Positions 1 through 64,000 of a stretch of 64,000 nucleotides of DNA are shown piece by piece. Under the pieces are notes generated by a model that saw nothing but the letters and a program-made list of their open reading frames with translations, did no database searches and was not told where the DNA came from. The DNA comes from Candidatus Thorarchaeota archaeon (GTDB lineage Archaea; Asgardarchaeota; Thorarchaeia; Thorarchaeales; Thorarchaeaceae), in NCBI GenBank assembly GCA_029855935.1, contig JAGSHN010000031.1, positions 64,001 through 128,000 on the forward strand, given 5' to 3'. Each line of letters opens with the position of its first letter. Position 1 is the stretch's first letter. The position numbers and the translations under genes are program-made.

Positions 1-443
1 GCCTTTGTGCAGGTATGGGACATGTCCGCCGGGACAACAACGTCCATTCTGACGCGATGAGAGATTCCCTTGGCCAGTGCCTCAACATAGGGCAGACAGA
101 CCGTGTCGCAATAGACACTGCCCCTCTTCACAAACGCCGCATGCTGCGGACAGTATGGATGCTCCGTTTCCACACGACTGTCATTGACCCACCGGACGCG
201 AATCTTGGCACCCATAAGACCACCAACGACAAGCCAAGCGTCGAGGGCATCCTGCAGAGAGTCGCCCAGCTCAAGACGTTCTCTGAGGAGCCCAGCGTCC
301 TCGGTCCCCAGGCGTCTGAAGACCTCTGCCACAGCATCGCGTCCGGCCTCACCAAATCGCTCGTCGAGGACAACAGCCAGCTCCGTCATCAGGCGATAGA
401 GGTTGTCTCGAATCTCGGCGACCTTCATAGGACTGGGAATCAT
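1..443 (-). CDS. V4R / ATC-hydrolase-like small ligand-binding protein (3' end runs off the window)
   Basis: Not in the ORF track. Manual translation gives MIPSPMKVAEIRDNLYRLMTELAVVLDERFGEAGRDAVAEVFRRLG...HPYCPQH...YCDTVCLPY...HTCTK. GAGAGGG SD precedes the ATG at 443; CP..C..C..C pattern is typical of V4R-fold proteins. Confidence 0.7.
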   Translation of the reverse strand, partial: MIPSPMKVAEIRDNLYRLMTELAVVLDERFGEAGRDAVAEVFRRLGTEDAGLLRERLELGDSLQDALDAWLVVGGLMGAKIRVRWVNDSRVETEHPYCPQHAAFVKRGSVYCDTVCLPYVEALAKGISHRVRMDVVVPADMSHTCTK

Positions 444-675
444 CCCTCTCACGGCCAGCTTTCGTGCAAGACCCAAATCTCTCACACTCCTAGCACCGAC
501 TGAGGAGTGACTCCTCATTAGTCTTTGGCAACGCTAGGGAGGGGACGGTACAGGGACTTCTGCCATATCAGGGGGAATACGAGGAACGCGACACATTGTG
601 TCCTCGAACAATTTATTGCAGGGCCGTTTCAACCTCGGACCCAGTGTCTTCATACAACAACGGAGTGTTGCCGCT

Positions 676-1695
676 GTGACGGACAGGATGGATAGCAGGT
701 CAATGAGATCAATGGTTGAGATATTCCCCGAGCTCTTGCTTCGAGGGAGCGTGAATCAGGACGTGCTTGAGAGAGCCGATATGATACGTGAGCGCGGAAT
801 GCAGGGGATATGTCTCGTCGGGATGGGTGGCAGCTCGATCGCCGGCGAGGTGTCCAGAGCGCTCCTCCAAGGAGAAACGGAGATTCCGGTCATCAGCGTG
901 AGAGACTACCGCCTGCCTCAGGCCGTCAACAGAGAGTGGACAGTTCTGGTCGTGAGCTACTCGGGCAACACAGAGGAGACACTCTCCGCCTTCGATGATG
1001 CCCGTCGTCGTGGTGCCGAGATATTTGCCGTGACAACAGGTGGCAGGCTAGCGGAGCTCGTACACCAAGACGAGATTATCAGACTGAGTTCAGGCCTGCA
1101 GCCAAGAGCTGCACTCCCACATATGTTCTCGCTGGAATACACTCTACTGAGAAGACTGACGGGCCTGCCGGAAGTCGACCTCTCAGATGTAGCCGCTCAC
1201 CTGAAACGGGCAAGAGAGGCCTGGCGTGATGGGAAGCCGATCTCACCACAGAGCATCACATCAGCGCTGATTGACAAGATACCCCTGTTTGTGGGGTGGC
1301 GACATCTGGCGCCCGTGGCATACAGAGCGAAGTGTCAGGTAAATGAGAATGCCAAGGCGCCAGCACTTTACTCTGAGATTCCGGAGTTTGACCACAATGA
1401 GATCGAGGCTTCGGGTAGATACTCGGCTTCGAGAATAGTGCCCATCTTTCTCAGGAGCCATCTGGAGGACGAGAGAGTCGCACTCCGGATACGGGCCACG
1501 ACGGAGGTGATGAGAGAAGAGGGGGCAGATATCGTTGAGATACCTTCCCTTGGTCATGACAGCCTGACGGAGACCCTGGCGGCCATTCTCTTCTGCGATG
1601 AGGTCTCTGTGGACCTCGCTGACAGGCTTGGTGTGGATGCGACTATTGTCAGAAGAATCGAGCGTCTCAAGAGGATCCTCGCAGGCGAGGGCTAG
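676..1695 (+). CDS. Bifunctional phosphoglucose/phosphomannose isomerase (double SIS domain)
   Basis: GMGGS, VSYSGNTEET, QPRAA, CQVNENAK and PEFDHNEIE motifs. Start uncertain (GTG 676 or ATG 688/703). Confidence 0.9.
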   Translation: MTDRMDSRSMRSMVEIFPELLLRGSVNQDVLERADMIRERGMQGICLVGMGGSSIAGEVSRALLQGETEIPVISVRDYRLPQAVNREWTVLVVSYSGNTEETLSAFDDARRRGAEIFAVTTGGRLAELVHQDEIIRLSSGLQPRAALPHMFSLEYTLLRRLTGLPEVDLSDVAAHLKRAREAWRDGKPISPQSITSALIDKIPLFVGWRHLAPVAYRAKCQVNENAKAPALYSEIPEFDHNEIEASGRYSASRIVPIFLRSHLEDERVALRIRATTEVMREEGADIVEIPSLGHDSLTETLAAILFCDEVSVDLADRLGVDATIVRRIERLKRILAGEG

Positions 1696-2228
1696 ATGAT
1701 TCTCACACCCTCGTATAGGAACTGCACCCGCCGAACCGACTGAGGGGAGTCCAACACACGGTAGAATATCGTAAGTGTGACCTGGAATACCCACGTGTCC
1801 GTGTTGGTCGCGTTGAGTAGGGCTGCCTTATCAAGGTCATCTGTGATTCGTCCACTGACCGTGAAATTGGCTCGATAACCAGGGTATAGCGACCGATTGT
1901 CCGCAGGAATGGTCAGTCGAAAGTTCGTGTAGCTGAGGGAATTGCCATCCAGCTTGACTGCGGCGGTCAGGGACATAAGGTTCGCATCGCCCTGCAGAGT
2001 CAGCGGGACCCTAAACCCGAAGACAAAGTCCAGCCTAGGATTGATGCTGAGGTTTGCCGGATCATAGTCAACAAGGTTGACGGCATTGAGGCGTACGTCC
2101 AGAGTAGAAACCATTGCATAGCTGCCACCATAGTAGGCAGCGTTGCTGACAAGCGTGAAGGCACTGACTAGGGTGATGATGATTGTTGCAACCACTATTC
2201 GGTTCTGGGTCTTGGGGTCGGATATCAT
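1692..2228 (-). CDS. Membrane-anchored beta-sandwich hypothetical protein (LEA_2-like)
   Basis: N-terminal TM helix (IVVATIIITLVSAFTLV) followed by alternating beta-strand patterns; start MISDPK at 2228. Confidence 0.6.
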   Translation of the reverse strand: MISDPKTQNRIVVATIIITLVSAFTLVSNAAYYGGSYAMVSTLDVRLNAVNLVDYDPANLSINPRLDFVFGFRVPLTLQGDANLMSLTAAVKLDGNSLSYTNFRLTIPADNRSLYPGYRANFTVSGRITDDLDKAALLNATNTDTWVFQVTLTIFYRVLDSPQSVRRVQFLYEGVRII

Positions 2229-2284
2229 CGGCGCTCGCTCTCTTCCATCCGGAGACCCAATATCACACTTCCGCTCGGCGCATC

Positions 2285-3151
2285 TTAGAGAAGGAGCGAC
2301 AGTGCAACAATATGAACGATCCACGGAAAGAGCGCAAGGAATGTGGGTAGGGGTATTGCTGGCAGTATGCTGCCCTCGCGTAGAACGACGAAGACGTTGA
2401 CTGCGATACCAAGGGCCCCCAAGAGAAAGGACATACTCCAGACGTAGAACGGAAAATGAGTTATCGCGTGGGCGCCTACCAGCGAGAACACTATGAAGTC
2501 ACCCGCACCGACTGTTGCAGGGCCAGACCTGACATGTGCGTACTCGAATGGATCCTTACCGGGAGATGCAATCAGAGGTTGAGCCCTGGCACGAGGATGG
2601 TAACGGGTGAGGACATAGTCCTCAATGATGACGCTAATAGTGATGACAAAGATGGTACTGGTGAGCATTGTCACTCCGAGAAAAGTGCCGAAGATGCTAC
2701 CATAGAATATCACAAAGAGGTTCCTGATGACAGGAGGGATGACATCGACTATGATCAGAGCCAGTGACATCAGTGACACGCCGAGCGACACGACGAGGAG
2801 AAACCCGTACACGACGCTGGTTGTACCCTTGAACATCACCAGGAGAAGTGTCTCGCCGACAAAGATTGACACAAAGCCGAGAATCGGGGAGACCACGAGC
2901 GCGACGACGAGTCTGCGTCCGCGACGGCTCCCAGTCTGGACTACCCAGTAGAGGGCGCCGACCACGAGAGAGCCAAGTATGGTCGACACGATTGCTTGGA
3001 TGACTAGGCCGTAGAGACTGTAGCTCACCCCTGTGCCTATGGATCGTCCAACGTAGCTGGATGAGAGAACGGCCGAACCCACGGCTGAACCTATGACCAG
3101 AGGAGATAGTGCTACCACCATCAGTCTTGCGCGGTTCCAGTCCACTCTCAT
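2285..3151 (-). CDS. Presenilin/signal-peptide-peptidase-like intramembrane aspartyl protease
   Basis: About 9 TM segments; IIEDY (YD-equivalent Asp), GAGDF (GxGD) and C-terminal LPAIP (PAL motif) in the canonical order. Confidence 0.8.
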   Translation of the reverse strand: MRVDWNRARLMVVALSPLVIGSAVGSAVLSSSYVGRSIGTGVSYSLYGLVIQAIVSTILGSLVVGALYWVVQTGSRRGRRLVVALVVSPILGFVSIFVGETLLLVMFKGTTSVVYGFLLVVSLGVSLMSLALIIVDVIPPVIRNLFVIFYGSIFGTFLGVTMLTSTIFVITISVIIEDYVLTRYHPRARAQPLIASPGKDPFEYAHVRSGPATVGAGDFIVFSLVGAHAITHFPFYVWSMSFLLGALGIAVNVFVVLREGSILPAIPLPTFLALFPWIVHIVALSLLL

Positions 3152-3271
3152 AGTACCCACGCCCCGCATTCGAGGCTTGGACTTATAGTCAGTCTGTTCA
3201 CCGCACTGGCGAGCAGCATCGCGTGGACTGAACGCGGAAGAGGGCGTCGACAGCCCGTGGGGGGAATGTTG

Positions 3272-3307
3272 AGAAAAGAAAGGTAGGAGGGGACAATAGT
3301 CCCCCTT
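3272..3307 (-). terminator. Hairpin plus U-rich tract downstream of the SBP gene
   Basis: GGGGAC-AATA-GTCCCC inverted repeat followed on the minus strand by CCTTTCTTTTCTC, shortly after the stop at 3331. Confidence 0.6.
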
Positions 3308-3330
3308 AGTCTTGTACTACTGACGCCACT

Positions 3331-5187
3331 CTACCGCTGACGCAGGAGGACGTAGCCACCGACGAGAATCACAACAGCAGCGCCAACCGCACCAGCAACG
3401 ATTGCCAGAGTGTAGTCTGGAGCAGTCGTCGTGGTCGTCTCGGTTGTGGTCTCGGTTGTGGTCTCGGTAGTAGTGGTTGTGGTGGAGCGGTCGAGTCCGT
3501 GGAAGTAGTTCGGGTTGTAGGTCAGCTCGGTGAACTCACCTGCAACATACTCGGAGATGTTGAATGGACCACTGGTGACCATACTGTCAGTGGGCGGGTT
3601 GGGCTGCCACTGGTCCCAGTGTTCCGTACCAATTGTCTCGAAGAAGTGCTTCGGGATGATTGGCTTGTATCCGACAGTGTGCAGGTGCCAGTAAGACTCG
3701 GTGTCGAACTCCACAACGACCGTGTACGTCGTGGGAGCGTATGCTGCGGTCATCTCGGAGAGATCCGCACCATACGGGTTGCCTGGCGCATCACGGTAGT
3801 AGTTCAATGAGAACGCTACGTCTTCTCCGGTCAGTGGTGTTCCATCTGTCCATGTGGCGTTCTGTACTAGGTTGAACGTAAACCGTGTATGCCCTTCTGG
3901 GACGTCAGGGTTGGTTGCGTGAGTGTCCGCTGTGTAGCTCTCTGCCAGCCAGAGGATGTCGTGACCCTGCGGGTCAATGGCGATCAGGCTGTCGTAGAGC
4001 TCACTCAGCACGTTCATTGTGTATGCGGAGCTGCTCGCCATGAAGTTGAACGTGTCAACGTCAAGCGGGTTGCTCCAGCGGAACGTGCCACCGAATGGAC
4101 CACCCTTGTCTGTCTTGAGGTGAACCTTGTAGTTCGTCCACCAGCCAGGCACACCACCGCTGACATCGTTCACAAAGCCCTCGAACCTGTCGGTTCTGTA
4201 GGCCGAGAGGAGGATGTTCTCGTAGCAGATGATCATCGGGCTGTCGTAGACCCAGATCCTCTGCATCTCGATGGCTGCCTCATAGACATCCTCGTAGTCA
4301 GTGGAGTGCAGGAGCTGATCTCTCCAGGTGTCGTAGGTGGAGTTCCTCCAGTTCGGGAAGTTGTAGTATGGTTCGTCAGCGTACTCCGACCAGAACTCGT
4401 AGGCCAGCCAGTCGACATCGAAGCTGCCGAAGCTGGAACCAAGGAAGACGATGTCGTAGTCACCGTGGAAGTAGAGTCTGGTGAGGTACTCGTAGAAGTC
4501 CGTTGGGGTGGACACCGCATCAACACCGAGAGCCTTCAGAGCATCGGCGACAATCTGGCCGACCTCAATGGCGATGTTGGAGGACTGTGCACACTCGACG
4601 TTGACTGAGAAGTCAGAGCCGTCGGGTGCCTCAAGCCAACCATCACCGTCGACGTCGGCGAAGCCAGCCCTGGCAAGCAGGTACTTACCATAGCCAACGT
4701 TTGCCTCGTAGTATGTGTAGGGCAGCATCCCCTCAATTGAGAACGGGTTGACCTTTGGCACACAGGAGTCCTGTGGCTCGGACAGACCGTCCCACACGTT
4801 GTCGGAGATCTTCTCCTTGTCAAGGGCAAACGCGAGGGCCCTGCGGAATTCCGTGATGTTGAACGGGTACTTCGCCGTATTGATGGTGACGTATCCGTAG
4901 CCGTTTCGGAGTACGTTGGCCACCTTGATGTTCGCTGCCGCCTCAAGGGTCGGCAGGTGCGTCGGGTCGACCATATCTCCGATCAGATCGATCTGGTCGT
5001 TCTGAAGAGCTAGAACCTGCTGGTCGTCGCCCTCTATCACGTTGAAAACAAGCTTGTTGATATATGGCCCATTCTTGAAGCCGCCAGGAATAGTCTGCGC
5101 CTTGGCATAGATTGGCGACATGGCCATCAACGTGAATGCGGCGACGAGCGAAATAGCAAGTACTCTCTTCGCACGTGCGCTCAGCAT
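3331..5187 (-). CDS. dppA: Peptide/nickel ABC transporter substrate-binding protein (family 5), circularly permuted, with C-terminal Thr-rich linker and TM anchor
   Basis: Signal peptide; EFRRALAFALDK, LAESY, W.DGTPLTGEDVAFS and VTSGPF motifs; TTTE linker and terminal TM helix followed by RQR. Confidence 0.9.
   Translation of the reverse strand: MLSARAKRVLAISLVAAFTLMAMSPIYAKAQTIPGGFKNGPYINKLVFNVIEGDDQQVLALQNDQIDLIGDMVDPTHLPTLEAAANIKVANVLRNGYGYVTINTAKYPFNITEFRRALAFALDKEKISDNVWDGLSEPQDSCVPKVNPFSIEGMLPYTYYEANVGYGKYLLARAGFADVDGDGWLEAPDGSDFSVNVECAQSSNIAIEVGQIVADALKALGVDAVSTPTDFYEYLTRLYFHGDYDIVFLGSSFGSFDVDWLAYEFWSEYADEPYYNFPNWRNSTYDTWRDQLLHSTDYEDVYEAAIEMQRIWVYDSPMIICYENILLSAYRTDRFEGFVNDVSGGVPGWWTNYKVHLKTDKGGPFGGTFRWSNPLDVDTFNFMASSSAYTMNVLSELYDSLIAIDPQGHDILWLAESYTADTHATNPDVPEGHTRFTFNLVQNATWTDGTPLTGEDVAFSLNYYRDAPGNPYGADLSEMTAAYAPTTYTVVVEFDTESYWHLHTVGYKPIIPKHFFETIGTEHWDQWQPNPPTDSMVTSGPFNISEYVAGEFTELTYNPNYFHGLDRSTTTTTTETTTETTTETTTTTAPDYTLAIVAGAVGAAVVILVGGYVLLRQR
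3425..3484 (-). repeat. Low-complexity tandem repeat encoding a (T)n/TTTE linker
   Basis: Repeated 12-nt unit CTCGGTTGTGGT on the + strand; protein STTTTTTETTTETTTETTTTT. Confidence 0.85.
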
Positions 5188-5381
5188 ATTCTCTGTCTCC
5201 TTCCGAGTCGAAATCGGATTGAGAATCCGTGCGACTAGCATAGATAAAAGCGTTATGATGGACTCGGATACACAAAGATTGCGGAGAACGAAACCCAAGG
5301 AACAACGTCAGGGTACAGTTGCGCCGACGGACGGCGTCCGGAGGACCATCAGTCTCCCAGCCAGCGGTCTGCTATGGCGGT

Positions 5382-7001
5382 TCACCGTTCCCTCAGGCGC
5401 GGGTTCAGCACCTGGTCGAGTGTGTGACCAACGAACGTGAAGGCCAGCGACAGGAGAGTGATCATCAGTCCCGGGAAGACGACCACCCACCACGCACCGT
5501 TGCTGAAGCCACCAGCAGCCTGGGCGTCGGCGAGCATGCGTCCCCAGCTGGGTTGGCTGGGATCAGTCAGTCCGAGGAAGGAGAGGCCAGCCTCTGAGAG
5601 GATTGCGCCTACGACGCCCAGCGTGATGTCGGCAAAGAGTATGGGTGTCACGTTGGGGAGGATGTGCCTGAATATGATGTAGGTGTCTGAGGCACCGATG
5701 GCACGCGCGGACTCCACGTATGCCTTGTTCTTCTCGGCCATAACTTGAGACCGAATCAGCCGTGACGTACCGGTCCATCCAAGTATCGCTATGACGACGA
5801 TGATGTTCTCAATGGTTGGTCCGAGGAACGCCGCGAGCACCATCATAAGCGGCAGTCCCGGGATGACGAGCAGAAAGTCAACGATTCGCATCAGTATCTC
5901 ATCGATTTTCCCGCCGAAATATCCCGATGTCAGACCGACAATCACACCGACACCGCTAGAGAGAAGGGTGGCCAAGATACCGATTGTCAGGCTGATTCGT
6001 GTTCCGAACACCAGCTGAGACCACGCGTCAGCACCCTTGTCGGTGGTCCCCAATAGGCCAAAGTAGGGCCCGTAGGCGTAGACGCTCACGTGGGTTATGT
6101 CGACTGATACGGAGCCGTCGTAGTCATGCCAGTTAAGAAACATGTTCTTGGTGGGCGCAAGACCCACAGCCAGTGTCAAGACATCCGTGGGATCCTCTTG
6201 ACCATTGCCGTTGTCCACCATTCCGCCCCACGCCTCAAGGATGTCAAACCAGCTCAGGTCCATCCCACGGGTGATGTCGGTATTCGAGTACGGTGGGTAC
6301 GACTTGTAGATCATCCTCCAGTTGCCTGACGAGTCGATGAGCCAGGCGTAGACCTTGAACATCAGGCCGCCATCAGACTTTGTTGCAAAGTCACCGCTGA
6401 GATGAACTCTCAGCCTGATGCTGACATTCACGTCGCTTGGCAAGCGCTCGTACGGCCAATCAAAAGACTGCGTGAAATAGACGAAGTCACGTACATCGGG
6501 CATCTGGCTTGAGGCATTGAATGGCAGATTGAAACGCGGACGGTCACTACTGTTGTGCATCCAAGTCAGACGGACATAATTCTCGTCCCCGGGACCAGTA
6601 CTCAGATGATGACTTCCCGTGAAGTATGAGTGGTTGCCGTAGGTCTGCGAGCCGTAGAACTGAATGTGATTAGTCTGTAGCGGATCGTCAGGAGTATATG
6701 TCATCGATAGGTCGGGGTCGGGCAGGTACTCGCCAGTCTGTACGGCTCCCGGGTCAAAGACGCTCATCCACGATGGCGCAAGGAACGAAGGGGCTATCTT
6801 GTTGCCGGGGGAGGGGTTGTACGACACAAAGTATGGCGCGCCTATTGCCAAGACGATAAAGAATGTGAGAATGGCAACACCAATTACACCCATCCTGTGA
6901 CGTTTGTACTCGCCCCAGAAGGTCACCCAGCCGATGTACCAATTGCTGTCGCGCCAGCTCTTCGTCGCCTTCGACAATACAGTCACCTTCTTGGCTCGCA
7001 A
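5382..7001 (-). CDS. dppC: Peptide ABC transporter permease DppC/OppC with a large extracellular insertion
   Basis: OppC_N-like start, LGTTDKG, RISLTIG, EAA-like loop YVESARAIGAS, LNPRLR end; TTG start with GGAGAGGTG SD. Confidence 0.92.
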   Translation of the reverse strand: MRAKKVTVLSKATKSWRDSNWYIGWVTFWGEYKRHRMGVIGVAILTFFIVLAIGAPYFVSYNPSPGNKIAPSFLAPSWMSVFDPGAVQTGEYLPDPDLSMTYTPDDPLQTNHIQFYGSQTYGNHSYFTGSHHLSTGPGDENYVRLTWMHNSSDRPRFNLPFNASSQMPDVRDFVYFTQSFDWPYERLPSDVNVSIRLRVHLSGDFATKSDGGLMFKVYAWLIDSSGNWRMIYKSYPPYSNTDITRGMDLSWFDILEAWGGMVDNGNGQEDPTDVLTLAVGLAPTKNMFLNWHDYDGSVSVDITHVSVYAYGPYFGLLGTTDKGADAWSQLVFGTRISLTIGILATLLSSGVGVIVGLTSGYFGGKIDEILMRIVDFLLVIPGLPLMMVLAAFLGPTIENIIVVIAILGWTGTSRLIRSQVMAEKNKAYVESARAIGASDTYIIFRHILPNVTPILFADITLGVVGAILSEAGLSFLGLTDPSQPSWGRMLADAQAAGGFSNGAWWVVVFPGLMITLLSLAFTFVGHTLDQVLNPRLRER

Positions 7002-7200
7002 GCACCTCTCCCGTCAGGATATCCAGGGCTTTGCATGACAGCCAGCGTGCGCGAGCCTTCAAACACCTTATCAAGATTGTGGACTGCGTACAACGCACGT
7101 TCAGTAAACCCTAAAGCCCAGCTTGTCGAGACTCAGAGTCAGTGACTTGGCGGTGGAAAACTTGAGAACAGACAGCCAGCTTTCCGACGAGGATGTTGCC

Positions 7201-8304
7201 ATGACAGTGCCGGCGCAGGAGTCGCCCGAATACGTGAGGACAAGCCTCGCCGCTGCGATGACGATTGGAAAGGTGCAAGGGAGATTCTATAGAGATGCCA
7301 AACTGTACTGTATCAACATCCTGTTGACGTACGACGAGGGGTGTCACGCCAAGTGTGCCTACTGTGGCCTCTCGGGGTCGCGGCAGACCGAGAGGGAGTG
7401 GACAGAGAACTCTTTCATCAGAGTGGACTGGCCCGTCTTTCCCGTCGAGGACATAAAACAGGCATTGCATGATGGTACCTGTCCACACGTTGAGAGGGTC
7501 TGTGTGTCAATGATCACCCACAGACGGGCTCGCGAAGACTGCCTCACAGTGGTCAGGGATCTAAGGGATGTCATCCCACATATCTCGGTGCTCATAACTC
7601 CCACAATCATCAACCGCGACTGGCTTGAGCGGGCCAAGGAGGCGGGAGCAGACAAGGTCGGGATAGCGATAGACGCTGCCACACCAGAGATCTTTGAGAA
7701 ACTGAGGGGGAGAGGAGTGAGAGGCCCTCACAAATGGGAGAGATACTGGCAGACGGTGGCAGACGCTGTCGAGATATTCGGGCCTGAGAATGTTGGCATA
7801 CACCTGATAGTGGGCATCGGCGAGACCGAGAGGGAGATGGTGATGGCAATCCAGAGGGCCCAGAATCTAGGTGCGAGAACACACCTATTCTCGTTCTTCC
7901 CAGAGGAGGGATCGGTGATGGAGGACTGGCCACAGCCCCCCATTGGCGCCTACAGACGGGTGCAGCTGGCCCGCTACATCATAAACAAGGGCATTGGTTC
8001 GGCGCACGACATGCAGTTCAACGAGAGAGGACAGATCGTGTCCTTCGGCATCGCCGATGACGTGCTCGAACAGGTGATTGCTGATGGAGAGGCCTTTATG
8101 ACATCAGGCTGCAGCGGGGAAACAATGGACAACGCGTGCAACAGGCCTTTCGGCAACTGCACACCCTATCAGGCCTCTGTCGGCCACTGGAGAAACTTCC
8201 CAATGCGACCGTCACCAGAGGACATTGAGCTGGTTCGGCAACAGATCTGGGACTACTCAACAGAATACCACGAGCCAGAGGTCGATAGCGATATTGAGCG
8301 ATGA
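7201..8304 (+). CDS. lipS2: Radical SAM lipoyl synthase subunit LipS2 (archaeal type)
   Basis: CHAKCAYC (CX3CX2C); C-terminal TSGC...CNRP matches the LipS2 TxGC..C(N/D)RP motif; operon with a lipoate ligase. Confidence 0.85.
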   Translation: MTVPAQESPEYVRTSLAAAMTIGKVQGRFYRDAKLYCINILLTYDEGCHAKCAYCGLSGSRQTEREWTENSFIRVDWPVFPVEDIKQALHDGTCPHVERVCVSMITHRRAREDCLTVVRDLRDVIPHISVLITPTIINRDWLERAKEAGADKVGIAIDAATPEIFEKLRGRGVRGPHKWERYWQTVADAVEIFGPENVGIHLIVGIGETEREMVMAIQRAQNLGARTHLFSFFPEEGSVMEDWPQPPIGAYRRVQLARYIINKGIGSAHDMQFNERGQIVSFGIADDVLEQVIADGEAFMTSGCSGETMDNACNRPFGNCTPYQASVGHWRNFPMRPSPEDIELVRQQIWDYSTEYHEPEVDSDIER

Positions 8305-9289
8305 GATAGACAGCGTCTTTCGAATGCCTGGTGGAGAGCTTAAGACGCTGTATGACAGGGCATTCAGGATAGGTCGGAGGGTCGCTGGCGACAGAATTGC
8401 GTTCTATGCACCAGGTATGGTGCACTATGACACAGAGTTCTACACCGCGACGGACCCGTATAGATTTCCTAGTATCTCAATCACAGGAGCAGCCTGTTCA
8501 CTGAACTGCGAGCATTGCAGTGGGCATCTCCTAGAGACTATGATTCCGGCCCCGACACCAGAGGCGCTGTGGCAGGTCCTGAAGAAGGTCAAGGAGAAGG
8601 GAGGCGAGGGCTGTCTCATCAGTGGAGGATCGACCGCCCGCGGTGACGTTCCTCTGACAAGGTTCGTGCCGACAATTGCACGAGCCAAGCGAGAGCTCGG
8701 GCTGAGCATCGTCGTCCACACTGGTGTGGTGTACAGTGATACTGTTGAGCAGCTGGCGCGCGCGGGAATTGATGGTGCCATGCTGGACATCATAGGTTCA
8801 AGGGACACTATGAGGGAGGTCTATCATCTCGACCTTGCACCAGAGGTCTTTGACAGGTCGATGCAACTGCTGAGCGACTTTGGCATTCCTATGATGCCAC
8901 ACATTGTCGTCGGTCTGTACTACGGGAAGCTGAGGGGCGAGGCGGAGGCGATTCGGATGATATCGAAGTACAATCCCGAGTCCGTCATTGTTGTGGCCTT
9001 CAAACCTCTCGACAACACCCCGATGGAGAGTACGACGCCGCCTAGTCCGACTGACATCTCGCGGGTCATCTTGGCCGCACGACTCCAGATGCCAGATGTC
9101 CCACTCATCCTCGGCTGTGCCCGGCCCCACGGTGAACATCGTCGTGTGACGGACGTGTTGGCGCTGAGATGCGGTGTGAATGGTATTGCATATCCGACGG
9201 AAGAGGCGTATGAGGCGGCACGTGAGATGGGCCTCAAGGTAGTCATGTCGAACAAGTGTTGCTCGCTGATTGCAGATACTTTGAGATGA
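8294..9289 (+). CDS. lipS1: Radical SAM lipoyl synthase subunit LipS1 (archaeal type)
   Basis: CSLNCEHC; LGCARP (GC(M/A)R) and terminal KCCS (CC) motifs; TTG start overlaps the lipS2 end. Confidence 0.85.
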   Translation: MSDEIDSVFRMPGGELKTLYDRAFRIGRRVAGDRIAFYAPGMVHYDTEFYTATDPYRFPSISITGAACSLNCEHCSGHLLETMIPAPTPEALWQVLKKVKEKGGEGCLISGGSTARGDVPLTRFVPTIARAKRELGLSIVVHTGVVYSDTVEQLARAGIDGAMLDIIGSRDTMREVYHLDLAPEVFDRSMQLLSDFGIPMMPHIVVGLYYGKLRGEAEAIRMISKYNPESVIVVAFKPLDNTPMESTTPPSPTDISRVILAARLQMPDVPLILGCARPHGEHRRVTDVLALRCGVNGIAYPTEEAYEAAREMGLKVVMSNKCCSLIADTLR

Positions 9290-9319
9290 CGGCCGCACCA
9301 CCGGAGGACTGACAATAAG

Positions 9320-10924
9320 ATGAACGACGAATGGCGACTCCTTGATACTGGTGTGTTGACGGGTGCCGAGAATATGGCACTTGATGATGCCATCCTTGAG
9401 TGCCGCGCTCAGGGACGCACCCCGAACACCCTGAGATTTCTTCAGTTCAATCCGGCAACAGTGCTGGTGGGCTACCATCAGTCGGTGAAGCAAGAGGTCA
9501 GGGTGGAGTACTGTAGAAGGAATGGGGTCGACATAAACAGAAGAATCACCGGAGGCGGCACGATATTGTTCACCCCGACTTGCCTTGGATGGGAGATCTA
9601 CGCCGACAAGTCGGCGCCGGGAATCAGGGAACTACGCTGGGACCTTGACCGCCTTGCAAGAAAGGTCTGTCAGGGCGCTGTGGCTGGTATCCGAAGACTG
9701 GGCGTTGAGGCCGAGTTTCGACCTAAGAACGATATCGAAGTCGGGGGCCGAAAGATATCTGGCACTGGCGGCACCGAGCGAGGAGATGCCTTCATGTATC
9801 AGGGGACGCTCCTCATCGACTTCGACGTTGACCTGATGCTCAAGACGCTGAGAATCCCTGTGGAGAAGCTGAAGGACAAGGAGATAGACAGCGTCAAGCA
9901 GCGAGTCACCTGCCTCAAATGGGAACTAGGGGAGGTACCTCCACTCCAACGGATAAAGAGGTCCCTCGTGGAGGGGTTTGCAGAGGTCTTTCAGGCGGAG
10001 TTCAGAGAGGAGGAACTCTACGAATGCGAAACAGAACTGCTCAAGGAGAGGCTGCCATACTTCCGGTCTGAGGAATGGGTTCACCTCATCGAGCCGCCAG
10101 AGTGGACTCAGGGCCAAGTGACGGCACTTCGCAAGACACCCGGTGGGCTGGTACGCGTCTCAATCGCGCTGAACATTCAAGGAAACTTCATCGTCAGTGC
10201 CCTCATCACGGGAGACTTTCAGGTCTTTCCGCAGAGAGCAATAATGGACCTTGAGGCAAGGCTGAAGAATCTCTCAGCAGACGAGGAGTCAATCAGAGAG
10301 GCAGTCTATGATTTCTTCCAAGAAACAGAAACACGCATCTTTGGGGTGGAACCAGACGACCTCGTACAGATAATCCTCGAGGCCGTGAAGAAGAAGGCAT
10401 TCCACGTCATCGGGCTGAATCTGGAGGAGGCGGACCACATAATGACGGTCAACTTCATGCCGGATGAGCTGCTGGAGCAATATTTCGACTACGTGCTATT
10501 ACCCTATTGTGCAAAGCTGGTCGACTGTGACTACAGATGGATTGAGGGATGTGATGCGTGCGGTGGTTGTACAATCAGTCCGGTATACGCGCTCTGTGAA
10601 ACCCTCGGCATACCAGTGCGAACGATTCAGAACTTCGAACACCTGATTGAAACCATCAACGAGTTCAAAGAGAGGGGAGCACGTGGGTACATCGGGTCCT
10701 GCTGCCAGGGATTCTACACCAAACACCACGATGACTTTGTGGATACGGAGGTACCTGCCCTCCTAGTCGACGTTGACGACTCCACGTGCTACGAGCTCGG
10801 AGAGGAACAAGAGGCCTATATCGGTCAATTCGAGGGACAGACGTCACTCAAGGATGACTTGATGGTGAAGATCATTCGCGAACTTCACAGAAGAGGACGG
10901 ATTGGTGGGGTGAAATTCGATTAG
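9320..10924 (+). CDS. lplA: Lipoate-protein ligase Lpl(AB) with C-terminal Cys-rich DUF116-like domain
   Basis: NMALD, RRITGGG, PKNDI..GGRKISG, QGTLL; LplB-type KTPGGL..ITGDF domain; C-terminal LPYC..C..C..CGGC..GSCC. Confidence 0.9.
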   Translation: MNDEWRLLDTGVLTGAENMALDDAILECRAQGRTPNTLRFLQFNPATVLVGYHQSVKQEVRVEYCRRNGVDINRRITGGGTILFTPTCLGWEIYADKSAPGIRELRWDLDRLARKVCQGAVAGIRRLGVEAEFRPKNDIEVGGRKISGTGGTERGDAFMYQGTLLIDFDVDLMLKTLRIPVEKLKDKEIDSVKQRVTCLKWELGEVPPLQRIKRSLVEGFAEVFQAEFREEELYECETELLKERLPYFRSEEWVHLIEPPEWTQGQVTALRKTPGGLVRVSIALNIQGNFIVSALITGDFQVFPQRAIMDLEARLKNLSADEESIREAVYDFFQETETRIFGVEPDDLVQIILEAVKKKAFHVIGLNLEEADHIMTVNFMPDELLEQYFDYVLLPYCAKLVDCDYRWIEGCDACGGCTISPVYALCETLGIPVRTIQNFEHLIETINEFKERGARGYIGSCCQGFYTKHHDDFVDTEVPALLVDVDDSTCYELGEEQEAYIGQFEGQTSLKDDLMVKIIRELHRRGRIGGVKFD

Positions 10925-11981
10925 GAAGTTCGATGTGATCGTTGTGGGTGGTGGGCCAGCAGGTGCCGCTACTGCGATTGTCAGTGCCCGACGTGGACAC
11001 AGAGTTTTACTCATTGAGAGAGGAGTCCCCCCACGACACAAGCCGTGCGGAGGGGTCCTCCCGCAGGTAGCCGAGGAGACCATTGAGGACATCATCGGTG
11101 TACCAATCCCCGAGGAGGTCTTCTCAGACCCGTCGCACCTTGGTCTCTACTACGTACCACCCTCAGGGAGAGAGAATGGCGGACGCGTCCGTGGCTACTC
11201 CATACTCAACGTTGACAGGGACGCATTCGATGACTGGATCCTCACACGAGCGATAGTGAACGGAGTCCAAGTGAAGTTCGGTGCCACCTTTGTTGGATTT
11301 GTTGACAAGTCGCACACGGAGGTCGTCTACTCAAGTCCCGAGGGGATACACAGGGCAAGGGCCAGATTCGTCGTGGGCGCAGATGGTGTCCGGTCAAGAG
11401 TTCGGGATGCTCTGGGTGGGGGACCTGTTCCGCTGCTCGTAGTGGCCCAGTACTATCTTCCTCGGCAGGCCGCGGGGGCCATTGCGAACTGCTTCTACGG
11501 GCTTTTCCGCGAGGACATCTCTCCCTCATACGCCTATGCTATTCCCAAGGACAAGTCGCTCATTGTGGGCACTGGGGTCTTGCCGAAACAGGAGCCAAAT
11601 GTAGCCGTGGCCATGCGGGCATTGCTACTGTGGATCAGAGAGGAGTTCGGCGTGGCCACGGAGACCATCCTGAGGAGAGAGGCGTGGGCCATACCATACG
11701 GATTCTTCAATCCGGGAGAGCGAAATGTCATCCTCGTCGGAGACGCGGCCGGTCTGTGCAATCCGCTCTCGGGAGAGGGTATCAGGCTCGCCATCGAGTC
11801 CGGAGAGGCCGCAGCTGACGCCATCGACCAGGCAACCAGAGACAGTGATGCTGCAGACATCTATCGCAGTGGTGTGAGGCGTATCGCGGACTTTGTCCAG
11901 TCGGTCAGAGAGACGATCGATGGCTGGTCGAACGGTGATAGAGAGCAGTTCGTGAGGGAAGAGCTGACAAGGAGAATGTGA
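10920..11981 (+). CDS. lipT: Geranylgeranyl-reductase-family FAD oxidoreductase, LipT-like
   Basis: VGGGPAG, KPCGG, VGADG, LVGDAAG.CNPLSGEGI. Position after lipS2/lipS1/lplA fits LipT. Start either GTG 10935 or ATT 10920. Confidence 0.7.
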   Translation: MRKFDVIVVGGGPAGAATAIVSARRGHRVLLIERGVPPRHKPCGGVLPQVAEETIEDIIGVPIPEEVFSDPSHLGLYYVPPSGRENGGRVRGYSILNVDRDAFDDWILTRAIVNGVQVKFGATFVGFVDKSHTEVVYSSPEGIHRARARFVVGADGVRSRVRDALGGGPVPLLVVAQYYLPRQAAGAIANCFYGLFREDISPSYAYAIPKDKSLIVGTGVLPKQEPNVAVAMRALLLWIREEFGVATETILRREAWAIPYGFFNPGERNVILVGDAAGLCNPLSGEGIRLAIESGEAAADAIDQATRDSDAADIYRSGVRRIADFVQSVRETIDGWSNGDREQFVREELTRRM

Positions 11982-12070
11982 GTCATTCGCGTCCCCATCA
12001 AGGAGAGAGCGGACAGAACTCGCCAGTGGGAGTAGCATACTGTACTGTCTGATGGAGGAGTGGAGATGAT

Positions 12071-12113
12071 AAGAAAAAGGGGAGCGCATGGGGAGTACTA
12101 TGACTCCTCATGC
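12071..12113 (-). terminator. Hairpin plus U-tract after dppB
   Basis: GCATGGGGAGT/ACTCCTCATGC imperfect inverted repeat followed on the minus strand by CCCCTTTTTCTT. Confidence 0.55.
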
Positions 12114-12125
12114 CTGTTGCTCGGG

Positions 12126-13175
12126 CTATCCGTACTTGATTCGTGGATCAAGCACGCCGTACAGCAGGTCCGCCACGAAGTTGGCGAGCACCGCCGTGAT
12201 GGCGATGATCATAAAGATTGCCTGCACGACGGGATAGTCCAGCCGGACTAGACTATCGAAGATGTATCTGCCGAGCCCACGCCAGTTGAACACGGTCTCA
12301 GTAAGCGTTGCCCCGTTGATGAGGAAACCGAAGGTCATTGCAATGATTGTGACCATCGGCAGCAGCGCGTTCTTCAGACCGTGCTTGTAGAGGACTTGGT
12401 TCTCGTCAAGGCCCTTGGCCCGAGCGGTGAGAATGTAGTCCTCTGTCATGACGTCGATCAGGTTGTTGCGCATATACAGGAAGTATCCACCGTAGCCTCC
12501 GACGCCCAGAGCGACCATCGGCAATATCAGGTGGTGAAGGATGTTGCCGGCCACGTATAGTGGCCCCAGCGGGTCGTCTTTGACTGCCACCCAGAGTTCG
12601 TAGTCCATCGTACCTCGCAACGGGAAGCTAATCAGACCATTCGTCCATATTGGCATGTAGAAGGCAAAGACCATCAGGAGCAGCATTCCCAGCCAGAATA
12701 TGGGGAGGGCGTAGATGAACAGTGCCACTGTGACGGCGGTTACATCCTTTGTGGAGCCGGGCTCAGCAGCGACCTTCACACCAGTCCAGATGCCCAAGAT
12801 GATTGATACTATGGAGGAGGTCCCCATCAACAGCAGAGTGTTGGGAAGACGACTCATTATCTCATCGATGACAAGGCCCTTGCTGACAAAGGACCTGCCA
12901 AAGTTGCCGGTGAACATGTTGACGATGTAGCGCCAGAACATGTATATCCAGTCGAAGATGTCAGGGTCTGGTACCAGACCAAATCTGAGATAGATCTCCT
13001 CGAGAGCCTCACGGGTCAGGTTTCTCCGGAGGTTCTCGTCAATCATCAGGTCAACGGGACTGATGCCGAGTACAAACGTCGGAAGCCTGAACAGAAAGAA
13101 GTTGAAACAGACGACTGCAACTATCAGCAGGAACATGTAGATGCTTCGTCTGATGACGTATTCTCGGAGCCCCAA
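12126..13175 (-). CDS. dppB: Peptide ABC transporter permease DppB/OppB
   Basis: YVIRR, GNFGRS, RLPNTLLL, EDYILTARAKGL, TETVFNWRGLG, LDPRIKY. Confidence 0.95.
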   Translation of the reverse strand: MGLREYVIRRSIYMFLLIVAVVCFNFFLFRLPTFVLGISPVDLMIDENLRRNLTREALEEIYLRFGLVPDPDIFDWIYMFWRYIVNMFTGNFGRSFVSKGLVIDEIMSRLPNTLLLMGTSSIVSIILGIWTGVKVAAEPGSTKDVTAVTVALFIYALPIFWLGMLLLMVFAFYMPIWTNGLISFPLRGTMDYELWVAVKDDPLGPLYVAGNILHHLILPMVALGVGGYGGYFLYMRNNLIDVMTEDYILTARAKGLDENQVLYKHGLKNALLPMVTIIAMTFGFLINGATLTETVFNWRGLGRYIFDSLVRLDYPVVQAIFMIIAITAVLANFVADLLYGVLDPRIKYG

Positions 13176-13361
13176 AGAATCACCTTCTCATACTATTCGT
13201 CACTCAGGTACCTAGTGGCGCTAAGTACCGTGTCACACTGGAGCACGAGCCTCCACCCCCATATAAGGATAATGTTCACCGCGGAGAGAGGCTGCTGCCG
13301 CTGGTGACCAGAGGAGTTTTAGGTTGCGTTCTCACCCCCGACTGCAGCAGGCGGGATCCAG

Positions 13362-14156
13362 ATGTCAGACCGGAGGAGACTGGCAGAGTTCGCGGTTCTC
13401 ATCTTCGCATACGTCTTGTTGTCCGCTACAGCAGGCCGAATCGTCCCCGAACAGATGGAGGACGCGGTTGCAACAGTCACATTCTTCGCAGTGCTATTTC
13501 TGATGTATGTCACCGTTGCGCTTTTCTTGGACAGAGAGGGGGGCGGATCGGTCTCCACTCTGGGGTTGCAACAAGATGGGAAGGCGGTGCAACAGATCTC
13601 AGCGGGCGTTCTGGCCGGCGTCGGCGCTGCAATGTCGGTCACGCTGCTGGCAATACTGCTCGGGGGTCAGCTACGCCCGGCGAGCGACGTGACTGCCGGG
13701 CTCCTCATCTCGACAGCGTCCATTGCCGTCATTGTATCATTTGTTGAGGAGCTGACCTATAGGGGATATCTCCTGACAAGGATGGAGAAGTGTCTTGGAC
13801 AACGCCTTGCCATCGTCGGAAGCTCTGTGTTCTTCTCGCTGATGCACTTCTCATGGTGGACTCCGCCCTATCAGGTCCCCCCATATCTCGTGGCGATGTT
13901 CACCGCCAATATCTTCGTCGGTGGATGCACCCTTGCACTTGCATACTACTGGTCGGGTAGAAGACTCTGGGCCCCGATGGCGTTCCACGCTTCGTGGAAT
14001 GTCGTGGCATACGCTCTCTTTCCGATATACCCTCGAGAGAACGTCACTCAGGTCATCCTGACCCAGATAGAGTGGGGAGCCACTACTCTAGTGGGCTTCG
14101 CCATCGGCATCATTCTTCTCTGGCTCCTACTCACGGAGGGAGAAAAACAGGTGTAG
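13362..14156 (+). CDS. CPBP (CAAX/Abi) family intramembrane metalloprotease
   Basis: EELTYRG, FSLMH and HASWN motifs; multi-TM. Confidence 0.92.
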   Translation: MSDRRRLAEFAVLIFAYVLLSATAGRIVPEQMEDAVATVTFFAVLFLMYVTVALFLDREGGGSVSTLGLQQDGKAVQQISAGVLAGVGAAMSVTLLAILLGGQLRPASDVTAGLLISTASIAVIVSFVEELTYRGYLLTRMEKCLGQRLAIVGSSVFFSLMHFSWWTPPYQVPPYLVAMFTANIFVGGCTLALAYYWSGRRLWAPMAFHASWNVVAYALFPIYPRENVTQVILTQIEWGATTLVGFAIGIILLWLLLTEGEKQV

Positions 14157-14211
14157 GAGGCGGGCATAGAATCCGCCTCACCACATAACTTCAGCGTGCT
14201 GATACTGTGCC

Positions 14212-14931
14212 CTACTCGCTTGGCTGGGGACCGGTCAACCCTTCACGAGGACCGGACTCTTCCTCCTCATATGGCACCACAAGCATCGTCATACCGCTCA
14301 CGCCGAGCACTCTGACAGTCTGGCCGGTCTTGACGTGATCACCAACGGTGCGCGCCCACCAGATCTCGGCACCTGACTTGACCTTGCCCTTGGGAGCAAG
14401 GTCCGTTATGGCAACAGCCGTGGTGGGACCAAAGGTATAGTCTGGCCACTTGTCGTAGTCTCTCAGAAGCACCATATAGACGCCCATCAGAGCGAGAGCA
14501 GTGCCTGCCATTATGTACACTGCAAGCTGATGCGACGGGTCGGCCAACGTGGCGACCACTATTGCAAGCGCGTAGATTGGGCAGAACTTCAAGGCAACCT
14601 TGGCGTTGAGAAAGCCGCCGTGGAGGAAGCTCCCGCCACCAGCAAACATGGCGACCATCAGAAACAAGACGACCGCTATCACAAGCAGCTTGCCAGTGTC
14701 GAACTGCGCGTTGCCAAGGAAGACCTCAAAGACAAAGAGAAGTACTACCAGTGGGATGACCACCTGTGCCATGGCCTTCCCTGTCGCGGGCTCCAGTGTC
14801 AACACCATCAGAGTGAGTATGACAGCCATCAGAATCAGTCCTATGAAGGGGTCATACATGACGTATCCTATGACCCAGCTGAGCAGGGTCAGCATCAGCA
14901 GGACAATGCACATCTTCACCCAAGCGTCCAA
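14212..14931 (-). CDS. NfeD-like membrane protein with C-terminal OB-fold
   Basis: Several TM helices, then DLAPKGKVKSGAEIWWAR...G.TVRVLGVSGMTMLV; immediately downstream of stomatin. Confidence 0.85.
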   Translation of the reverse strand: MDAWVKMCIVLLMLTLLSWVIGYVMYDPFIGLILMAVILTLMVLTLEPATGKAMAQVVIPLVVLLFVFEVFLGNAQFDTGKLLVIAVVLFLMVAMFAGGGSFLHGGFLNAKVALKFCPIYALAIVVATLADPSHQLAVYIMAGTALALMGVYMVLLRDYDKWPDYTFGPTTAVAITDLAPKGKVKSGAEIWWARTVGDHVKTGQTVRVLGVSGMTMLVVPYEEEESGPREGLTGPQPSE

Positions 14932-14964
14932 TCCGCCTCACCCACCCCTAGCTGAAGTCTTTAC

Positions 14965-15786
14965 CTAGCCCCCCTTGTCCGAGGGGACCCTGATGCCGCC
15001 TGTCGCCGCACTGAGGGCGGCGGACGTGCCCGCGGCCATTCCGACCTCAGGGATGTTGGTTGGCACCATAATGATGAGATTGGCATTCTTGGATATCTCT
15101 TGCATGATGTTCCATGTTCTCAGCACAAAGCCGATAGTCGACTGCTCGTATTTCCTCGCCGCCTGCAACATCGTTTCTGAGGCCTCAAGCTCTGCCTGTG
15201 CCAAGGTGATTCTAGCACGTCGCTCTCGCTCAGCCTGCGCCTCGCGGCTCATCGCATCCTGCAGCTGGGTCGGTATGACAACATCGCGAATCTCAACCGA
15301 TGAAACCTTGACGCCCCAGTGCTCGGTCTTCTCGTCGATGAGCTCCTGCAGGTGCATTGCGATCTTGTCGCGCTCGGAGAGCAGTTCATCAAGAGTGACC
15401 TTTCCTATGGTCTCTCTGAGCGTCGTCTGGGCTGCAAGCTCGACGGCAAGGGTGTACCTCTCGACCTCCAGAATTGCCTTCTCCACATCGACGACCTTGA
15501 AGTACATCACAGCGTCGACGATGACAGGGACATTGTCCTTGGTGAGTGACCTCTCGGTCTTGAAGGCGTACGTCTGAAGTCGGAGCGACACCCTCATTGC
15601 GATTGTGTCAATCACGGGTGTCACCCAGATGAGGCCAGGGCCCTTGATTCCCTTGTACTTGCCGAGCCTCATAATGGCGACACGCTCCCATTCGTTCAAC
15701 CGCTTGATGCCGCTCGCTATGATCATCAGGATGACAAGCAAGAGCAGCCCAAATAGAACCCATAGCATCGTTGGATCAATCTGCAA
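14965..15786 (-). CDS. SPFH/band-7 stomatin-like protein
   Basis: RLGK..GPGL, TKDNV.V.VDAV, AQTTLR..IG, WGVKV..VEIRD, AQAERERRA. Confidence 0.95.
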   Translation of the reverse strand: MQIDPTMLWVLFGLLLLVILMIIASGIKRLNEWERVAIMRLGKYKGIKGPGLIWVTPVIDTIAMRVSLRLQTYAFKTERSLTKDNVPVIVDAVMYFKVVDVEKAILEVERYTLAVELAAQTTLRETIGKVTLDELLSERDKIAMHLQELIDEKTEHWGVKVSSVEIRDVVIPTQLQDAMSREAQAERERRARITLAQAELEASETMLQAARKYEQSTIGFVLRTWNIMQEISKNANLIIMVPTNIPEVGMAAGTSAALSAATGGIRVPSDKGG

Positions 15787-15937
15787 CTCTTCAATCTCCC
15801 TCTGACAAGTCTATGCGACCTCGGAGCAGATGTCTACTCCGGGCCGCAGTCGAATCATGTGCATATTAATCTTGACACCCACGTGGTGATGCTGGAGATC
15901 TGTGTCGCACCGTGTGGCTCCCTAGCGAGCCCGAGTC

Positions 15938-16678
15938 CTAGCTCTGGCCGCCAGACCTCAAGAACGGGGTACCTGAAAGAGCCTTGAACAAGGCCAGACC
16001 AACGACCACAATGAGGATTGTGGCGACTATTCTCTCCACTGGATACACGAGCAGGACAATATTGTAGGAGGTTGCCACAGACTCGGGAGAGACTCCCAGA
16101 GAGACAAAGTAGTAGGCCGCGATCGCCGAGCCGACAATGTGGTCCGTCATGACTGACAGGAATGACGTAATTCCGAGGAAAAGGGTGAGCTGGGTCGGCG
16201 AACTTGTGTCAAGGCCCCTCTCCACCACAGATGCCACGCCGGGAATCAGCATCACAAGCGCAATAGGAAGTGCAATAAGATGAAGCCACAGATAGAGCGG
16301 CGCATAGGGAGCAATGGGGCTCGCCACGTAGGCCACAACAGCGATGGGATATACGATTCCCACCACCTGGCCCTTGCCGGTGCGCAGGCAGCCAGCAGCC
16401 AAGGCGCCTGCCGCCGTGGCGATGGGAGTGTACGGACCCAAGACGCCCGCCGGGGGATTGAGAACAATTCCAACGTAGGAGCCGATGAGGACGGCGATAG
16501 GGCCGTAGATCGGCCCTAGGAGCAGCCCAATCAGCGATGCTGAGAGAAGGCCCACTGAGATGAAGCCATTCCCACCGACAGCAATCGAGAAAGGAATGAT
16601 TGTTGCCACCGTGTGGAATGCTGCGAAGATTCCTACAAAGGACCAAGCGTGGGTAAGGGAAGGTATCTCTAGAGACAT
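15938..16678 (-). CDS. ECF-type S-component-like membrane protein
   Basis: About 7 TM helices; LLLGPIYG motif and C-terminal YPVERI typical of archaeal S-components; substrate unknown. Confidence 0.6.
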   Translation of the reverse strand: MSLEIPSLTHAWSFVGIFAAFHTVATIIPFSIAVGGNGFISVGLLSASLIGLLLGPIYGPIAVLIGSYVGIVLNPPAGVLGPYTPIATAAGALAAGCLRTGKGQVVGIVYPIAVVAYVASPIAPYAPLYLWLHLIALPIALVMLIPGVASVVERGLDTSSPTQLTLFLGITSFLSVMTDHIVGSAIAAYYFVSLGVSPESVATSYNIVLLVYPVERIVATILIVVVGLALFKALSGTPFLRSGGQS

Positions 16679-16881
16679 TTCAGTCGCCTTGCGGGTTTCT
16701 CTGACTTCCCGCCTGAGAACCTCTATATTAAACGTACGGACCGAGAATAGCGATAGCCCCCAGCTGTCGCAATCACACCGCACCGTAGTCGTGGGCAGCA
16801 CATCCCGGCAACAAAACCCTGGTGAAGGGCGCCATGAACGAACGTGCACGGGCACAATGGGGAAACCGTCGCCGCGGAGAA

Positions 16882-17820
16882 CTAGCTGCTCGACGACGCC
16901 ACGACCCAGAAGAAGAGAAAGCCAAGAATCCAGACAAAAAGTCCTGCTCCAAGGACGACACCGAGTGCAGCACCCATCCCCGATGACCCCAGATTCACGT
17001 GGGCATTAGTGAACTGCTTGAATCCGCCGACGTACTTCGTCTCGTAGCCGCAGTGAAACTCCTTGTCTGTGATGGCACCACATATCTCGCAGACATAGCG
17101 ATTCTGAAACACAGCGCCAATCAGGCTGTCGAGATTGCAGCCGATGAAGGCGGTGAGAACAGACAACGGAAATATCAGGAGAATCTCTGCTGACGATGTG
17201 ACGGGGACAAGACCGGGTGTAAAGAGAGCATAGAGCGAAACAATCGTGCCGATTGCCGCTCCGGCAAAGAGTGCAACGCCTTCTCCGAGGAGAGAAACAG
17301 CCCCAATGGTCCCAGCGGGAACCTTGCGGCGGAGATTGGTGATCAGTCGGGGCTTTCGCTTGCTGAAGACGCCAATCTCGCTTGCCAGTGTGTCCGCGCT
17401 TGTCGTGGCCACCGAGCCTATGAACCCGCCGAACATCCAGAATGCAAGAGAGGGACTGACTGCACCAACTTCAGCAAGACGCTGTGACACAAAGATGCCA
17501 ATGGAGAACATCATAGGAATTATGCCACTGCCAAAGACATTCTTCCATGAACGTTTGCCCTTGGCCTCTTGGGCCACATTCTTTCTCATCTTGGCCCTGT
17601 ACTTGTACTTCGTTGCAATGCCAGAGCTGATGAAGAAGAAGAGAAGGACTGTGAACGCCGCGACACCACCGGTGTACCACACTGTGAATCCAACGAAGAA
17701 GGCACTGATGAGTCCCGATATGTCTACGAATCCTAGTCTGTAGCTCAGGGCCCCTAGAAAGGCCATCACTATCAGACCGGATATGACCGAGCTTGACAGG
17801 AACTCTATCACACCTCTCAC
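16882..17820 (-). CDS. DUF92/TMEM19 (VTE6/PolK-like isoprenyl-phosphate kinase family) membrane protein with Zn-ribbon insertion
   Basis: RSWKNV, ADTLASEIG, VPAGT.GAVS..G, LDSLIGA..Q, CEICG...HCG, N..VN. Confidence 0.88.
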   Translation of the reverse strand: MRGVIEFLSSSVISGLIVMAFLGALSYRLGFVDISGLISAFFVGFTVWYTGGVAAFTVLLFFFISSGIATKYKYRAKMRKNVAQEAKGKRSWKNVFGSGIIPMMFSIGIFVSQRLAEVGAVSPSLAFWMFGGFIGSVATTSADTLASEIGVFSKRKPRLITNLRRKVPAGTIGAVSLLGEGVALFAGAAIGTIVSLYALFTPGLVPVTSSAEILLIFPLSVLTAFIGCNLDSLIGAVFQNRYVCEICGAITDKEFHCGYETKYVGGFKQFTNAHVNLGSSGMGAALGVVLGAGLFVWILGFLFFWVVASSSS

Positions 17821-18012
17821 CTCGTTGTCTTCGCATCACCGAGAGTCAGCGTCAACGGCAGTGTTCTATGAGTATATATCAGTTGATAGCAGTATTCTCA
17901 CATTACCAAGAGGCGGCGTATTGGTGGCATTTAAGCCTTTGCCACCGACTTCTGCAGTTGCCGAAGCCGAGTTCGATATAGTACAGAGTCGACGCCCATT
18001 CCCGGTGTCAAG

Positions 18013-20139
18013 TCACGTGGCCTCGGATGGGACGACGAGAAACGACCGGGAGTCCGTTGAAGCAACAATCCGCCCCCGACTATCGAGTATGACAAGGCGA
18101 AGAACACATCTCTCAGATGTCCGGATGCTCTCTCTACTGACCACGAGGGGAGGAAAGTCATCAGAGGTGAAGGTCAGGCTCTCTGAGTCGGAGGGGTATA
18201 GGATGCCCTCGGTCCCCGCGAGAGGCTGATCCCGAGATGAGGACAGAAGTTCCACCCTACAGGGGGCGGACTGTATCGATGCGCCACCAGTGTCGATCTT
18301 CCCGCGAAACAAGACCGGCGTCTTGCCACGCACATAGGAAACGGTGGCGAGGGGCTCAATGAAGAGGCGAGGAATGGACGTGGAGAAACCAGCCCTGAGT
18401 TGAGTCACTCCCTCACCCATTCGTGCAGTCACGCTGACCGAGTACTCTTGCGGCTCAACGGCAGTATCAAAGGCCGTCGGCTCTACGATGGTCTGACGAG
18501 GGGCGAGGCTAAGAGGACCGACAGAATGCTTCTTGACAATCAAACCCCTTGCATCGGTCACTAAGCAGACAAGTGATGAGACCGTGATCTCGTGGGCCGT
18601 CGTGTTGCGAAGCAATATCGACAGGCGGGCTGTTGTCCCGGCAATCACGTGGTCTGCACTGAGGAGAAGTCTCAGTTCGAGACCTTGATGCCAGCGCAAC
18701 CAAGTGGGTAGCATGGGCGCGCCGCCAACAGGATCGCTGGCCCATTCTCCTATCCAGTCTTGTGCCGTCTTGGCCAAAGAGCGAATCAGAGAGTCCACAT
18801 CCAGTCCGGACCGCGCGTAGAACGTTAGGACAAGGTCTGCGGGCGTCGTCCGTGAATGCCAGAGCTCGCTCCCAAACACGGATACGAGGACTGGTCTCAG
18901 AAGGGGGCTCTGCAGCACTCCCATCTGGTCCAGCTCTTCACCAATGAGATAAAGTAGAGATGTGAGGGCGTCGCCGAGCGTTCGATGGGCGAGTACGTGA
19001 CCTGTCCCGTTATCGTTGACGTTGGGATCTCTTGTCGGTCCCTGATTGTAGAGAGCAGCCATCAGGGGGTCTTCGTCGATCGTGGCAGGTGCGAACGGTC
19101 CGTTCAGACCCGCCAATATCGCGCTCGTGCAGTTCGTGATAAGAGAAGCAGTGTCGACACACGGGACCTCAGACCCTGCCACGAGCGATCCAAATGCCCT
19201 CACAGCAAGTCCCTGAAGCAGTGCCGCGATGGCCACAGTCCGTGTGACTGATAGTTGAAGGTCAAAGACCTGAACTCTGACACCCCCGCCCTGGCGCTCA
19301 AGCACTATGCAGGCGCCCTTATCGCTTGGAGAGACCGATGATGCTGAACCCATGTCATCTCTAGTCAGCGGCGGTACAACGGGAAATCGTCCGCCGCTAT
19401 CAAGGCTATACTGATGATATAGTCGCAGCGAACGCACGCAACCCTCTGCCTGCAGCTCGGTATCAGGACCCAGGCTGACATCACAAGTGGGACGAGAGGC
19501 CACTATAGGCGAGTTGACGGAGAGGGCAATGAGGTGAGGAAGAAAATCGCGGAAGATGTTGTATACTGCCCTCCGTGTCAGCTGGTCGGCGTGAGGACCA
19601 AGCACTATGTGACGCTCTCCGAAGGACAACCGTTGGTCGTGTGACATCACGGGATTGAGGCCCAGCGGGAGAAGCACCACATCCACGGTATGTTTGAATG
19701 CCTCCCATACGCTGCGGAGGAGGGCACGTAACCACCAGTCAAGCTCGTTGAATGAGGAACAGGTGGGAGTTGAGATGATTGGATGTGCAGGACCGTCGGG
19801 GGACGACCCAATCTCACATTCAAAGATGCCATAGGATGCCACGCTCCCGTCAGGAAGAGCATAGCGGACACGTCCTGTGATTCGAGGTCTGACTGAGCTC
19901 GGCGAGAGCACCGTTGCTGTACGGAATCGACTCCTGACAGACTTCAAGGATGATGTCCTGGCCGCCTCACCAATGAGGGACGCGAGGGTGTTGGCCAGTG
20001 ATGGGACAGCGGGCAGTATCTCCCCGATTGTGAGCGGCGTGCCATCGGCGTGGGTGATCTGAGGCTCAATCTCAATCCTGTGGGGAAATGGCAGCCCAAT
20101 CTCCCCACGGCCTTCGGTCGGCGGAGTTCCAGCGCTCAA
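18013..20139 (-). CDS. Degenerate glutamate-cysteine ligase (GCS2)-fold protein with C-terminal Ig-like domains
   Basis: IEIEPQ, STPTC..NEL, GLNP, YNIFRDFLPHLIALSVNSP, SLR, VFDLQ; beta-rich C-terminal ~220 aa. Confidence 0.65.
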   Translation of the reverse strand: MSAGTPPTEGRGEIGLPFPHRIEIEPQITHADGTPLTIGEILPAVPSLANTLASLIGEAARTSSLKSVRSRFRTATVLSPSSVRPRITGRVRYALPDGSVASYGIFECEIGSSPDGPAHPIISTPTCSSFNELDWWLRALLRSVWEAFKHTVDVVLLPLGLNPVMSHDQRLSFGERHIVLGPHADQLTRRAVYNIFRDFLPHLIALSVNSPIVASRPTCDVSLGPDTELQAEGCVRSLRLYHQYSLDSGGRFPVVPPLTRDDMGSASSVSPSDKGACIVLERQGGGVRVQVFDLQLSVTRTVAIAALLQGLAVRAFGSLVAGSEVPCVDTASLITNCTSAILAGLNGPFAPATIDEDPLMAALYNQGPTRDPNVNDNGTGHVLAHRTLGDALTSLLYLIGEELDQMGVLQSPLLRPVLVSVFGSELWHSRTTPADLVLTFYARSGLDVDSLIRSLAKTAQDWIGEWASDPVGGAPMLPTWLRWHQGLELRLLLSADHVIAGTTARLSILLRNTTAHEITVSSLVCLVTDARGLIVKKHSVGPLSLAPRQTIVEPTAFDTAVEPQEYSVSVTARMGEGVTQLRAGFSTSIPRLFIEPLATVSYVRGKTPVLFRGKIDTGGASIQSAPCRVELLSSSRDQPLAGTEGILYPSDSESLTFTSDDFPPLVVSRESIRTSERCVLRLVILDSRGRIVASTDSRSFLVVPSEAT

Positions 20140-20297
20140 TCACAGTGCCCCCGTCATCTACGTGGCACGTGGCCCGTACAAGAGGTCCGTCACGAGGCGG
20201 ACAGACAGCAGATGATGGCCACTCGTTGTCACATCACTCTATGGGAGTCCACTGAGTACGGGACCGACCTTTATTATCTTTGCTCGCACGGGGGATG

Positions 20298-20726
20298 CTA
20301 CTCGCTGGCAACGAGCCCGAAGACCTCCTTCACCTTCTCACTGATCTCCCGAAGACGATACCACACGGAGTCGCGGCCCCTTCTCTCAGCAAGCATGACG
20401 AAGAGTATCTGATAGTCAAACTCTGTGATGTCCTTGAGTAGGACTAGAGCTCGGTCATCTATGAAGTGGCTTCGATTGACACGACCGTCACGGAACCTGA
20501 TGGCTAGGGGACGCAGAGCCTTCTCCGCCCGGTCGAGCTTCCTGATTGCCTCACGGAAATTCTTGTCAGGATCGCCCATAGCGTAGCCGCCGACAAGGGG
20601 GGTCATTCCTGCGCCGAGCGAGCCTCGCCCAATCTCGTCTAGAACATCCATCGTTTCCTGAAAGTATGCGTACGCGTCAGAGAGACACTTCTTTATTCCG
20701 TACAGGACACGCGCACGGTCTGTCAT
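20298..20726 (-). CDS. Hypothetical helical protein
   Basis: 142-aa ORF with amphipathic helices filling the gap between neighbours. Confidence 0.65.
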   Translation of the reverse strand: MTDRARVLYGIKKCLSDAYAYFQETMDVLDEIGRGSLGAGMTPLVGGYAMGDPDKNFREAIRKLDRAEKALRPLAIRFRDGRVNRSHFIDDRALVLLKDITEFDYQILFVMLAERRGRDSVWYRLREISEKVKEVFGLVASE

Positions 20727-20834
20727 TGAAGACCCCCGGGCAAGACTGTGAGAGGGAGAAAGACAGCAGAACTGAAGAGGGGCGGGTCAGATGACCGCGC
20801 CCTGCTCATCAGTACTTTACTCTCGTCGACGCAC

Positions 20835-21899
20835 CTAGAGCTCCATCTCACCCAGCTCACCAGCAAAGTGGCAAGCGACGTGATGACCGTTGCCCATATC
20901 GCGTTCAACGGGTATCTCTCTGGTGCAGATCTCCTGCGCGTATGGACAACGCGGGTGAAACCTGCAACCACGTGGGACATTGATTGGGCTCGGGGGCTCG
21001 CCCTTCAGCGACTCGACACGACGCTTGACTGTCGGATCTCCAGACGGGACTGCAGAGATCAGAGCGCGCGTGTAAGGATGCTGGGGGTTGAAGGCGACCT
21101 CGTGAGATGGGCCAATCTCCATTATCTTGCCAAGATACATGATACCGATTCTGTCTGCGATATAGGTTGCGACAGCAAGGTCATGTGTGATGAACAGATA
21201 CGTCAGACCAAGCTCCTCGCGCAGCTTGAGCAGCAGGTTCAATATCTCGGCACGGATTGAAACGTCTAGCATCGACACCGGCTCGTCGGCGACCATGAAC
21301 TCCGGGTGGAGAATGAGCGCGCGTGCGATGGATATGCGCTGGCGCTGCCCGCCTGACAGCTCATGCGGATATCTGTCAATGTAGTCCTCTGCGGGAGTGA
21401 GAGCGACACTCTCAAGCGCCTCAAGGACACGCTCCCTGCGCTGACTGGGAGTGAGCTGAATCTTGTGGACAGTGAGTGGCTCGGACACGATGCTGTAGAT
21501 GCTCTGCTTGGGGTTGAGAGACTCGTATGGATCTTGGAAGGTGATCTGCATTCGCTTCCGCAGTTCCTTCATCTCATTGCGGTCAAGAGTACCGAGATCG
21601 ATTCCTGCATATATCACCTCACCATCGGTCGGGGGCTCAAGGTACAGAATGCACCGTCCAGTCGTTGTCTTGCCGCAGCCGGACTCTCCTGCGAGAACGA
21701 GAATCTCTCCCTTCTTGATGTCAAAGCTCACCCCGTCGACTGCCTTCACGTACAGCTCCTGTTTGTAGAGCAATGACGAGAGAAACCCTGTGTTGACAGG
21801 GAACCATTTCCTTAGATTCCGCACTTGGATGAGAGTCTCGCCTGGGGCTACCTCCTGGGCCTCCGTGAGATACCTGCTAGTCTGTGGAATTGCCATCAT
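20835..21899 (-). CDS. dppF: Peptide ABC transporter ATP-binding protein DppF/OppF
   Basis: GESGCGKT, LSGGQRQR, ADEP, HPYT and the C-terminal oligo_HPY domain GCRFHPRC. Confidence 0.95.
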   Translation of the reverse strand: MMAIPQTSRYLTEAQEVAPGETLIQVRNLRKWFPVNTGFLSSLLYKQELYVKAVDGVSFDIKKGEILVLAGESGCGKTTTGRCILYLEPPTDGEVIYAGIDLGTLDRNEMKELRKRMQITFQDPYESLNPKQSIYSIVSEPLTVHKIQLTPSQRRERVLEALESVALTPAEDYIDRYPHELSGGQRQRISIARALILHPEFMVADEPVSMLDVSIRAEILNLLLKLREELGLTYLFITHDLAVATYIADRIGIMYLGKIMEIGPSHEVAFNPQHPYTRALISAVPSGDPTVKRRVESLKGEPPSPINVPRGCRFHPRCPYAQEICTREIPVERDMGNGHHVACHFAGELGEMEL

Positions 21900-21902
21900 C
21901 CA

Positions 21903-22892
21903 TCACTCCAACTCTACCTTCAGCTTGCCCTTCAGCTCCTCAGCGAAGTGACAGGCCACCCATCTGCCGGGTTCAATCTCCTCGAAAGCCGGCTCTTCTC
22001 TCTTGCATATGTCCTGAGCGTACGGACAACGCGGATGGAACCTGCAGCCGGGCGGTGGGTCAATCAGATCTGGCGGAGAACCCGGGATGGACGTGAGAGT
22101 CTTCTTCTCAGCCTTTACCATACTTGGAATTGCTCCCACCAGTCCGGTCGCGTACGGATGCACCGGCTCCTTGAACACCGACACCACGTCGGCCAGCTCT
22201 GCAATTCGACCGGCGTACATGACCGCGACCTTGTCACACGTTTCAGCAATGACGCTCAGGTCGTGCGTGATGAGAATCAGTGAGAGGCCGAGGTCCTTCT
22301 GAAGCTTCTGCATCAGCTTCAGGATCTGGGCCTGAATAGTCACGTCGAGCGCTGTCGTCGGCTCGTCGGCAATCACGAGGTCCGGATTGCACGCGAGGGC
22401 CATAGCAATCATTGCGCGCTGACGCATCCCACCGCTGAACTCGTGTGGGTAGTTGTGGATCCGGCCAGGGTCGAGTCCGACCATCTCGAAGAGCCGTGCC
22501 ACTCTGTCCAGGGCCTCTTCCTCAGTCACGTTCTCGTGCATCAGAATGGCCTCAGCAATCTGTTCCCCAATCTCGAAGACAGGGTTCAGTGCGTTCATCG
22601 CGCCCTGGAAGACTATGGCCACGTTCTTCCATCGGATGTCACGCATCTCGCGCGGAGTCTTTCGCAGCAGGTCTTCGCCCTTGAAGTAGATGTTACCACC
22701 GACAATGTTTGCAGCCGGCGGAAGAAGCTGCATTATGGAATAGGCAAGAGATGACTTTCCGCAGCCTGATTCACCTGCCAGTCCTATGGACTCTCCCGCC
22801 TCCAGCTGAAGCGAAACGTTGTCCACAGCCTTGACAAGTCCGCGCTTGGTTGAATAGTACATTCTTAGGTTCCTTATATCAAGCAGAGGCAT
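21903..22892 (-). CDS. dppD: Peptide ABC transporter ATP-binding protein DppD/OppD
   Basis: GESGCGKS, FSGGMRQR, ADEPTTALDVTIQAQ, GCRFHPRC. Confidence 0.95.
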   Translation of the reverse strand: MPLLDIRNLRMYYSTKRGLVKAVDNVSLQLEAGESIGLAGESGCGKSSLAYSIMQLLPPAANIVGGNIYFKGEDLLRKTPREMRDIRWKNVAIVFQGAMNALNPVFEIGEQIAEAILMHENVTEEEALDRVARLFEMVGLDPGRIHNYPHEFSGGMRQRAMIAMALACNPDLVIADEPTTALDVTIQAQILKLMQKLQKDLGLSLILITHDLSVIAETCDKVAVMYAGRIAELADVVSVFKEPVHPYATGLVGAIPSMVKAEKKTLTSIPGSPPDLIDPPPGCRFHPRCPYAQDICKREEPAFEEIEPGRWVACHFAEELKGKLKVELE

Positions 22893-23085
22893 CTTCTCAA
22901 TCTCCGCCGGAGCTCTATAGCAATGGTAGGGTGTCTTGTCTGTCTGCACCCATTGCGTGGGGTGCTTCTCGGTCGGCTTAAATATATTCCCTTTGACGAC
23001 CTCGGCTTTGCACTCGGTTCACAGTTGCAACGTACAGCTGTCGAAATGCGTAAAAGTAGGAATGGCGAGGATGGCGTGAAGCCTG

Positions 23086-23400
23086 ATGACGATAAGGTCA
23101 TTTCCAAAGACGCGCAACGAGCCCCGCAAGAGAATACTTCTCATACCTGTGGTCCTCATTCTTGGAGGCTATGTACTCACTCTTCTTCATCCGGTGTTGG
23201 GAACAGGCTTCATCGGCATTCTGCTCGCATTGACGGGGGTGCTCTCGGTCTTTCTCGTGGGGATGGTCTTTGCTGACATCTGGGTGTCCGCACGGCGGAC
23301 CAGACAGATGATTGAGAGAAGACAGAGAGAGCTCGCCGACGATAGTGATGTGTCGGATGAGGACATTCCCGATCCTTTCCAAGACGAGATGGGCGACTGA
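23086..23400 (+). CDS. Small 2-TM membrane protein with acidic tail
   Basis: Two hydrophobic helices and a D/E-rich C-terminus. Confidence 0.6.
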   Translation: MTIRSFPKTRNEPRKRILLIPVVLILGGYVLTLLHPVLGTGFIGILLALTGVLSVFLVGMVFADIWVSARRTRQMIERRQRELADDSDVSDEDIPDPFQDEMGD

Positions 23401-23671
23401 GCTCTCGGTATGGTGTCACCCGACAATGGCTGTGTGAACAGAGCCTTGCTCCCCAAACAACAACAGAGAGTAGGCAGTCATTGTGCTGTTACCGTCAGTG
23501 CATACAATGTCTGTGTGTCGTCCGGTGGCGAGATGTCGCAAGATGTTACTCAAAGGGGATGAGCGCAGACCGAACTGCTTTTTAGGGGAATTTGTCGGAG
23601 CTAGCGCGTTCAGAACTAGTACAAAAGGAACGACGTCTATCTGAACTGTCGGTCCCTACGGAGGTCAGTCC

Positions 23672-25276
23672 TTGTCCATCAAGAAAGGCAGCTGGAAAGA
23701 CAGTAACTGGTACGTGAGCCTGACCGGATTCTGGAGAGAGTACAAGAAACACAGGATAGGTGTCCTTGGACTGCTTGTGATCGTGATGTTCTTTGGAATG
23801 GCAATTGGTGCACCACTCTTGGCCACGCACAACCCCTCGCCCGGAGTGAAGGTGGCACCACCGTTCCTCGCTCCCGCATGGGTGCAGGTCTTTGACTCGG
23901 GCGCCATAAGGAACGGAGAGTATCTGCCTGACCCGAATCTTGACAGAGGAACAACAACCAGTCATTTGCAGATATATGGAAGCGACACGTACGGGAATGA
24001 GTCATCGTTCTCGGGATACTATCACCAGGCCACAAGCGCTGACGACCTCAACTATATGGCGTTGCAATGGAACCATCATGCTGGTGACAGGCCGAGCTTC
24101 AGGTTTCCGTGGCCCTCCGAGAGCGAAACAGAGATGCCTATGACAGAAGACTTTGTCTACTTCACGCAGACTCTCGACTGGCCATACGAGCGGATGCCGA
24201 AGGATGTCAATGTGTCCTTTGCCTTCTCCACCCATTTCACTGGCGACTTCGCCACGCACGAGGAGGCTGGCCTGATGTTCAAGGTCTACGTCTGGCTCAT
24301 CGACTCCTCGGGCAACTGGAAAATGATCTACAAGACCTCGCCACCCTACTATGACTATCCCATCACACGAGTCGCAGACCTTAACTGGTTCGACATCGTG
24401 GCAGGCTGGAGAGGAATGGTGAAGAACAGCACCAGTGGGACCCAGGAGGATCCAGAAGACAAACTGACGCTCGCTGTGGGCCTCGCCCCGTACAAGAACT
24501 TCTTCTACTACAATGGGCATTGGGTCTACCGCGAGTGGTCGGGTAGCGTGGAGGTGAGAGTTTCCCGCCTCTCAGTCTACGTCTACGGCGGATACTTTGG
24601 ATACCTTGGCACAACGGACAAGGGCGGTGACGCATACTCCCAACTCATCTACGGTTCCAGAGTGTCACTGACGATTGGACTACTTGCAACAGCACTCTCC
24701 ACTGCTGTCGGTGTCATAGTCGGCATGGTCGCAGGATACTTCGGCGGAAAGACCGATGAGATACTGATGCGAATCGTTGACTTTCTGCTCGTCATCCCGG
24801 GACTGCCGCTTATGATGGTGCTCGCGGCGTTCCTCGGACCAACCATTGAGAACATCATCGTCGTCATAGCGATACTTGGATGGACCAGTACGTCACGGCT
24901 GATACGATCTCAGGTGCTCGCTGAGAAAAACAAGGCATACGTGGAGTCCGCGCGTGCCATCGGTGCCTCAGACACCTACATCATATTCAGGCACATCCTC
25001 CCCAACGTGACGCCCATTCTGTTTGCAAACATCACGCTGGGCGTCGTAGGCGCAATCCTCTCAGAGGCTGGCCTCTCCTTCCTCGGACTGACTGATCCGA
25101 ATGTTCCGAGTTGGGGACGCATGCTCGCCGATGCGAGAGCATCTGGTGGCTTCAGCAACGGTGCGTGGTGGGTGGTCGTCTTCCCGGGACTGATGATCAC
25201 TCTCCTGTCGCTGGCCTTCACGTTCGTTGGTCACACACTCGACCAGGTGCTGAATCCACGACTCAGAGAGCGATAG
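23672..25276 (+). CDS. dppC: Second peptide ABC permease DppC/OppC paralog with large insertion
   Basis: Same architecture as 5382-7001; GGAGGT SD before the TTG start. Confidence 0.92.
   Translation: MSIKKGSWKDSNWYVSLTGFWREYKKHRIGVLGLLVIVMFFGMAIGAPLLATHNPSPGVKVAPPFLAPAWVQVFDSGAIRNGEYLPDPNLDRGTTTSHLQIYGSDTYGNESSFSGYYHQATSADDLNYMALQWNHHAGDRPSFRFPWPSESETEMPMTEDFVYFTQTLDWPYERMPKDVNVSFAFSTHFTGDFATHEEAGLMFKVYVWLIDSSGNWKMIYKTSPPYYDYPITRVADLNWFDIVAGWRGMVKNSTSGTQEDPEDKLTLAVGLAPYKNFFYYNGHWVYREWSGSVEVRVSRLSVYVYGGYFGYLGTTDKGGDAYSQLIYGSRVSLTIGLLATALSTAVGVIVGMVAGYFGGKTDEILMRIVDFLLVIPGLPLMMVLAAFLGPTIENIIVVIAILGWTSTSRLIRSQVLAEKNKAYVESARAIGASDTYIIFRHILPNVTPILFANITLGVVGAILSEAGLSFLGLTDPNVPSWGRMLADARASGGFSNGAWWVVVFPGLMITLLSLAFTFVGHTLDQVLNPRLRER
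24754..25254. repeat. Inverted near-identical repeat of 5404-5904 (3' part of the two dppC genes)
   Basis: 24754-24886 equals the reverse complement of 5772-5904 (133 bp); 25143-25254 equals the reverse complement of 5404-5515 (112 bp); compared by eye. Confidence 0.9.
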
Positions 25277-25541
25277 GCGCGGACAGTGTGACGGAGCGGG
25301 ACTCGCGAGGTCCTGCCTCCATCCCTCCTTTTTCTTCTCGTTCCTCTCACGCCAATCAGGTATCCACGACGCCTGACCACGGTGTAGAGATGGCCACTCC
25401 CGACCGAGCCGGCTCCTAGATGCGGAGTGAGCACTACGTATGGCCAACTGATTTAAGTATCAAGAAGCTACGCCTACAATAGACAGGATAGGTGCACGAC
25501 CCCTGGTCGACCATTCTATCAGCACGTCGGAGAGAGTATCT

Positions 25542-26780
25542 TTGTCAGAAACAAGGCGCCTACTGTTGGAGTTCAAGACGGAACTTGTGAGTAGCCGGGC
25601 AAAGAGAGATAGCAGGATAAGGGAGGAACTGATCAAAGCAATCTCCGATGTTTCTGAGGTGATACGAGAACGAGCACTGATAGCAGCAATAGATCTTGAT
25701 GACCCAACAATTGTGGAACACATCATCAAGAGCATGGACGACCCTGATGACGATGTACGAATTGCAGCCGCCCAGGCACTCGCGTGGTACCGGCAACCTC
25801 GTACCGTTCCGGTCCTCCTAAAGGGCCTGAAGGACCCGAATCCGTGGGTCAGATCGCACTGCGCGGCAGGACTCTCAAAGCTGATGAGCGGACCCATCTG
25901 GGCAAGACTGTCGGAGGACGCTGTTGCCAATCTTGTGGCTGGATTCCCCGACTGGACAGACGAAGAGATCACCCAGTTTATGGAGCGGATTGGCGTCAAT
26001 CCGAAGGCGATCGCTAACTATCTGGAGTGGAGGAGCAAGGGCTTCGATGTCGAGATTGACATGTCAGTGATAGAGGAAATGGAGAGCGGGCCGATTATTC
26101 TGGCAGGTGCAGAGGAGGAGGCCCGACCCTCGCTGTCGAGCCAGCTGGGCGTGCCAATGTCATCTGAAGTTGAGGCAATACTGAGCGAGCTCCCGCGAGA
26201 AGTGCTTGAGAAACTCCCACCCGAGGACTTGGCACGGCTGACGCCCAAGACTGCAAGGGAGCTTGTGGACTCGCTGACCGCGCCAAGCGCGCCCACGCCG
26301 CCAGAGCGGCCAGGGAAGAAGAAAGTGAAGGTGCGCCGCGTCAGGAGGGTCAGGAAAGTCAAGAAGGGGCCGACAAGAGAAGAGCTGATCGCCCAGCTTC
26401 CGCCAGAGGTGAGAGAGGCGATTCCCGAGGAGAAGCTCGATGAACTTGGGGTCGAGGAGTTACAGGCGCTGATTGCTGCACCGCCTCCGGTGGGCGGCAC
26501 GGGGGTAGAAGCGGCCGGAGTGCCAGAGGACGAGATGGTCCCAGAGGCTGAGGCCAAGCCAGTGAAGCGGAAAAGAAAGAAGAAGACCAAGGCGAAGAGC
26601 GCTGCAAAGACCCCTGAGGAGGAGAAAAAGAGGCTTCTCACGGAGAAATTCGGTGCTGATAAGGCCGAGATACTGGTCAAGGTCCCCGATGAGTTGCTTG
26701 GCGACATCCCTGAGGAACAGATCAAGCAGATGGATGTCGACACTCTGAGCGACTTGGTTCGAGCACTTGGTGTGGAATAG
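25542..26780 (+). CDS. HEAT-repeat protein with three LP.E repeats and basic patches
   Basis: D.SEVIRERA, DPDDDVRIAAAQAL, DPNPWVRSHCAAGL repeats; KKKVKVRRVRRVRKVKK and KRKRKKK segments. Confidence 0.8.
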   Translation: MSETRRLLLEFKTELVSSRAKRDSRIREELIKAISDVSEVIRERALIAAIDLDDPTIVEHIIKSMDDPDDDVRIAAAQALAWYRQPRTVPVLLKGLKDPNPWVRSHCAAGLSKLMSGPIWARLSEDAVANLVAGFPDWTDEEITQFMERIGVNPKAIANYLEWRSKGFDVEIDMSVIEEMESGPIILAGAEEEARPSLSSQLGVPMSSEVEAILSELPREVLEKLPPEDLARLTPKTARELVDSLTAPSAPTPPERPGKKKVKVRRVRRVRKVKKGPTREELIAQLPPEVREAIPEEKLDELGVEELQALIAAPPPVGGTGVEAAGVPEDEMVPEAEAKPVKRKRKKKTKAKSAAKTPEEEKKRLLTEKFGADKAEILVKVPDELLGDIPEEQIKQMDVDTLSDLVRALGVE

Positions 26781-26906
26781 GCTCTATGGCGGGTTGGACA
26801 GGAACAGACTGATATGCTCCTATGCAGAACAACCGATTGTCAGCTGGCAGGGAAAGCTGCAATTGGCCAGCCTGATACACCATAGCCATAGTGGTGGGCG
26901 CGGGAC

Positions 26907-29531
26907 TTGCTCATAGTTCAGGACACCAAAACCAATGATGTCATTCGTATCATCACAGTTGACGCACTCGTGCAGCTCGGCGAGGTCCGGGCAGGCAAAC
27001 ACGTCAGGAGATTCGACCCTCAGAGGCTCTTGGGATATTTCCGTGCGGTCAATGATCACCTGCTCAGCTTCGCGAGCAGGTACGGCGATGCCTATCGGTA
27101 TCTCCCCCTTCGCAACCGCCCGAATCCATCTGCGGCCCCATTGATTGGCGATTTGTATGAGGGTACAACCGATATTGCTCGTAGCTGGCTGGTGGACCTC
27201 TTTCTCGTGGCGCCTCTTGTGAAAGTGGGGGACATTGTACTACCTTCGAACCAGCAGACATCCAACGTACGCCTGGCCAGAAACTGGTGCCTGATGTCAC
27301 AGCACTCGTCACGACTCTACGTCGCTCAAGACCTCCGACAGGGACGGGTAGATGACCCCGGCTGGGTCACCTTTGTGACAGCCTCTGATCTGTCTGGCGG
27401 GCACAGCAGCATCAGTACCCGAGCATTGACCACAGCGATAGAGAGGAACAGTCCGCTCATAGTCTCGCTGAGTGGAACAGAAGACGTCGACACACTACTG
27501 GAATGGCTCGTTAGGCTGAGAGAGGGTCACGCCGACACGCCACGGCTGATGTTTCACATTCGCTCATACGAGGAGTGGGAAGGATCCATCGGGAGACTGC
27601 TCGACATTCCAAAGTCAATGCTGCTGACAAGCGGAGCGACCATCACACGCCTGTCAGAGGTCATCAGATATCTACGTAGGCACGACGGCGGAGACTGGTC
27701 CCGCAGACTCGTCTTCGCAAGCGCCTATCCTGAAACTCAATCGGGTGACAGCATTCCCGAGATCCTGAGTTTTCTGCTGAGCAAGAGCCTTTCAGCGACT
27801 CCACTGGACCTTCACAGAATTCTGGGTGGAAATCTGCTGGGAATGCTACCACCACGGCCCACATTCCTCAGACTTGCGGACTCAAAGGCGTCGGTGGTAA
27901 TGGAAGCCACACTCGGCCGGCTGGGACTACGCGAGATAACGAGATTTCTCAAGGTACTTCTCCGTGGCGACCGTGTGGGCCTAGTCTCAGTGGACTTCAT
28001 GGTGACGAAGGAGGGCCGGGTGTCAACCTCAGATGCTGTGCTGACACTTGCGGACATCTACGAGAGCACAGCAAGGGCCTTCGCCCTGTGCACAGAGAGG
28101 GATGGCACCTTGATAGCCACAGGATGGCGTGGTTCGTTTGAGGAGGTTCTAGAGGAACGGGACGATGACACCTTCAGGACAATAGTACGTTCCACTGCGT
28201 CATCAGAGGCAACAGTGTTCGACTCTCCAGCCCATCTCAACCAGCTCGGAGCGATGCTCGTGCGTTTCCTTGGGCTGTCGGAGGCCAATGCCGTTCTCTC
28301 AGCACTTCACTACAGAGTCAGCGTGCGGCACAGCTCACCAGGCATGGTATTGATGGCACCCGAGGACCTCAGCGCACTCGGAATAGCCAGCGGCGAGAGA
28401 GCAATCATACTTCACAGTGGAACCCGGCAGTGGTGGGGAGGCACTGTCAGAGAACTCAACACGATTCCCAGGCATGAGGTCGGCATAAGTGACAGAGAAG
28501 CGGGCCTCTTCGGCGCGAATGAGGGCACCTCTGTCGATGTCGTTAGATGTCAGATGACACCACAGACATTGGAGGAGCTCGTCATCGGTTTTGAGAGAAG
28601 CGACGGGCACGTATCGATCGAGGATGATGCCTACCTGTACATGCATCATCAGGCAATTCGGCAGCGACTGGAGGGGGCAATGGTTGGCATCGGCACGCGC
28701 CTCAATGTCTTTCCGACCGACACCACGATTAGGGCCTCAGTCATCGCCACTGAGCCGCCGTTGATGCCCGGTCAGCTTGGGAGAGTCACTGAAGAGACCC
28801 GTATCCAGACGGTCCCGGTCCCGCTGCTTCGCGAGATGAACGTGGTCCTATGTATCATCAGCCATGGACATACCAGTGAGGCCACCCTCCCTGTGGAGGA
28901 TCCAATGTCAATAAGACGACGCCTCGAGCCGCTTCAGCAGGTGGTCCCCAGGTTCTCTGAGATAGGCGAGAGGATAGAGCGTACGGTCGACCGCCGCAGC
29001 GCGACCGTCATAGCCGGGTTGCTAATCCTCTCAGCCCTGAGTCAGAACCGTTCGCAGGGACGCTTGGCTCTCATTCGCGGGGGTGAGCGTGTCGAGAGAT
29101 TCGGAATACAGAAAGGGCAGTTGGTGAAGCATTTTGCAGAATTCGAAGATGACCTCTCCACACAGGAGATACTGCACTCAATCGTGGCCTCTATCGTGGA
29201 GTTGGCCGGGGGGCAGGACACCTACTCTCCGGACGAGGACTTGTACCAGGCCATCGCCGAGACCCTCTATGAGATGGGCGATGATATGCCGACAATGGTG
29301 ATCGTACTGTCCGACACGAGGCCCAATCCTAGCGATGATGCCGAGGTGTTCCTCCGTGCCATTGCAACGCACAAGAGATACACGATAGACTGGTTGACGC
29401 TCGGGGCTGAGGAGCAGCCAACGCCGGGAGAACGGCTGATGAAACTGATCAACAGCAGGATATTCGTGCTGGCGCAGCTCTCTGCTCGGGAGATCTTGGC
29501 CTATCTCCTGACCGCGGTACAATACCGATGA
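26907..29531 (+). CDS. Multidomain protein: degenerate amidohydrolase barrel, Cdc48/NSF-N-like domains and vWA-like domain
   Basis: RLVFASAYPE...RILGGNL (Amidohydro_2-like); MAPEDLSALGIASGERAII / GISDREAGLFGANEGTSVDV (double-psi barrel); NVVLCI..RLALI..MVIVLSD..WLTLG (vWA). Confidence 0.55.
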   Translation: MLIVQDTKTNDVIRIITVDALVQLGEVRAGKHVRRFDPQRLLGYFRAVNDHLLSFASRYGDAYRYLPLRNRPNPSAAPLIGDLYEGTTDIARSWLVDLFLVAPLVKVGDIVLPSNQQTSNVRLARNWCLMSQHSSRLYVAQDLRQGRVDDPGWVTFVTASDLSGGHSSISTRALTTAIERNSPLIVSLSGTEDVDTLLEWLVRLREGHADTPRLMFHIRSYEEWEGSIGRLLDIPKSMLLTSGATITRLSEVIRYLRRHDGGDWSRRLVFASAYPETQSGDSIPEILSFLLSKSLSATPLDLHRILGGNLLGMLPPRPTFLRLADSKASVVMEATLGRLGLREITRFLKVLLRGDRVGLVSVDFMVTKEGRVSTSDAVLTLADIYESTARAFALCTERDGTLIATGWRGSFEEVLEERDDDTFRTIVRSTASSEATVFDSPAHLNQLGAMLVRFLGLSEANAVLSALHYRVSVRHSSPGMVLMAPEDLSALGIASGERAIILHSGTRQWWGGTVRELNTIPRHEVGISDREAGLFGANEGTSVDVVRCQMTPQTLEELVIGFERSDGHVSIEDDAYLYMHHQAIRQRLEGAMVGIGTRLNVFPTDTTIRASVIATEPPLMPGQLGRVTEETRIQTVPVPLLREMNVVLCIISHGHTSEATLPVEDPMSIRRRLEPLQQVVPRFSEIGERIERTVDRRSATVIAGLLILSALSQNRSQGRLALIRGGERVERFGIQKGQLVKHFAEFEDDLSTQEILHSIVASIVELAGGQDTYSPDEDLYQAIAETLYEMGDDMPTMVIVLSDTRPNPSDDAEVFLRAIATHKRYTIDWLTLGAEEQPTPGERLMKLINSRIFVLAQLSAREILAYLLTAVQYR

Positions 29532-29600
29532 GGACTTGCCAGCAGAATGTGTACCGCATCACATTTTAGTCGGCCTCCGTACTAGGACTAACGAGCACTG

Positions 29601-29978
29601 ATGAACGAGAGCGAGGTTCCTATCGAGTTCCAGTTTGAGGATGGACAGGTATTGAGAGCCGTTCTCGATGTGGTCAGGGCCCCGCAGATTGTTGATGCAA
29701 TCAGGCACAGGCTGCCCCTTGAATCGAGAACAGTCCTTGTGAGAAACGAGATGAAGATACCGCTGGATATTTCGAGGGGGAATCAGAAGCCAACCCACGA
29801 GGTCAAGGCTGGCGACATAGCATATATGCCTCTTGGCGACTCGCTCTGTATCTACCTCGCGGACATGCGCACCTTCAGCCCAGTGAACGTGATTGGAAGA
29901 GTCAGAAGCATCGACAACCTGGATATGCTAAGGCACCTTCGCCGGGGCGCAAGGGTCACGGTGAGGCTGAGCGAATGA
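29601..29978 (+). CDS. Cyclophilin-like fold protein (TM1367/DUF369-like)
   Basis: AP..VDAI...LP, V.AGDIAY.P.G..LCIY, SPVNVIGR. Confidence 0.85.
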   Translation: MNESEVPIEFQFEDGQVLRAVLDVVRAPQIVDAIRHRLPLESRTVLVRNEMKIPLDISRGNQKPTHEVKAGDIAYMPLGDSLCIYLADMRTFSPVNVIGRVRSIDNLDMLRHLRRGARVTVRLSE

Positions 29979-30080
29979 CGGATCAGACAAGAGAAAAGGT
30001 GGACAGGCACACTTGATCTGTCTGATGAGGTGAAAGATCTCGTAGAGGAATACCATAGTCGCCACACAGAGATGATCGCA

Positions 30081-30632
30081 CTATATCCTTTGCAGCGATC
30101 GCAGGAGCTCTCTTGTCTCCGAAGACTCACGCGGTACTGGGTCAACGACTATACCTGGCTCGTATGTTTCGATGATGACCTCTACGCCTGAGTCGCGTAC
30201 TCGCTTGAAGCCTCTCTTTGACAGGGCACGTACAGTCAGCGTGGTAGTGTCGAATTGTGTCTTCCCCGTCGCCTGCCCCACGGCTGCATCATGCCTGAGC
30301 CGACTTCTCAACATTCTGACCTGTTCTTTCAGCTCGGCAACGCGGACCTGAAGCTCGTTTCTCTCCTCTGTCACGCGCCGCTCGGCCTCAAGCAGCGCCT
30401 CATAGTCCTTCATCGGGACAAACTCCTCGCTTCGATCGATCCAATACACTGTTGTGCCGTCTTGTCGGCGCCTGGTACGTACGAGCCCGAGAGCCCTCAA
30501 TACTGCAATGACATCATAGACTCGCCGCTTGGGGACGCCTATCGTCAGGGCAATAATGTCACTCCGGATGCCCTCGTCCCCGCACTCCTTTATGAGACTG
30601 ATGCACTTCTGGGCCAACTCAACGAGCTTCAC
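30081..30632 (-). CDS. E2F/DP-like winged-helix transcription factor with coiled coil
   Basis: LAQKCISLI...IALTIGVPKRRVYDVIAVLRALGLV...VYWI matches the E2F/DP DNA-binding domain; heptad ERNELQVRVAELKEQVRMLRSRL follows; GTG start at 30632 with GAGGTG SD. Confidence 0.8.
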   Translation of the reverse strand: MKLVELAQKCISLIKECGDEGIRSDIIALTIGVPKRRVYDVIAVLRALGLVRTRRRQDGTTVYWIDRSEEFVPMKDYEALLEAERRVTEERNELQVRVAELKEQVRMLRSRLRHDAAVGQATGKTQFDTTTLTVRALSKRGFKRVRDSGVEVIIETYEPGIVVDPVPRESSETRELLRSLQRI

Positions 30633-30728
30633 AGTTGCACCTCGGTGGAGAATCCTGCATGATCTCATATGGAGAGAAGGTGGTCCCCCTACTGCCGAAC
30701 TCTGTCTTAAGTGTTTGTATTATCCTGT

Positions 30729-30785
30729 CGATTTTTCGCGGTTCCGATTTTTCGAGAGGCGTATTCGGCCCACTGTGGCGCGAGA
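30729..30785. promoter_or_regulatory. Direct repeat and E2F-like sites in a divergent promoter region
   Basis: CGATTTTTCG at 30729-30738 and 30745-30754; TTTTCGCGG at 30733-30741; TGTGGCGCGAGA at 30774-30785. Confidence 0.45.
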
Positions 30786-30863
30786 TAGCAGCACCGACAA
30801 TTTGATAACATACAGTCAGGGGCCGTCAGTTGCTTGAAACGCAACAGAGCGGCGGCGATAGTG

Positions 30864-32198
30864 ATGAAAAGAAAGAGAGTAATCATAATGGGTGCTGCTG
30901 GCCGAGACTTCCACAACTTCAACGTGTACTTTCGTGACAACGAGGAGTACGAAGTTGTGGCCTTCACGGCAGAACAGATCCCCGGAATAGAGGACAGAAT
31001 CTATCCCCCTGAACTCTCCGGAAGACTGTATCCTGAGGGCATCAAGATATACCCTGAGGAGAAACTGCCCGAACTGGTCCAGAAGTATCAGCCAGAGCAG
31101 TGCATTCTTGCGTATTCCGACCTGTCGCACATAACGGTCGGACATAAGATAGCGTGGGTGAACTCCCTAGGCCCCGACATGCGTCTGATGGGGCCGACGA
31201 CAACTATGCTGAAGAGCAAGAAACCGGTCATTGCTGTATGTGCCATCCGGACAGGCTGCGGAAAGAGCCAGACCTCACGCAGAGTCAACAAGATACTCGT
31301 AGATATGGGGCTCAAGCCAGTCAATGTCAGGCATCCCATGCCCTACGACCCGGATCTGACCACACAGATAGCGCAGAGGTTCGAAACACTGGAGGATATG
31401 GACAGGTACCGCTGCACGATTGAAGAGCGGGAGGAGTATGAGCCCATGATAAACATGGGTGTCGTGGTCTATGCTGGGGTGGACTATGCAAAGATCCTTG
31501 AGCAGGCGGAGCAAGAGGCAGACATCATCACATGGGACGGCGGAAACAACGACTTCCCCTTCTACAAGCCCGACCTGCTCATCACGGTCGTCGATCCGCA
31601 CAGGGCCGGTCACGAGGTGACGTATTATCCGGGTGAGACCAATCTCAGGATGGCGGACGTGATCATAATCAATAAGGTCGAAACCGCCGACTATGAGAAC
31701 ATAGAGAAGGTCAGACGGAATATCGAGGCGCTCAACCCCGATGCTGTGGTCATCGACGCAGCCTCACCAGTCCGTGTCGAGGACATAAGCGTCATCAGAG
31801 GCAAGCGTGTGCTCGTCATCGAAGATGGCCCGACAGTGACCCACGGTGAGATGCGGTACGGCGCGGGCTACATTGCCGCTCGCAAGGCTGGTGCCACGAT
31901 TGTTGACCCACGGCCGTATGCGGTGGGCAGCATACGCGACACCTTCGAGAAGTACCGCCATCTTGAGAATGTCCTGCCAGCAATGGGTTACGGTGCCGAG
32001 CAGATGAAGGAACTTGAGGAAACAATCAACAAGGCGGATGTCGACGCCGTTGTAGTAGGTACTCCAATCGACTTGACCCGCATAATCAAGATCAACAAGC
32101 CCTCCACGAGAGTGCGCTACGATCTTCAGGAGATTGGAAGACCAGATCTTGAAGATGTCGTCAAGGAGTTCGTGGAGAAGCACGGGCTCGTCAAGTGA
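30864..32198 (+). CDS. COG2403 P-loop protein (cDPG-synthetase-like family; probable arginine synthetase ArcE type)
   Basis: GAAGRDFHNFN, RTGCGKSQTSR, RHPMPY, EEREEYE, WDGGNND, EDGPT.THG, LPAMGY. Confidence 0.75.
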   Translation: MKRKRVIIMGAAGRDFHNFNVYFRDNEEYEVVAFTAEQIPGIEDRIYPPELSGRLYPEGIKIYPEEKLPELVQKYQPEQCILAYSDLSHITVGHKIAWVNSLGPDMRLMGPTTTMLKSKKPVIAVCAIRTGCGKSQTSRRVNKILVDMGLKPVNVRHPMPYDPDLTTQIAQRFETLEDMDRYRCTIEEREEYEPMINMGVVVYAGVDYAKILEQAEQEADIITWDGGNNDFPFYKPDLLITVVDPHRAGHEVTYYPGETNLRMADVIIINKVETADYENIEKVRRNIEALNPDAVVIDAASPVRVEDISVIRGKRVLVIEDGPTVTHGEMRYGAGYIAARKAGATIVDPRPYAVGSIRDTFEKYRHLENVLPAMGYGAEQMKELEETINKADVDAVVVGTPIDLTRIIKINKPSTRVRYDLQEIGRPDLEDVVKEFVEKHGLVK

Positions 32199-32343
32199 GA
32201 GAGAACAGAGCGAGATGGGCAGTACCGCTGTGGGTGCGAGGAGCAGCGGTCCACTGCCTCATCTCCCATCGTCTTTTTGCGCACATCACTCATTGATTGA
32301 GGTATCTCCCGCATCGGGATATCAGGCGACAGCCCGTGGTCGA

Positions 32344-32356
32344 GAAAGGCTATAAA
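32344..32356 (+). promoter_or_regulatory. BRE + TATA box upstream of the aldehyde dehydrogenase gene
   Basis: GAAAGGC-TATAAA about 55 nt before the ATG at 32410. Confidence 0.55.
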
Positions 32357-32409
32357 CGGGCGATACATCGTTCGCAGCAACCTGGCCTTGTGACCGGGAG
32401 AAAGGCAGC

Positions 32410-34080
32410 ATGAGCGTGCACTATCCGATACTTGTCAGCGGACAGGAGAGAGACACCGGCCACTATACGATATTCCCAGACATGGATAGGGTGATTGAGG
32501 ACCCGGGTCTGGCGATAGCGTTGCAGCTACGCGATGCCTCAGCAGGTCAGCGACTGTCATTCAGGTGGCTGCCATTCCTCATCCCGCGCTCCGCCCCGGA
32601 GTTGCGATATCTGCGCGACTACCGAAGAGCACATGGAGTACCCAAGTACGGAAAGAGCGAGCTAGACGAGGTGACCTTCGCCAAGGTCTCACTGGCCCGT
32701 GACAGCGACATCGATGACGCACTCGCCACGGGAGTGAGGGATCATCTGAGTCTCTTCAACCCGTTCCGTGTTGACGGCATGGGTGTGACCCTCGACGAGC
32801 GGGTCGATGCACTGTACCGTGCAGGTCTGGCAGTCAAGAGGGAGTTCAGACAGATACGGGAGATCTCCGTCAGAGAGGGGGTGCCCATCAAGACCTTCGA
32901 GTGGACGTGGAAGATGTTCACCGAGTATCTTGAGAGAGAGACCTTCAGTCTCTGGGCTGAGGCTCTGGACGTCTTGGAGAGGCCCGGTAGGGACGGGGGG
33001 AGAAACTACAGGTTCAGAGAGCCGTACGGTGTGACATGCCTGTTCACGCCATACAACTCGCCGCTCGCATTGGGTATCCTCAGTATCACCTCCTCCATTC
33101 TCGCTGGAAATGCGACGATACTGAAGCCACCGAGCAAGGTGCCACTGAGCACGATTGTCCTCGGCCGGATAATGCTAAGCTCCTTTCTAGAGCAGGGTCT
33201 TCCGCCAGGCATACTTCAGGTCCTGACAGGGGGCGGAAAGCGGATGATGAGACGTTTCCTCTCCGACCCGCGTACGGGAGCTCTAGTGTGGTATGGTGAC
33301 AGCTCAACCGGCATCGAGTTATGGGCCGAGGCCATAAGAAGACGAATTCAGATGGCACCGGAGCTGGCAGGTAGCGATGCGTGCCTCGTCTGGGGAAGGG
33401 ATGTCGACCTCGAGAGAGTGGTACAGATCATTGTCAGGGGCCGCTTCCTCGGCGGCGGTCAGGCCTGCATGGCGATAAAGCGCGTTCTTGTCCAGCGAGA
33501 GCTGCACGATGACCTGATTGATCTCCTAGTGGAGGAGATCTCACATCTGAAGATGGGACGACCCTCCGACCCAGAGGTAGATCTACCGCCGCTGGGACTC
33601 ACAGCGCTGTACCTTCTGCTCGACCAGATGGAGGATGCCAGGGCCAGGGGCGCAGATGTAGTCACAGGAGGATACCGTTGCAACTTCCTTGGGGAGCCAG
33701 ATTCTGCCGGACTCTTCTATGCACCCACAATCATCAGAAATGTGACACTGGAGATGCGCGTGATGCGGGAGGAGGTCTTCGCGCCAGCCCTGCCAGTGAT
33801 GAGTGTGGACAGCGTGGAGCAGGCTATCGGGATTGCGAATCAGTCCAGATACGGCCTGCGCGCATCTGTGTTCACGGACGATGAGAGAGTCAGGGCCAGA
33901 TGGATCAAGGAAGTACAAGCGGGAGGGATAATAGTCGAACAGGACCATCTCTACTTCGATCCTCACATGCCGCATCTGGGCGGCTACAAAGACTCCGGAA
34001 TAATCGGTGCAAAGTACTTTCCAGTGATGCTCACTCGAATGAAATACGTACATACGGGACCGGGCGTGTCACCACTATGA
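32410..34080 (+). CDS. Aldehyde dehydrogenase family protein with N-terminal insertion
   Basis: REPYGV, PYNSPL, LKP, ELAG, GQAC (catalytic Cys), EEVFAP, YGL.ASVFT, GGYKDSG. Confidence 0.9.
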   Translation: MSVHYPILVSGQERDTGHYTIFPDMDRVIEDPGLAIALQLRDASAGQRLSFRWLPFLIPRSAPELRYLRDYRRAHGVPKYGKSELDEVTFAKVSLARDSDIDDALATGVRDHLSLFNPFRVDGMGVTLDERVDALYRAGLAVKREFRQIREISVREGVPIKTFEWTWKMFTEYLERETFSLWAEALDVLERPGRDGGRNYRFREPYGVTCLFTPYNSPLALGILSITSSILAGNATILKPPSKVPLSTIVLGRIMLSSFLEQGLPPGILQVLTGGGKRMMRRFLSDPRTGALVWYGDSSTGIELWAEAIRRRIQMAPELAGSDACLVWGRDVDLERVVQIIVRGRFLGGGQACMAIKRVLVQRELHDDLIDLLVEEISHLKMGRPSDPEVDLPPLGLTALYLLLDQMEDARARGADVVTGGYRCNFLGEPDSAGLFYAPTIIRNVTLEMRVMREEVFAPALPVMSVDSVEQAIGIANQSRYGLRASVFTDDERVRARWIKEVQAGGIIVEQDHLYFDPHMPHLGGYKDSGIIGAKYFPVMLTRMKYVHTGPGVSPL

Positions 34081-35435
34081 CAGAGCCGAGAGGCCGTGAT
34101 CGGGAGCCGGGTGGACGTCAGACCACACGAGAGGCGAGAGAGGTTGCAGTTAGACTGCTGACCGTCTTCACCCAGGGGGTCAAGTCCATGCATGCGGTAC
34201 TCCGGGACTACCTCTTCACAACCAGACCGCCCGCCAATCTGTTCAATCTCGTCCAGGCGCTGACTATGAGCACCGTCCGGTATCTCAATACCATCGACTT
34301 CATCATAATCCGAAGCGGACTCCCTGTGCGGGTGAAGGATCTGCCAGCCGAACAGAGAAATGCGCTGAGGCTTGCTGTCTTCGAGGGGCGGTGGCTCGGA
34401 GAGCCTATTGAAGAACTGAAGGCCGACTATCTCCGGGGCATTGACGAGCTTGCGGACGCCGTTGAACGTGCGACCGAGGCCGACTTGGGTCGTCTTGTGT
34501 CACGTCTCCCCGAGGACGAACGACTTGGAGTGATGTACTCTCACCCAACATTCATTGTGAGGACGCTGCTTGATAATCTCCCCGAGAAGCAGGTGCTGGC
34601 CCTACTCAAGGCCAATCTCTCACCGCGACCGTACTACGTCAGACCGAACAGGCTCAAGAACGAGGACGCCAACATTGTAGAGAGTCTCTCAGCGGAGGGC
34701 GTGAGAGTCACTCCTGACGGAGATGTAGAGGAACTCTTCCGTGTGATTAGTGCGCCTGACAAAGTCGTACGATCGCATCTCTTTGCGGAGGGCAGAGTCC
34801 TCATTCAGGATAAGGCGAGCCTGCTCACGGTCCGGGCACTGGATGTCAGGCCGGGGGAAACTGTCTGGGACGCCTGTGCAGCACCAGGCATGAAGACGCA
34901 GGCGCTATGGGAGATGATGGATGCAAGGGGGAGGCTGGTCGCTTCTGACGTTCACATGGCCCGGCTGAGGACAGCCGTTGATAGAGCGTCCATGCTTGGT
35001 CTCGACAGGGTGGCTTGGCTCCACACCGATGCGTCGACGGCACCAGTCAGGAACGCGGACAAGATACTCATAGACGCGCCCTGCACGTCCACCGGTATCC
35101 TTCGAAGTAGACCCTCGTTCAAGTGGAAGCTTAACAAGAAGACACTACTGAACATAATGTCAGTTCAGAACAAGATACTCTACGGAATTGTCAGGGCATA
35201 CTTGGATTGCCCCGGGACAGAGATTGTCTACGCCACGTGCTCGATACTGCCCCACGAGGGAGAGTCACAGATTGACTCGGTCATCTCAAGATTTGATGTC
35301 GAGCTCGTGGACGTACCGATAGAGTGTGCCGACCACGGCTATGAGGGCTACGCCTGCTCTGAGAAGGTCAGACGTCTCTTCCCACACAGACACGACACGT
35401 CAGGTTTCTTCATCGCAAAGATTCGTATCCCCTGA
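34077..35435 (+). CDS. RsmB/NOP2 (Sun/Fmu) RNA m5C methyltransferase with NusB-like N-terminus
   Basis: IQDKAS, DACAAPG.KT, DAPCT.TG, YATCS, GFFIA. Confidence 0.92.
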   Translation: MTEPRGRDREPGGRQTTREAREVAVRLLTVFTQGVKSMHAVLRDYLFTTRPPANLFNLVQALTMSTVRYLNTIDFIIIRSGLPVRVKDLPAEQRNALRLAVFEGRWLGEPIEELKADYLRGIDELADAVERATEADLGRLVSRLPEDERLGVMYSHPTFIVRTLLDNLPEKQVLALLKANLSPRPYYVRPNRLKNEDANIVESLSAEGVRVTPDGDVEELFRVISAPDKVVRSHLFAEGRVLIQDKASLLTVRALDVRPGETVWDACAAPGMKTQALWEMMDARGRLVASDVHMARLRTAVDRASMLGLDRVAWLHTDASTAPVRNADKILIDAPCTSTGILRSRPSFKWKLNKKTLLNIMSVQNKILYGIVRAYLDCPGTEIVYATCSILPHEGESQIDSVISRFDVELVDVPIECADHGYEGYACSEKVRRLFPHRHDTSGFFIAKIRIP

Positions 35436-35441
35436 GAGGGC

Positions 35442-36260
35442 CTATTGCCCAGCAGTGATACGTCTATACACGGAGTCCATCACGCGTCGCGCAAACTCTT
35501 GGTCGTCCTTGAATGCCCAGGGAATGGAAAAGAACTCCTTGCGAGCCTGCTCAATGGCCTCCCTGTCTCTGTTGATGAGTGCCTTGAACACAAGCTTGGT
35601 CCAGTTGAAGCACGGATGCCTATGGAACTCCTCTATGAAACCCGATGTCCCGGCCACGCGCTTCAGATACTCAACACCGTCTTTCGGGCGGCCAAGCATA
35701 AGGTCCGATAGAGCGCCGAGGCACGCAAAGACCACGGCATTCTTCACGATGCCAGACGATATGTATTTCTCAGCCCCCTCCTTGTACTCTTGGGCCTTCT
35801 TCGCATAGAGCTGGCGCCCGTCTAGAATGTGTATGTCAGTGGGGATCTCCTCCCGCTCAACACGCTTGAGTCCGCCGCCACTCAGGATTGCGGCCTTCAA
35901 CTCCGCCTGCATCATTCGCATGTCCGCATCCTTCTGGAGCGCCCTAGCCGTATCGACTATTCTTCGACCCGCATCAACGAGTCGGGCCTTGATTGTGGGG
36001 TCGACCAGAGCGGGATCATTGCGGGCCACGCCGTTCTCGTAGACAGTACGAGCATATCTGAACAGCTCGTAGGCACGTGTTGTCAGGTTCTTCTCAAGTG
36101 CAAACTCCACGCCTTCAAGTATTGCAAGGATGGCGTTGTCGGTCTCACCCAAGTTCTCAAACTGTGTTGCCGCCTCAATGAGCCAGAGGAGCGAGTCTGT
36201 GCTCTCAGCCTTGATGAGCCCCTGACCCTTCGCTAGGGAACTGTAGGCGTCAATACACAT
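35442..36260 (-). CDS. All-helical TPR-like protein resembling SNAP (NSF attachment protein)
   Basis: 272 aa of helical hairpins; C-terminus GALSDL...F...PCF...KAL..RD.EA...KEFFSI resembles the alpha-SNAP C-terminal bundle. Confidence 0.5.
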   Translation of the reverse strand: MCIDAYSSLAKGQGLIKAESTDSLLWLIEAATQFENLGETDNAILAILEGVEFALEKNLTTRAYELFRYARTVYENGVARNDPALVDPTIKARLVDAGRRIVDTARALQKDADMRMMQAELKAAILSGGGLKRVEREEIPTDIHILDGRQLYAKKAQEYKEGAEKYISSGIVKNAVVFACLGALSDLMLGRPKDGVEYLKRVAGTSGFIEEFHRHPCFNWTKLVFKALINRDREAIEQARKEFFSIPWAFKDDQEFARRVMDSVYRRITAGQ

Positions 36261-36492
36261 CACTGAACGATCTGTCTTTGTGCACTTGGCAGCAACCTCT
36301 CCCTTGGGCAGTGCCACATTTCTCAGGCCGCAAGAGTACTGTGAACCGCTGACTCTAAGCCAAGAACAATACTCTTGTGACTCCAACGGGCCAACACCAA
36401 CTGAAGCGTGTGAACATCGCCTAATAAACAAATTCAGCTGTACCGACAATCTTAACTTAGCAGAATAGAGCGTCGACCGCGGGGTCGACACA

Positions 36493-36888
36493 ATGGACGA
36501 TGACGACGCGGAGCTCGCATCAATCCGGCGAAAGAAGATGCTACAGCTTATGGAGAGAGAGAAGCGGCTCCGAGAACAGCAAGAACGCGAACAGAAGACC
36601 AAGGAAGAGAGAACGAAGCTGCTCCAGAGGTTTCTCGCACCAGACGCACAGGCGTATCTGAGCTCCCTGAGAGAGAGAGAGCCGACTGTTGCAAAGAGAA
36701 TAGAGGATGTGTTCCTTTATCTGATAGTCTACCGTGGACTCAGACAGATATTCAGCCAGATTGACGTGATGTACGTAGAGCGCCGAATAAAGGGCGAGGG
36801 GCCACGCATTCGTGTCCAGCGCGATGGTGAGATCTCAGACTTTAGTTCCTACGTGAGAGAGGCCCTACAGAAAGACTCTGACAAGTAG
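36493..36888 (+). CDS. PDCD5-related dsDNA-binding protein
   Basis: DAELASIRRKKM.QL...LLQRFLAPDA...L..L....P..AKRIE. Confidence 0.8.
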   Translation: MDDDDAELASIRRKKMLQLMEREKRLREQQEREQKTKEERTKLLQRFLAPDAQAYLSSLREREPTVAKRIEDVFLYLIVYRGLRQIFSQIDVMYVERRIKGEGPRIRVQRDGEISDFSSYVREALQKDSDK

Positions 36889-36907
36889 TGCAGTCTTCCG
36901 CCTACGC

Positions 36908-37813
36908 TCACTGAAGAGCAGCCGCCCTAGATTTCCACTCCTTGATCTTGTATCTGAGGTCCTCCGTACTGCCCGGTGAGGACTTCCAAGAACTCGCCGT
37001 CCGCCGCATCTGAAATATCAGGGCGCCGCCCCGTGCCATCTTCTGCTCAAGGAGGTCAACTGCGGTCTCTAGTGCGCGTGCGACGCTCTCCGAATCATCG
37101 GTCCGAGAGACTATCTTCTCCAGGTCGTCGAATATCTCCTCAGGAGAGGCAGCCTGCCATCGCTCTGTTGGCACCTGCGCCTCTCGGTACTTCTTGGCCA
37201 ACTGCACCACATCGCCAGGGGCCATCTCCAGCTCACCCTCTGCAACAAGACGCTCGACGGTTTCCCTGACGGCAGACTTGTCAGATACAAGGAGAGCAGC
37301 AAGGTCGTCCAGTTTCATCTTGTGATGACGCATCACGTGGACGAGGACTCTGTGCTTGCTGTCACCGGCCTCTGCCAAGACGCTCTTCAGAACATCAACT
37401 GCCCCCTCGGTGCCAAGTATCACGGCCATGGCAGCCGCCGACAGGCGGGACAGGTTTCCTTCGAGAAGACGCAGTTTTGCATTCGCTAGGTCGAGCTGCT
37501 CCCGGAGCTGTTTCGAGTCCTCGCGTGCTACCGGGACCGCAGCCTCAGCGGTGACCCCACCCTGCTGGGACTCCCTCATCGCAGCACCCATTGCACGCAT
37601 AGCATTCTGGCTCCGCTTGAGCTCGTCCTTCAGACGGAGAATCTCTTCCTCTCGCTCTCTCAGCTGGGCTTCCAGCTCCTCTACTCGTTGGGACAACTGA
37701 GTGGCCCGTCGTACGCTACCGCTGAGCTGAGCCTGAAGGACTTCAAGTCGTTGGTTCAGCGCGGCAATCTGCATTGTCTTCTCACGAAGCCTTGTGTTGA
37801 TCTCGTCAGACAC
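36908..37813 (-). CDS. Coiled-coil plus winged-helix hypothetical protein
   Basis: Long N-terminal heptads; KMKLDDLAALL...VRETVERLVAEGEL wHTH; helical C-terminus; GTG start at 37813. Confidence 0.65.
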   Translation of the reverse strand: MSDEINTRLREKTMQIAALNQRLEVLQAQLSGSVRRATQLSQRVEELEAQLREREEEILRLKDELKRSQNAMRAMGAAMRESQQGGVTAEAAVPVAREDSKQLREQLDLANAKLRLLEGNLSRLSAAAMAVILGTEGAVDVLKSVLAEAGDSKHRVLVHVMRHHKMKLDDLAALLVSDKSAVRETVERLVAEGELEMAPGDVVQLAKKYREAQVPTERWQAASPEEIFDDLEKIVSRTDDSESVARALETAVDLLEQKMARGGALIFQMRRTASSWKSSPGSTEDLRYKIKEWKSRAAALQ

Positions 37814-37892
37814 TGTGCACCACCGGTGAATTGTCATATAGCGAGTAGTAAAAAGGGAATTGTGTACCTCCCACCGGGTCGGAGAGAGATAG

Positions 37893-38648
37893 ATGTTGCG
37901 ACTATTCGACGCTCACACCCATCTCGATATGCAGCACTACAAGAACGACTTGGACCACGTGGTACAACGCGCCAGAGATGCCGGTGTCGAGGGGATGGTC
38001 AGTTCTTCGATAGGCCCCGGGTCATTCCGCCGGACACTTGGAATCGTGAAGAAGTATCAGGGCATTGTGTTTCACACAGCTGGCTGTTCTGTCTCGCAGC
38101 TCACAAGAGATGAGGCAGACCGAATCATCGCCCTTGCAAGGAGGTACGCCTCGCAACTTGTGGCCATCGGTGAGGTCGGGCTCGACTACTATTGGGTGAA
38201 AGATCCCGCAGGAAGGCGCGCTCAGGAGCCGCTGTTCCTCGACTTCATCAGGCTGGCGGAAGAACTAGGTCTCCCGCTTGTCATCCACTCACGTAGGGCG
38301 GAGGCTGAGGCTGTCACAATCCTTGAGAGAGAGTTCAACGGCGATGTGTTGATGCACTGTTTCGACGGTAAGCCAGATGTCGTAAGACGAGTGGCCGAGA
38401 ACGGGTGGTATATCACCCTACCTGCCAACTTCGGTCGGTACAGGAACAGGATAAGAGCGGCACAGACACTCCCCCTCGAACAGATCATGCTTGAAACAGA
38501 TGGGCCGTATCTGTCGCCAACCGGAGAGAGAAACGAACCAGCGAACGTGAGGTATGGGTGCGAGTCTCTCGCCGAGCTTCTTGGGATGGACGCTGAGGTC
38601 GTCGCAGAGACCACAACAAGAAACGCACGGCGCTTCTACCGGGTCTAG
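37893..38648 (+). CDS. tatD: TatD family nuclease/hydrolase
   Basis: DAHTH, AIGEVGLDY, IHSR, HCF, ETDGPYL, NEP. Confidence 0.95.
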   Translation: MLRLFDAHTHLDMQHYKNDLDHVVQRARDAGVEGMVSSSIGPGSFRRTLGIVKKYQGIVFHTAGCSVSQLTRDEADRIIALARRYASQLVAIGEVGLDYYWVKDPAGRRAQEPLFLDFIRLAEELGLPLVIHSRRAEAEAVTILEREFNGDVLMHCFDGKPDVVRRVAENGWYITLPANFGRYRNRIRAAQTLPLEQIMLETDGPYLSPTGERNEPANVRYGCESLAELLGMDAEVVAETTTRNARRFYRV

Positions 38649-38729
38649 GTGTTCCGAGTACCGAAACGGCTCTGACCGATAGCGAGAAAAGATATCGTGA
38701 GTCGTATTGAACAGAGCTGTGTGTTGAGT

Positions 38730-39521
38730 ATGTACGTGAGAAAGTTCATCGATCCCGACCCCAGCACACTCAATGACCCGGTGGCGGTCGTCGGGCTCCC
38801 GGGGATAGCAAATGTCGGGCGAATCGCGGTCGAGACACTGATTGCTGAGTTGAATGCAGAGTTGTTGCTCTATCTCTTCAGTGACGAGTTTCCACCACGC
38901 GTACTGGTCAGAGGGGGCATCTCTGAGATTCCGAAATCGGCGCTCTACCTGTACAGAGCCGCTCCAGACGAGCCGCACGACCTGCTTCTCCTGACAGGCG
39001 ACTATCAGCCTGAAACAAGCAGGGGAGTCTTCGAGTATTCCGACTTCATCATTCAGAAGCTGGCAGGTCTAAATGTCAAGACCGTCATTGCTCTCGCGGC
39101 CTATGAGCAGGACTACCACACATTTCTCAACTCCTATCCTGCAGCGCCCCGTGTCTACGCCTCCGCAAGCTGTGAGGAGCTGCTCGGACGAATGTCGGCT
39201 GCAGACGGTGTCGTATCTATGACGCAGGGAGTTATCAACGGCGCGAATGGATTCATTCCTGGCTGGGCCGCAACTATGTATGATATGGAGGGCGGTTGCC
39301 TACTTGGCGAGACAATGGGTGTCATCAAGGCAGACTACCGTGCCGCAATGCGGGTCCTTGAGGTGTTCTCATCGGTTGTCGGCGTGCAAGTTGACCTCAG
39401 TGGGATGGACGACCACGTTCACAGGGTGGAAGAGTTCATAGAATGGGCAAAGAAGGAGATTCTTGAACGGCAGGAGAGCCAAGAGGAGGACGAGTCCGCG
39501 CGCGACCGCTACATCGGCTGA
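38730..39521 (+). CDS. PAC2-family proteasome assembly chaperone (PbaA/B-like)
   Basis: GLPGIANVG, FPP.V, TGD.QP, I.GANG, CLLGET, D..AA; C-terminal YIG. Confidence 0.9.
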   Translation: MYVRKFIDPDPSTLNDPVAVVGLPGIANVGRIAVETLIAELNAELLLYLFSDEFPPRVLVRGGISEIPKSALYLYRAAPDEPHDLLLLTGDYQPETSRGVFEYSDFIIQKLAGLNVKTVIALAAYEQDYHTFLNSYPAAPRVYASASCEELLGRMSAADGVVSMTQGVINGANGFIPGWAATMYDMEGGCLLGETMGVIKADYRAAMRVLEVFSSVVGVQVDLSGMDDHVHRVEEFIEWAKKEILERQESQEEDESARDRYIG

Positions 39522-39526
39522 GATCG

Positions 39527-39718
39527 TCACTCCACAAGTTCCGGCGCAAGGATATCGGTGATATGCGCCTCACTGTCGAGGTTGATGTAGAAGTAGTGGT
39601 CTTTGTGCTTGACCTTGACGGTGACTGGAAATCTTGATGCGCCCTCAACGACATGTGGGGGCACACGCAATATGGTCTTGTTACCACACACTGGGCATTT
39701 GGCATATCGCTCGAACAA
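39527..39718 (-). CDS. Small zinc-binding protein (CxxC...HxxH)
   Basis: CPVCG...FPVTVKVKHKDHYFYINLDS; TTG start with a GAGGA SD. Confidence 0.7.
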   Translation of the reverse strand: MFERYAKCPVCGNKTILRVPPHVVEGASRFPVTVKVKHKDHYFYINLDSEAHITDILAPELVE

Positions 39719-39746
39719 CGGTACATTCCTCTATACAATCTTTCAA

Positions 39747-40130
39747 TCACGGGGATACGAGTCTGGAGTCTGTCGACAGAACAATGACGGTCTGGAAACG
39801 TTCAGGGTCCTGAAGGGCCTCAGTAAAGAGCCTGATTATCTCTTCAGCGGAACGGCCCGCGATATCCTCCGATCCAGTGGCCACAATTCTGATGTTCTCA
39901 TAGACTCCCGTCTGCGCAAGCAGCGAGAAGGAAACACCATCCGCACTCGTCGCCCTCACCACAACGTATCTTGCAAAGTCCTGAAACTCATTCTTCGGGC
40001 CCCGGAGACTACCGTTCACCCTCTTGACGCGTCCCGAGGAGAGAGCGGTGTCGAGCAGGTAGGCACGGAGCACCTGATTCCCGACCTTTCTGCGTATGTC
40101 GATGAACTCCTCTACGGAACCGTCACTCAT
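39747..40130 (-). CDS. Hypothetical alpha/beta protein
   Basis: 127 aa; GGTGGAGG SD before the ATG at 40130; co-oriented with the Zn-finger gene. Confidence 0.65.
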   Translation of the reverse strand: MSDGSVEEFIDIRRKVGNQVLRAYLLDTALSSGRVKRVNGSLRGPKNEFQDFARYVVVRATSADGVSFSLLAQTGVYENIRIVATGSEDIAGRSAEEIIRLFTEALQDPERFQTVIVLSTDSRLVSP

Positions 40131-40412
40131 TCGAAGCCTCCACCTGGGGCCACTGGTCACAGGACATCACCCTTACGTGGAACTCTCGCAGGGCGTACAT
40201 ATAGGGATTTTCGGGACGTAGGGTCGTGAGAAACGCGATGACACGACCGTGTCTCATAGGTGGTCGCCACAAGGAGCTGTGCGATCTGCACCCGGCCAGA
40301 TCAACGTGTCCCGAGGTTAGTACTCCTTATGGAGCGGACCTGTTACCCAGAATATCTTTATTTGGCCGTTGTATACTGTGATGAGATAGCCAGCTGTATC
40401 GGAGTGAAGGCA

Positions 40413-41126
40413 ATGCTGCAGACCGTTGACATGGCAATCCGTGAGATTCACATCGGCCTATGGTTCTTGGTCGTTGGGTACTACTTCTTCCTGTTCCTGT
40501 TCCTTCTCTTTTTCAGATGGAGAAAGTCCAAGAACCCGTTCCAGCTGGCAATGGCCCTGTTCTTCCTCCTCCTTGCCGTAGGGAGAGCATTCTACTTTGT
40601 CGGTGACTTCTACGCCGATTCACGGTCGCTGTACGGTGACCTGTCCAATATGGTTGGTGTGTTTCTGCCGGACCTTCAGCCGTGGCTTCAGGCAGGTGCG
40701 TTCTTCCAGTGGATGGCGCTGGCCATCCTATCAGCAACAGCCGGCTTCATGATCTTTGGACAGAGATGGGCAGAGATCATCTTTGCGGCACCGGCCATCA
40801 TCATCGGCATAGCGCTTGGGGTCGTGCCGATGGACAATTCCACACGATTTCTGATCTCCGGCACTGCTGGCCCAATCTATGCCCTGTTTATTCCCTTGCT
40901 GTTCTGGTACCTTGCATACCAGTCAGGAGGGATACTGAGAAGGTCCAATTTTGTCCTCGGGACGGGCTTCTTCGTCCTCTTTGCAGGCCGAGTTGTCCAC
41001 GCTGGCAGGTTCTGGCTATCCGACAACATGTTTGGGACCCTGACCATCCCCGGCATCCTCGCACCCGGTCTCATTGTCATAGGGCTCATCCTGATTGCCA
41101 TTGGCAATGAGTGGGGTCAACAGTAG
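40413..41126 (+). CDS. Seven-TM membrane protein (stand-alone sensor-like)
   Basis: Seven hydrophobic segments in 237 aa and no soluble output domain. Confidence 0.7.
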   Translation: MLQTVDMAIREIHIGLWFLVVGYYFFLFLFLLFFRWRKSKNPFQLAMALFFLLLAVGRAFYFVGDFYADSRSLYGDLSNMVGVFLPDLQPWLQAGAFFQWMALAILSATAGFMIFGQRWAEIIFAAPAIIIGIALGVVPMDNSTRFLISGTAGPIYALFIPLLFWYLAYQSGGILRRSNFVLGTGFFVLFAGRVVHAGRFWLSDNMFGTLTIPGILAPGLIVIGLILIAIGNEWGQQ

Positions 41127-41265
41127 GGAGCAGACGTCAGGCAGGCCTGCAAGAGGGAGCAGCTCATCGCTCCCTACATCTGTCAGAAGGAGTGATGACC
41201 ACGTCAGATCAGACCATCTACTAGCGACTACGGGCCTACGCAGAGAGTAATGTCTCTCCAGCCAC

Positions 41266-41880
41266 TCACTCACCAAGCTCTTTCCACTGGAGTATCTTCA
41301 TGTCCTCGAGAGTGTGTAGAGCCTTCTGGACATCCTTGAGGTGCATCCCGAGCTGGTCGGCAATCGCTCGGGCAGTCAGGTTGCCCTTGCACATCTTCGC
41401 AACATCGTAGGTTTCCTGGTCCATCTGCCCGAGACGGACGAGCATGGGAGAGACCTTTCCCTTCAGGACAGGTACCAGGACTTTCTTCTCGGAGGCCTTG
41501 CCATCCTTCGTAATCTCGTCAATGGTCCTGCGGAACTCCTCGAATGGCTCAAGATTGCCATCCCAGTCCTGGAGGATCTCGGCATACTTCTTGACGAAGG
41601 CATTATTCACATCCGCAAGGATGGCCATTGCTGTGTTGGTGTCATCAATCTTATCGATTATGCCGGCCACAATGACGTTGTCCTTCAAGGAGAGACAGAT
41701 GTCGAACGCCCCGAAATCGATGACGTGAACGCGGTTGCCGGAACTGAGTTCGCGACCGAATTGGATGAGCGCTGTCAAGAAGCCGCTGATGAGGTTCGGA
41801 TCGATGTCAGCCTCGCCATATTTCCTGTCAAGCACGCACAGCCCGCTGTCCGCGATGAGAACGTAGATTGCCTGTATCAA
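41266..41880 (-). CDS. Longin-domain protein with C-terminal winged helix
   Basis: MIQAIYVL..SGLC, DPNLISGFLTAL..F..E, F...Y...L..WDG....FEEF (longin); LTARAIADQLGM....VQKALHTLE (wHTH). Confidence 0.85.
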   Translation of the reverse strand: MIQAIYVLIADSGLCVLDRKYGEADIDPNLISGFLTALIQFGRELSSGNRVHVIDFGAFDICLSLKDNVIVAGIIDKIDDTNTAMAILADVNNAFVKKYAEILQDWDGNLEPFEEFRRTIDEITKDGKASEKKVLVPVLKGKVSPMLVRLGQMDQETYDVAKMCKGNLTARAIADQLGMHLKDVQKALHTLEDMKILQWKELGE

Positions 41881-42008
41881 CTCATAGTCTCTCCCGACTG
41901 TGGTCTCTAGGCTGTAGTCATCATTGCTTTATATCAATTCTCGTGGTCTCTCCCGGAGGCGATAGACCTTTCTGTGGATAGATACTGCCACGGCGTGGTG
42001 AGAATCTC

Positions 42009-42704
42009 GTGGACACGGCCAAAGACGCTCGCATTCTCCTTGTCGAAGATGCGCTCAATCGAATGCTCGCAGTTGTCAAGCAGCGGCGTCTGAAGACCTA
42101 CCTAGACTATGCTGCTCTGGCAGCCGCACTCAATGACGCACATGGCGCCCTCTACGAGGTCAAGTATTCCTATGCCGATGCGGAGCAGGTCTTGAATCTA
42201 CCAGCCACAACACGTGTCGTGGCCGCGGCAGAGGCCGTCGCCAAAGCAGTAGGCGATGCTATGAACTCGGGCTACAAGCCGGGCAGTACTGGTGAGAAAC
42301 TGGCCTTGGCAGAGCTGAACTATGGAACAAGAATCATCACGGGCTTTCCAAGACGTCTGAGAAACGGTAGTGACGATCCTGGGATGGCCACCGACATAAT
42401 TGCTGTCGAGACCACACAGGTGTCCGAGGTGAAGGGGTCCGAGAATCTGCTCGAGTGCAGATGCACAGACGGCTCCCGGATATGGACCGTTGTGACAAAC
42501 ATCAGAGAGGTGAGACCCAATATGACCCTTGCTGCAGCTGTATTGCCGCCTGCAGAGTTTATGGGAGTCATTAGTGAGGCGATGTTCCTGAGCAAGAATG
42601 TCCTCCCGGAGGGGACAGCCCTGGGAGTCATCGAGCAACCCACGCCGGACATTCTGAAACAGGCTCGCGCACAGGTCCTTGCCATAGTAAAGAGGCTGAT
42701 GTAG
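42009..42704 (+). CDS. tRNA-binding OB-fold protein (Trbp/EMAP-like C-terminal domain, COG2517-like)
   Basis: VVTN, AVLPPAEFMGVISEAMF; KYSY in the helical N-terminus. Confidence 0.85.
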   Translation: MDTAKDARILLVEDALNRMLAVVKQRRLKTYLDYAALAAALNDAHGALYEVKYSYADAEQVLNLPATTRVVAAAEAVAKAVGDAMNSGYKPGSTGEKLALAELNYGTRIITGFPRRLRNGSDDPGMATDIIAVETTQVSEVKGSENLLECRCTDGSRIWTVVTNIREVRPNMTLAAAVLPPAEFMGVISEAMFLSKNVLPEGTALGVIEQPTPDILKQARAQVLAIVKRLM

Positions 42705-43052
42705 ATGGTGGGACTGCGAGAGATACAGCAGAGACTCAGACAGTTCGAGGAGGCACGTGGATGGAACAGATTCCCCGCATCTCAGGTCTTCACTCATCTC
42801 ATTGAGGAGCTGGGGGAGATATCACGGTATATAACGGTGGAGGAGGGCTACAAGGCCATCGGGCTGGGCCATGAGGCGCCAGACAGATCGGGACTCGCAA
42901 GAGAATTCGCCCAGGTCTTTTCCCTCTTCGTTCAGCTCGCCAACCACTTTGGGATTGATCTTGAGGCCAGTGTCCTGCGTGAGATTGAGCTGATGGAGAA
43001 GAGGTTCCCGGCGCGAGAATGGCGTGAATACATGAGCGGAGAGGAAGGGTGA
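42705..43052 (+). CDS. MazG-like nucleotide pyrophosphohydrolase
   Basis: RGW, LIEELGE, REFAQV, LANHFGIDLE, RFP. Confidence 0.88.
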   Translation: MVGLREIQQRLRQFEEARGWNRFPASQVFTHLIEELGEISRYITVEEGYKAIGLGHEAPDRSGLAREFAQVFSLFVQLANHFGIDLEASVLREIELMEKRFPAREWREYMSGEEG

Positions 43053-43089
43053 CTCGATAGCGCAGGCCACCTGAGGCCGTCTCAGCTAC

Positions 43090-43527
43090 TCATTTCATCT
43101 TCCGATGGGCGTCGAGTTCCTTCTTGGCCAGGTCCTCAAGGTCCTTTGTCGCGGCCAACAGGCCAAGTGCCCTGTTGCTCACTGCCTTGATGTTCTTTTC
43201 CTTTGCCCACTGCGCCAGACCAGTCACGAGCGGGCCGAGCGCAGTGCGAGCAGCCTCAACAGTGCCGACTGCCTTTCCAAGAAGCTCAAGGGCATTCTTG
43301 GGCTTGAGACGTGCCTCCGCCACACGCAACCAGACAAGAGCATGAATCATGTAGAGTGCATCAAGCATCAGTGTTGGTGACTTCGGGTTCTCCTGAACTT
43401 TGGCGATCAGACGATTCTTACGGGTCTCGAAGACATCCTTGAACAGGTTGTAGGCCTTCTTGTAACTACCCTTGTCGAGCTCTATGATACCCTTCTGAAG
43501 CTTCTCATCGGTCTCGGACAATCGCAC
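43090..43527 (-). CDS. Hypothetical helical-bundle protein
   Basis: 145-aa amphipathic helical ORF; GGCGGAGG SD. Confidence 0.65.
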   Translation of the reverse strand: MRLSETDEKLQKGIIELDKGSYKKAYNLFKDVFETRKNRLIAKVQENPKSPTLMLDALYMIHALVWLRVAEARLKPKNALELLGKAVGTVEAARTALGPLVTGLAQWAKEKNIKAVSNRALGLLAATKDLEDLAKKELDAHRKMK

Positions 43528-43771
43528 GCCTCCGCCAGCCGTTTAGGTATATGCGCAGTTCAAGATACCCACGACACTATTATGACTTTCTGCGCCGAAA
43601 GCCACCGAGAACCCGGGGCGACACAGGGACCATCAGCCAGTCTCGCGAGAGACCCAGCATATCGCTCTTGAACTCGGGAGTATTTAAATCACGGTACTTG
43701 AAAGTGAACAGCCACTTGGAGTGAACACGCCCAAGGCGTGTGCCACCACACTACCACACGGAGGATAGCGG

Positions 43772-45364
43772 ATGACCAAGACCACTCTCACGTTTCAGGA
43801 ACTCAAGCGGATATCGGACCGCGAGATAAGGGAGATGCAAGATCGGAAGTTCAGGGCGTTCATCAGGTATCAAGTGTGGCCCAACCACCCCTACTACAGA
43901 CATCTGTTCAAGGAGAACAACATAGACCCGTTCAATATCACCTGCATGCGAGACTGGGAGAAGTATCAGATCCCCCTTGTCCGTAAGGTCGACTACAAGG
44001 ACCACATCCGGGAGTTCGTGCTCAATCCGATGGAGGAGGACGGAAAGGAACGCGACCCTGCCAACATCGTGAAGAGTGTGATGGCCTATGCGAAGGCCTC
44101 CGGCAAGAGTGACCTGTACGCATTCCTTCGGAACAACGGTATCCGTGTGAAGCTACATATCGGCGCAGATGCGGCAATGGAACGAATCAAGGAGAGACTT
44201 GCCTATCTGTACAGCCCACTCCAGTTCTGGCTCAGTTCAGGCCGTGCCTCCGGTATGCCGGCCCCCGTATTTCTCACTCGGTACGACAATGACCTTCTGT
44301 ATCGCAACTGCGTGAAGGTGGGACAGATGGCCGTCGATCCGTGGGTGGGGACCGGATGGAAGCTTGTCAGTATGAACTTGTTTCCGTACGCACCGCATCT
44401 TGGTTGGCACGCTGTCAACATGGGCCTGAAACAGATGTCCGAGTTCTACGTGGCGACAAGCGCTGGCGGTGCAATTCCGACGCCCAAGCTCGTCGAGATT
44501 GCCAAGCTATTCAAGGTGAACGGCTTTGCAGGGATGCCCAGCTATCTCAGGAACCGCTTCTTCAGAGCGATGAAAGAGATGGACTATGAGGCCCCAGAGA
44601 AGGTGGTCGTCCTGCTGGCGGGCGAGAAGATCTATCCGCCGGTCGTGGACGACATCGTGGACACGCTGACCAGCAAGGGTGCCAAGGAGGTCCGTGTCGT
44701 CGGCGGCTATGCGTCGTCGGAGAGTAAGATCTCGTTCGCTGTGCAGTGCTCCTACGAAGGTCCATACCACAATGTCAGTCCTCTGATTCTCTCATTCGAG
44801 TTCGTCCGGGTCAATGACGATGGTTCGTGGGAGTTTGTGGACGACGACGAGCCGGGTCACGTGACGCTCTTCCATCTCGACGGCACTGGCACGGTCTTTG
44901 AGGGATTCCTGCTTGGTGACATCTCAAGTCGCCACGAGCGGGGTTGCTGCCCGATCTGCGGAATGGAGGGACCCTTCTTCTGGGACATCGGCCGACAGAA
45001 CGACGTTGAGGCCCAGATCGACATAATGGGCATCAGCGAGAAGAAGATCAAGGGGGCAACAGTCAATCTCACAGCGCTGAGGACCGACCTGTTGAGCATA
45101 GACGGCATAGAGGAGCTCCAGATAGAGATTGCAAAGGAGGACCCCAACGACCCCTACAGCATGGATGTCCTCAACATCTATGTCGCGTTGTACGGTGGGG
45201 CCGAAGGACGGAGAGACGAGATAGTCAGAGAGGTGCAGCAGGTGACTAAGAATGCTGCCGAGATCACTCCGCGCGTATTTGTCATATCCTTCGAGGAGCT
45301 GATCGAGCGAAGCGGTGGAATGAAGTTCATGGAGATCAGCGACGTCAGACCCCGCCCCGCATAG
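43772..45364 (+). CDS. Phenylacetate-CoA-ligase-like adenylate-forming enzyme
   Basis: HPYYR.LF, IPLV.K, SSG..SG.P, GMPSY, AGE, YASSE, GD, GR, KIKG. Confidence 0.85.
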   Translation: MTKTTLTFQELKRISDREIREMQDRKFRAFIRYQVWPNHPYYRHLFKENNIDPFNITCMRDWEKYQIPLVRKVDYKDHIREFVLNPMEEDGKERDPANIVKSVMAYAKASGKSDLYAFLRNNGIRVKLHIGADAAMERIKERLAYLYSPLQFWLSSGRASGMPAPVFLTRYDNDLLYRNCVKVGQMAVDPWVGTGWKLVSMNLFPYAPHLGWHAVNMGLKQMSEFYVATSAGGAIPTPKLVEIAKLFKVNGFAGMPSYLRNRFFRAMKEMDYEAPEKVVVLLAGEKIYPPVVDDIVDTLTSKGAKEVRVVGGYASSESKISFAVQCSYEGPYHNVSPLILSFEFVRVNDDGSWEFVDDDEPGHVTLFHLDGTGTVFEGFLLGDISSRHERGCCPICGMEGPFFWDIGRQNDVEAQIDIMGISEKKIKGATVNLTALRTDLLSIDGIEELQIEIAKEDPNDPYSMDVLNIYVALYGGAEGRRDEIVREVQQVTKNAAEITPRVFVISFEELIERSGGMKFMEISDVRPRPA

Positions 45365-45428
45365 TGATAGGGAATAGGGGAAAGGATATTACGCGGTCCG
45401 ACGCAGTCCAGAACTAGAGGAGTTCACA

Positions 45429-46391
45429 ATGGCAATCGACTTCGGTCCGGATGATGCCCGTGGATGGGTGGCACCTGAGGAAGAGGCTCTGATACAGCAG
45501 ATGAAGGTCGGTGCCTTGGAGATGGTGCAGCGAACCTTCACGGTCTGGTTCAGACGGGTGCTCGACTATATCCTGGCCTGCGGCATAATCATAGCCGCCT
45601 TGCACCTGACAGCTGGTGTCGTCGTTGTCAGCATTTTTGGTATGACTATGGAGGCACAGCAGGCCATATCAGTCGTCTCTCTCGATCCCTCATCGGTGGT
45701 GGTGAGTCTCTACGCACTGATCATTGAACAGAGCCCGTTGGTGCCCTATGCGATTGTCCTCGGAGTGACAGCAATCATCATCGGCGCGCTGGCCTCCGGA
45801 GCCGCCGTGCGACTGGTCCTGTGGGACTATGGCAATCCAGGTCAGGGAACCGTCCAGGAGAGCGTGTCCTGGTCGGCATCGAACCTGCCACGAGTGGCTG
45901 GCACCATGGTCGCTGTCGGAGTGATCACTGGTGGACTCAATGCGCCTCTTCGTACTCTGATCTCACAGATTCAGGGCCTGAGCGAAGTTCAGATGATGCA
46001 GTTCCTCATCGACAACAGTCGACTGTTCCTGCTCGCCTTTGTACTTGTGATTGTGGGGATATACATCTCGATCCGTATGTTGCCGGTGGTCGCTGCATTG
46101 ATATACGAGGACACGGGAATTGCAGATGCACTCAAGCGAAGTTACGAGCTGACATCCGGCGCCTTCTGGCACACTGTGGGATCATACCTCGCACTGGCTA
46201 TAGCAGTGGGGATTGTGAACTACTTTCTGAGTCTGATTGTGGGGTCACTGTTGTACGCTGTGTATATGGGATCCGTCATCACATATGCCATCGTCACTAT
46301 GCTGACGGGACCAGTCTACTACGTGTACGTCGGTATTCTCTACCGAGACCTCAGGGCACGAGAGGAGATCCGACAACAGCAGTTCTGGTAG
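45429..46391 (+). CDS. Integral membrane protein (GPDPase-membrane-domain-like)
   Basis: About 6-7 TM helices; E..GI.DALKRSYELT.G.FW and LYRDL motifs. Confidence 0.75.
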   Translation: MAIDFGPDDARGWVAPEEEALIQQMKVGALEMVQRTFTVWFRRVLDYILACGIIIAALHLTAGVVVVSIFGMTMEAQQAISVVSLDPSSVVVSLYALIIEQSPLVPYAIVLGVTAIIIGALASGAAVRLVLWDYGNPGQGTVQESVSWSASNLPRVAGTMVAVGVITGGLNAPLRTLISQIQGLSEVQMMQFLIDNSRLFLLAFVLVIVGIYISIRMLPVVAALIYEDTGIADALKRSYELTSGAFWHTVGSYLALAIAVGIVNYFLSLIVGSLLYAVYMGSVITYAIVTMLTGPVYYVYVGILYRDLRAREEIRQQQFW

Positions 46392-46463
46392 AGCACCACC
46401 GGTATCGTACTACGCAACAGGTCCTCACGTCTGGCCCCGTATCGTGAGGGCCTGTCCTATTTG

Positions 46464-46982
46464 TCACTGTTGGGATTCTCTCTCCTCTGGTTCATCGGTG
46501 AGAATGCGCTCATACATCTGCACAAGCATCCCCTCATCCTGCTCATAGGGCTCTCCCCACGGGCGAAAGCCGAACTTCTTCATAAGCCGCTCTCCAATCT
46601 TGTGGCCAACGAGGATGTTGCAGTAGTTTCTCTTTAGACCGTGAGCACGCGCATACTCAGCAAACTGGATGTACATCGCTGATGCCAAGCCCGAGGCACG
46701 ACACTCTGGGCTCACTGTCTGGTGCTCGCCATATAGGCCCTTGTCGGTGATCTTGGCCTTGTAGACACCAACTATCCTCCCATTCAGTCTGGCGCCAAAG
46801 TAGTGGTATCCGGCACGCATCTCGTCGATGATCTGTTGGGGGGAGTACATCCGCTTGCGTCTCCACGACTCAGGATAGTCGGTCTCGAGAGGCCAGACTT
46901 GGTGGAACAGCTGCGATATCTCTTCCGCGTCCTCCTCGGTGAACTCGACTATGCGTATGTCCTCAGCAGGAATGTGCGCCAT
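46464..46982 (-). CDS. GNAT family N-acetyltransferase
   Basis: GRIVG, VSPECRASGLASA (motif A), KKFGF. Confidence 0.88.
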   Translation of the reverse strand: MAHIPAEDIRIVEFTEEDAEEISQLFHQVWPLETDYPESWRRKRMYSPQQIIDEMRAGYHYFGARLNGRIVGVYKAKITDKGLYGEHQTVSPECRASGLASAMYIQFAEYARAHGLKRNYCNILVGHKIGERLMKKFGFRPWGEPYEQDEGMLVQMYERILTDEPEERESQQ

Positions 46983-47077
46983 ACGACAGGTCCTCTTCGG
47001 TCTGCTCGTCCAACCGCTATGTTTCCGACCATAGATAAACACTCAGTTGGTGCCCTAGGCACAGGAACGAGCCGTGC

Positions 47078-48190
47078 CTACTGCGAGGCAGCCCAGTCGA
47101 ATGCCTCCTGTATTGGGGTGCAGCCCCCGCACTTGTGACAGCCTGCTCTTGTGCGGTCGGGATTCAGTCCCTCGTCACGGAGGATCTCACCGACACGCTT
47201 GTAGAAGTGGATCGTCTCGCTCATGTCACTCAGATACGACGGTGTGCTGTCAGCCAGCTGACTGCCTGAGGCTGGTCTGAATGGCGTCACGACGGGGAGA
47301 ACACCAGCCTCAGCAATCTGACGAATTCCTTCGAGCGTCAAACTGGAGTCCTCTCCCAGGCCGTGCAGAATGAAGGTGCTGGCATTACCCCTGCCAAAGA
47401 CAGACACCGCACGCTCCCACGCGCGCCTGTAGAGATCAATGGGGCCGTAGCCGTACTTACCAGGACAGATCAGCCTCCGTATGCGCTCATCAGTCGTCTC
47501 CAGATGAATACCTGCCGCGTCTGCACCCGCTGCAGCCAGCTCGTCAATGAGATTCAGGTCCTGAGGAGGCTCGAACTGGACACCGATAGGGAGATCCGAG
47601 ACCCTCCGGATAGCGGTCACGAGCCGGATGAGACGTCCAATCCCAACATCCTCCGAGTCAGGCGTTCCAGTTGTTATGAGGATGTTGCGGATGACGCCCT
47701 CTGCCTCAGCGGCCTGAACCACCTCCGCAAGCTGCTCGGGAGTCTTCTCAAGAATGGTATCGCCCGCATTCAATGAAGTGGGTATCGTACAGAACTTGCA
47801 CTGTGCGCCACGAGTCCAGTAGCGACACTGCTGATACGCTGTTGTGGCCAGCGTCTCGGAACCGTGCAGCAGGGCGATCTTGAAGTAGGGAACACCATCT
47901 GCTGTCTTCAGGTCGTAGAACTTTGGGCGCGGCACTGCTCGGAGGCGATATCTCCCATCATAGACCCAGACCATCGGATCATCTGTGGGAGTCAGTGGCG
48001 CCGAGTTGAATCTTGTCGCCGCGTCACCGCGGCGCAGTGGCACACCAACGGGCCGCCCGTTGGGCAATACAAAGTATCGTGCCCCTACTGGGCCAGCACC
48101 GCCTCTTCTTGCGCCTGACACATCCTCAGGAACAGCAGCACCCTGGGTCAGAAGCCTGACCTTCAGAGTGAGCAACTCTTCAGCGTTCAT
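47078..48190 (-). CDS. Radical SAM protein, MSMEG_0568-like
   Basis: RRGGAGP, TADGVPY.KIALLHG...LATT, CX8CX2C (CRYWTRGAQCKFC), C-terminal AGC.KCG.C. Confidence 0.8.
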   Translation of the reverse strand: MNAEELLTLKVRLLTQGAAVPEDVSGARRGGAGPVGARYFVLPNGRPVGVPLRRGDAATRFNSAPLTPTDDPMVWVYDGRYRLRAVPRPKFYDLKTADGVPYFKIALLHGSETLATTAYQQCRYWTRGAQCKFCTIPTSLNAGDTILEKTPEQLAEVVQAAEAEGVIRNILITTGTPDSEDVGIGRLIRLVTAIRRVSDLPIGVQFEPPQDLNLIDELAAAGADAAGIHLETTDERIRRLICPGKYGYGPIDLYRRAWERAVSVFGRGNASTFILHGLGEDSSLTLEGIRQIAEAGVLPVVTPFRPASGSQLADSTPSYLSDMSETIHFYKRVGEILRDEGLNPDRTRAGCHKCGGCTPIQEAFDWAASQ

Positions 48191-48247
48191 TGTCGATACT
48201 GGCGTATTCTCGCCTATTATGGACTACCGTTGTGGCCATTGCGTCAT

Positions 48248-49354
48248 TCATTTCCCGCCGATTGCGTCCGCGACCAGTTCGGGTAGGTCGATCACACGCA
48301 CCCTGCCACCACTCGCGTCCTCAAGCATGTCCTTGCAGAACGGACACGCCGTGACGAGAGTCTCGGCCCCGACATCGAGCGCCTGCTGTACTCTCGCCTC
48401 GCCAATAGTGCGTGCGCGATCCGGTCGCAGAGTGCGTAGGCCCGCCCCATTGCCGCAGCACATAGCATTGTCTCCGTGACGCTCCATCTCTCTGAGAGAC
48501 TCAGTGCTCACTCTCTCAATGACTGTGCGAGGCGCATCAAGAACGCCCATATGACGGGCCAGATGGCACGGGTCGTGATACGTGACGGCACCGAGATTCG
48601 AGGCCTGCGGTAGGTGCTCCGCATGCTCGGCGAGGACCTCACTGATGTGAAGGACTGGAACCTTGAGTTCAAGCCCTCGCTCGGAGTAGTCTGACTTGAG
48701 GACACGATAGCATCCCGGGCAGGACACGACTATGGCCTCAGCGTCCATCCCGTTGAGCACGGTAACATTATGTCTCGCCTGTTCAAGGGCAGTATCCTCT
48801 TGGCCCGTCCTGAAGAGGGGTGAGCCGCAACACCATTCGTCGGGGGTCACAACAACTGCATAGCCCAGCGCGCTGAGGACCGCCACTGTGGCCCGAGCAA
48901 TCTCCTGATGCCGATACGCCGAGGTGCAGCCCGTGAAATAGATGACCCTGCGCCCCTCCTGTGGGGACACGTGAAGCCAGTCAGTCCTTCTCTCGTGCGG
49001 CTCGCCGTAGGGATTGTGATGCGTCCTGACGAGGTCTGCAAGCCGGACAATCTCCGATGGCGCCCGTCCCTCCGCGACAATCCGTCTGCGTGTGACCTCA
49101 ACGATTGTTGCGATGTCTATGCCGGTCTTGCAGAGGGTGAGGCAGTTACTGCACTCAAGGCACTCATAGAGCACCTCGATACTTCGGGCATCAAGGGGAC
49201 GGTCCCCACAGGCCTCATAGTGGAGCAGGAGTGCTCTGCCGTGGGGAGTGGGAACGTCGGACCTCCAAGCGAGAAAAGTTGGGCACACATGCCTGCACAT
49301 CTTCGGACAGGCTGCGCACATCCGGACCTGCTCTGCCAACTCCTCTTGGTTCAA
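48248..49354 (-). CDS. Fe-S oxidoreductase with two CCG domains (GlpC/GlcF/HdrD-like)
   Basis: CAACPKMC...CP, CLEC.NC...C, WCCG, YHDPC, CCGNGAG, TACPFC; TTG start at 49354. Confidence 0.9.
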   Translation of the reverse strand: MNQEELAEQVRMCAACPKMCRHVCPTFLAWRSDVPTPHGRALLLHYEACGDRPLDARSIEVLYECLECSNCLTLCKTGIDIATIVEVTRRRIVAEGRAPSEIVRLADLVRTHHNPYGEPHERRTDWLHVSPQEGRRVIYFTGCTSAYRHQEIARATVAVLSALGYAVVVTPDEWCCGSPLFRTGQEDTALEQARHNVTVLNGMDAEAIVVSCPGCYRVLKSDYSERGLELKVPVLHISEVLAEHAEHLPQASNLGAVTYHDPCHLARHMGVLDAPRTVIERVSTESLREMERHGDNAMCCGNGAGLRTLRPDRARTIGEARVQQALDVGAETLVTACPFCKDMLEDASGGRVRVIDLPELVADAIGGK

Positions 49355-49356
49355 TG

Positions 49357-50781
49357 TCAGTCCCCCTTGAGACCAAGCTTGTCTGGATTGAGAATGCCGT
49401 TCGGATCCAGCACGGCCTTTATCCTTCTCAGGACATCGAAGGATGTTCCCAGCTCTGGCTCCGTGTACGTGCTTCTCCATAGACCCACTCCGTGCTGGTG
49501 ACTCATCGTCCCGCCCTCACGAAGACAGGCCTCGACGCCATCGTCCCATATCTGTTTGTATCTCTCCCAGGCAGACTCGGCGTCCGGCATCGAGACAAAG
49601 AAGATCATGTAGATACTACCTCCGTTCTGATACATGTGTGAGAAGTGGGCGAGCACAATGGCGTCGTGTGACTCCATGACCTCCTTCATCGCCCAGTACA
49701 CTCTCTCCAGCCTGTCGTATGTGGCAACAACGTCTATGGTGTCACCGATGGAGTATCCCCCGGTGGTCAATGGTGTCGGATAGTACATGTCGTATCGATG
49801 TTCCCACCAGTGACGGGAGGGACCCTCTCCAACATCTCGCCCTCCGGCCTCCTTGCATACACGACTCGCGACCTTGTCATCGAGGTCCACCTGCTCTCTG
49901 GAGCCATCAAAGGCGAGCAGAAGAAGACATTCCCCATCACCGACGTCGAACTTGCCGGTGAATGTGAATGCAGTGTCCTCCGGGTCATAGAGCCGGACGA
50001 TTGATGGTGTCACTCCCTTGCGGAAGATGAGCCGTATCGCCTCAAGCCCCGAATGGATATCATCGAAGGCGAACGTCCTGAACCTCCGTTCCTCAGGGAG
50101 GGGAAATAGTCTGAGTGTGGCCTCTGTGATGACACAGAGCGTGCCCTCCGAACCGATAAAGAGCTGTCTCAGGTCCGGCCCGACAGAGTGACGTGGAACG
50201 GCCTTGCAGTCCACGATCGTACCATCGGCAAGCACAACTCTTAGTCCCAAGGTGAGATCCTCAATCTTCCCGTACAACGAGGACATCGAACCGCCTGAAC
50301 GTGTGGCAAGGAAACCGCCCACAGTGGAGGCCCTCATAGAGGATGGAGTGTGGCCTGTCGTGTATCCCAGACGATTGACAGCACCCTCCAAGTCAATTCC
50401 GACCACACCAGCCTCCACGGTTACGGTCATAGAGCTGTGATCAATGGAGAGAATCCTGTCCATGCGCTTGAGGTCGAGCTGAATACCCCCGCGAGTGGGT
50501 AGTGTGCCACCGCAGACACCAGCTCCGCCGCCGACTGGGACCACAGGAATCCGAAGCCTGTTGGCGACCTTGAGGACCTCCGCGACCTCCTCTGTCGAAC
50601 CCGGGTACACGACCATATCCGCCAGTGGCAACCTCTCGCAGGCGCGAATCTTTGCCTCGCTTAGCGGCCAGGCATCGTGGGCATTGAGGAGGCGGTCCGT
50701 CTCGGTGAGCCATATGTTCTTCGCGCCCACTATCTCAGAGATGAGTTGTGCAACGTGCTGTCTCATCTTCTCATCAAGCAT
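49357..50781 (-). CDS. FAD-linked oxidoreductase, alkyl-dihydroxyacetonephosphate synthase (AGPS)-like
   Basis: TTGHTPSS..STVGGFLATRSGG..S..YGKIED, GPDL..LFIGSEG, HFSHMY..G.SIY, SHQHGVG, DP.GILNP. Confidence 0.8.
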   Translation of the reverse strand: MLDEKMRQHVAQLISEIVGAKNIWLTETDRLLNAHDAWPLSEAKIRACERLPLADMVVYPGSTEEVAEVLKVANRLRIPVVPVGGGAGVCGGTLPTRGGIQLDLKRMDRILSIDHSSMTVTVEAGVVGIDLEGAVNRLGYTTGHTPSSMRASTVGGFLATRSGGSMSSLYGKIEDLTLGLRVVLADGTIVDCKAVPRHSVGPDLRQLFIGSEGTLCVITEATLRLFPLPEERRFRTFAFDDIHSGLEAIRLIFRKGVTPSIVRLYDPEDTAFTFTGKFDVGDGECLLLLAFDGSREQVDLDDKVASRVCKEAGGRDVGEGPSRHWWEHRYDMYYPTPLTTGGYSIGDTIDVVATYDRLERVYWAMKEVMESHDAIVLAHFSHMYQNGGSIYMIFFVSMPDAESAWERYKQIWDDGVEACLREGGTMSHQHGVGLWRSTYTEPELGTSFDVLRRIKAVLDPNGILNPDKLGLKGD

Positions 50782-50790
50782 GCCCAGACA

Positions 50791-52026
50791 TCACTCCCCA
50801 GAGAGGTATTGAGCAACCAAGACTGTGAGGTCCTCCACATCCATATCCACGCCTGCCCTGAAGGCCGCGTTCTCAAGCTGCGCGACACAGAGGGGACACG
50901 GAGCGACTGCCCGATCGACCCCGAGTGCCCCTATGGCCTCAACATTGACCCGAGTGACAGCATCAGAGGTCTTCGTATCGTGGTGATTGACGAGGCCGCC
51001 ACCGCCACAGCACGAGTCCTCCACTCCAGAGTGTTTGACTGTCACAGGAGCAATCAAGTCCAAGAGCCACTCCATATCGTCACCAATGTTGCGGGAAACA
51101 TGTCGTATCAGATGACACGGTTGATGCACCGCCACCGCCTCCGGTGGGCCAGTGGCCGCTCTCAGAGTATCTCTCACACGTTCCTCGCCAATCACCTCTC
51201 GGAGATACTCCACTATGTGCAGTACCTTAGCGCTCCAATGGTGTGATACCGCAATCTCACTCAATCGGGATGTGCAGCCTGCACAGGTCGTGACCACATA
51301 TTCGACACCGAGTGACCGTACCTGCTCCGTCAGACGTCCCGCCAGCTCCTCTGCCTGTTCGTCATCGCCGAGAAGCTCCAGTGGAAGACCACAGCAACGC
51401 ATCTCCTCAAGGAGCGTGTAGTCGACGCGGAAGTGCTCCAGTATCACCTTGGCTGCCTCACGTATCTCCTGAGCGCGCTCCTCCGCCTGACAGCCCGGAT
51501 AGTACAGGACCTCAGCATGGTCGGTGATGCGGTCTTCAAACAGCGGTAGGCCAAGACGCTCGAGCCGCATATCACGGCTGTCAGCCTTGTCCTCAGGGTC
51601 CTCCCAAGGCTCGAAGGCCAGTCCGTACTCTCGAACCCTCTCCTGCAGCTGATGCAGAGGGAGTGGTACGAGGTCTGGCATGGTGCGGAGAATCCTCTTT
51701 CGAATCATATTCACGACCGATGGGATGTCGACGTCATTGGGACAGACCTCCCTGCACGTCCCACAGCCCGTACAGAGGTATATCACATCGGCGTCGGTCC
51801 AGAACTCGGGGGGCGAACGGCTAAGACGGACCGCGATGCCCCGAGGACCGGGGAATCGCATTACGCCCACTGCGGGGATCAGGGGACAGTGGTTCAGACA
51901 GACCCCGCAGTTTATGCACTGCTCAACAGACTTTACGATAGGAAGCTCAGCCTCACTATAAGGCACTATTCGCTCCCGTGACAGAGTCCCGAGAACGAAC
52001 TGATAGGCCTCCTCCTCGTCGCTCAT
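50791..52026 (-). CDS. glpC: Anaerobic glycerol-3-phosphate dehydrogenase subunit C-like Fe-S protein
   Basis: CINCGVC...CP, FPGPR, CTGCGTC...CP and two CCG domains; follows glpB. Confidence 0.85.
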   Translation of the reverse strand: MSDEEEAYQFVLGTLSRERIVPYSEAELPIVKSVEQCINCGVCLNHCPLIPAVGVMRFPGPRGIAVRLSRSPPEFWTDADVIYLCTGCGTCREVCPNDVDIPSVVNMIRKRILRTMPDLVPLPLHQLQERVREYGLAFEPWEDPEDKADSRDMRLERLGLPLFEDRITDHAEVLYYPGCQAEERAQEIREAAKVILEHFRVDYTLLEEMRCCGLPLELLGDDEQAEELAGRLTEQVRSLGVEYVVTTCAGCTSRLSEIAVSHHWSAKVLHIVEYLREVIGEERVRDTLRAATGPPEAVAVHQPCHLIRHVSRNIGDDMEWLLDLIAPVTVKHSGVEDSCCGGGGLVNHHDTKTSDAVTRVNVEAIGALGVDRAVAPCPLCVAQLENAAFRAGVDMDVEDLTVLVAQYLSGE

Positions 52027-53396
52027 TACATCACCTCCTTGGTCTCTCGTGCGGCGTATGTCCCTGCGGTGTGTCCAGTCACCAGAGCCACTCCGAGGCC
52101 GCTTTTCTCAGTTTGATAGTTGTACCCTGCAAGTATGGCACCTGCACAGAAGAGATTCTCGTAGACGACATCACCATCAACACCAACGGGGCGTAGCATC
52201 GTATCCGTTCCGACACCACAGGCAAAGACACGATGGCCAGTAGGTGTCACACTACGCACTGAGGTGAGGTGGGAGGGACGCTCGTCGCCGACAAGATAGC
52301 GTTGCGCGTCAAAGACTGGAAGTCCGAACAGAAACTCTCGTAGACCTGTCTCATCACCGACTATGCCACCACCAACAAACTTGCCCGTGGCCAGCACAAA
52401 GGCGGACGCCGACACTGTGACACTACGACGACGGGAACGAGCAGTCACCTCTGTGATTCGTCCGTCAGTCACTCGGTGGTCCTGAACCGTGTGGCCCTTG
52501 AGTAGTCGTCCGCCCATAGAGACAACCATCCGCTCAAGGGCAGCCTGGAGCCTGCTTCCCGGTACAGAGGGAGGTACGCCCAGCGTCTCAATCACCCTGC
52601 AACCCAGGGCCGTCTCAAGCGACTCTCTGGCCTCGTGGGAATCGACGACCCCCATCACGGGTGGTAGCACCACGTGAGTGGCACCCGTGTTGTTGACTAT
52701 CGGAACCAGTGCATCCGTAAGCTCGGTCCGACCCGCGTCCGTGTCGAGGTGATGTGCGATCTCGATGGACGACAGGGCTTGACGCTGGGAGAGAGAGCGA
52801 AGTTCGACCACCGTGCCGACCACACGGTGAGGGCCCTCACCTGTCGATTGACACCACTCAGAGTAGGCAGACGAGGCGGCTCGCGGATTGAGGTCGGGAA
52901 GACCCCGCAGTCCCACAAAGAGAACAGTGGCATCGGCGTCCGTGGACATCGATCCCGTCACCATCGAGCTCTGTAGGAGTGTGGTAGGTTTGACCGTCCC
53001 GAGAACGGACACCGGCCACTGAGTCTCGGACACCGACCCTGAGATTTCAAGCCCTGCAGAGGAGATGCGATCACGGAACCAGTCGATAGCGTCTGATACT
53101 TGCGCGACGCTGGCATCTGCGCTTCTGCCCGCATCCGTTGTACCGAGTCCAATCAGAGTGTAGGGATGCCACGGGTGAAACATGGCCAACGTGTGAACCC
53201 CGTCAGCGGGTATCTCGACAGGGAGCACAGCGCCAGGGAGATAGCCCAGAATATCAATGGCACCTGATGATGACGCTGTCGCGCCGTGTCCACGTGTCAC
53301 AACAGTCACTGACAGGCCCGCGTCTAGTGCCACGGCCGCAGCGACCAGCCCAGCCATTCCGCCTCCTATGACAACGACGTCGCTCTCCACCTGCAA
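52026..53396 (-). CDS. glpB: Anaerobic glycerol-3-phosphate dehydrogenase subunit B
   Basis: IGGGMAG, SSGAID.LG, HPY, PPSVPG.RL, LATGKF.GGG, GLGVA. Confidence 0.9.
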   Translation of the reverse strand: MQVESDVVVIGGGMAGLVAAAVALDAGLSVTVVTRGHGATASSSGAIDILGYLPGAVLPVEIPADGVHTLAMFHPWHPYTLIGLGTTDAGRSADASVAQVSDAIDWFRDRISSAGLEISGSVSETQWPVSVLGTVKPTTLLQSSMVTGSMSTDADATVLFVGLRGLPDLNPRAASSAYSEWCQSTGEGPHRVVGTVVELRSLSQRQALSSIEIAHHLDTDAGRTELTDALVPIVNNTGATHVVLPPVMGVVDSHEARESLETALGCRVIETLGVPPSVPGSRLQAALERMVVSMGGRLLKGHTVQDHRVTDGRITEVTARSRRRSVTVSASAFVLATGKFVGGGIVGDETGLREFLFGLPVFDAQRYLVGDERPSHLTSVRSVTPTGHRVFACGVGTDTMLRPVGVDGDVVYENLFCAGAILAGYNYQTEKSGLGVALVTGHTAGTYAARETKEVM

Positions 53397-53399
53397 CTA

Positions 53400-55052
53400 C
53401 TACTCCACCTCCTCCCATGGCTGACTCTCCAAGGATGGGCCCATCCTGTCCAGATTCAGGACGCAAGAATAGGTCCCCTGTACGATCTCCTCCTGGGAGA
53501 GCTGGTCACCCCTGAACGACGGCCGCTTGCCCTTCCAACGTTCGCTCAGGTATCGGAGCAGCTCCGTCTGTGCCTCTCTCCCGCTGAGGTCCAGCTCCTC
53601 TGCAAGAATCGGTGCGGCCCTGAGAGCACAGTACGTGCTCTGGCAGGGGCCAGTGCCGAGGCGAGTCCGACGACGGAGGTCGTTCAGGGTCTGTGGAAAC
53701 TCCTCGCGGAGAGAGTAGCGCAGCTCGGCCTCGATGACTGGTTCGCAGGCGCAGATCGTCGACCTCCAAGAGGGGTTCTCACTGAGAAGCTCGAGCACAC
53801 GTACAGTGAGAGTACCGCGTCGGGCGACCATTCTCTGAACGGTCTGTGCAGGCACGCCGTATTGCCGTGAGAGGACGAGAACATCAACATCGTCCTCCAT
53901 GCCAGGCAACGGTCGCTCATGCGTCAAACACTCACTGTCAACACCAAGACGCTGGCAAATAAGGTCGGTGACCGTCTGTGCCATACGACGGCACATTACA
54001 AGCTTGCCGCCCACAAAGCTGTAGAGGCCCACAACACCATCTTTCTCGTGATCGATGACCTCATAGCCCCGGGTCACATCGTCCTCGGGGACCTTCCACT
54101 GTGCCACAAGCGGCCTGACACCCTCCATCGTCCTGATGATTCTGGCCTCTCTCACTGACGGAACGACCCAGCTCATACTGGTGAGGAGGTACTCTATCTC
54201 GTCGTGCGACGCCGTCAGGTTGTCCGGATCCTCCCAAGTGTCGAGAGCCGTCGTCCCCAACAGGACCGTGTTCTCGTGTGGAAAGAGATAGATCATGCGT
54301 CCGTCAACCGCCTTTGCAATCACTCCTACGTTGACAACTCTTCTGTCCAGTATCACGTGTGCGCCCTTGTTCAGCCTGAGCTGCAGGGGGACTCCAGCAA
54401 TCTCCGCTATGCGCGTCGCCCACGGCCCTGTGGCATTTACGACAATTCGTGCACTGGCACGTTCGATAGAGCCGGACAGACGATCGAAGAACTCGACACC
54501 TGTGACCTCACCCTGCCCGACAATGATGTTGGTCACTTCGCAGTAGGTCCTGATGTCAGCCCCGTGGTTCCGTGCATCAAGAGCCTGAAGGAGGCACAGC
54601 CTGAATGGGTCGATGAAGTATTCCTCGAAGTAGAGAGATGCAATGATATCGGGGCTCAGCCGAGGCTCAATCTTCAGTGCGTCCTCAGGGGTGAGAAACA
54701 TCACAGGCGGGACCTCGCGCTCAGCCGCCCTCTTTGAGTACTCCTCGGCAAAGTTCCCCCCGCTTGACAGGTCGCTCATCTCGATGAGAGGCGTGAGAAT
54801 CGGGTTCTTCATCACTATGTGCCTTGCAATGTGCCTCAGATGCACGACCTCGGAGGAACACATATCGACGATGTGCGGCTCGCGCATGTACTTGAGCCCG
54901 GAGGAGATCATCCCGGCGCACGTGCCGACGGTCCCAGAGGCAATGTCGTCACGTTCAAGGAGCAACGTCTTCAGCCCGCGCAGGGCGCAGTCTCGGGCAA
55001 CAGCTGTCCCCGTACTGCCTCCTCCAATCACTATCACATCATACTCATTCAT
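53400..55052 (-). CDS. glpA: Anaerobic glycerol-3-phosphate dehydrogenase subunit A
   Basis: IGGG.TG..ARD.ALRG, NATGPW, GVRPL, GGKL, C.CE...RRRTRLG.GPCQ..C (BFD-like domain). Confidence 0.9.
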   Translation of the reverse strand: MNEYDVIVIGGGSTGTAVARDCALRGLKTLLLERDDIASGTVGTCAGMISSGLKYMREPHIVDMCSSEVVHLRHIARHIVMKNPILTPLIEMSDLSSGGNFAEEYSKRAAEREVPPVMFLTPEDALKIEPRLSPDIIASLYFEEYFIDPFRLCLLQALDARNHGADIRTYCEVTNIIVGQGEVTGVEFFDRLSGSIERASARIVVNATGPWATRIAEIAGVPLQLRLNKGAHVILDRRVVNVGVIAKAVDGRMIYLFPHENTVLLGTTALDTWEDPDNLTASHDEIEYLLTSMSWVVPSVREARIIRTMEGVRPLVAQWKVPEDDVTRGYEVIDHEKDGVVGLYSFVGGKLVMCRRMAQTVTDLICQRLGVDSECLTHERPLPGMEDDVDVLVLSRQYGVPAQTVQRMVARRGTLTVRVLELLSENPSWRSTICACEPVIEAELRYSLREEFPQTLNDLRRRTRLGTGPCQSTYCALRAAPILAEELDLSGREAQTELLRYLSERWKGKRPSFRGDQLSQEEIVQGTYSCVLNLDRMGPSLESQPWEEVE

Positions 55053-55219
55053 AGCAGGTCCTTCTTGGCCAACATTGTGCAGATGGTCTGCAGATTGAGA
55101 GATGGGGGAGAGTAGTAAGGATTTCGGCCAGAGTGGCACCGGAGAAGCGGTCTGGACGCACCTGTCACAGATAGATTAAAGTAACGAGTTTTCGGAGTCC
55201 GTATCAGACGCTCAGTTTC

Positions 55220-55474
55220 ATGGTGAGAATTGTGCCAACATACAACCTAGGATTGCTGACGATCACAAGACACGATGTGGAAAAGATAACCGATGCTCTG
55301 GGCATCCCGGAATACCGGTTCGAGGACATTGTGGATATCGCTCGACGCGGATGGCAACACGGTGACACCATCAGCGAGAGCATAGAGTTCATAGCTCAGC
55401 GGCTTGTTGGGTCTGAGCTCGTGCTCGCCATGATAATCCTCGGCCGTGTCTGGGAACAGAACAAGCGTGACTAG
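55220..55474 (+). CDS. Small hypothetical protein
   Basis: 84-aa helical ORF between glpA and the kinase; ATTAAA TATA-like element upstream. Confidence 0.55.
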   Translation: MVRIVPTYNLGLLTITRHDVEKITDALGIPEYRFEDIVDIARRGWQHGDTISESIEFIAQRLVGSELVLAMIILGRVWEQNKRD

Positions 55475-55520
55475 TCTTAGTGTCGAGGGGATTGCCGGGA
55501 GAGCGGCTGCCACCGCGTCC

Positions 55521-56978
55521 TCACGACGTGAGTTGCAGCAGCTCTGACATCTCGGCAAGTAGTAGTTTGTTAAAGACCTGGTACTGTGCCTCATATGTTT
55601 CAACGTTCTCCGGAATCGGCTGGCGTCGTTCCTCAACGTGAAACATGTTCTCAACTGCCTCTTTGAAGGACCCGTATACGCCCATCCCGATTGATGCAAG
55701 CACGGCTGCACCGATTACTGTCGAGTCACGGGACCTCGGAAGTAGGACTGGCTTGTTGGTGCAGTCTGCGATAATCTGCCTCCACAACGGAGAGTTCGAT
55801 CCCCCGCCATCGATTCTGAGCTCATCGAACTCTGTGTCGAGCATCCCCTCCATCATCTCAACATACATGCGGATACCGTAGCCATTTGCCTCCATGATAG
55901 CACGAGCCACGTGTGCCTTGGTGTGCCGAAAGCCAAGATTGTAGAATATGCCCTTGTTGTACGCCATGAAGGGAAAGACGACAAGACCATCGCTACCAGC
56001 CGGGACAGAACTCGCTGACGCCTCTATTATCTCGTAGACATCACGATTTGTCTCCGCAGCCAGTGTCATCTCCTGTTGACAGTACTGATCACGGAACCAT
56101 TTGTAGGCAAGGCCTGTCCCGGGTATCACGCCCTCAAGAATCCACTTGCCGGGGATGGCCGCGGGATTGCAGAACATCACATAGGGGTCCTCAATGAACT
56201 CGTCCGTGGGAGTTATGACGAATGTTCCAGTACCGGTCGTCGCCTTGACAACTCCTACCTCGATGGTTCCGGTACCCAGTGCAGAACACTGCTGGTCACC
56301 ACTGCCCATCACGACCGGCGTGCCCGCCCTCAGACCCGTCGCTCTCGCAGCCCCGGAACTCACCTCACCAATCACCTCTCCGGGACGCACTATCTCAGCT
56401 AGCTTGTCCATCGGGATGCCTGTCATCTCACAGAGCTCATCCGACCAGTCCATGGTCTCATGGTTGAAGGGACCGTAGCGAGCATTGGCTGGCTCGGTCA
56501 CCATCCTTCCGCAGAGTCGGTAGTTAATCAGGGCGTCTAGAGTGAGAAACTTATGTGCCCGTTCGAATACAGATGGGCGGTTCTCAGCAAACCACATCAT
56601 CTTGTTGACGCTCTTCCGGGGGCCGATATCCTCCGCCATCTCCTTCGCCCGGTCCGTGGACCTGTTGTCCACCCACGTCACAGTGGGCGCGAGAGGCGCA
56701 CCATCACGGTCCACTGGTGTTATGCAATCGCGAGTTGTCGCCACCACACACGCGACTACCGACTCCGGACCAGCCCTAGAGGCGGAGAGGGCCCTCTGCA
56801 TCGTATTGCAGGCTGTACGCCAGAACGTGTCGGCAAGCTGCTCGTGAGGTCCGAGATCGGATGGCGGAACAGGATACTCCTCATAGTGCCTACTGATCTC
56901 ATTGCCCTCCTCATCGACAAGGCACGAACGCGCACCGGTGGTGCCAATGTCGAAGATCGCAAACACTCTCTGACTCAT
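55521..56978 (-). CDS. FGGY family carbohydrate kinase (glycerol/xylulose kinase-like)
   Basis: DIGTTG, W.DNR, GDQQ, TGTG, DGGGSNS..W.QI.AD, GAA.LA. Confidence 0.9.
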   Translation of the reverse strand: MSQRVFAIFDIGTTGARSCLVDEEGNEISRHYEEYPVPPSDLGPHEQLADTFWRTACNTMQRALSASRAGPESVVACVVATTRDCITPVDRDGAPLAPTVTWVDNRSTDRAKEMAEDIGPRKSVNKMMWFAENRPSVFERAHKFLTLDALINYRLCGRMVTEPANARYGPFNHETMDWSDELCEMTGIPMDKLAEIVRPGEVIGEVSSGAARATGLRAGTPVVMGSGDQQCSALGTGTIEVGVVKATTGTGTFVITPTDEFIEDPYVMFCNPAAIPGKWILEGVIPGTGLAYKWFRDQYCQQEMTLAAETNRDVYEIIEASASSVPAGSDGLVVFPFMAYNKGIFYNLGFRHTKAHVARAIMEANGYGIRMYVEMMEGMLDTEFDELRIDGGGSNSPLWRQIIADCTNKPVLLPRSRDSTVIGAAVLASIGMGVYGSFKEAVENMFHVEERRQPIPENVETYEAQYQVFNKLLLAEMSELLQLTS

Positions 56979-57099
56979 TCTTAGCACCACGCGAGGAGCT
57001 GACAATGTTCAATCCCTCATGTGAATTATGTCACGCGGTGTTCTTGTACGGGTCGAACCCTTTTTCTCTCGGCCACACCGTCACAGACTACGAGACACC

Positions 57100-58035
57100 G
57101 TGTCTGAAGAGTATCCAGTACTGGTAGAAGTTGAATCCGATGTCTATCTGGTGAGAGGTGCGAACAGAAGCAGATTCCCTCAGGCCAACTGCGTCCTGAT
57201 TGACGATGACGTACTCACTCTCATTGACGCCGGTGCCGACCTCCAGAACATCAAACAGGCTCTGAGCAAGCTCGGCCACAGCGTTACAGACATAGACCGA
57301 ATTGTGCTCAGCCATTTCCACATCGACCACAAGGGCTACGCAGAGATCATCCGAAGAGAGGCCGACTGCGAAGTACTCTGTCATCGCCTCGGCGTGGAGG
57401 CGACCGAGAAGTTCGCGGGACTTGTGAAGTGCTACGGCCACATCAGAGGACCGTACTACGAGGCCTGGCTGCGATTTCTCAAGACGTGGGCACCGTACTC
57501 CCTGGAGGACTATGTTGTGACGGGGTCCTATGCTGACGGGCAACGCATCGACTGCGGAAAGAACTACATAGTGGCGATTCACGCTCCCGGTCATACACAC
57601 GACCACACGTGTTTCGGGATCAACGGTACCGACATTGTCTACTTGGTCGACATAGATCTGACGAAATTCGGACCATGGTACGGCAATGTGGTCAGCGACA
57701 TCACGCGGTTCAGGCAGGCCGTTGAGAAAATTATCGAGCTGAGACCGAGGATTGGCCTCAGCTCGCACTTGGTGGAGCCTGTGACTGATGGCCTGACGGA
57801 GCGACTGAGAGCATTCGGAAACGCCTTTGACGAACGTGAAAGAAGAATAATCGAGAATATTCAGGATGGGCGAGACACCATTGACCAGCTGGCCCACGTT
57901 CCAATTGTGTATCCACGCCTTCCACACAAAGTCTACCTGATGTTCGAGCGAATAATGGTTGAGAAGCATGTGGACCAGTTAGTTCAACAGGGGCGGTTGG
58001 CCAGAGAGAACGGCCGACTTGTTGTGGTCGAGTGA
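57100..58035 (+). CDS. MBL-fold metallo-hydrolase
   Basis: LIDAG, SHFHIDH, PGHT..H, SSH. Confidence 0.9.
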   Translation: MSEEYPVLVEVESDVYLVRGANRSRFPQANCVLIDDDVLTLIDAGADLQNIKQALSKLGHSVTDIDRIVLSHFHIDHKGYAEIIRREADCEVLCHRLGVEATEKFAGLVKCYGHIRGPYYEAWLRFLKTWAPYSLEDYVVTGSYADGQRIDCGKNYIVAIHAPGHTHDHTCFGINGTDIVYLVDIDLTKFGPWYGNVVSDITRFRQAVEKIIELRPRIGLSSHLVEPVTDGLTERLRAFGNAFDERERRIIENIQDGRDTIDQLAHVPIVYPRLPHKVYLMFERIMVEKHVDQLVQQGRLARENGRLVVVE

Positions 58036-58118
58036 CAAGTACGGCCACCGACGAGGATCGTGCTGGTGGCCGCATCAGTTTGGGAAACCTGTCCCGACCT
58101 AGATGGCCGGAACAGTTC

Positions 58119-58904
58119 TCATTTGTGCTTGAACTGCGGTTCTCTCCGATTGAGAAAGGCGTCGACACCCTCCCTCATATCCTCTGTGTCAAAGACCTCG
58201 CAGAAGACGTCCACCTCGAACTCAAGCGAGTCCTTCAGCGGCAGCACCCAGGAATTGTTCAACGAACGCTTCGCCAGCTTGATGGCAACGCCGGGCTTTT
58301 TGGCAAGACGCCTGGCCAGCTCCATAGCACCCTCGCGAAGCGCATCAACAGAGTCAAACACCTTGTTCACCAAGCCGATCCTCAGCGCCTCATCCGCCTT
58401 GATCTGGTCGCCTGTATAGACAAGCTCCTTTGCCACACCGAGGCCCACAAGACGAGGCAGCCTCACAGTTCCCCCGAAGCCGGGAATTATTCCCAGATTG
58501 ATCTCAGGCTGACCGAACCGCGCGTTTGCTGATGCATACCGGATGTCGCAGGCCATCGCTATCTCGCAACCGCCACCAAGTGCATAGCCATTGACGGCAG
58601 CAATGACAGGCTTGCTCATCGACTCTATGTATGTGCACAGTGCCTGACCATTCTCTGCAAGCGGTCGCACTGTGCTCGAGTCCTTGTCTTGAAACTCTGT
58701 GATGTCTGCGCCAGCGGCAAAGGCCTTCTCACCCGCACCAGTGAGTATGACGACACGAACCGAGTCGTCCTGTTCGGCCTTCTGAAATAGATCACGCAGC
58801 CGCTGAACGGTAGCCACATTCAGTGCGTTTAGCCGCTTCGGGCGATTGATCGTGATTGTTGCAACACCATCCGACACTTCGTAAAGCACAGATTCCTCTG
58901 ACAT
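58119..58904 (-). CDS. Enoyl-CoA hydratase (crotonase)
   Basis: NRPKRLNAL, AGADI, GGGCE, PEINLG..PG.GG (both catalytic Glu present). Confidence 0.93.
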   Translation of the reverse strand: MSEESVLYEVSDGVATITINRPKRLNALNVATVQRLRDLFQKAEQDDSVRVVILTGAGEKAFAAGADITEFQDKDSSTVRPLAENGQALCTYIESMSKPVIAAVNGYALGGGCEIAMACDIRYASANARFGQPEINLGIIPGFGGTVRLPRLVGLGVAKELVYTGDQIKADEALRIGLVNKVFDSVDALREGAMELARRLAKKPGVAIKLAKRSLNNSWVLPLKDSLEFEVDVFCEVFDTEDMREGVDAFLNRREPQFKHK

Positions 58905-59135
58905 TGTGTCTACTCTCCAAGGCACGGCAGGAGAACTCTTCCCATAAATAAGCATTCACGGAGGGCGACAGAGGGCAGGTCTGGCCCCTCCACTGAACAA
59001 GAGCCCCGGCACCCAAGGTGCCGAGAGGTAGGTAGACTGCCTTCAGACTGACGGGTGCCAAGCAGACGTTGTCACGCACCGCCATTGAACAAAGAGTTGA
59101 TATCGAGATACTTGACAGTCGCGGAAAGAAGCCGT

Positions 59136-59966
59136 GTGATCTTCGTGCGGAGAGTTGAGATTCTTCTGGATGGAGATTCATTCGTCCAAGGCACCGCCAT
59201 CAAGGGTTCACTGCTGGTGCGGACTGATACCGAGTTCAGATGTGAGAGAGTGTCAGTCGCGCTTCACGGTGAGACTGGCACGAGTTCGCCGAGAGGCACG
59301 GTCGTTGGAAGGCAGAACGTGGTAGCACAGGAGACTGTCCTGAGCGGACCAACGACGATATCAGCTGGCGAGTCGATGTTCTACTTCCGGTTCAATCTCC
59401 CCGAAACGGCACCCCCGTCATATTTGGGATGGGTGGGGTACGTCAGGTACAACGTGAGCGCGCACATAGAGATTTCTCGGGGACGAGACCTCAGTGCCTC
59501 CAAGGAGGTCGTTGTTGTTCCCAGAGTGGAGCCTCTTCAGCCCCAGAGGAGCGAGGACCGCATAGTGCTCGGAGAGATGTCCGACATCTGTGTGGAGATT
59601 CCATCAGACATTCTGACACCGGGGCAGCCATTTCTCGTGAGGCATATGGTTCGCGGAGACCCTAGTGTCAGGGGAATTCGTCTTGAGATCATAAAGACAC
59701 AACGTAGGAGCATTGGGGATTTTCATATGGAGATGGACGTTCCTATCTGCAAGGAGTATGTCGATAGGGACCAGCTCGCATACAACTCGTGGTCGGAGAC
59801 TGTGCTCACCCCCGATGCCAATATGATAGTGAGTGTCGAAACGGAGACCATGCACGTGGGCTATGTCCTGAAAGTGACTGCCGACATTCCGTGGCGACGC
59901 GACAGAAGCGTGACACTGCCCCTGAGAGTGGGCAGATCCGTTTCGGAACAGTCTCAGGGGTCATAA
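59136..59966 (+). CDS. Arrestin-fold (alpha-arrestin/Vps26/Spo0M-like) protein, copy 1
   Basis: G..I.G.L.V, F.F.LP...PPSY.G..G.VRY, and C-terminal Y.LKV.ADIPW..D...LPLRVG. Confidence 0.8.
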   Translation: MIFVRRVEILLDGDSFVQGTAIKGSLLVRTDTEFRCERVSVALHGETGTSSPRGTVVGRQNVVAQETVLSGPTTISAGESMFYFRFNLPETAPPSYLGWVGYVRYNVSAHIEISRGRDLSASKEVVVVPRVEPLQPQRSEDRIVLGEMSDICVEIPSDILTPGQPFLVRHMVRGDPSVRGIRLEIIKTQRRSIGDFHMEMDVPICKEYVDRDQLAYNSWSETVLTPDANMIVSVETETMHVGYVLKVTADIPWRRDRSVTLPLRVGRSVSEQSQGS

Positions 59967-60094
59967 TGAGGTGATATGCGGACGGTCTGTGCAGTGTCCA
60001 ACGTACCGGAGATGCGCCATACTGAACTGTCCGGGATCATCTCGTGGCAAAGGTTGATATTGAGTCAGTCTAGGCAGATGGCAGAACTGGCAGA

Positions 60095-60943
60095 GTGAGT
60101 GCGTTGAGAGAGGTGGAGATTCTTCTGGACAAGGAATATTATGTCCCTGGCGATGAGATCAACGGGAAGCTACGGGTCATCACAGACAAGGAGTTCGAGT
60201 GCAATAGGATTGTGGTGTCGCTTGTTGGCCTAGTTCGCGCCTCCATCACGACGTCGGGTGGGAAGCACTCCCACACATACAGGGAGAGGAGAGGGATCGT
60301 GGCTGACGAGATTGTTCTCAGTGGGCCCACAAGACTCAGTCCGGGCGAAACAGACTATGAGTTCCAGTTCACGCTACCACCAGAGGCCCTGGGTACCTTT
60401 CACGGGTACCGCGCAGATGTCGAGTACCATATCCACGGCGTTGTGGAGATACCGTGGGCACTCGACCCCAAGGAAACGAAGGAGGTCCTCGTCGCCCCCA
60501 CAGTGAAACGACTCATGCCTCAGAGAGTAGTGCGGACAATCACGCTGAATGACCGTACGGAGATTGCAATCGAGCTGCCGTTCGACATTCTCACGCCAGA
60601 GCGCCCTCTGATAGCGAGATACACCGTGTGGGGTGATCCCAAGATACGGGGACTCCGCTTCGAGATAATGAGGGTCATACGTAGACTCGTCAGAGGCCGT
60701 GAGCGAGAGATGCCATTCGTGCTATTCAAGGGGGAGGTCCCGCGAGAGAACCTCTCCTACGGTGCTTCAGGCGAGATTCAGCTGGAGTACGATGCGAGTG
60801 AGGCGTTCGAGTTCCACACCGACATTCTCGAGGTGGGATATATGCTGAAGGTGACAGCGGACATACCGTGGCGACCTGACAAGCTCGTGATGATTCCTCT
60901 GAGGGTCGGACGATTTGCCACGGAAGACCCCTTCTTCTACTGA
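60095..60943 (+). CDS. Arrestin-fold protein, copy 2
   Basis: YYVPGDEING, FQFTLP....TF.G....VEY, IPWALD, YMLKVTADIPW; clear paralog of copy 1. Confidence 0.85.
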   Translation: MSALREVEILLDKEYYVPGDEINGKLRVITDKEFECNRIVVSLVGLVRASITTSGGKHSHTYRERRGIVADEIVLSGPTRLSPGETDYEFQFTLPPEALGTFHGYRADVEYHIHGVVEIPWALDPKETKEVLVAPTVKRLMPQRVVRTITLNDRTEIAIELPFDILTPERPLIARYTVWGDPKIRGLRFEIMRVIRRLVRGREREMPFVLFKGEVPRENLSYGASGEIQLEYDASEAFEFHTDILEVGYMLKVTADIPWRPDKLVMIPLRVGRFATEDPFFY

Positions 60944-61118
60944 GGGAGTAGTGGGTCACGTGAGTCAACGTCAAGGAGCCACGGTGTTCTGTTGAACAGC
61001 TGTGGCGTACCAATCGCCGTGAACACGACGCTCTTGCAACCTGGACGAAATCAATTCTATCCATTGTCCATTATTCTTATAGGTCGGTTGTGCAATCACG
61101 GGAACAGTTCCTGCACAG

Positions 61119-61496
61119 GTGAGGCCCGTGAACACCGATGACCCCCGGGAGATATGGCGGAGCAGCCTGAGGGCAATGAGAAACTCCTTGCTTGGCACTT
61201 ATGAGATCACGACAACGGCCGAGGAACAGAGAAGATTCCTCCAGTGCTGGACAGGGGAGGACAAGAACTACGATGTCTTCGCAGGGTACAGGCGGAACGA
61301 GGGACGACGCAGGATTCTCGATATTCTCGAGGTGATCGATGAGGGAATAAGGCGACTGGAGGAATGTGATATGAGGACGGGCGCCAAGGTGTTCCATGAG
61401 ACTGTCGAGCAGGTCGCGCTCTTCTCCAGAGTAGCGCAGCTGCTGGAGTTATCCAACGAGCCTGCGCAGAAGCGGGCGGGCGGCCCACACCAGTAG
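61119..61496 (+). CDS. Hypothetical helical protein
   Basis: 125-aa ORF; TTATA element about 40 nt upstream. Confidence 0.6.
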   Translation: MRPVNTDDPREIWRSSLRAMRNSLLGTYEITTTAEEQRRFLQCWTGEDKNYDVFAGYRRNEGRRRILDILEVIDEGIRRLEECDMRTGAKVFHETVEQVALFSRVAQLLELSNEPAQKRAGGPHQ

Positions 61497-61583
61497 CAAT
61501 TCGTGGCGGTGCGGTGCGCCCTAGGGACCAGACCCCCTGTGAGTGCAGAATGAGAAATATGGGTGAGGGGAGGAATGAGTCCC

Positions 61584-62003
61584 CTACACCAGCCATTTGT
61601 AGGTTATCTTCTTGTCATCGATGCGATCGAAGGCGAGTTTCAGAGTCATACCAATCTCGGGCATCGACATCAGATTGGTGATATGTGCCGTGAGACGCTT
61701 GCCCGACGGAAACTCTCCTATCGCCACAACGTATGGAGCACGTGATGCCAGGCTCTCGGGCGCAAAGTCAACTATGACGTATGAATAGAGCTTTGCCTCC
61801 CGCTCGGGAAACTCGACGAGTTCGCACTCTTCAAGGTCCTTCTGGCAATGCTGCCGCGGGGGGAGATATTCTGCCCCGCACTTGGGGCATCGGCTCATCA
61901 TCAGCTTCTCCTGCTCCAGCGCCTCAAGGAACCTCTGGAAGAATGGTGTCACAGCCTTGTCGGTCGCGTATCCCAAGTATAGCTCCTTCTTCTCTTTGGA
62001 CAT
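61584..62003 (-). CDS. DUF35 Zn-ribbon/OB-fold thiolase partner protein
   Basis: CPKCG..YLPPR..C, PYVVA; adjacent to the thiolase. Confidence 0.92.
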   Translation of the reverse strand: MSKEKKELYLGYATDKAVTPFFQRFLEALEQEKLMMSRCPKCGAEYLPPRQHCQKDLEECELVEFPEREAKLYSYVIVDFAPESLASRAPYVVAIGEFPSGKRLTAHITNLMSMPEIGMTLKLAFDRIDDKKITYKWLV

Positions 62004-62007
62004 TCGA

Positions 62008-63174
62008 TCACCAACCTCTCTCAAAGATTATCACGTTGACGAACTGGCCCGACTGGCCCACATTGTGGGCGAGACCATAGTGAACATCGTCAATCTGTCG
62101 TGACGGTTTCTGAACCTGTCCGCGCATCTGCATCAGAATCTCGTATGTCATCGATATGCCCGTGGCGCCCAAGGGATGTCCCTTGCTCTTCAGACCCCCG
62201 TCCACATTGACCGGAATCCTCCCGTCGTGGTAGTTCTCCTTGTTCTCGACTATCTCGCGACCCTTCCCGGGCTCAGCAAAGCCTAGGTCCTCATAGGCAA
62301 TCAGCTCGGCTATCGTAAAACAGTCGTGAACCTCGGCCATGTCGATGTCCTTCGGCTCTATCCCGGCCATCTTGTATGCCGCCTTGGCCGCACGCTTTGC
62401 GCCCGGGATGGACGTCAGCGATGGTCGGTCTTGAATCATCATCTCAGAGGCCCCAGCGCCAATGCCCTTTATCCACACGGGCTCATCGGTGAACTCTTTG
62501 ACCCGGTTCTCTGCTGCGATGACAACGGCTGCCGCACCATCGGTGATGAGGCTACAGTCGTAGAGATTGAGAGGTCGGGCAATGGGGACCGCATTGTTGG
62601 CCTCCTCAAGAGTCACCTCGCGCGGGAGGTGAGCCTTTGGATTCTGGGCCCCGTAGTGATGCGACTTCACTGCAATCATTGACAGAACCTCATGGGGCAG
62701 ATTGTACTCGTGCATATACCGGGAGGCCATCAGAGCGTAGAAGGCGGGGAACGATATCCCGTAGGGATACTCCCACCGCATGTCTCCGGCACGGGCCATC
62801 AGCTCCGTGGCCTGTGCAGAGGTCACACGGTTCATCTGCTCGACTCCGAGGACGAGCATAACATCGTACAGGCCAGAGGCCACCATGCCCCACGCCGCAC
62901 GAAGCGAGGCCGTACCCGTGGTACAAGCAGACTCGACCCTGAGATGTGGCTTCTCGTGAAGACCCAGATAGTCCGCAATGAGGGCCGATCCCGCACCCTG
63001 CCCCGTGAACTGGGAGGCTGCGTATGACAGGACGGAAGCATCAATCATGTCCTGTGTGATGCCCTCGTCTAGGATGGGCTTGAAGGCCTCGGCACATAGT
63101 TCTCGTACTGTCGCATCGTAGCGTTTGCCAAACTTGCTGTGGCCGCCAGCTACTACTGCTACGCGTCTTGTCAA
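62008..63174 (-). CDS. Thiolase (acetyl-CoA acetyltransferase, SCP2/archaeal type)
   Basis: ESACTTG, NPKAH, CS.ITDGAAA, EVHDCFT, GGLK.KGHP.GATG, HNVG. Confidence 0.95.
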   Translation of the reverse strand: MTRRVAVVAGGHSKFGKRYDATVRELCAEAFKPILDEGITQDMIDASVLSYAASQFTGQGAGSALIADYLGLHEKPHLRVESACTTGTASLRAAWGMVASGLYDVMLVLGVEQMNRVTSAQATELMARAGDMRWEYPYGISFPAFYALMASRYMHEYNLPHEVLSMIAVKSHHYGAQNPKAHLPREVTLEEANNAVPIARPLNLYDCSLITDGAAAVVIAAENRVKEFTDEPVWIKGIGAGASEMMIQDRPSLTSIPGAKRAAKAAYKMAGIEPKDIDMAEVHDCFTIAELIAYEDLGFAEPGKGREIVENKENYHDGRIPVNVDGGLKSKGHPLGATGISMTYEILMQMRGQVQKPSRQIDDVHYGLAHNVGQSGQFVNVIIFERGW

Positions 63175-63350
63175 TTCGTGTTCCTCCTAGGGCCCCTGCA
63201 AGAGATTCGAAGGCCCCAATGTGTGTCTTGTTGATTTGCTGTTCTTCGCCTAACAGAGTCTTAAGCTTGACGCTTTGTCGCCGAGATGATACTGGCCAGA
63301 ATGAGAAAAATAGAGAGAGGGTGGTCCTTGGCGGACCACTCTGAAGACAA

Positions 63351-64000
63351 CTACTTGCCCTTGAACTTTCCACGGCGCTTCTCAAAGACTGCAGTGATGC
63401 CCTCAGCGAGGTCTTCGGTCTTGAAGCACTCTACAGCAGCGTCGACCTCAAACTGAAGGTTCTCCTCATACGATGCCTCGAAGGCCATATGGGTCGCCTG
63501 CTTGGCGAGCTTCAGCGCTATCGGTGCATTGCCCCCGAACTTGGCACCGTACCACATCGCCTGACTCAGGAGCTCATCGGGCTTGGTCACCTTACTGATT
63601 AGACCAATCTGCAGGGCCTCCTGCGCACTGATTTGTCCCCCCGTGAGAATGAGCTCCAATGCCCTCCCAAGACCGACTATCCGCGCGAGCCTGACACAGC
63701 CGCCCCATGCCGGGATGAGGCCAAGGCTGACCTCTGGTGCGCCAATCTTCGCCTCTTCATCAGCAATCCGGATGTCACAGGCGAGAGCAATCTCCGTACC
63801 GCCGCCAAGACACAGACCGTGAATGGCGGCGATGACGGGCTTGCTAAACCTTGCAATCTTGTCAATAGCCTTTTGGCCCATCGCGACAAGCTCGCGGACC
63901 TCGTCAGGCTTACCAAGCAGTCCCTGGGCCATCTTCAGGTCTGCGCCCGTACAAAACACCTTGTCGTGATTGGAGGCGAGTACCACAGACCGCACATCTT
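63351..64000 (-). CDS. Enoyl-CoA hydratase/isomerase domain protein (5' end outside the window)
   Basis: FCTGADL, GGGTE, PEVSLG..P.WGG. Confidence 0.9.
   Translation of the reverse strand, partial: DVRSVVLASNHDKVFCTGADLKMAQGLLGKPDEVRELVAMGQKAIDKIARFSKPVIAAIHGLCLGGGTEIALACDIRIADEEAKIGAPEVSLGLIPAWGGCVRLARIVGLGRALELILTGGQISAQEALQIGLISKVTKPDELLSQAMWYGAKFGGNAPIALKLAKQATHMAFEASYEENLQFEVDAAVECFKTEDLAEGITAVFEKRRGKFKGK

Follow-up and report, generated by a model that had tools for sequence, protein, structure and literature searches.

An E2F/DP-family winged-helix gene of Thorarchaeota, its C-terminal half and its conserved surroundings

In eukaryotes, the E2F/DP-Rb system is the core switch into S phase. 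Typical E2Fs act as heterodimers with a DP partner, and the atypical E2F7 and E2F8 work without DP. An archaeal forerunner of E2F/DP bears on the origin of the eukaryotic cell cycle. The Thorarchaeia, from which the gene described here comes, are to our knowledge uncultured.

Asgard homologues of E2F/DP have been published (Eme et al. 2023, Nature 618:992, Supplementary Information 4.1.5 and ESP table; arCOG02749) and are mentioned in a review (PMC7617429). Section 4.1.5 of the former states that they are without a dimerisation domain. The 183-aa sequence analysed here is identical to an entry of supplementary file 5 of that work (Thorarchaeia_A361..ILBNFCAC_02611), labelled E2F/DP. This identity was established on three peptides located in the file (47 of the 183 residues) and on the printed entry, which agrees with the protein from end to end except for the start residue (M for GTG). 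The gene is thus an already known member of a published Asgard E2F/DP homologue family, and the novelty of an archaeal E2F/DP relative, suggested in a first-pass annotation of this DNA, has to be given up. We found the family in 124 of 301 Asgard genomes, belonging to 35 of 70 genera; some members are short forms lacking the coiled coil (P0136, P0145).

The gene and its winged helix

The E2F/DP-like gene occupies positions 30081-30632 on the minus strand of the window (the whole 64,000-nt stretch of contig JAGSHN010000031.1 that was analysed). These coordinates include the stop codon. Translated from a GTG, the gene gives 183 aa, and it is the exact coding sequence of the peptide quoted in the first-pass annotation, whose coordinates also proved correct. 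The open frame covers 30081-30668 and would give 195 aa from an ATG. This extension is not conserved. Because the starts of the orthologues coincide with the GTG at 30632, which has GAGGTG in front of it (30638-30643), we retained the 183-aa product. Its AlphaFold2 model (mean pLDDT 86) consists of a winged helix (residues 1-64), a long helix (74-115), four strands (132-165) and a C-terminal helix (171-182; 30087-30122, minus strand). The latter, with a pLDDT of about 71 and the consensus E.E.LL+sLQR[IL], occurs in most of the Thorarchaeia-type sequences aligned for the family.

The winged-helix DNA-binding domain (residues 1-66; 30435-30632, minus strand) was identified by Pfam, by a PDB profile search and by hhalign. 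It matches Pfam E2F_TDP (PF02319) with 36.4 bits (E 4e-9) for a gathering cut-off of 25.7, well beyond chance, and a six-frame search of the genome with this profile gave 38.3 bits for the E2F-like gene. E2F_TDP is also matched by 26 out of 26 diverse family members, and is the sole family common to all of them. The sequence KRRVYD is encoded at 30513-30530 (RRVYD at 30513-30527). The RRxYD base-contact motif aligns with KRRIYD of E2F4, and residues R36, R37, Y39 and D40, as well as the wing tryptophan W64, are invariant across the 26 aligned members, so that the E2F-like recognition helix and wing Trp first noticed by eye are real.

When the family profile was compared with all PDB sequences, E2F8 (2e-12), E2F4 (2e-7) and DP2 (7e-3) were the only matches below E 0.01, and no non-E2F winged helix was found even at E below 10. 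The hhalign comparison with eukaryotic E2Fs gave 98% probability (E 2.7e-13, 114 columns) with an alignment that continues into the coiled coil, and four eukaryote-type E2Fs were reached by phmmer among 1.8 billion proteins. The modelled winged helix (pLDDT 88-95 over residues 1-60) resembles 1cf7_A with a TM of 0.77 by target and an rmsd of 2.1 Å, a resemblance of fold that does not by itself separate families. Likewise, searches with the whole model (Foldseek against PDB; VIA-align wide) yielded nothing but generic winged-helix proteins and cannot separate families. On the evidence of its sequence, the Thorarchaeota protein is a true E2F/DP-family winged helix over residues 1-66.

Two other origins for this domain were weighed. 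It could belong to a generic archaeal winged-helix regulator of the TrmB, MarR or ArsR type, with an R.YD-like helix that arose by chance; there is a sub-threshold match to Pfam TrmB (PF01978, 21.7 bits), and some homologues have been named TrmB by JGI. However, TrmB stays under its own cut-off both in Pfam (25.6) and in NCBIfam (NF040851, 12.2 bits for a cut-off of 600), whereas E2F_TDP is over its own. Eukaryotic E2Fs produce the same weak TrmB cross-match, and the PDB profile search described above is free of any other winged helix. A generic regulator is therefore so improbable as to be close to refuted, and the TrmB-type look-alike against which the first-pass annotation had warned was not borne out by the profile scores. 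The domain could also have come from a eukaryote, by contamination, through a chimeric contig or by recent transfer, as might be supposed for a family long held to be eukaryote-only. This is refuted by the conserved gene order, three genes following each other in the same way in 25 or more Thorarchaeia genomes. GC content is even across the window (0.54-0.60), the neighbouring genes are prokaryote-type and without introns, the family is widely spread among Asgard genomes, and eukaryotic E2Fs are only about 30% identical to the protein. A eukaryotic chimera, which had been named as a possible flaw, is ruled out by the even GC and by a gene order kept in 28 Thorarchaeia loci.

The coiled coil, the beta domain and chain pairing

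A conserved coiled coil of five heptads comes straight after the winged helix. It was predicted for residues 74-115 (30288-30413, minus strand) from the AlphaFold2 model and the family alignment, with d positions L80, V87, L94, L101 and L108. The model shows a single helix in this region (block-mean pLDDT 85-97). Over residues 77-112, the a and d positions are hydrophobic in 46-96% of the 26 members and most other positions in 20% or less, the exception in the heptad pattern being a-position 91, which holds a conserved basic residue. The leucine heptads of the first-pass annotation thus correspond to a hydrophobic a/d pattern conserved across the 26 members. A four-strand beta domain, a candidate compact marked-box-like module, follows at residues 129-166 (30135-30248, minus strand). 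The order of domains is that of typical E2Fs, as had been proposed: winged helix, coiled coil, beta-rich domain.

We compared the C-terminal half with the coiled-coil/marked-box (CC-MB) module of E2F/DP proteins. Foldseek searches against 350,542 PDB chains returned E2F/DP CC-MB chains in all of the top 5 ranks, with full-length alignments and E values of 0.24-2.8; these matches are not significant (TM 0.23-0.43, rmsd about 10 Å). In VIA-align, E2F/DP CC-MB chains were the only rows to cover both the helix and the strands. In language-model features (Atlas), residues 84-195, the isolated beta domain (126-195) and a relative with 37% identity each had E2F_CC-MB as their closest named cluster, with scores of 0.75-0.78 that lie under the trust level, Atlas scores below 0.9 being 'leads only' and having no calibration on protein parts. 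By hhalign, the C-terminal half compared with eukaryotic CC-MB gave 0.7% probability (two alignments, in local and global, strict and greedy modes); the greedy alignment pairs the C-terminal strands in order and is statistically meaningless. The diversity of a deeper eukaryotic profile stayed low, its last homologue search yielding almost only fish E2F4/5. The Pfam E2F_CC-MB and DP profiles found no match in the protein, in the 26 members or in the genome. The likeness to a marked box claimed in the first-pass annotation is therefore upheld in rank, by two methods, and not in score, none being significant. We moderately favour homology between this C-terminal half and the E2F/DP CC-MB module.

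The genome, which is 97% complete, contains one E2F_TDP match. Searched with the DP dimerisation-domain and RB_A profiles it gave no match; RB_B and Cyclin_N matched frames of about 320-365 aa, always below threshold. Matches of this kind also turned up in controls: in archaea and a bacterium for RB_B, in a single archaeon and a single bacterium for Cyclin_N. The protein itself ends 17 residues past the last strand. Since there is one copy of the gene and no DP or Rb in the genome, a homodimer is likely, and the earlier suggestion of a homodimer without an Rb-binding tail appears reasonable. Two identical chains probably pair via a parallel coiled coil.

Conserved neighbour, upstream word and proposed mechanism

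A cyclophilin-like gene (29601-29978, plus strand) is convergent with the E2F-like gene. Its product belongs to PF04126 (TM1367-like; Pfam E 7e-15) and matches PDB entries 1zx8 and 2ka0 at about 5e-8. All 28 Thorarchaeia loci and 9 other Asgard families have such a gene adjoining the E2F-like gene; it lies beside the long form in ten Asgard families, with a tail-to-tail arrangement in eight. The copies found beside E2F-like genes form a divergent subfamily. This conserved neighbour seems to be new, and as a candidate partner it has apparently gone unremarked before. Docking of the cyclophilin-like protein by the beta module or by the C-terminal helix is a guess, and a doubtful one.

On the minus strand upstream of the E2F-like gene, a core promoter block (30705-30723), recognised by its conservation, is composed of ATAATACAAA (30714-30723) and of the TATA-like CTTAAGA (30705-30711). 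The block is shared by 24 Thorarchaeia promoters, and a second Asgard family retains part of it; ATAAYACAA has only 11 occurrences genome-wide. Further upstream, two copies of a word, TCGAAAAATCG (30745-30755) and CGAAAAATCG (30729-30738), constitute a candidate operator (30729-30755, minus strand). The TCGAAAAATCG word precedes the start codon in 22 of the 24 orthologous promoters, at a distance of 83-136 nt, mostly 99-117 (about 105). It keeps its sequence and position though the proteins behind the 24 promoters are only about 50% identical, and loci that lack the divergent neighbour (e.g. L032) still have the word at the E2F-like gene. Only 6 occurrences of CGAAAAATCG are present in the source genome, and the 11-mer occurs 132 times in 41 family genomes as compared to 19 times for its reversed control, a sevenfold difference. 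A weight-matrix scan of the genome for the word revealed few further high-scoring sites, none before a recognisable gene, and no clear regulon. No consensus RNA pairs were found in the 5′ leader (about 70-90 nt).

The Thorarchaeia word differs from the E2F site TTTSSCGC. The latter is not enriched in the 1,832 upstream regions of the genome (14 occurrences, versus 9-28 for matched control words), and of its near-matches in the window, TCTCGCGC (30778-30785) and TTTTCGCGG (30733-30741), neither is kept in the sister genome. For the other Asgard families, the density of GGCG[CG] words is raised about 5 times in the regions before E2F-like genes, with a pattern chosen post hoc. The conserved promoter word is a new result, and the parts of Eme et al. 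2023 cited here contain no mention that we found of it or of the cyclophilin-like neighbour. The word provides a concrete probe for binding. We tentatively regard the TCGAAAAATCG word before the gene's own promoter as the best candidate target in Thorarchaeia, that is, as a possible case of autoregulation.

Most copies of the word in each genome are found at two places, the promoter of the E2F-like gene itself and a conserved ORF-poor locus where two inverted copies, about 600 nt apart, lie around a conserved 160-nt centre. Nine RNA pairs with almost no covariation can be drawn in this centre, and Rfam gave no match at the locus. In two family genomes (91% complete), the word is present at this second locus and the E2F-like gene is not detectable. 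The locus, located on contig C29, was considered as a replication origin and rejected as such: the neighbouring 442-aa gene encodes an AAA_14/DUF4143 ATPase rather than orc1/cdc6, the orc1/cdc6 genes are on another contig, and GC skew is flat.

At its core, the reading that we propose is that of a known-family E2F/DP winged-helix protein predicted to act as a coiled-coil homodimeric DNA-binding regulator, and we consider it likely. The beta domains of the two chains would pack together, as the marked boxes of E2F and DP do, and the two winged helices would use RRxYD to recognise a short DNA site that contains CG. The protein would act as a transcription regulator, which in Thorarchaeia would bind the TCGAAAAATCG word and control its own promoter; in other Asgard families, E2F-type GGCG[CG] words may more often occupy that upstream position.

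It could be argued that homology to E2F/DP is confined to the winged helix, with the coiled coil and beta domain being an unrelated lineage-specific addition and the eukaryotic CC-MB having been gained separately. This is the position taken in section 4.1.5 of Eme et al. 2023. It agrees with the non-significant profile-profile comparison, with the silence of the Pfam E2F_CC-MB and DP profiles and with the existence of short Asgard forms, and a long helix with few strands is a simple layout that could arise twice. Against it, E2F/DP CC-MB came first in two unrelated methods, among 350,542 PDB chains and among all named Atlas clusters; the E2F_CC-MB rank is also obtained with the isolated beta domain and with a distant member, and in E2F, too, the domains have this order and the same short distance separates the wing from the coiled coil. 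Homology restricted to the winged helix thus appears unlikely, while deserving to be kept in mind. The protein could also organise or mark a chromosomal site (such as an origin, a partition site or some other structural locus) via the TCGAAAAATCG word, instead of being mainly a promoter-bound factor. The concentration of the word at the promoter of the gene and at an ORF-poor locus with an inverted pair would fit such a role, as would weak coiled-coil matches in a few members to Pfam YabA, ZapB and DivIC, and one to NCBIfam GpsB. Similarity of this kind is nevertheless generic to coiled coils, orc1/cdc6 does not lie beside the paired locus and the GC skew of the latter is uninformative, the link between protein and word is a candidate only, and the two genomes with a paired locus and no detectable E2F-like gene speak against it. 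We therefore consider a chromosomal-site role quite improbable.

Returning to the homodimeric regulator, the long form probably contradicts the published statement that a dimerisation domain is lacking. If the long form does contain a CC-MB, the proposed history of the family shifts from a domain fusion in eukaryotes to the inheritance of a whole module followed by duplication. In its fullest version, which we put forward with some reserve, the long forms would carry a true compact CC-MB homologue, have a dedicated cyclophilin-like partner as part of a small conserved unit, and control their own promoter via a conserved operator, and the homodimer would be the ancestral state. Winged helix, coiled coil and marked box would then already have been joined in the archaeal ancestor, not fused in eukaryotes, and E2F and DP would both be copies of a single protein that paired with itself.

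Comparison with E2F, DP and TrmB proteins

The Thorarchaeota protein shares with typical E2Fs (E2F1-6; PF02319 and PF16421; structures 1CF7, 2AZE, 5TUU and 5TUV) the RRxYD winged helix, which is 31% identical to that of E2F4, and a coiled coil that begins about 10 residues past the wing, with a beta-rich domain next. In contrast to them, it is about half the size, and its beta domain is shorter and without significant sequence similarity. Typical E2Fs are heterodimeric, with a DP partner and a transactivation/Rb-binding tail; the Thorarchaeota protein has none of these, its genome has no Rb, and a homodimer is likely instead. DP1 and DP2 (PF02319 and PF08781) have a similar RRRVYD helix (E 0.007), but the match is weaker than that to E2F. 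Atypical E2F7/E2F8 (structure 4YO2) rank first among the PDB matches of the family profile (E 2e-12) and function without DP, as the Thorarchaeota protein does, whereas they possess two winged helices per chain and no coiled coil, in place of one winged helix and a coiled coil. The TrmB family (PF01978) likewise features a winged helix, and its weak match, which stays below threshold, spans the recognition helix and the wing. The C-terminal sugar-binding domain of TrmB is absent from the Thorarchaeota protein. The DNA-contact residues show the conservation reported for Asgard homologues in section 4.1.5 of Eme et al. 2023; in contrast to that account, every long-form member has a conserved coiled coil as well as a beta domain for which the E2F/DP CC-MB ranks as the nearest match.

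The E2F-like gene and its winged helix

The E2F-like protein is encoded on the minus strand, in an open frame extending from 30081 to 30668, and the peptide reported in the first-pass annotation is encoded exactly within it. Orthologue starts align with a GTG codon at 30632 that follows GAGGTG (30638-30643). This gives a product of 183 aa, and the coordinates originally assigned to it, 30081-30632, are right. GC content is even across the window (0.54-0.60), and the genes around the E2F-like gene are of ordinary prokaryote type. They encode ABC transporter parts, a HEAT-repeat protein, a cyclophilin-like protein, a COG2403/CobW-like GTPase, an aldehyde dehydrogenase and an RsmB-type methyltransferase. 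The window also has two long open frames, of 874 aa (26907-29531, plus strand) and 386 aa (35442-36602, minus strand), that match nothing in Pfam or NCBIfam.

The first-pass annotation had read the protein as an E2F/DP-like factor and named TrmB as an example of the generic archaeal winged helices that might mimic it. The Pfam E2F_TDP profile scores 36.4 bits on the window protein, above its cut-off of 25.7, whereas TrmB stays below its cut-offs both in Pfam (21.7 bits vs 25.6) and in NCBIfam (12 bits vs 600). The outcome that would have refuted the first-pass reading, better matches to TrmB than to E2F_TDP, did not occur. The weak TrmB cross-match is itself uninformative, since the eukaryote-type E2Fs retrieved by phmmer (see below) give weak TrmB matches as well. 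E2F_TDP is the sole family matched by all 26 members of a diverse family alignment, in which G21, R36, R37, Y39, D40 and W64 are invariant. Compared with every PDB sequence, the family profile retrieved E2F8 (2e-12), E2F4 (2e-7) and DP2 (7e-3), and no further winged-helix protein even at E <10; all remaining rows lie over the coiled coil and correspond to coiled-coil or other helical chains. Alignment by hhalign with a small eukaryotic E2F alignment gave 98% probability (E 2.7e-13, 114 columns). Among 42 proteins found by phmmer in 1.8 billion representative proteins, four are eukaryote-type E2Fs, one of which exceeds the Pfam cut-off for E2F_CC-MB, the coiled-coil/marked-box module. When the whole model was used for structure searches, the matches were winged-helix proteins of a generic kind, which is normal for such a fold; they included E2F4 (1cf7_A), which showed the highest identity among them (31%). 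The sequence comparisons point to membership of the E2F/DP family, and the assignment originally proposed is right.

Searches of the genome with the DP and RB_A profiles gave no match, and RB_B and Cyclin_N gave only sub-threshold matches, in frames of ~320-365 aa. The same kind of match was obtained for RB_B in control archaea and a bacterium, and for Cyclin_N in one control archaeon and one bacterium. The window protein itself ends 17 residues past its last strand.

Conserved words upstream of the E2F-like gene

Upstream regions were compared for 24 orthologues from Thorarchaeia, with protein identities of ~47-58%. Common to these promoters is a block, A[TC]AA[CT]ACAAAC, and after it a TATA-like TTAAATA; then come a leader of ~70-90 nt that is not conserved, GGGGTG and the start codon. 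Immediately upstream of the block stands the word TCGAAAAATCG, which is present with at most two changes in 22 of the 24 promoters, 83-136 nt before the start (mostly 99-117). The window carries it twice (30745-30755 and 30729-30738). Within the 2.97-Mb genome the 10-mer CGAAAAATCG has only six occurrences; across 41 genomes of the family the 11-mer has 132, compared with 19 for its reversed control. In at least 17 of the 41, one copy precedes the E2F-like gene in the same orientation, as checked against the family-model survey.

The divergent gene on the other side of the intergenic region (30834-32198, plus strand) encodes the COG2403/CobW-like protein of 454 aa, which resembles cyclic-diphosphoglycerate synthetase and has no match in NCBIfam. 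Its identity between genera of Thorarchaeia is ~76-87%, and it occupies the divergent position at 25 of the 28 Thorarchaeia loci, but not in other Asgard families. Its distance is variable (intergenic lengths 197-296 nt), and the word is kept where this gene is not the neighbour, as in locus L032; hence we assign the word to the E2F-like promoter. Sites for archaeal activators are typically placed in this way, directly upstream of the TATA block, and our preferred reading is that the E2F-like protein would regulate its own gene, with the word as its candidate site. A weight-matrix scan of the genome revealed few other strong sites for the word, and canonical TTTSSCGC sites are not enriched in the genome's upstream regions.

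Copies of the word also exist at sites remote from the E2F-like gene. Two genomes from a single genus harbour a further tandem pair there (G069, contig C5, 125340/125356; G170, contig C462, 2001/2017), with a spacing of 16 nt equal to that of the window's E2F-like promoter. In 11 of the 41 genomes, two copies are separated by 520-680 nt within a low-GC stretch that is poor in ORFs, inverted in eight cases and in the same direction in three. The window's genome has such a pair on contig C29, at 32955 and 33563 (span 32955-33573, corresponding to 506-1124 of locus L066), inverted and ~600 nt apart; loci L057-L065 provide other examples. The arms extend to TTTCGAAAAATCGAcAGgt..TGAGTGA, and the centre is a conserved element of ~160 nt with inverted words and almost no covariation. 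This locus has no Rfam match, and no orc1/cdc6 gene was found beside it; an origin, a non-coding RNA and a repeat-flanked element are candidates. Two genomes possessing it, at 91% completeness, have no detectable E2F-like gene, which weakens the case for binding of the word by the E2F-like protein.

The A-tract word was not found upstream of the E2F-like gene in non-Thorarchaeia Asgard families, where E2F-type words (TTTGGCGC, TTTGGCGG, TTGGCGCC, AAGGCGCC) often occur instead. These lie within 200 nt upstream at loci L002, L043, L044, L048, L050, L053 and L055, from AT-rich Asgard genomes, and at several of these loci are the sole such word in 3-6 kb. In non-Thorarchaeia, W[TAG]GGCG[CG] reaches 2.9 per kb in the 200 nt upstream, versus 0.55 per kb across the loci, a density that is a lead only because the pattern was chosen after the data had been seen. 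Thorarchaeia promoters show no such excess (0.8 per kb vs a background of 1.3-1.6).

Distribution and the cyclophilin-like neighbour

Of 301 Asgard genomes sampled, 124 have a match to the family model, as do 35 of 70 genera; in the window's own family, 68 of 76 genomes match. The model matches none of the genomes sampled in several large Asgard families (0/68, 0/28 and 0/21). At least one apparent absence is a contig break, genome G131 carrying residues 54-182 at a contig end. Most genomes, including the window's (97% complete), have one copy, and a few families have two. Since some genomes contain two E2F_TDP genes (entry names G044, G053, G061, G148, G181 and G235), heterodimers are conceivable there. 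Short forms in some Asgard lineages (proteins P0136 and P0145) have the beta domain directly after the winged helix, without the coiled coil.

A cyclophilin-like gene (29601-29978, plus strand; Pfam PF04126, relatives of TM1367, PDB 1zx8 and 2ka0) and the E2F-like gene face each other tail-to-tail. This arrangement was found in all 28 Thorarchaeia loci examined, with aligned ends 7-109 nt apart, the two genes nearly abutting. The cyclophilin-like gene also adjoins long-form E2F-like genes in nine further Asgard families; seven have the convergent arrangement and two have both genes on one strand (the neighbour is seen in the window and in loci L003-L033 and L044-L056), the E2F-like proteins of these nine families being only 28-35% identical to the window's. 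Loci lacking it mostly encode short or divergent E2F-like forms in which the winged helix alone aligns. PF04126 is widespread (215 of 301 Asgard genomes). The E2F-adjacent copies match it much more weakly (E 1e-9 to 1e-16) than do canonical copies at other places in these genomes (1e-35 to 1e-47) and thus form a separate, divergent subfamily. Of the eight family genomes that lack an E2F_TDP match, seven have no PF04126 match either; the cyclophilin-like gene seems to be absent where the E2F-like one is. Genes in convergent orientation are not co-transcribed. Maintenance of the adjacency over a large evolutionary distance suggests a functional link, the cyclophilin-like protein possibly being a partner of the E2F-like protein.

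The C-terminal half and the published record

In the AlphaFold2 model (mean pLDDT 86), residues 74-115 form a long helix, residues 132-165 contain four strands and residues 171-182 form a further helix. Within the long helix, the share of members with LIVMF is 92-96% at d positions 80, 94 and 101 and 77-92% at a positions 84, 98 and 105, versus 20% or less at most other positions. Such a pattern is the signature expected of a parallel coiled coil, in agreement with the leucine heptads noticed initially. The C-terminal helix, E.E.LL+sLQR[IL] (30087-30122, minus strand), ends most Thorarchaeia-type proteins in the family alignment and could be a docking peptide.

The first-pass annotation had also recognized the order of E2F proteins, a coiled coil followed by a marked-box region. 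The architecture is indeed the same; for marked-box homology no score is significant. Residues 68-183 were folded alone (mean pLDDT 85) and compared by Foldseek with 350,542 PDB chains. The top five matches were 2aze_B (E2F1), 5tuv_B (E2F5), 5tuu_B (E2F4), 5tuv_E (E2F5) and 2aze_A (DP1), over 104-118 columns, with E values of only 0.24-2.8 and TM of only 0.23-0.43. By language-model features, E2F_CC-MB was the nearest named cluster for residues 84-195 (0.76), for the beta domain alone at 126-195 (0.78 and 0.76, with nine of the ten best matches in this family) and for the C-terminal region of a relative with 37% identity, taken from a 50%-identity representative set (0.75-0.76), all these scores being under the 0.9 trust level of the tool's authors and the method uncalibrated for protein parts. 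Profile-profile comparison with eukaryotic CC-MB gave 0.7% probability, and the Pfam E2F_CC-MB and DP profiles matched neither the window protein, nor the 26 members, nor the genome. Because the architecture is shared and two unrelated methods pick the same rare family, we lean towards homology of the predicted C-terminal fold with the E2F/DP CC-MB.

An Asgard E2F/DP-like factor is not new, as both the family and this exact protein are already published. A 2024 review (PMC7617429) reports E2F homologues in Asgard genomes, Supplementary section 4.1.5 of Eme et al. 2023 (Nature 618:992) treats 'E2F/DP', and the window protein is listed in the ESP sequence table of that study as Thorarchaeia_A361..ILBNFCAC_02611. 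An ESM Atlas cluster of the family is auto-named 'E2F/DP family winged-helix DNA-binding domain-containing protein'. The leads going beyond this literature are the conserved promoter word, the conserved cyclophilin-like neighbour, and the coiled coil with its probable marked-box-like module. Eme et al. 2023 describe the Asgard E2F/DP proteins as having no dimerisation domain, a description that does not fit the conserved coiled coil, whether or not this half of the protein is homologous to the CC-MB of E2F and DP.
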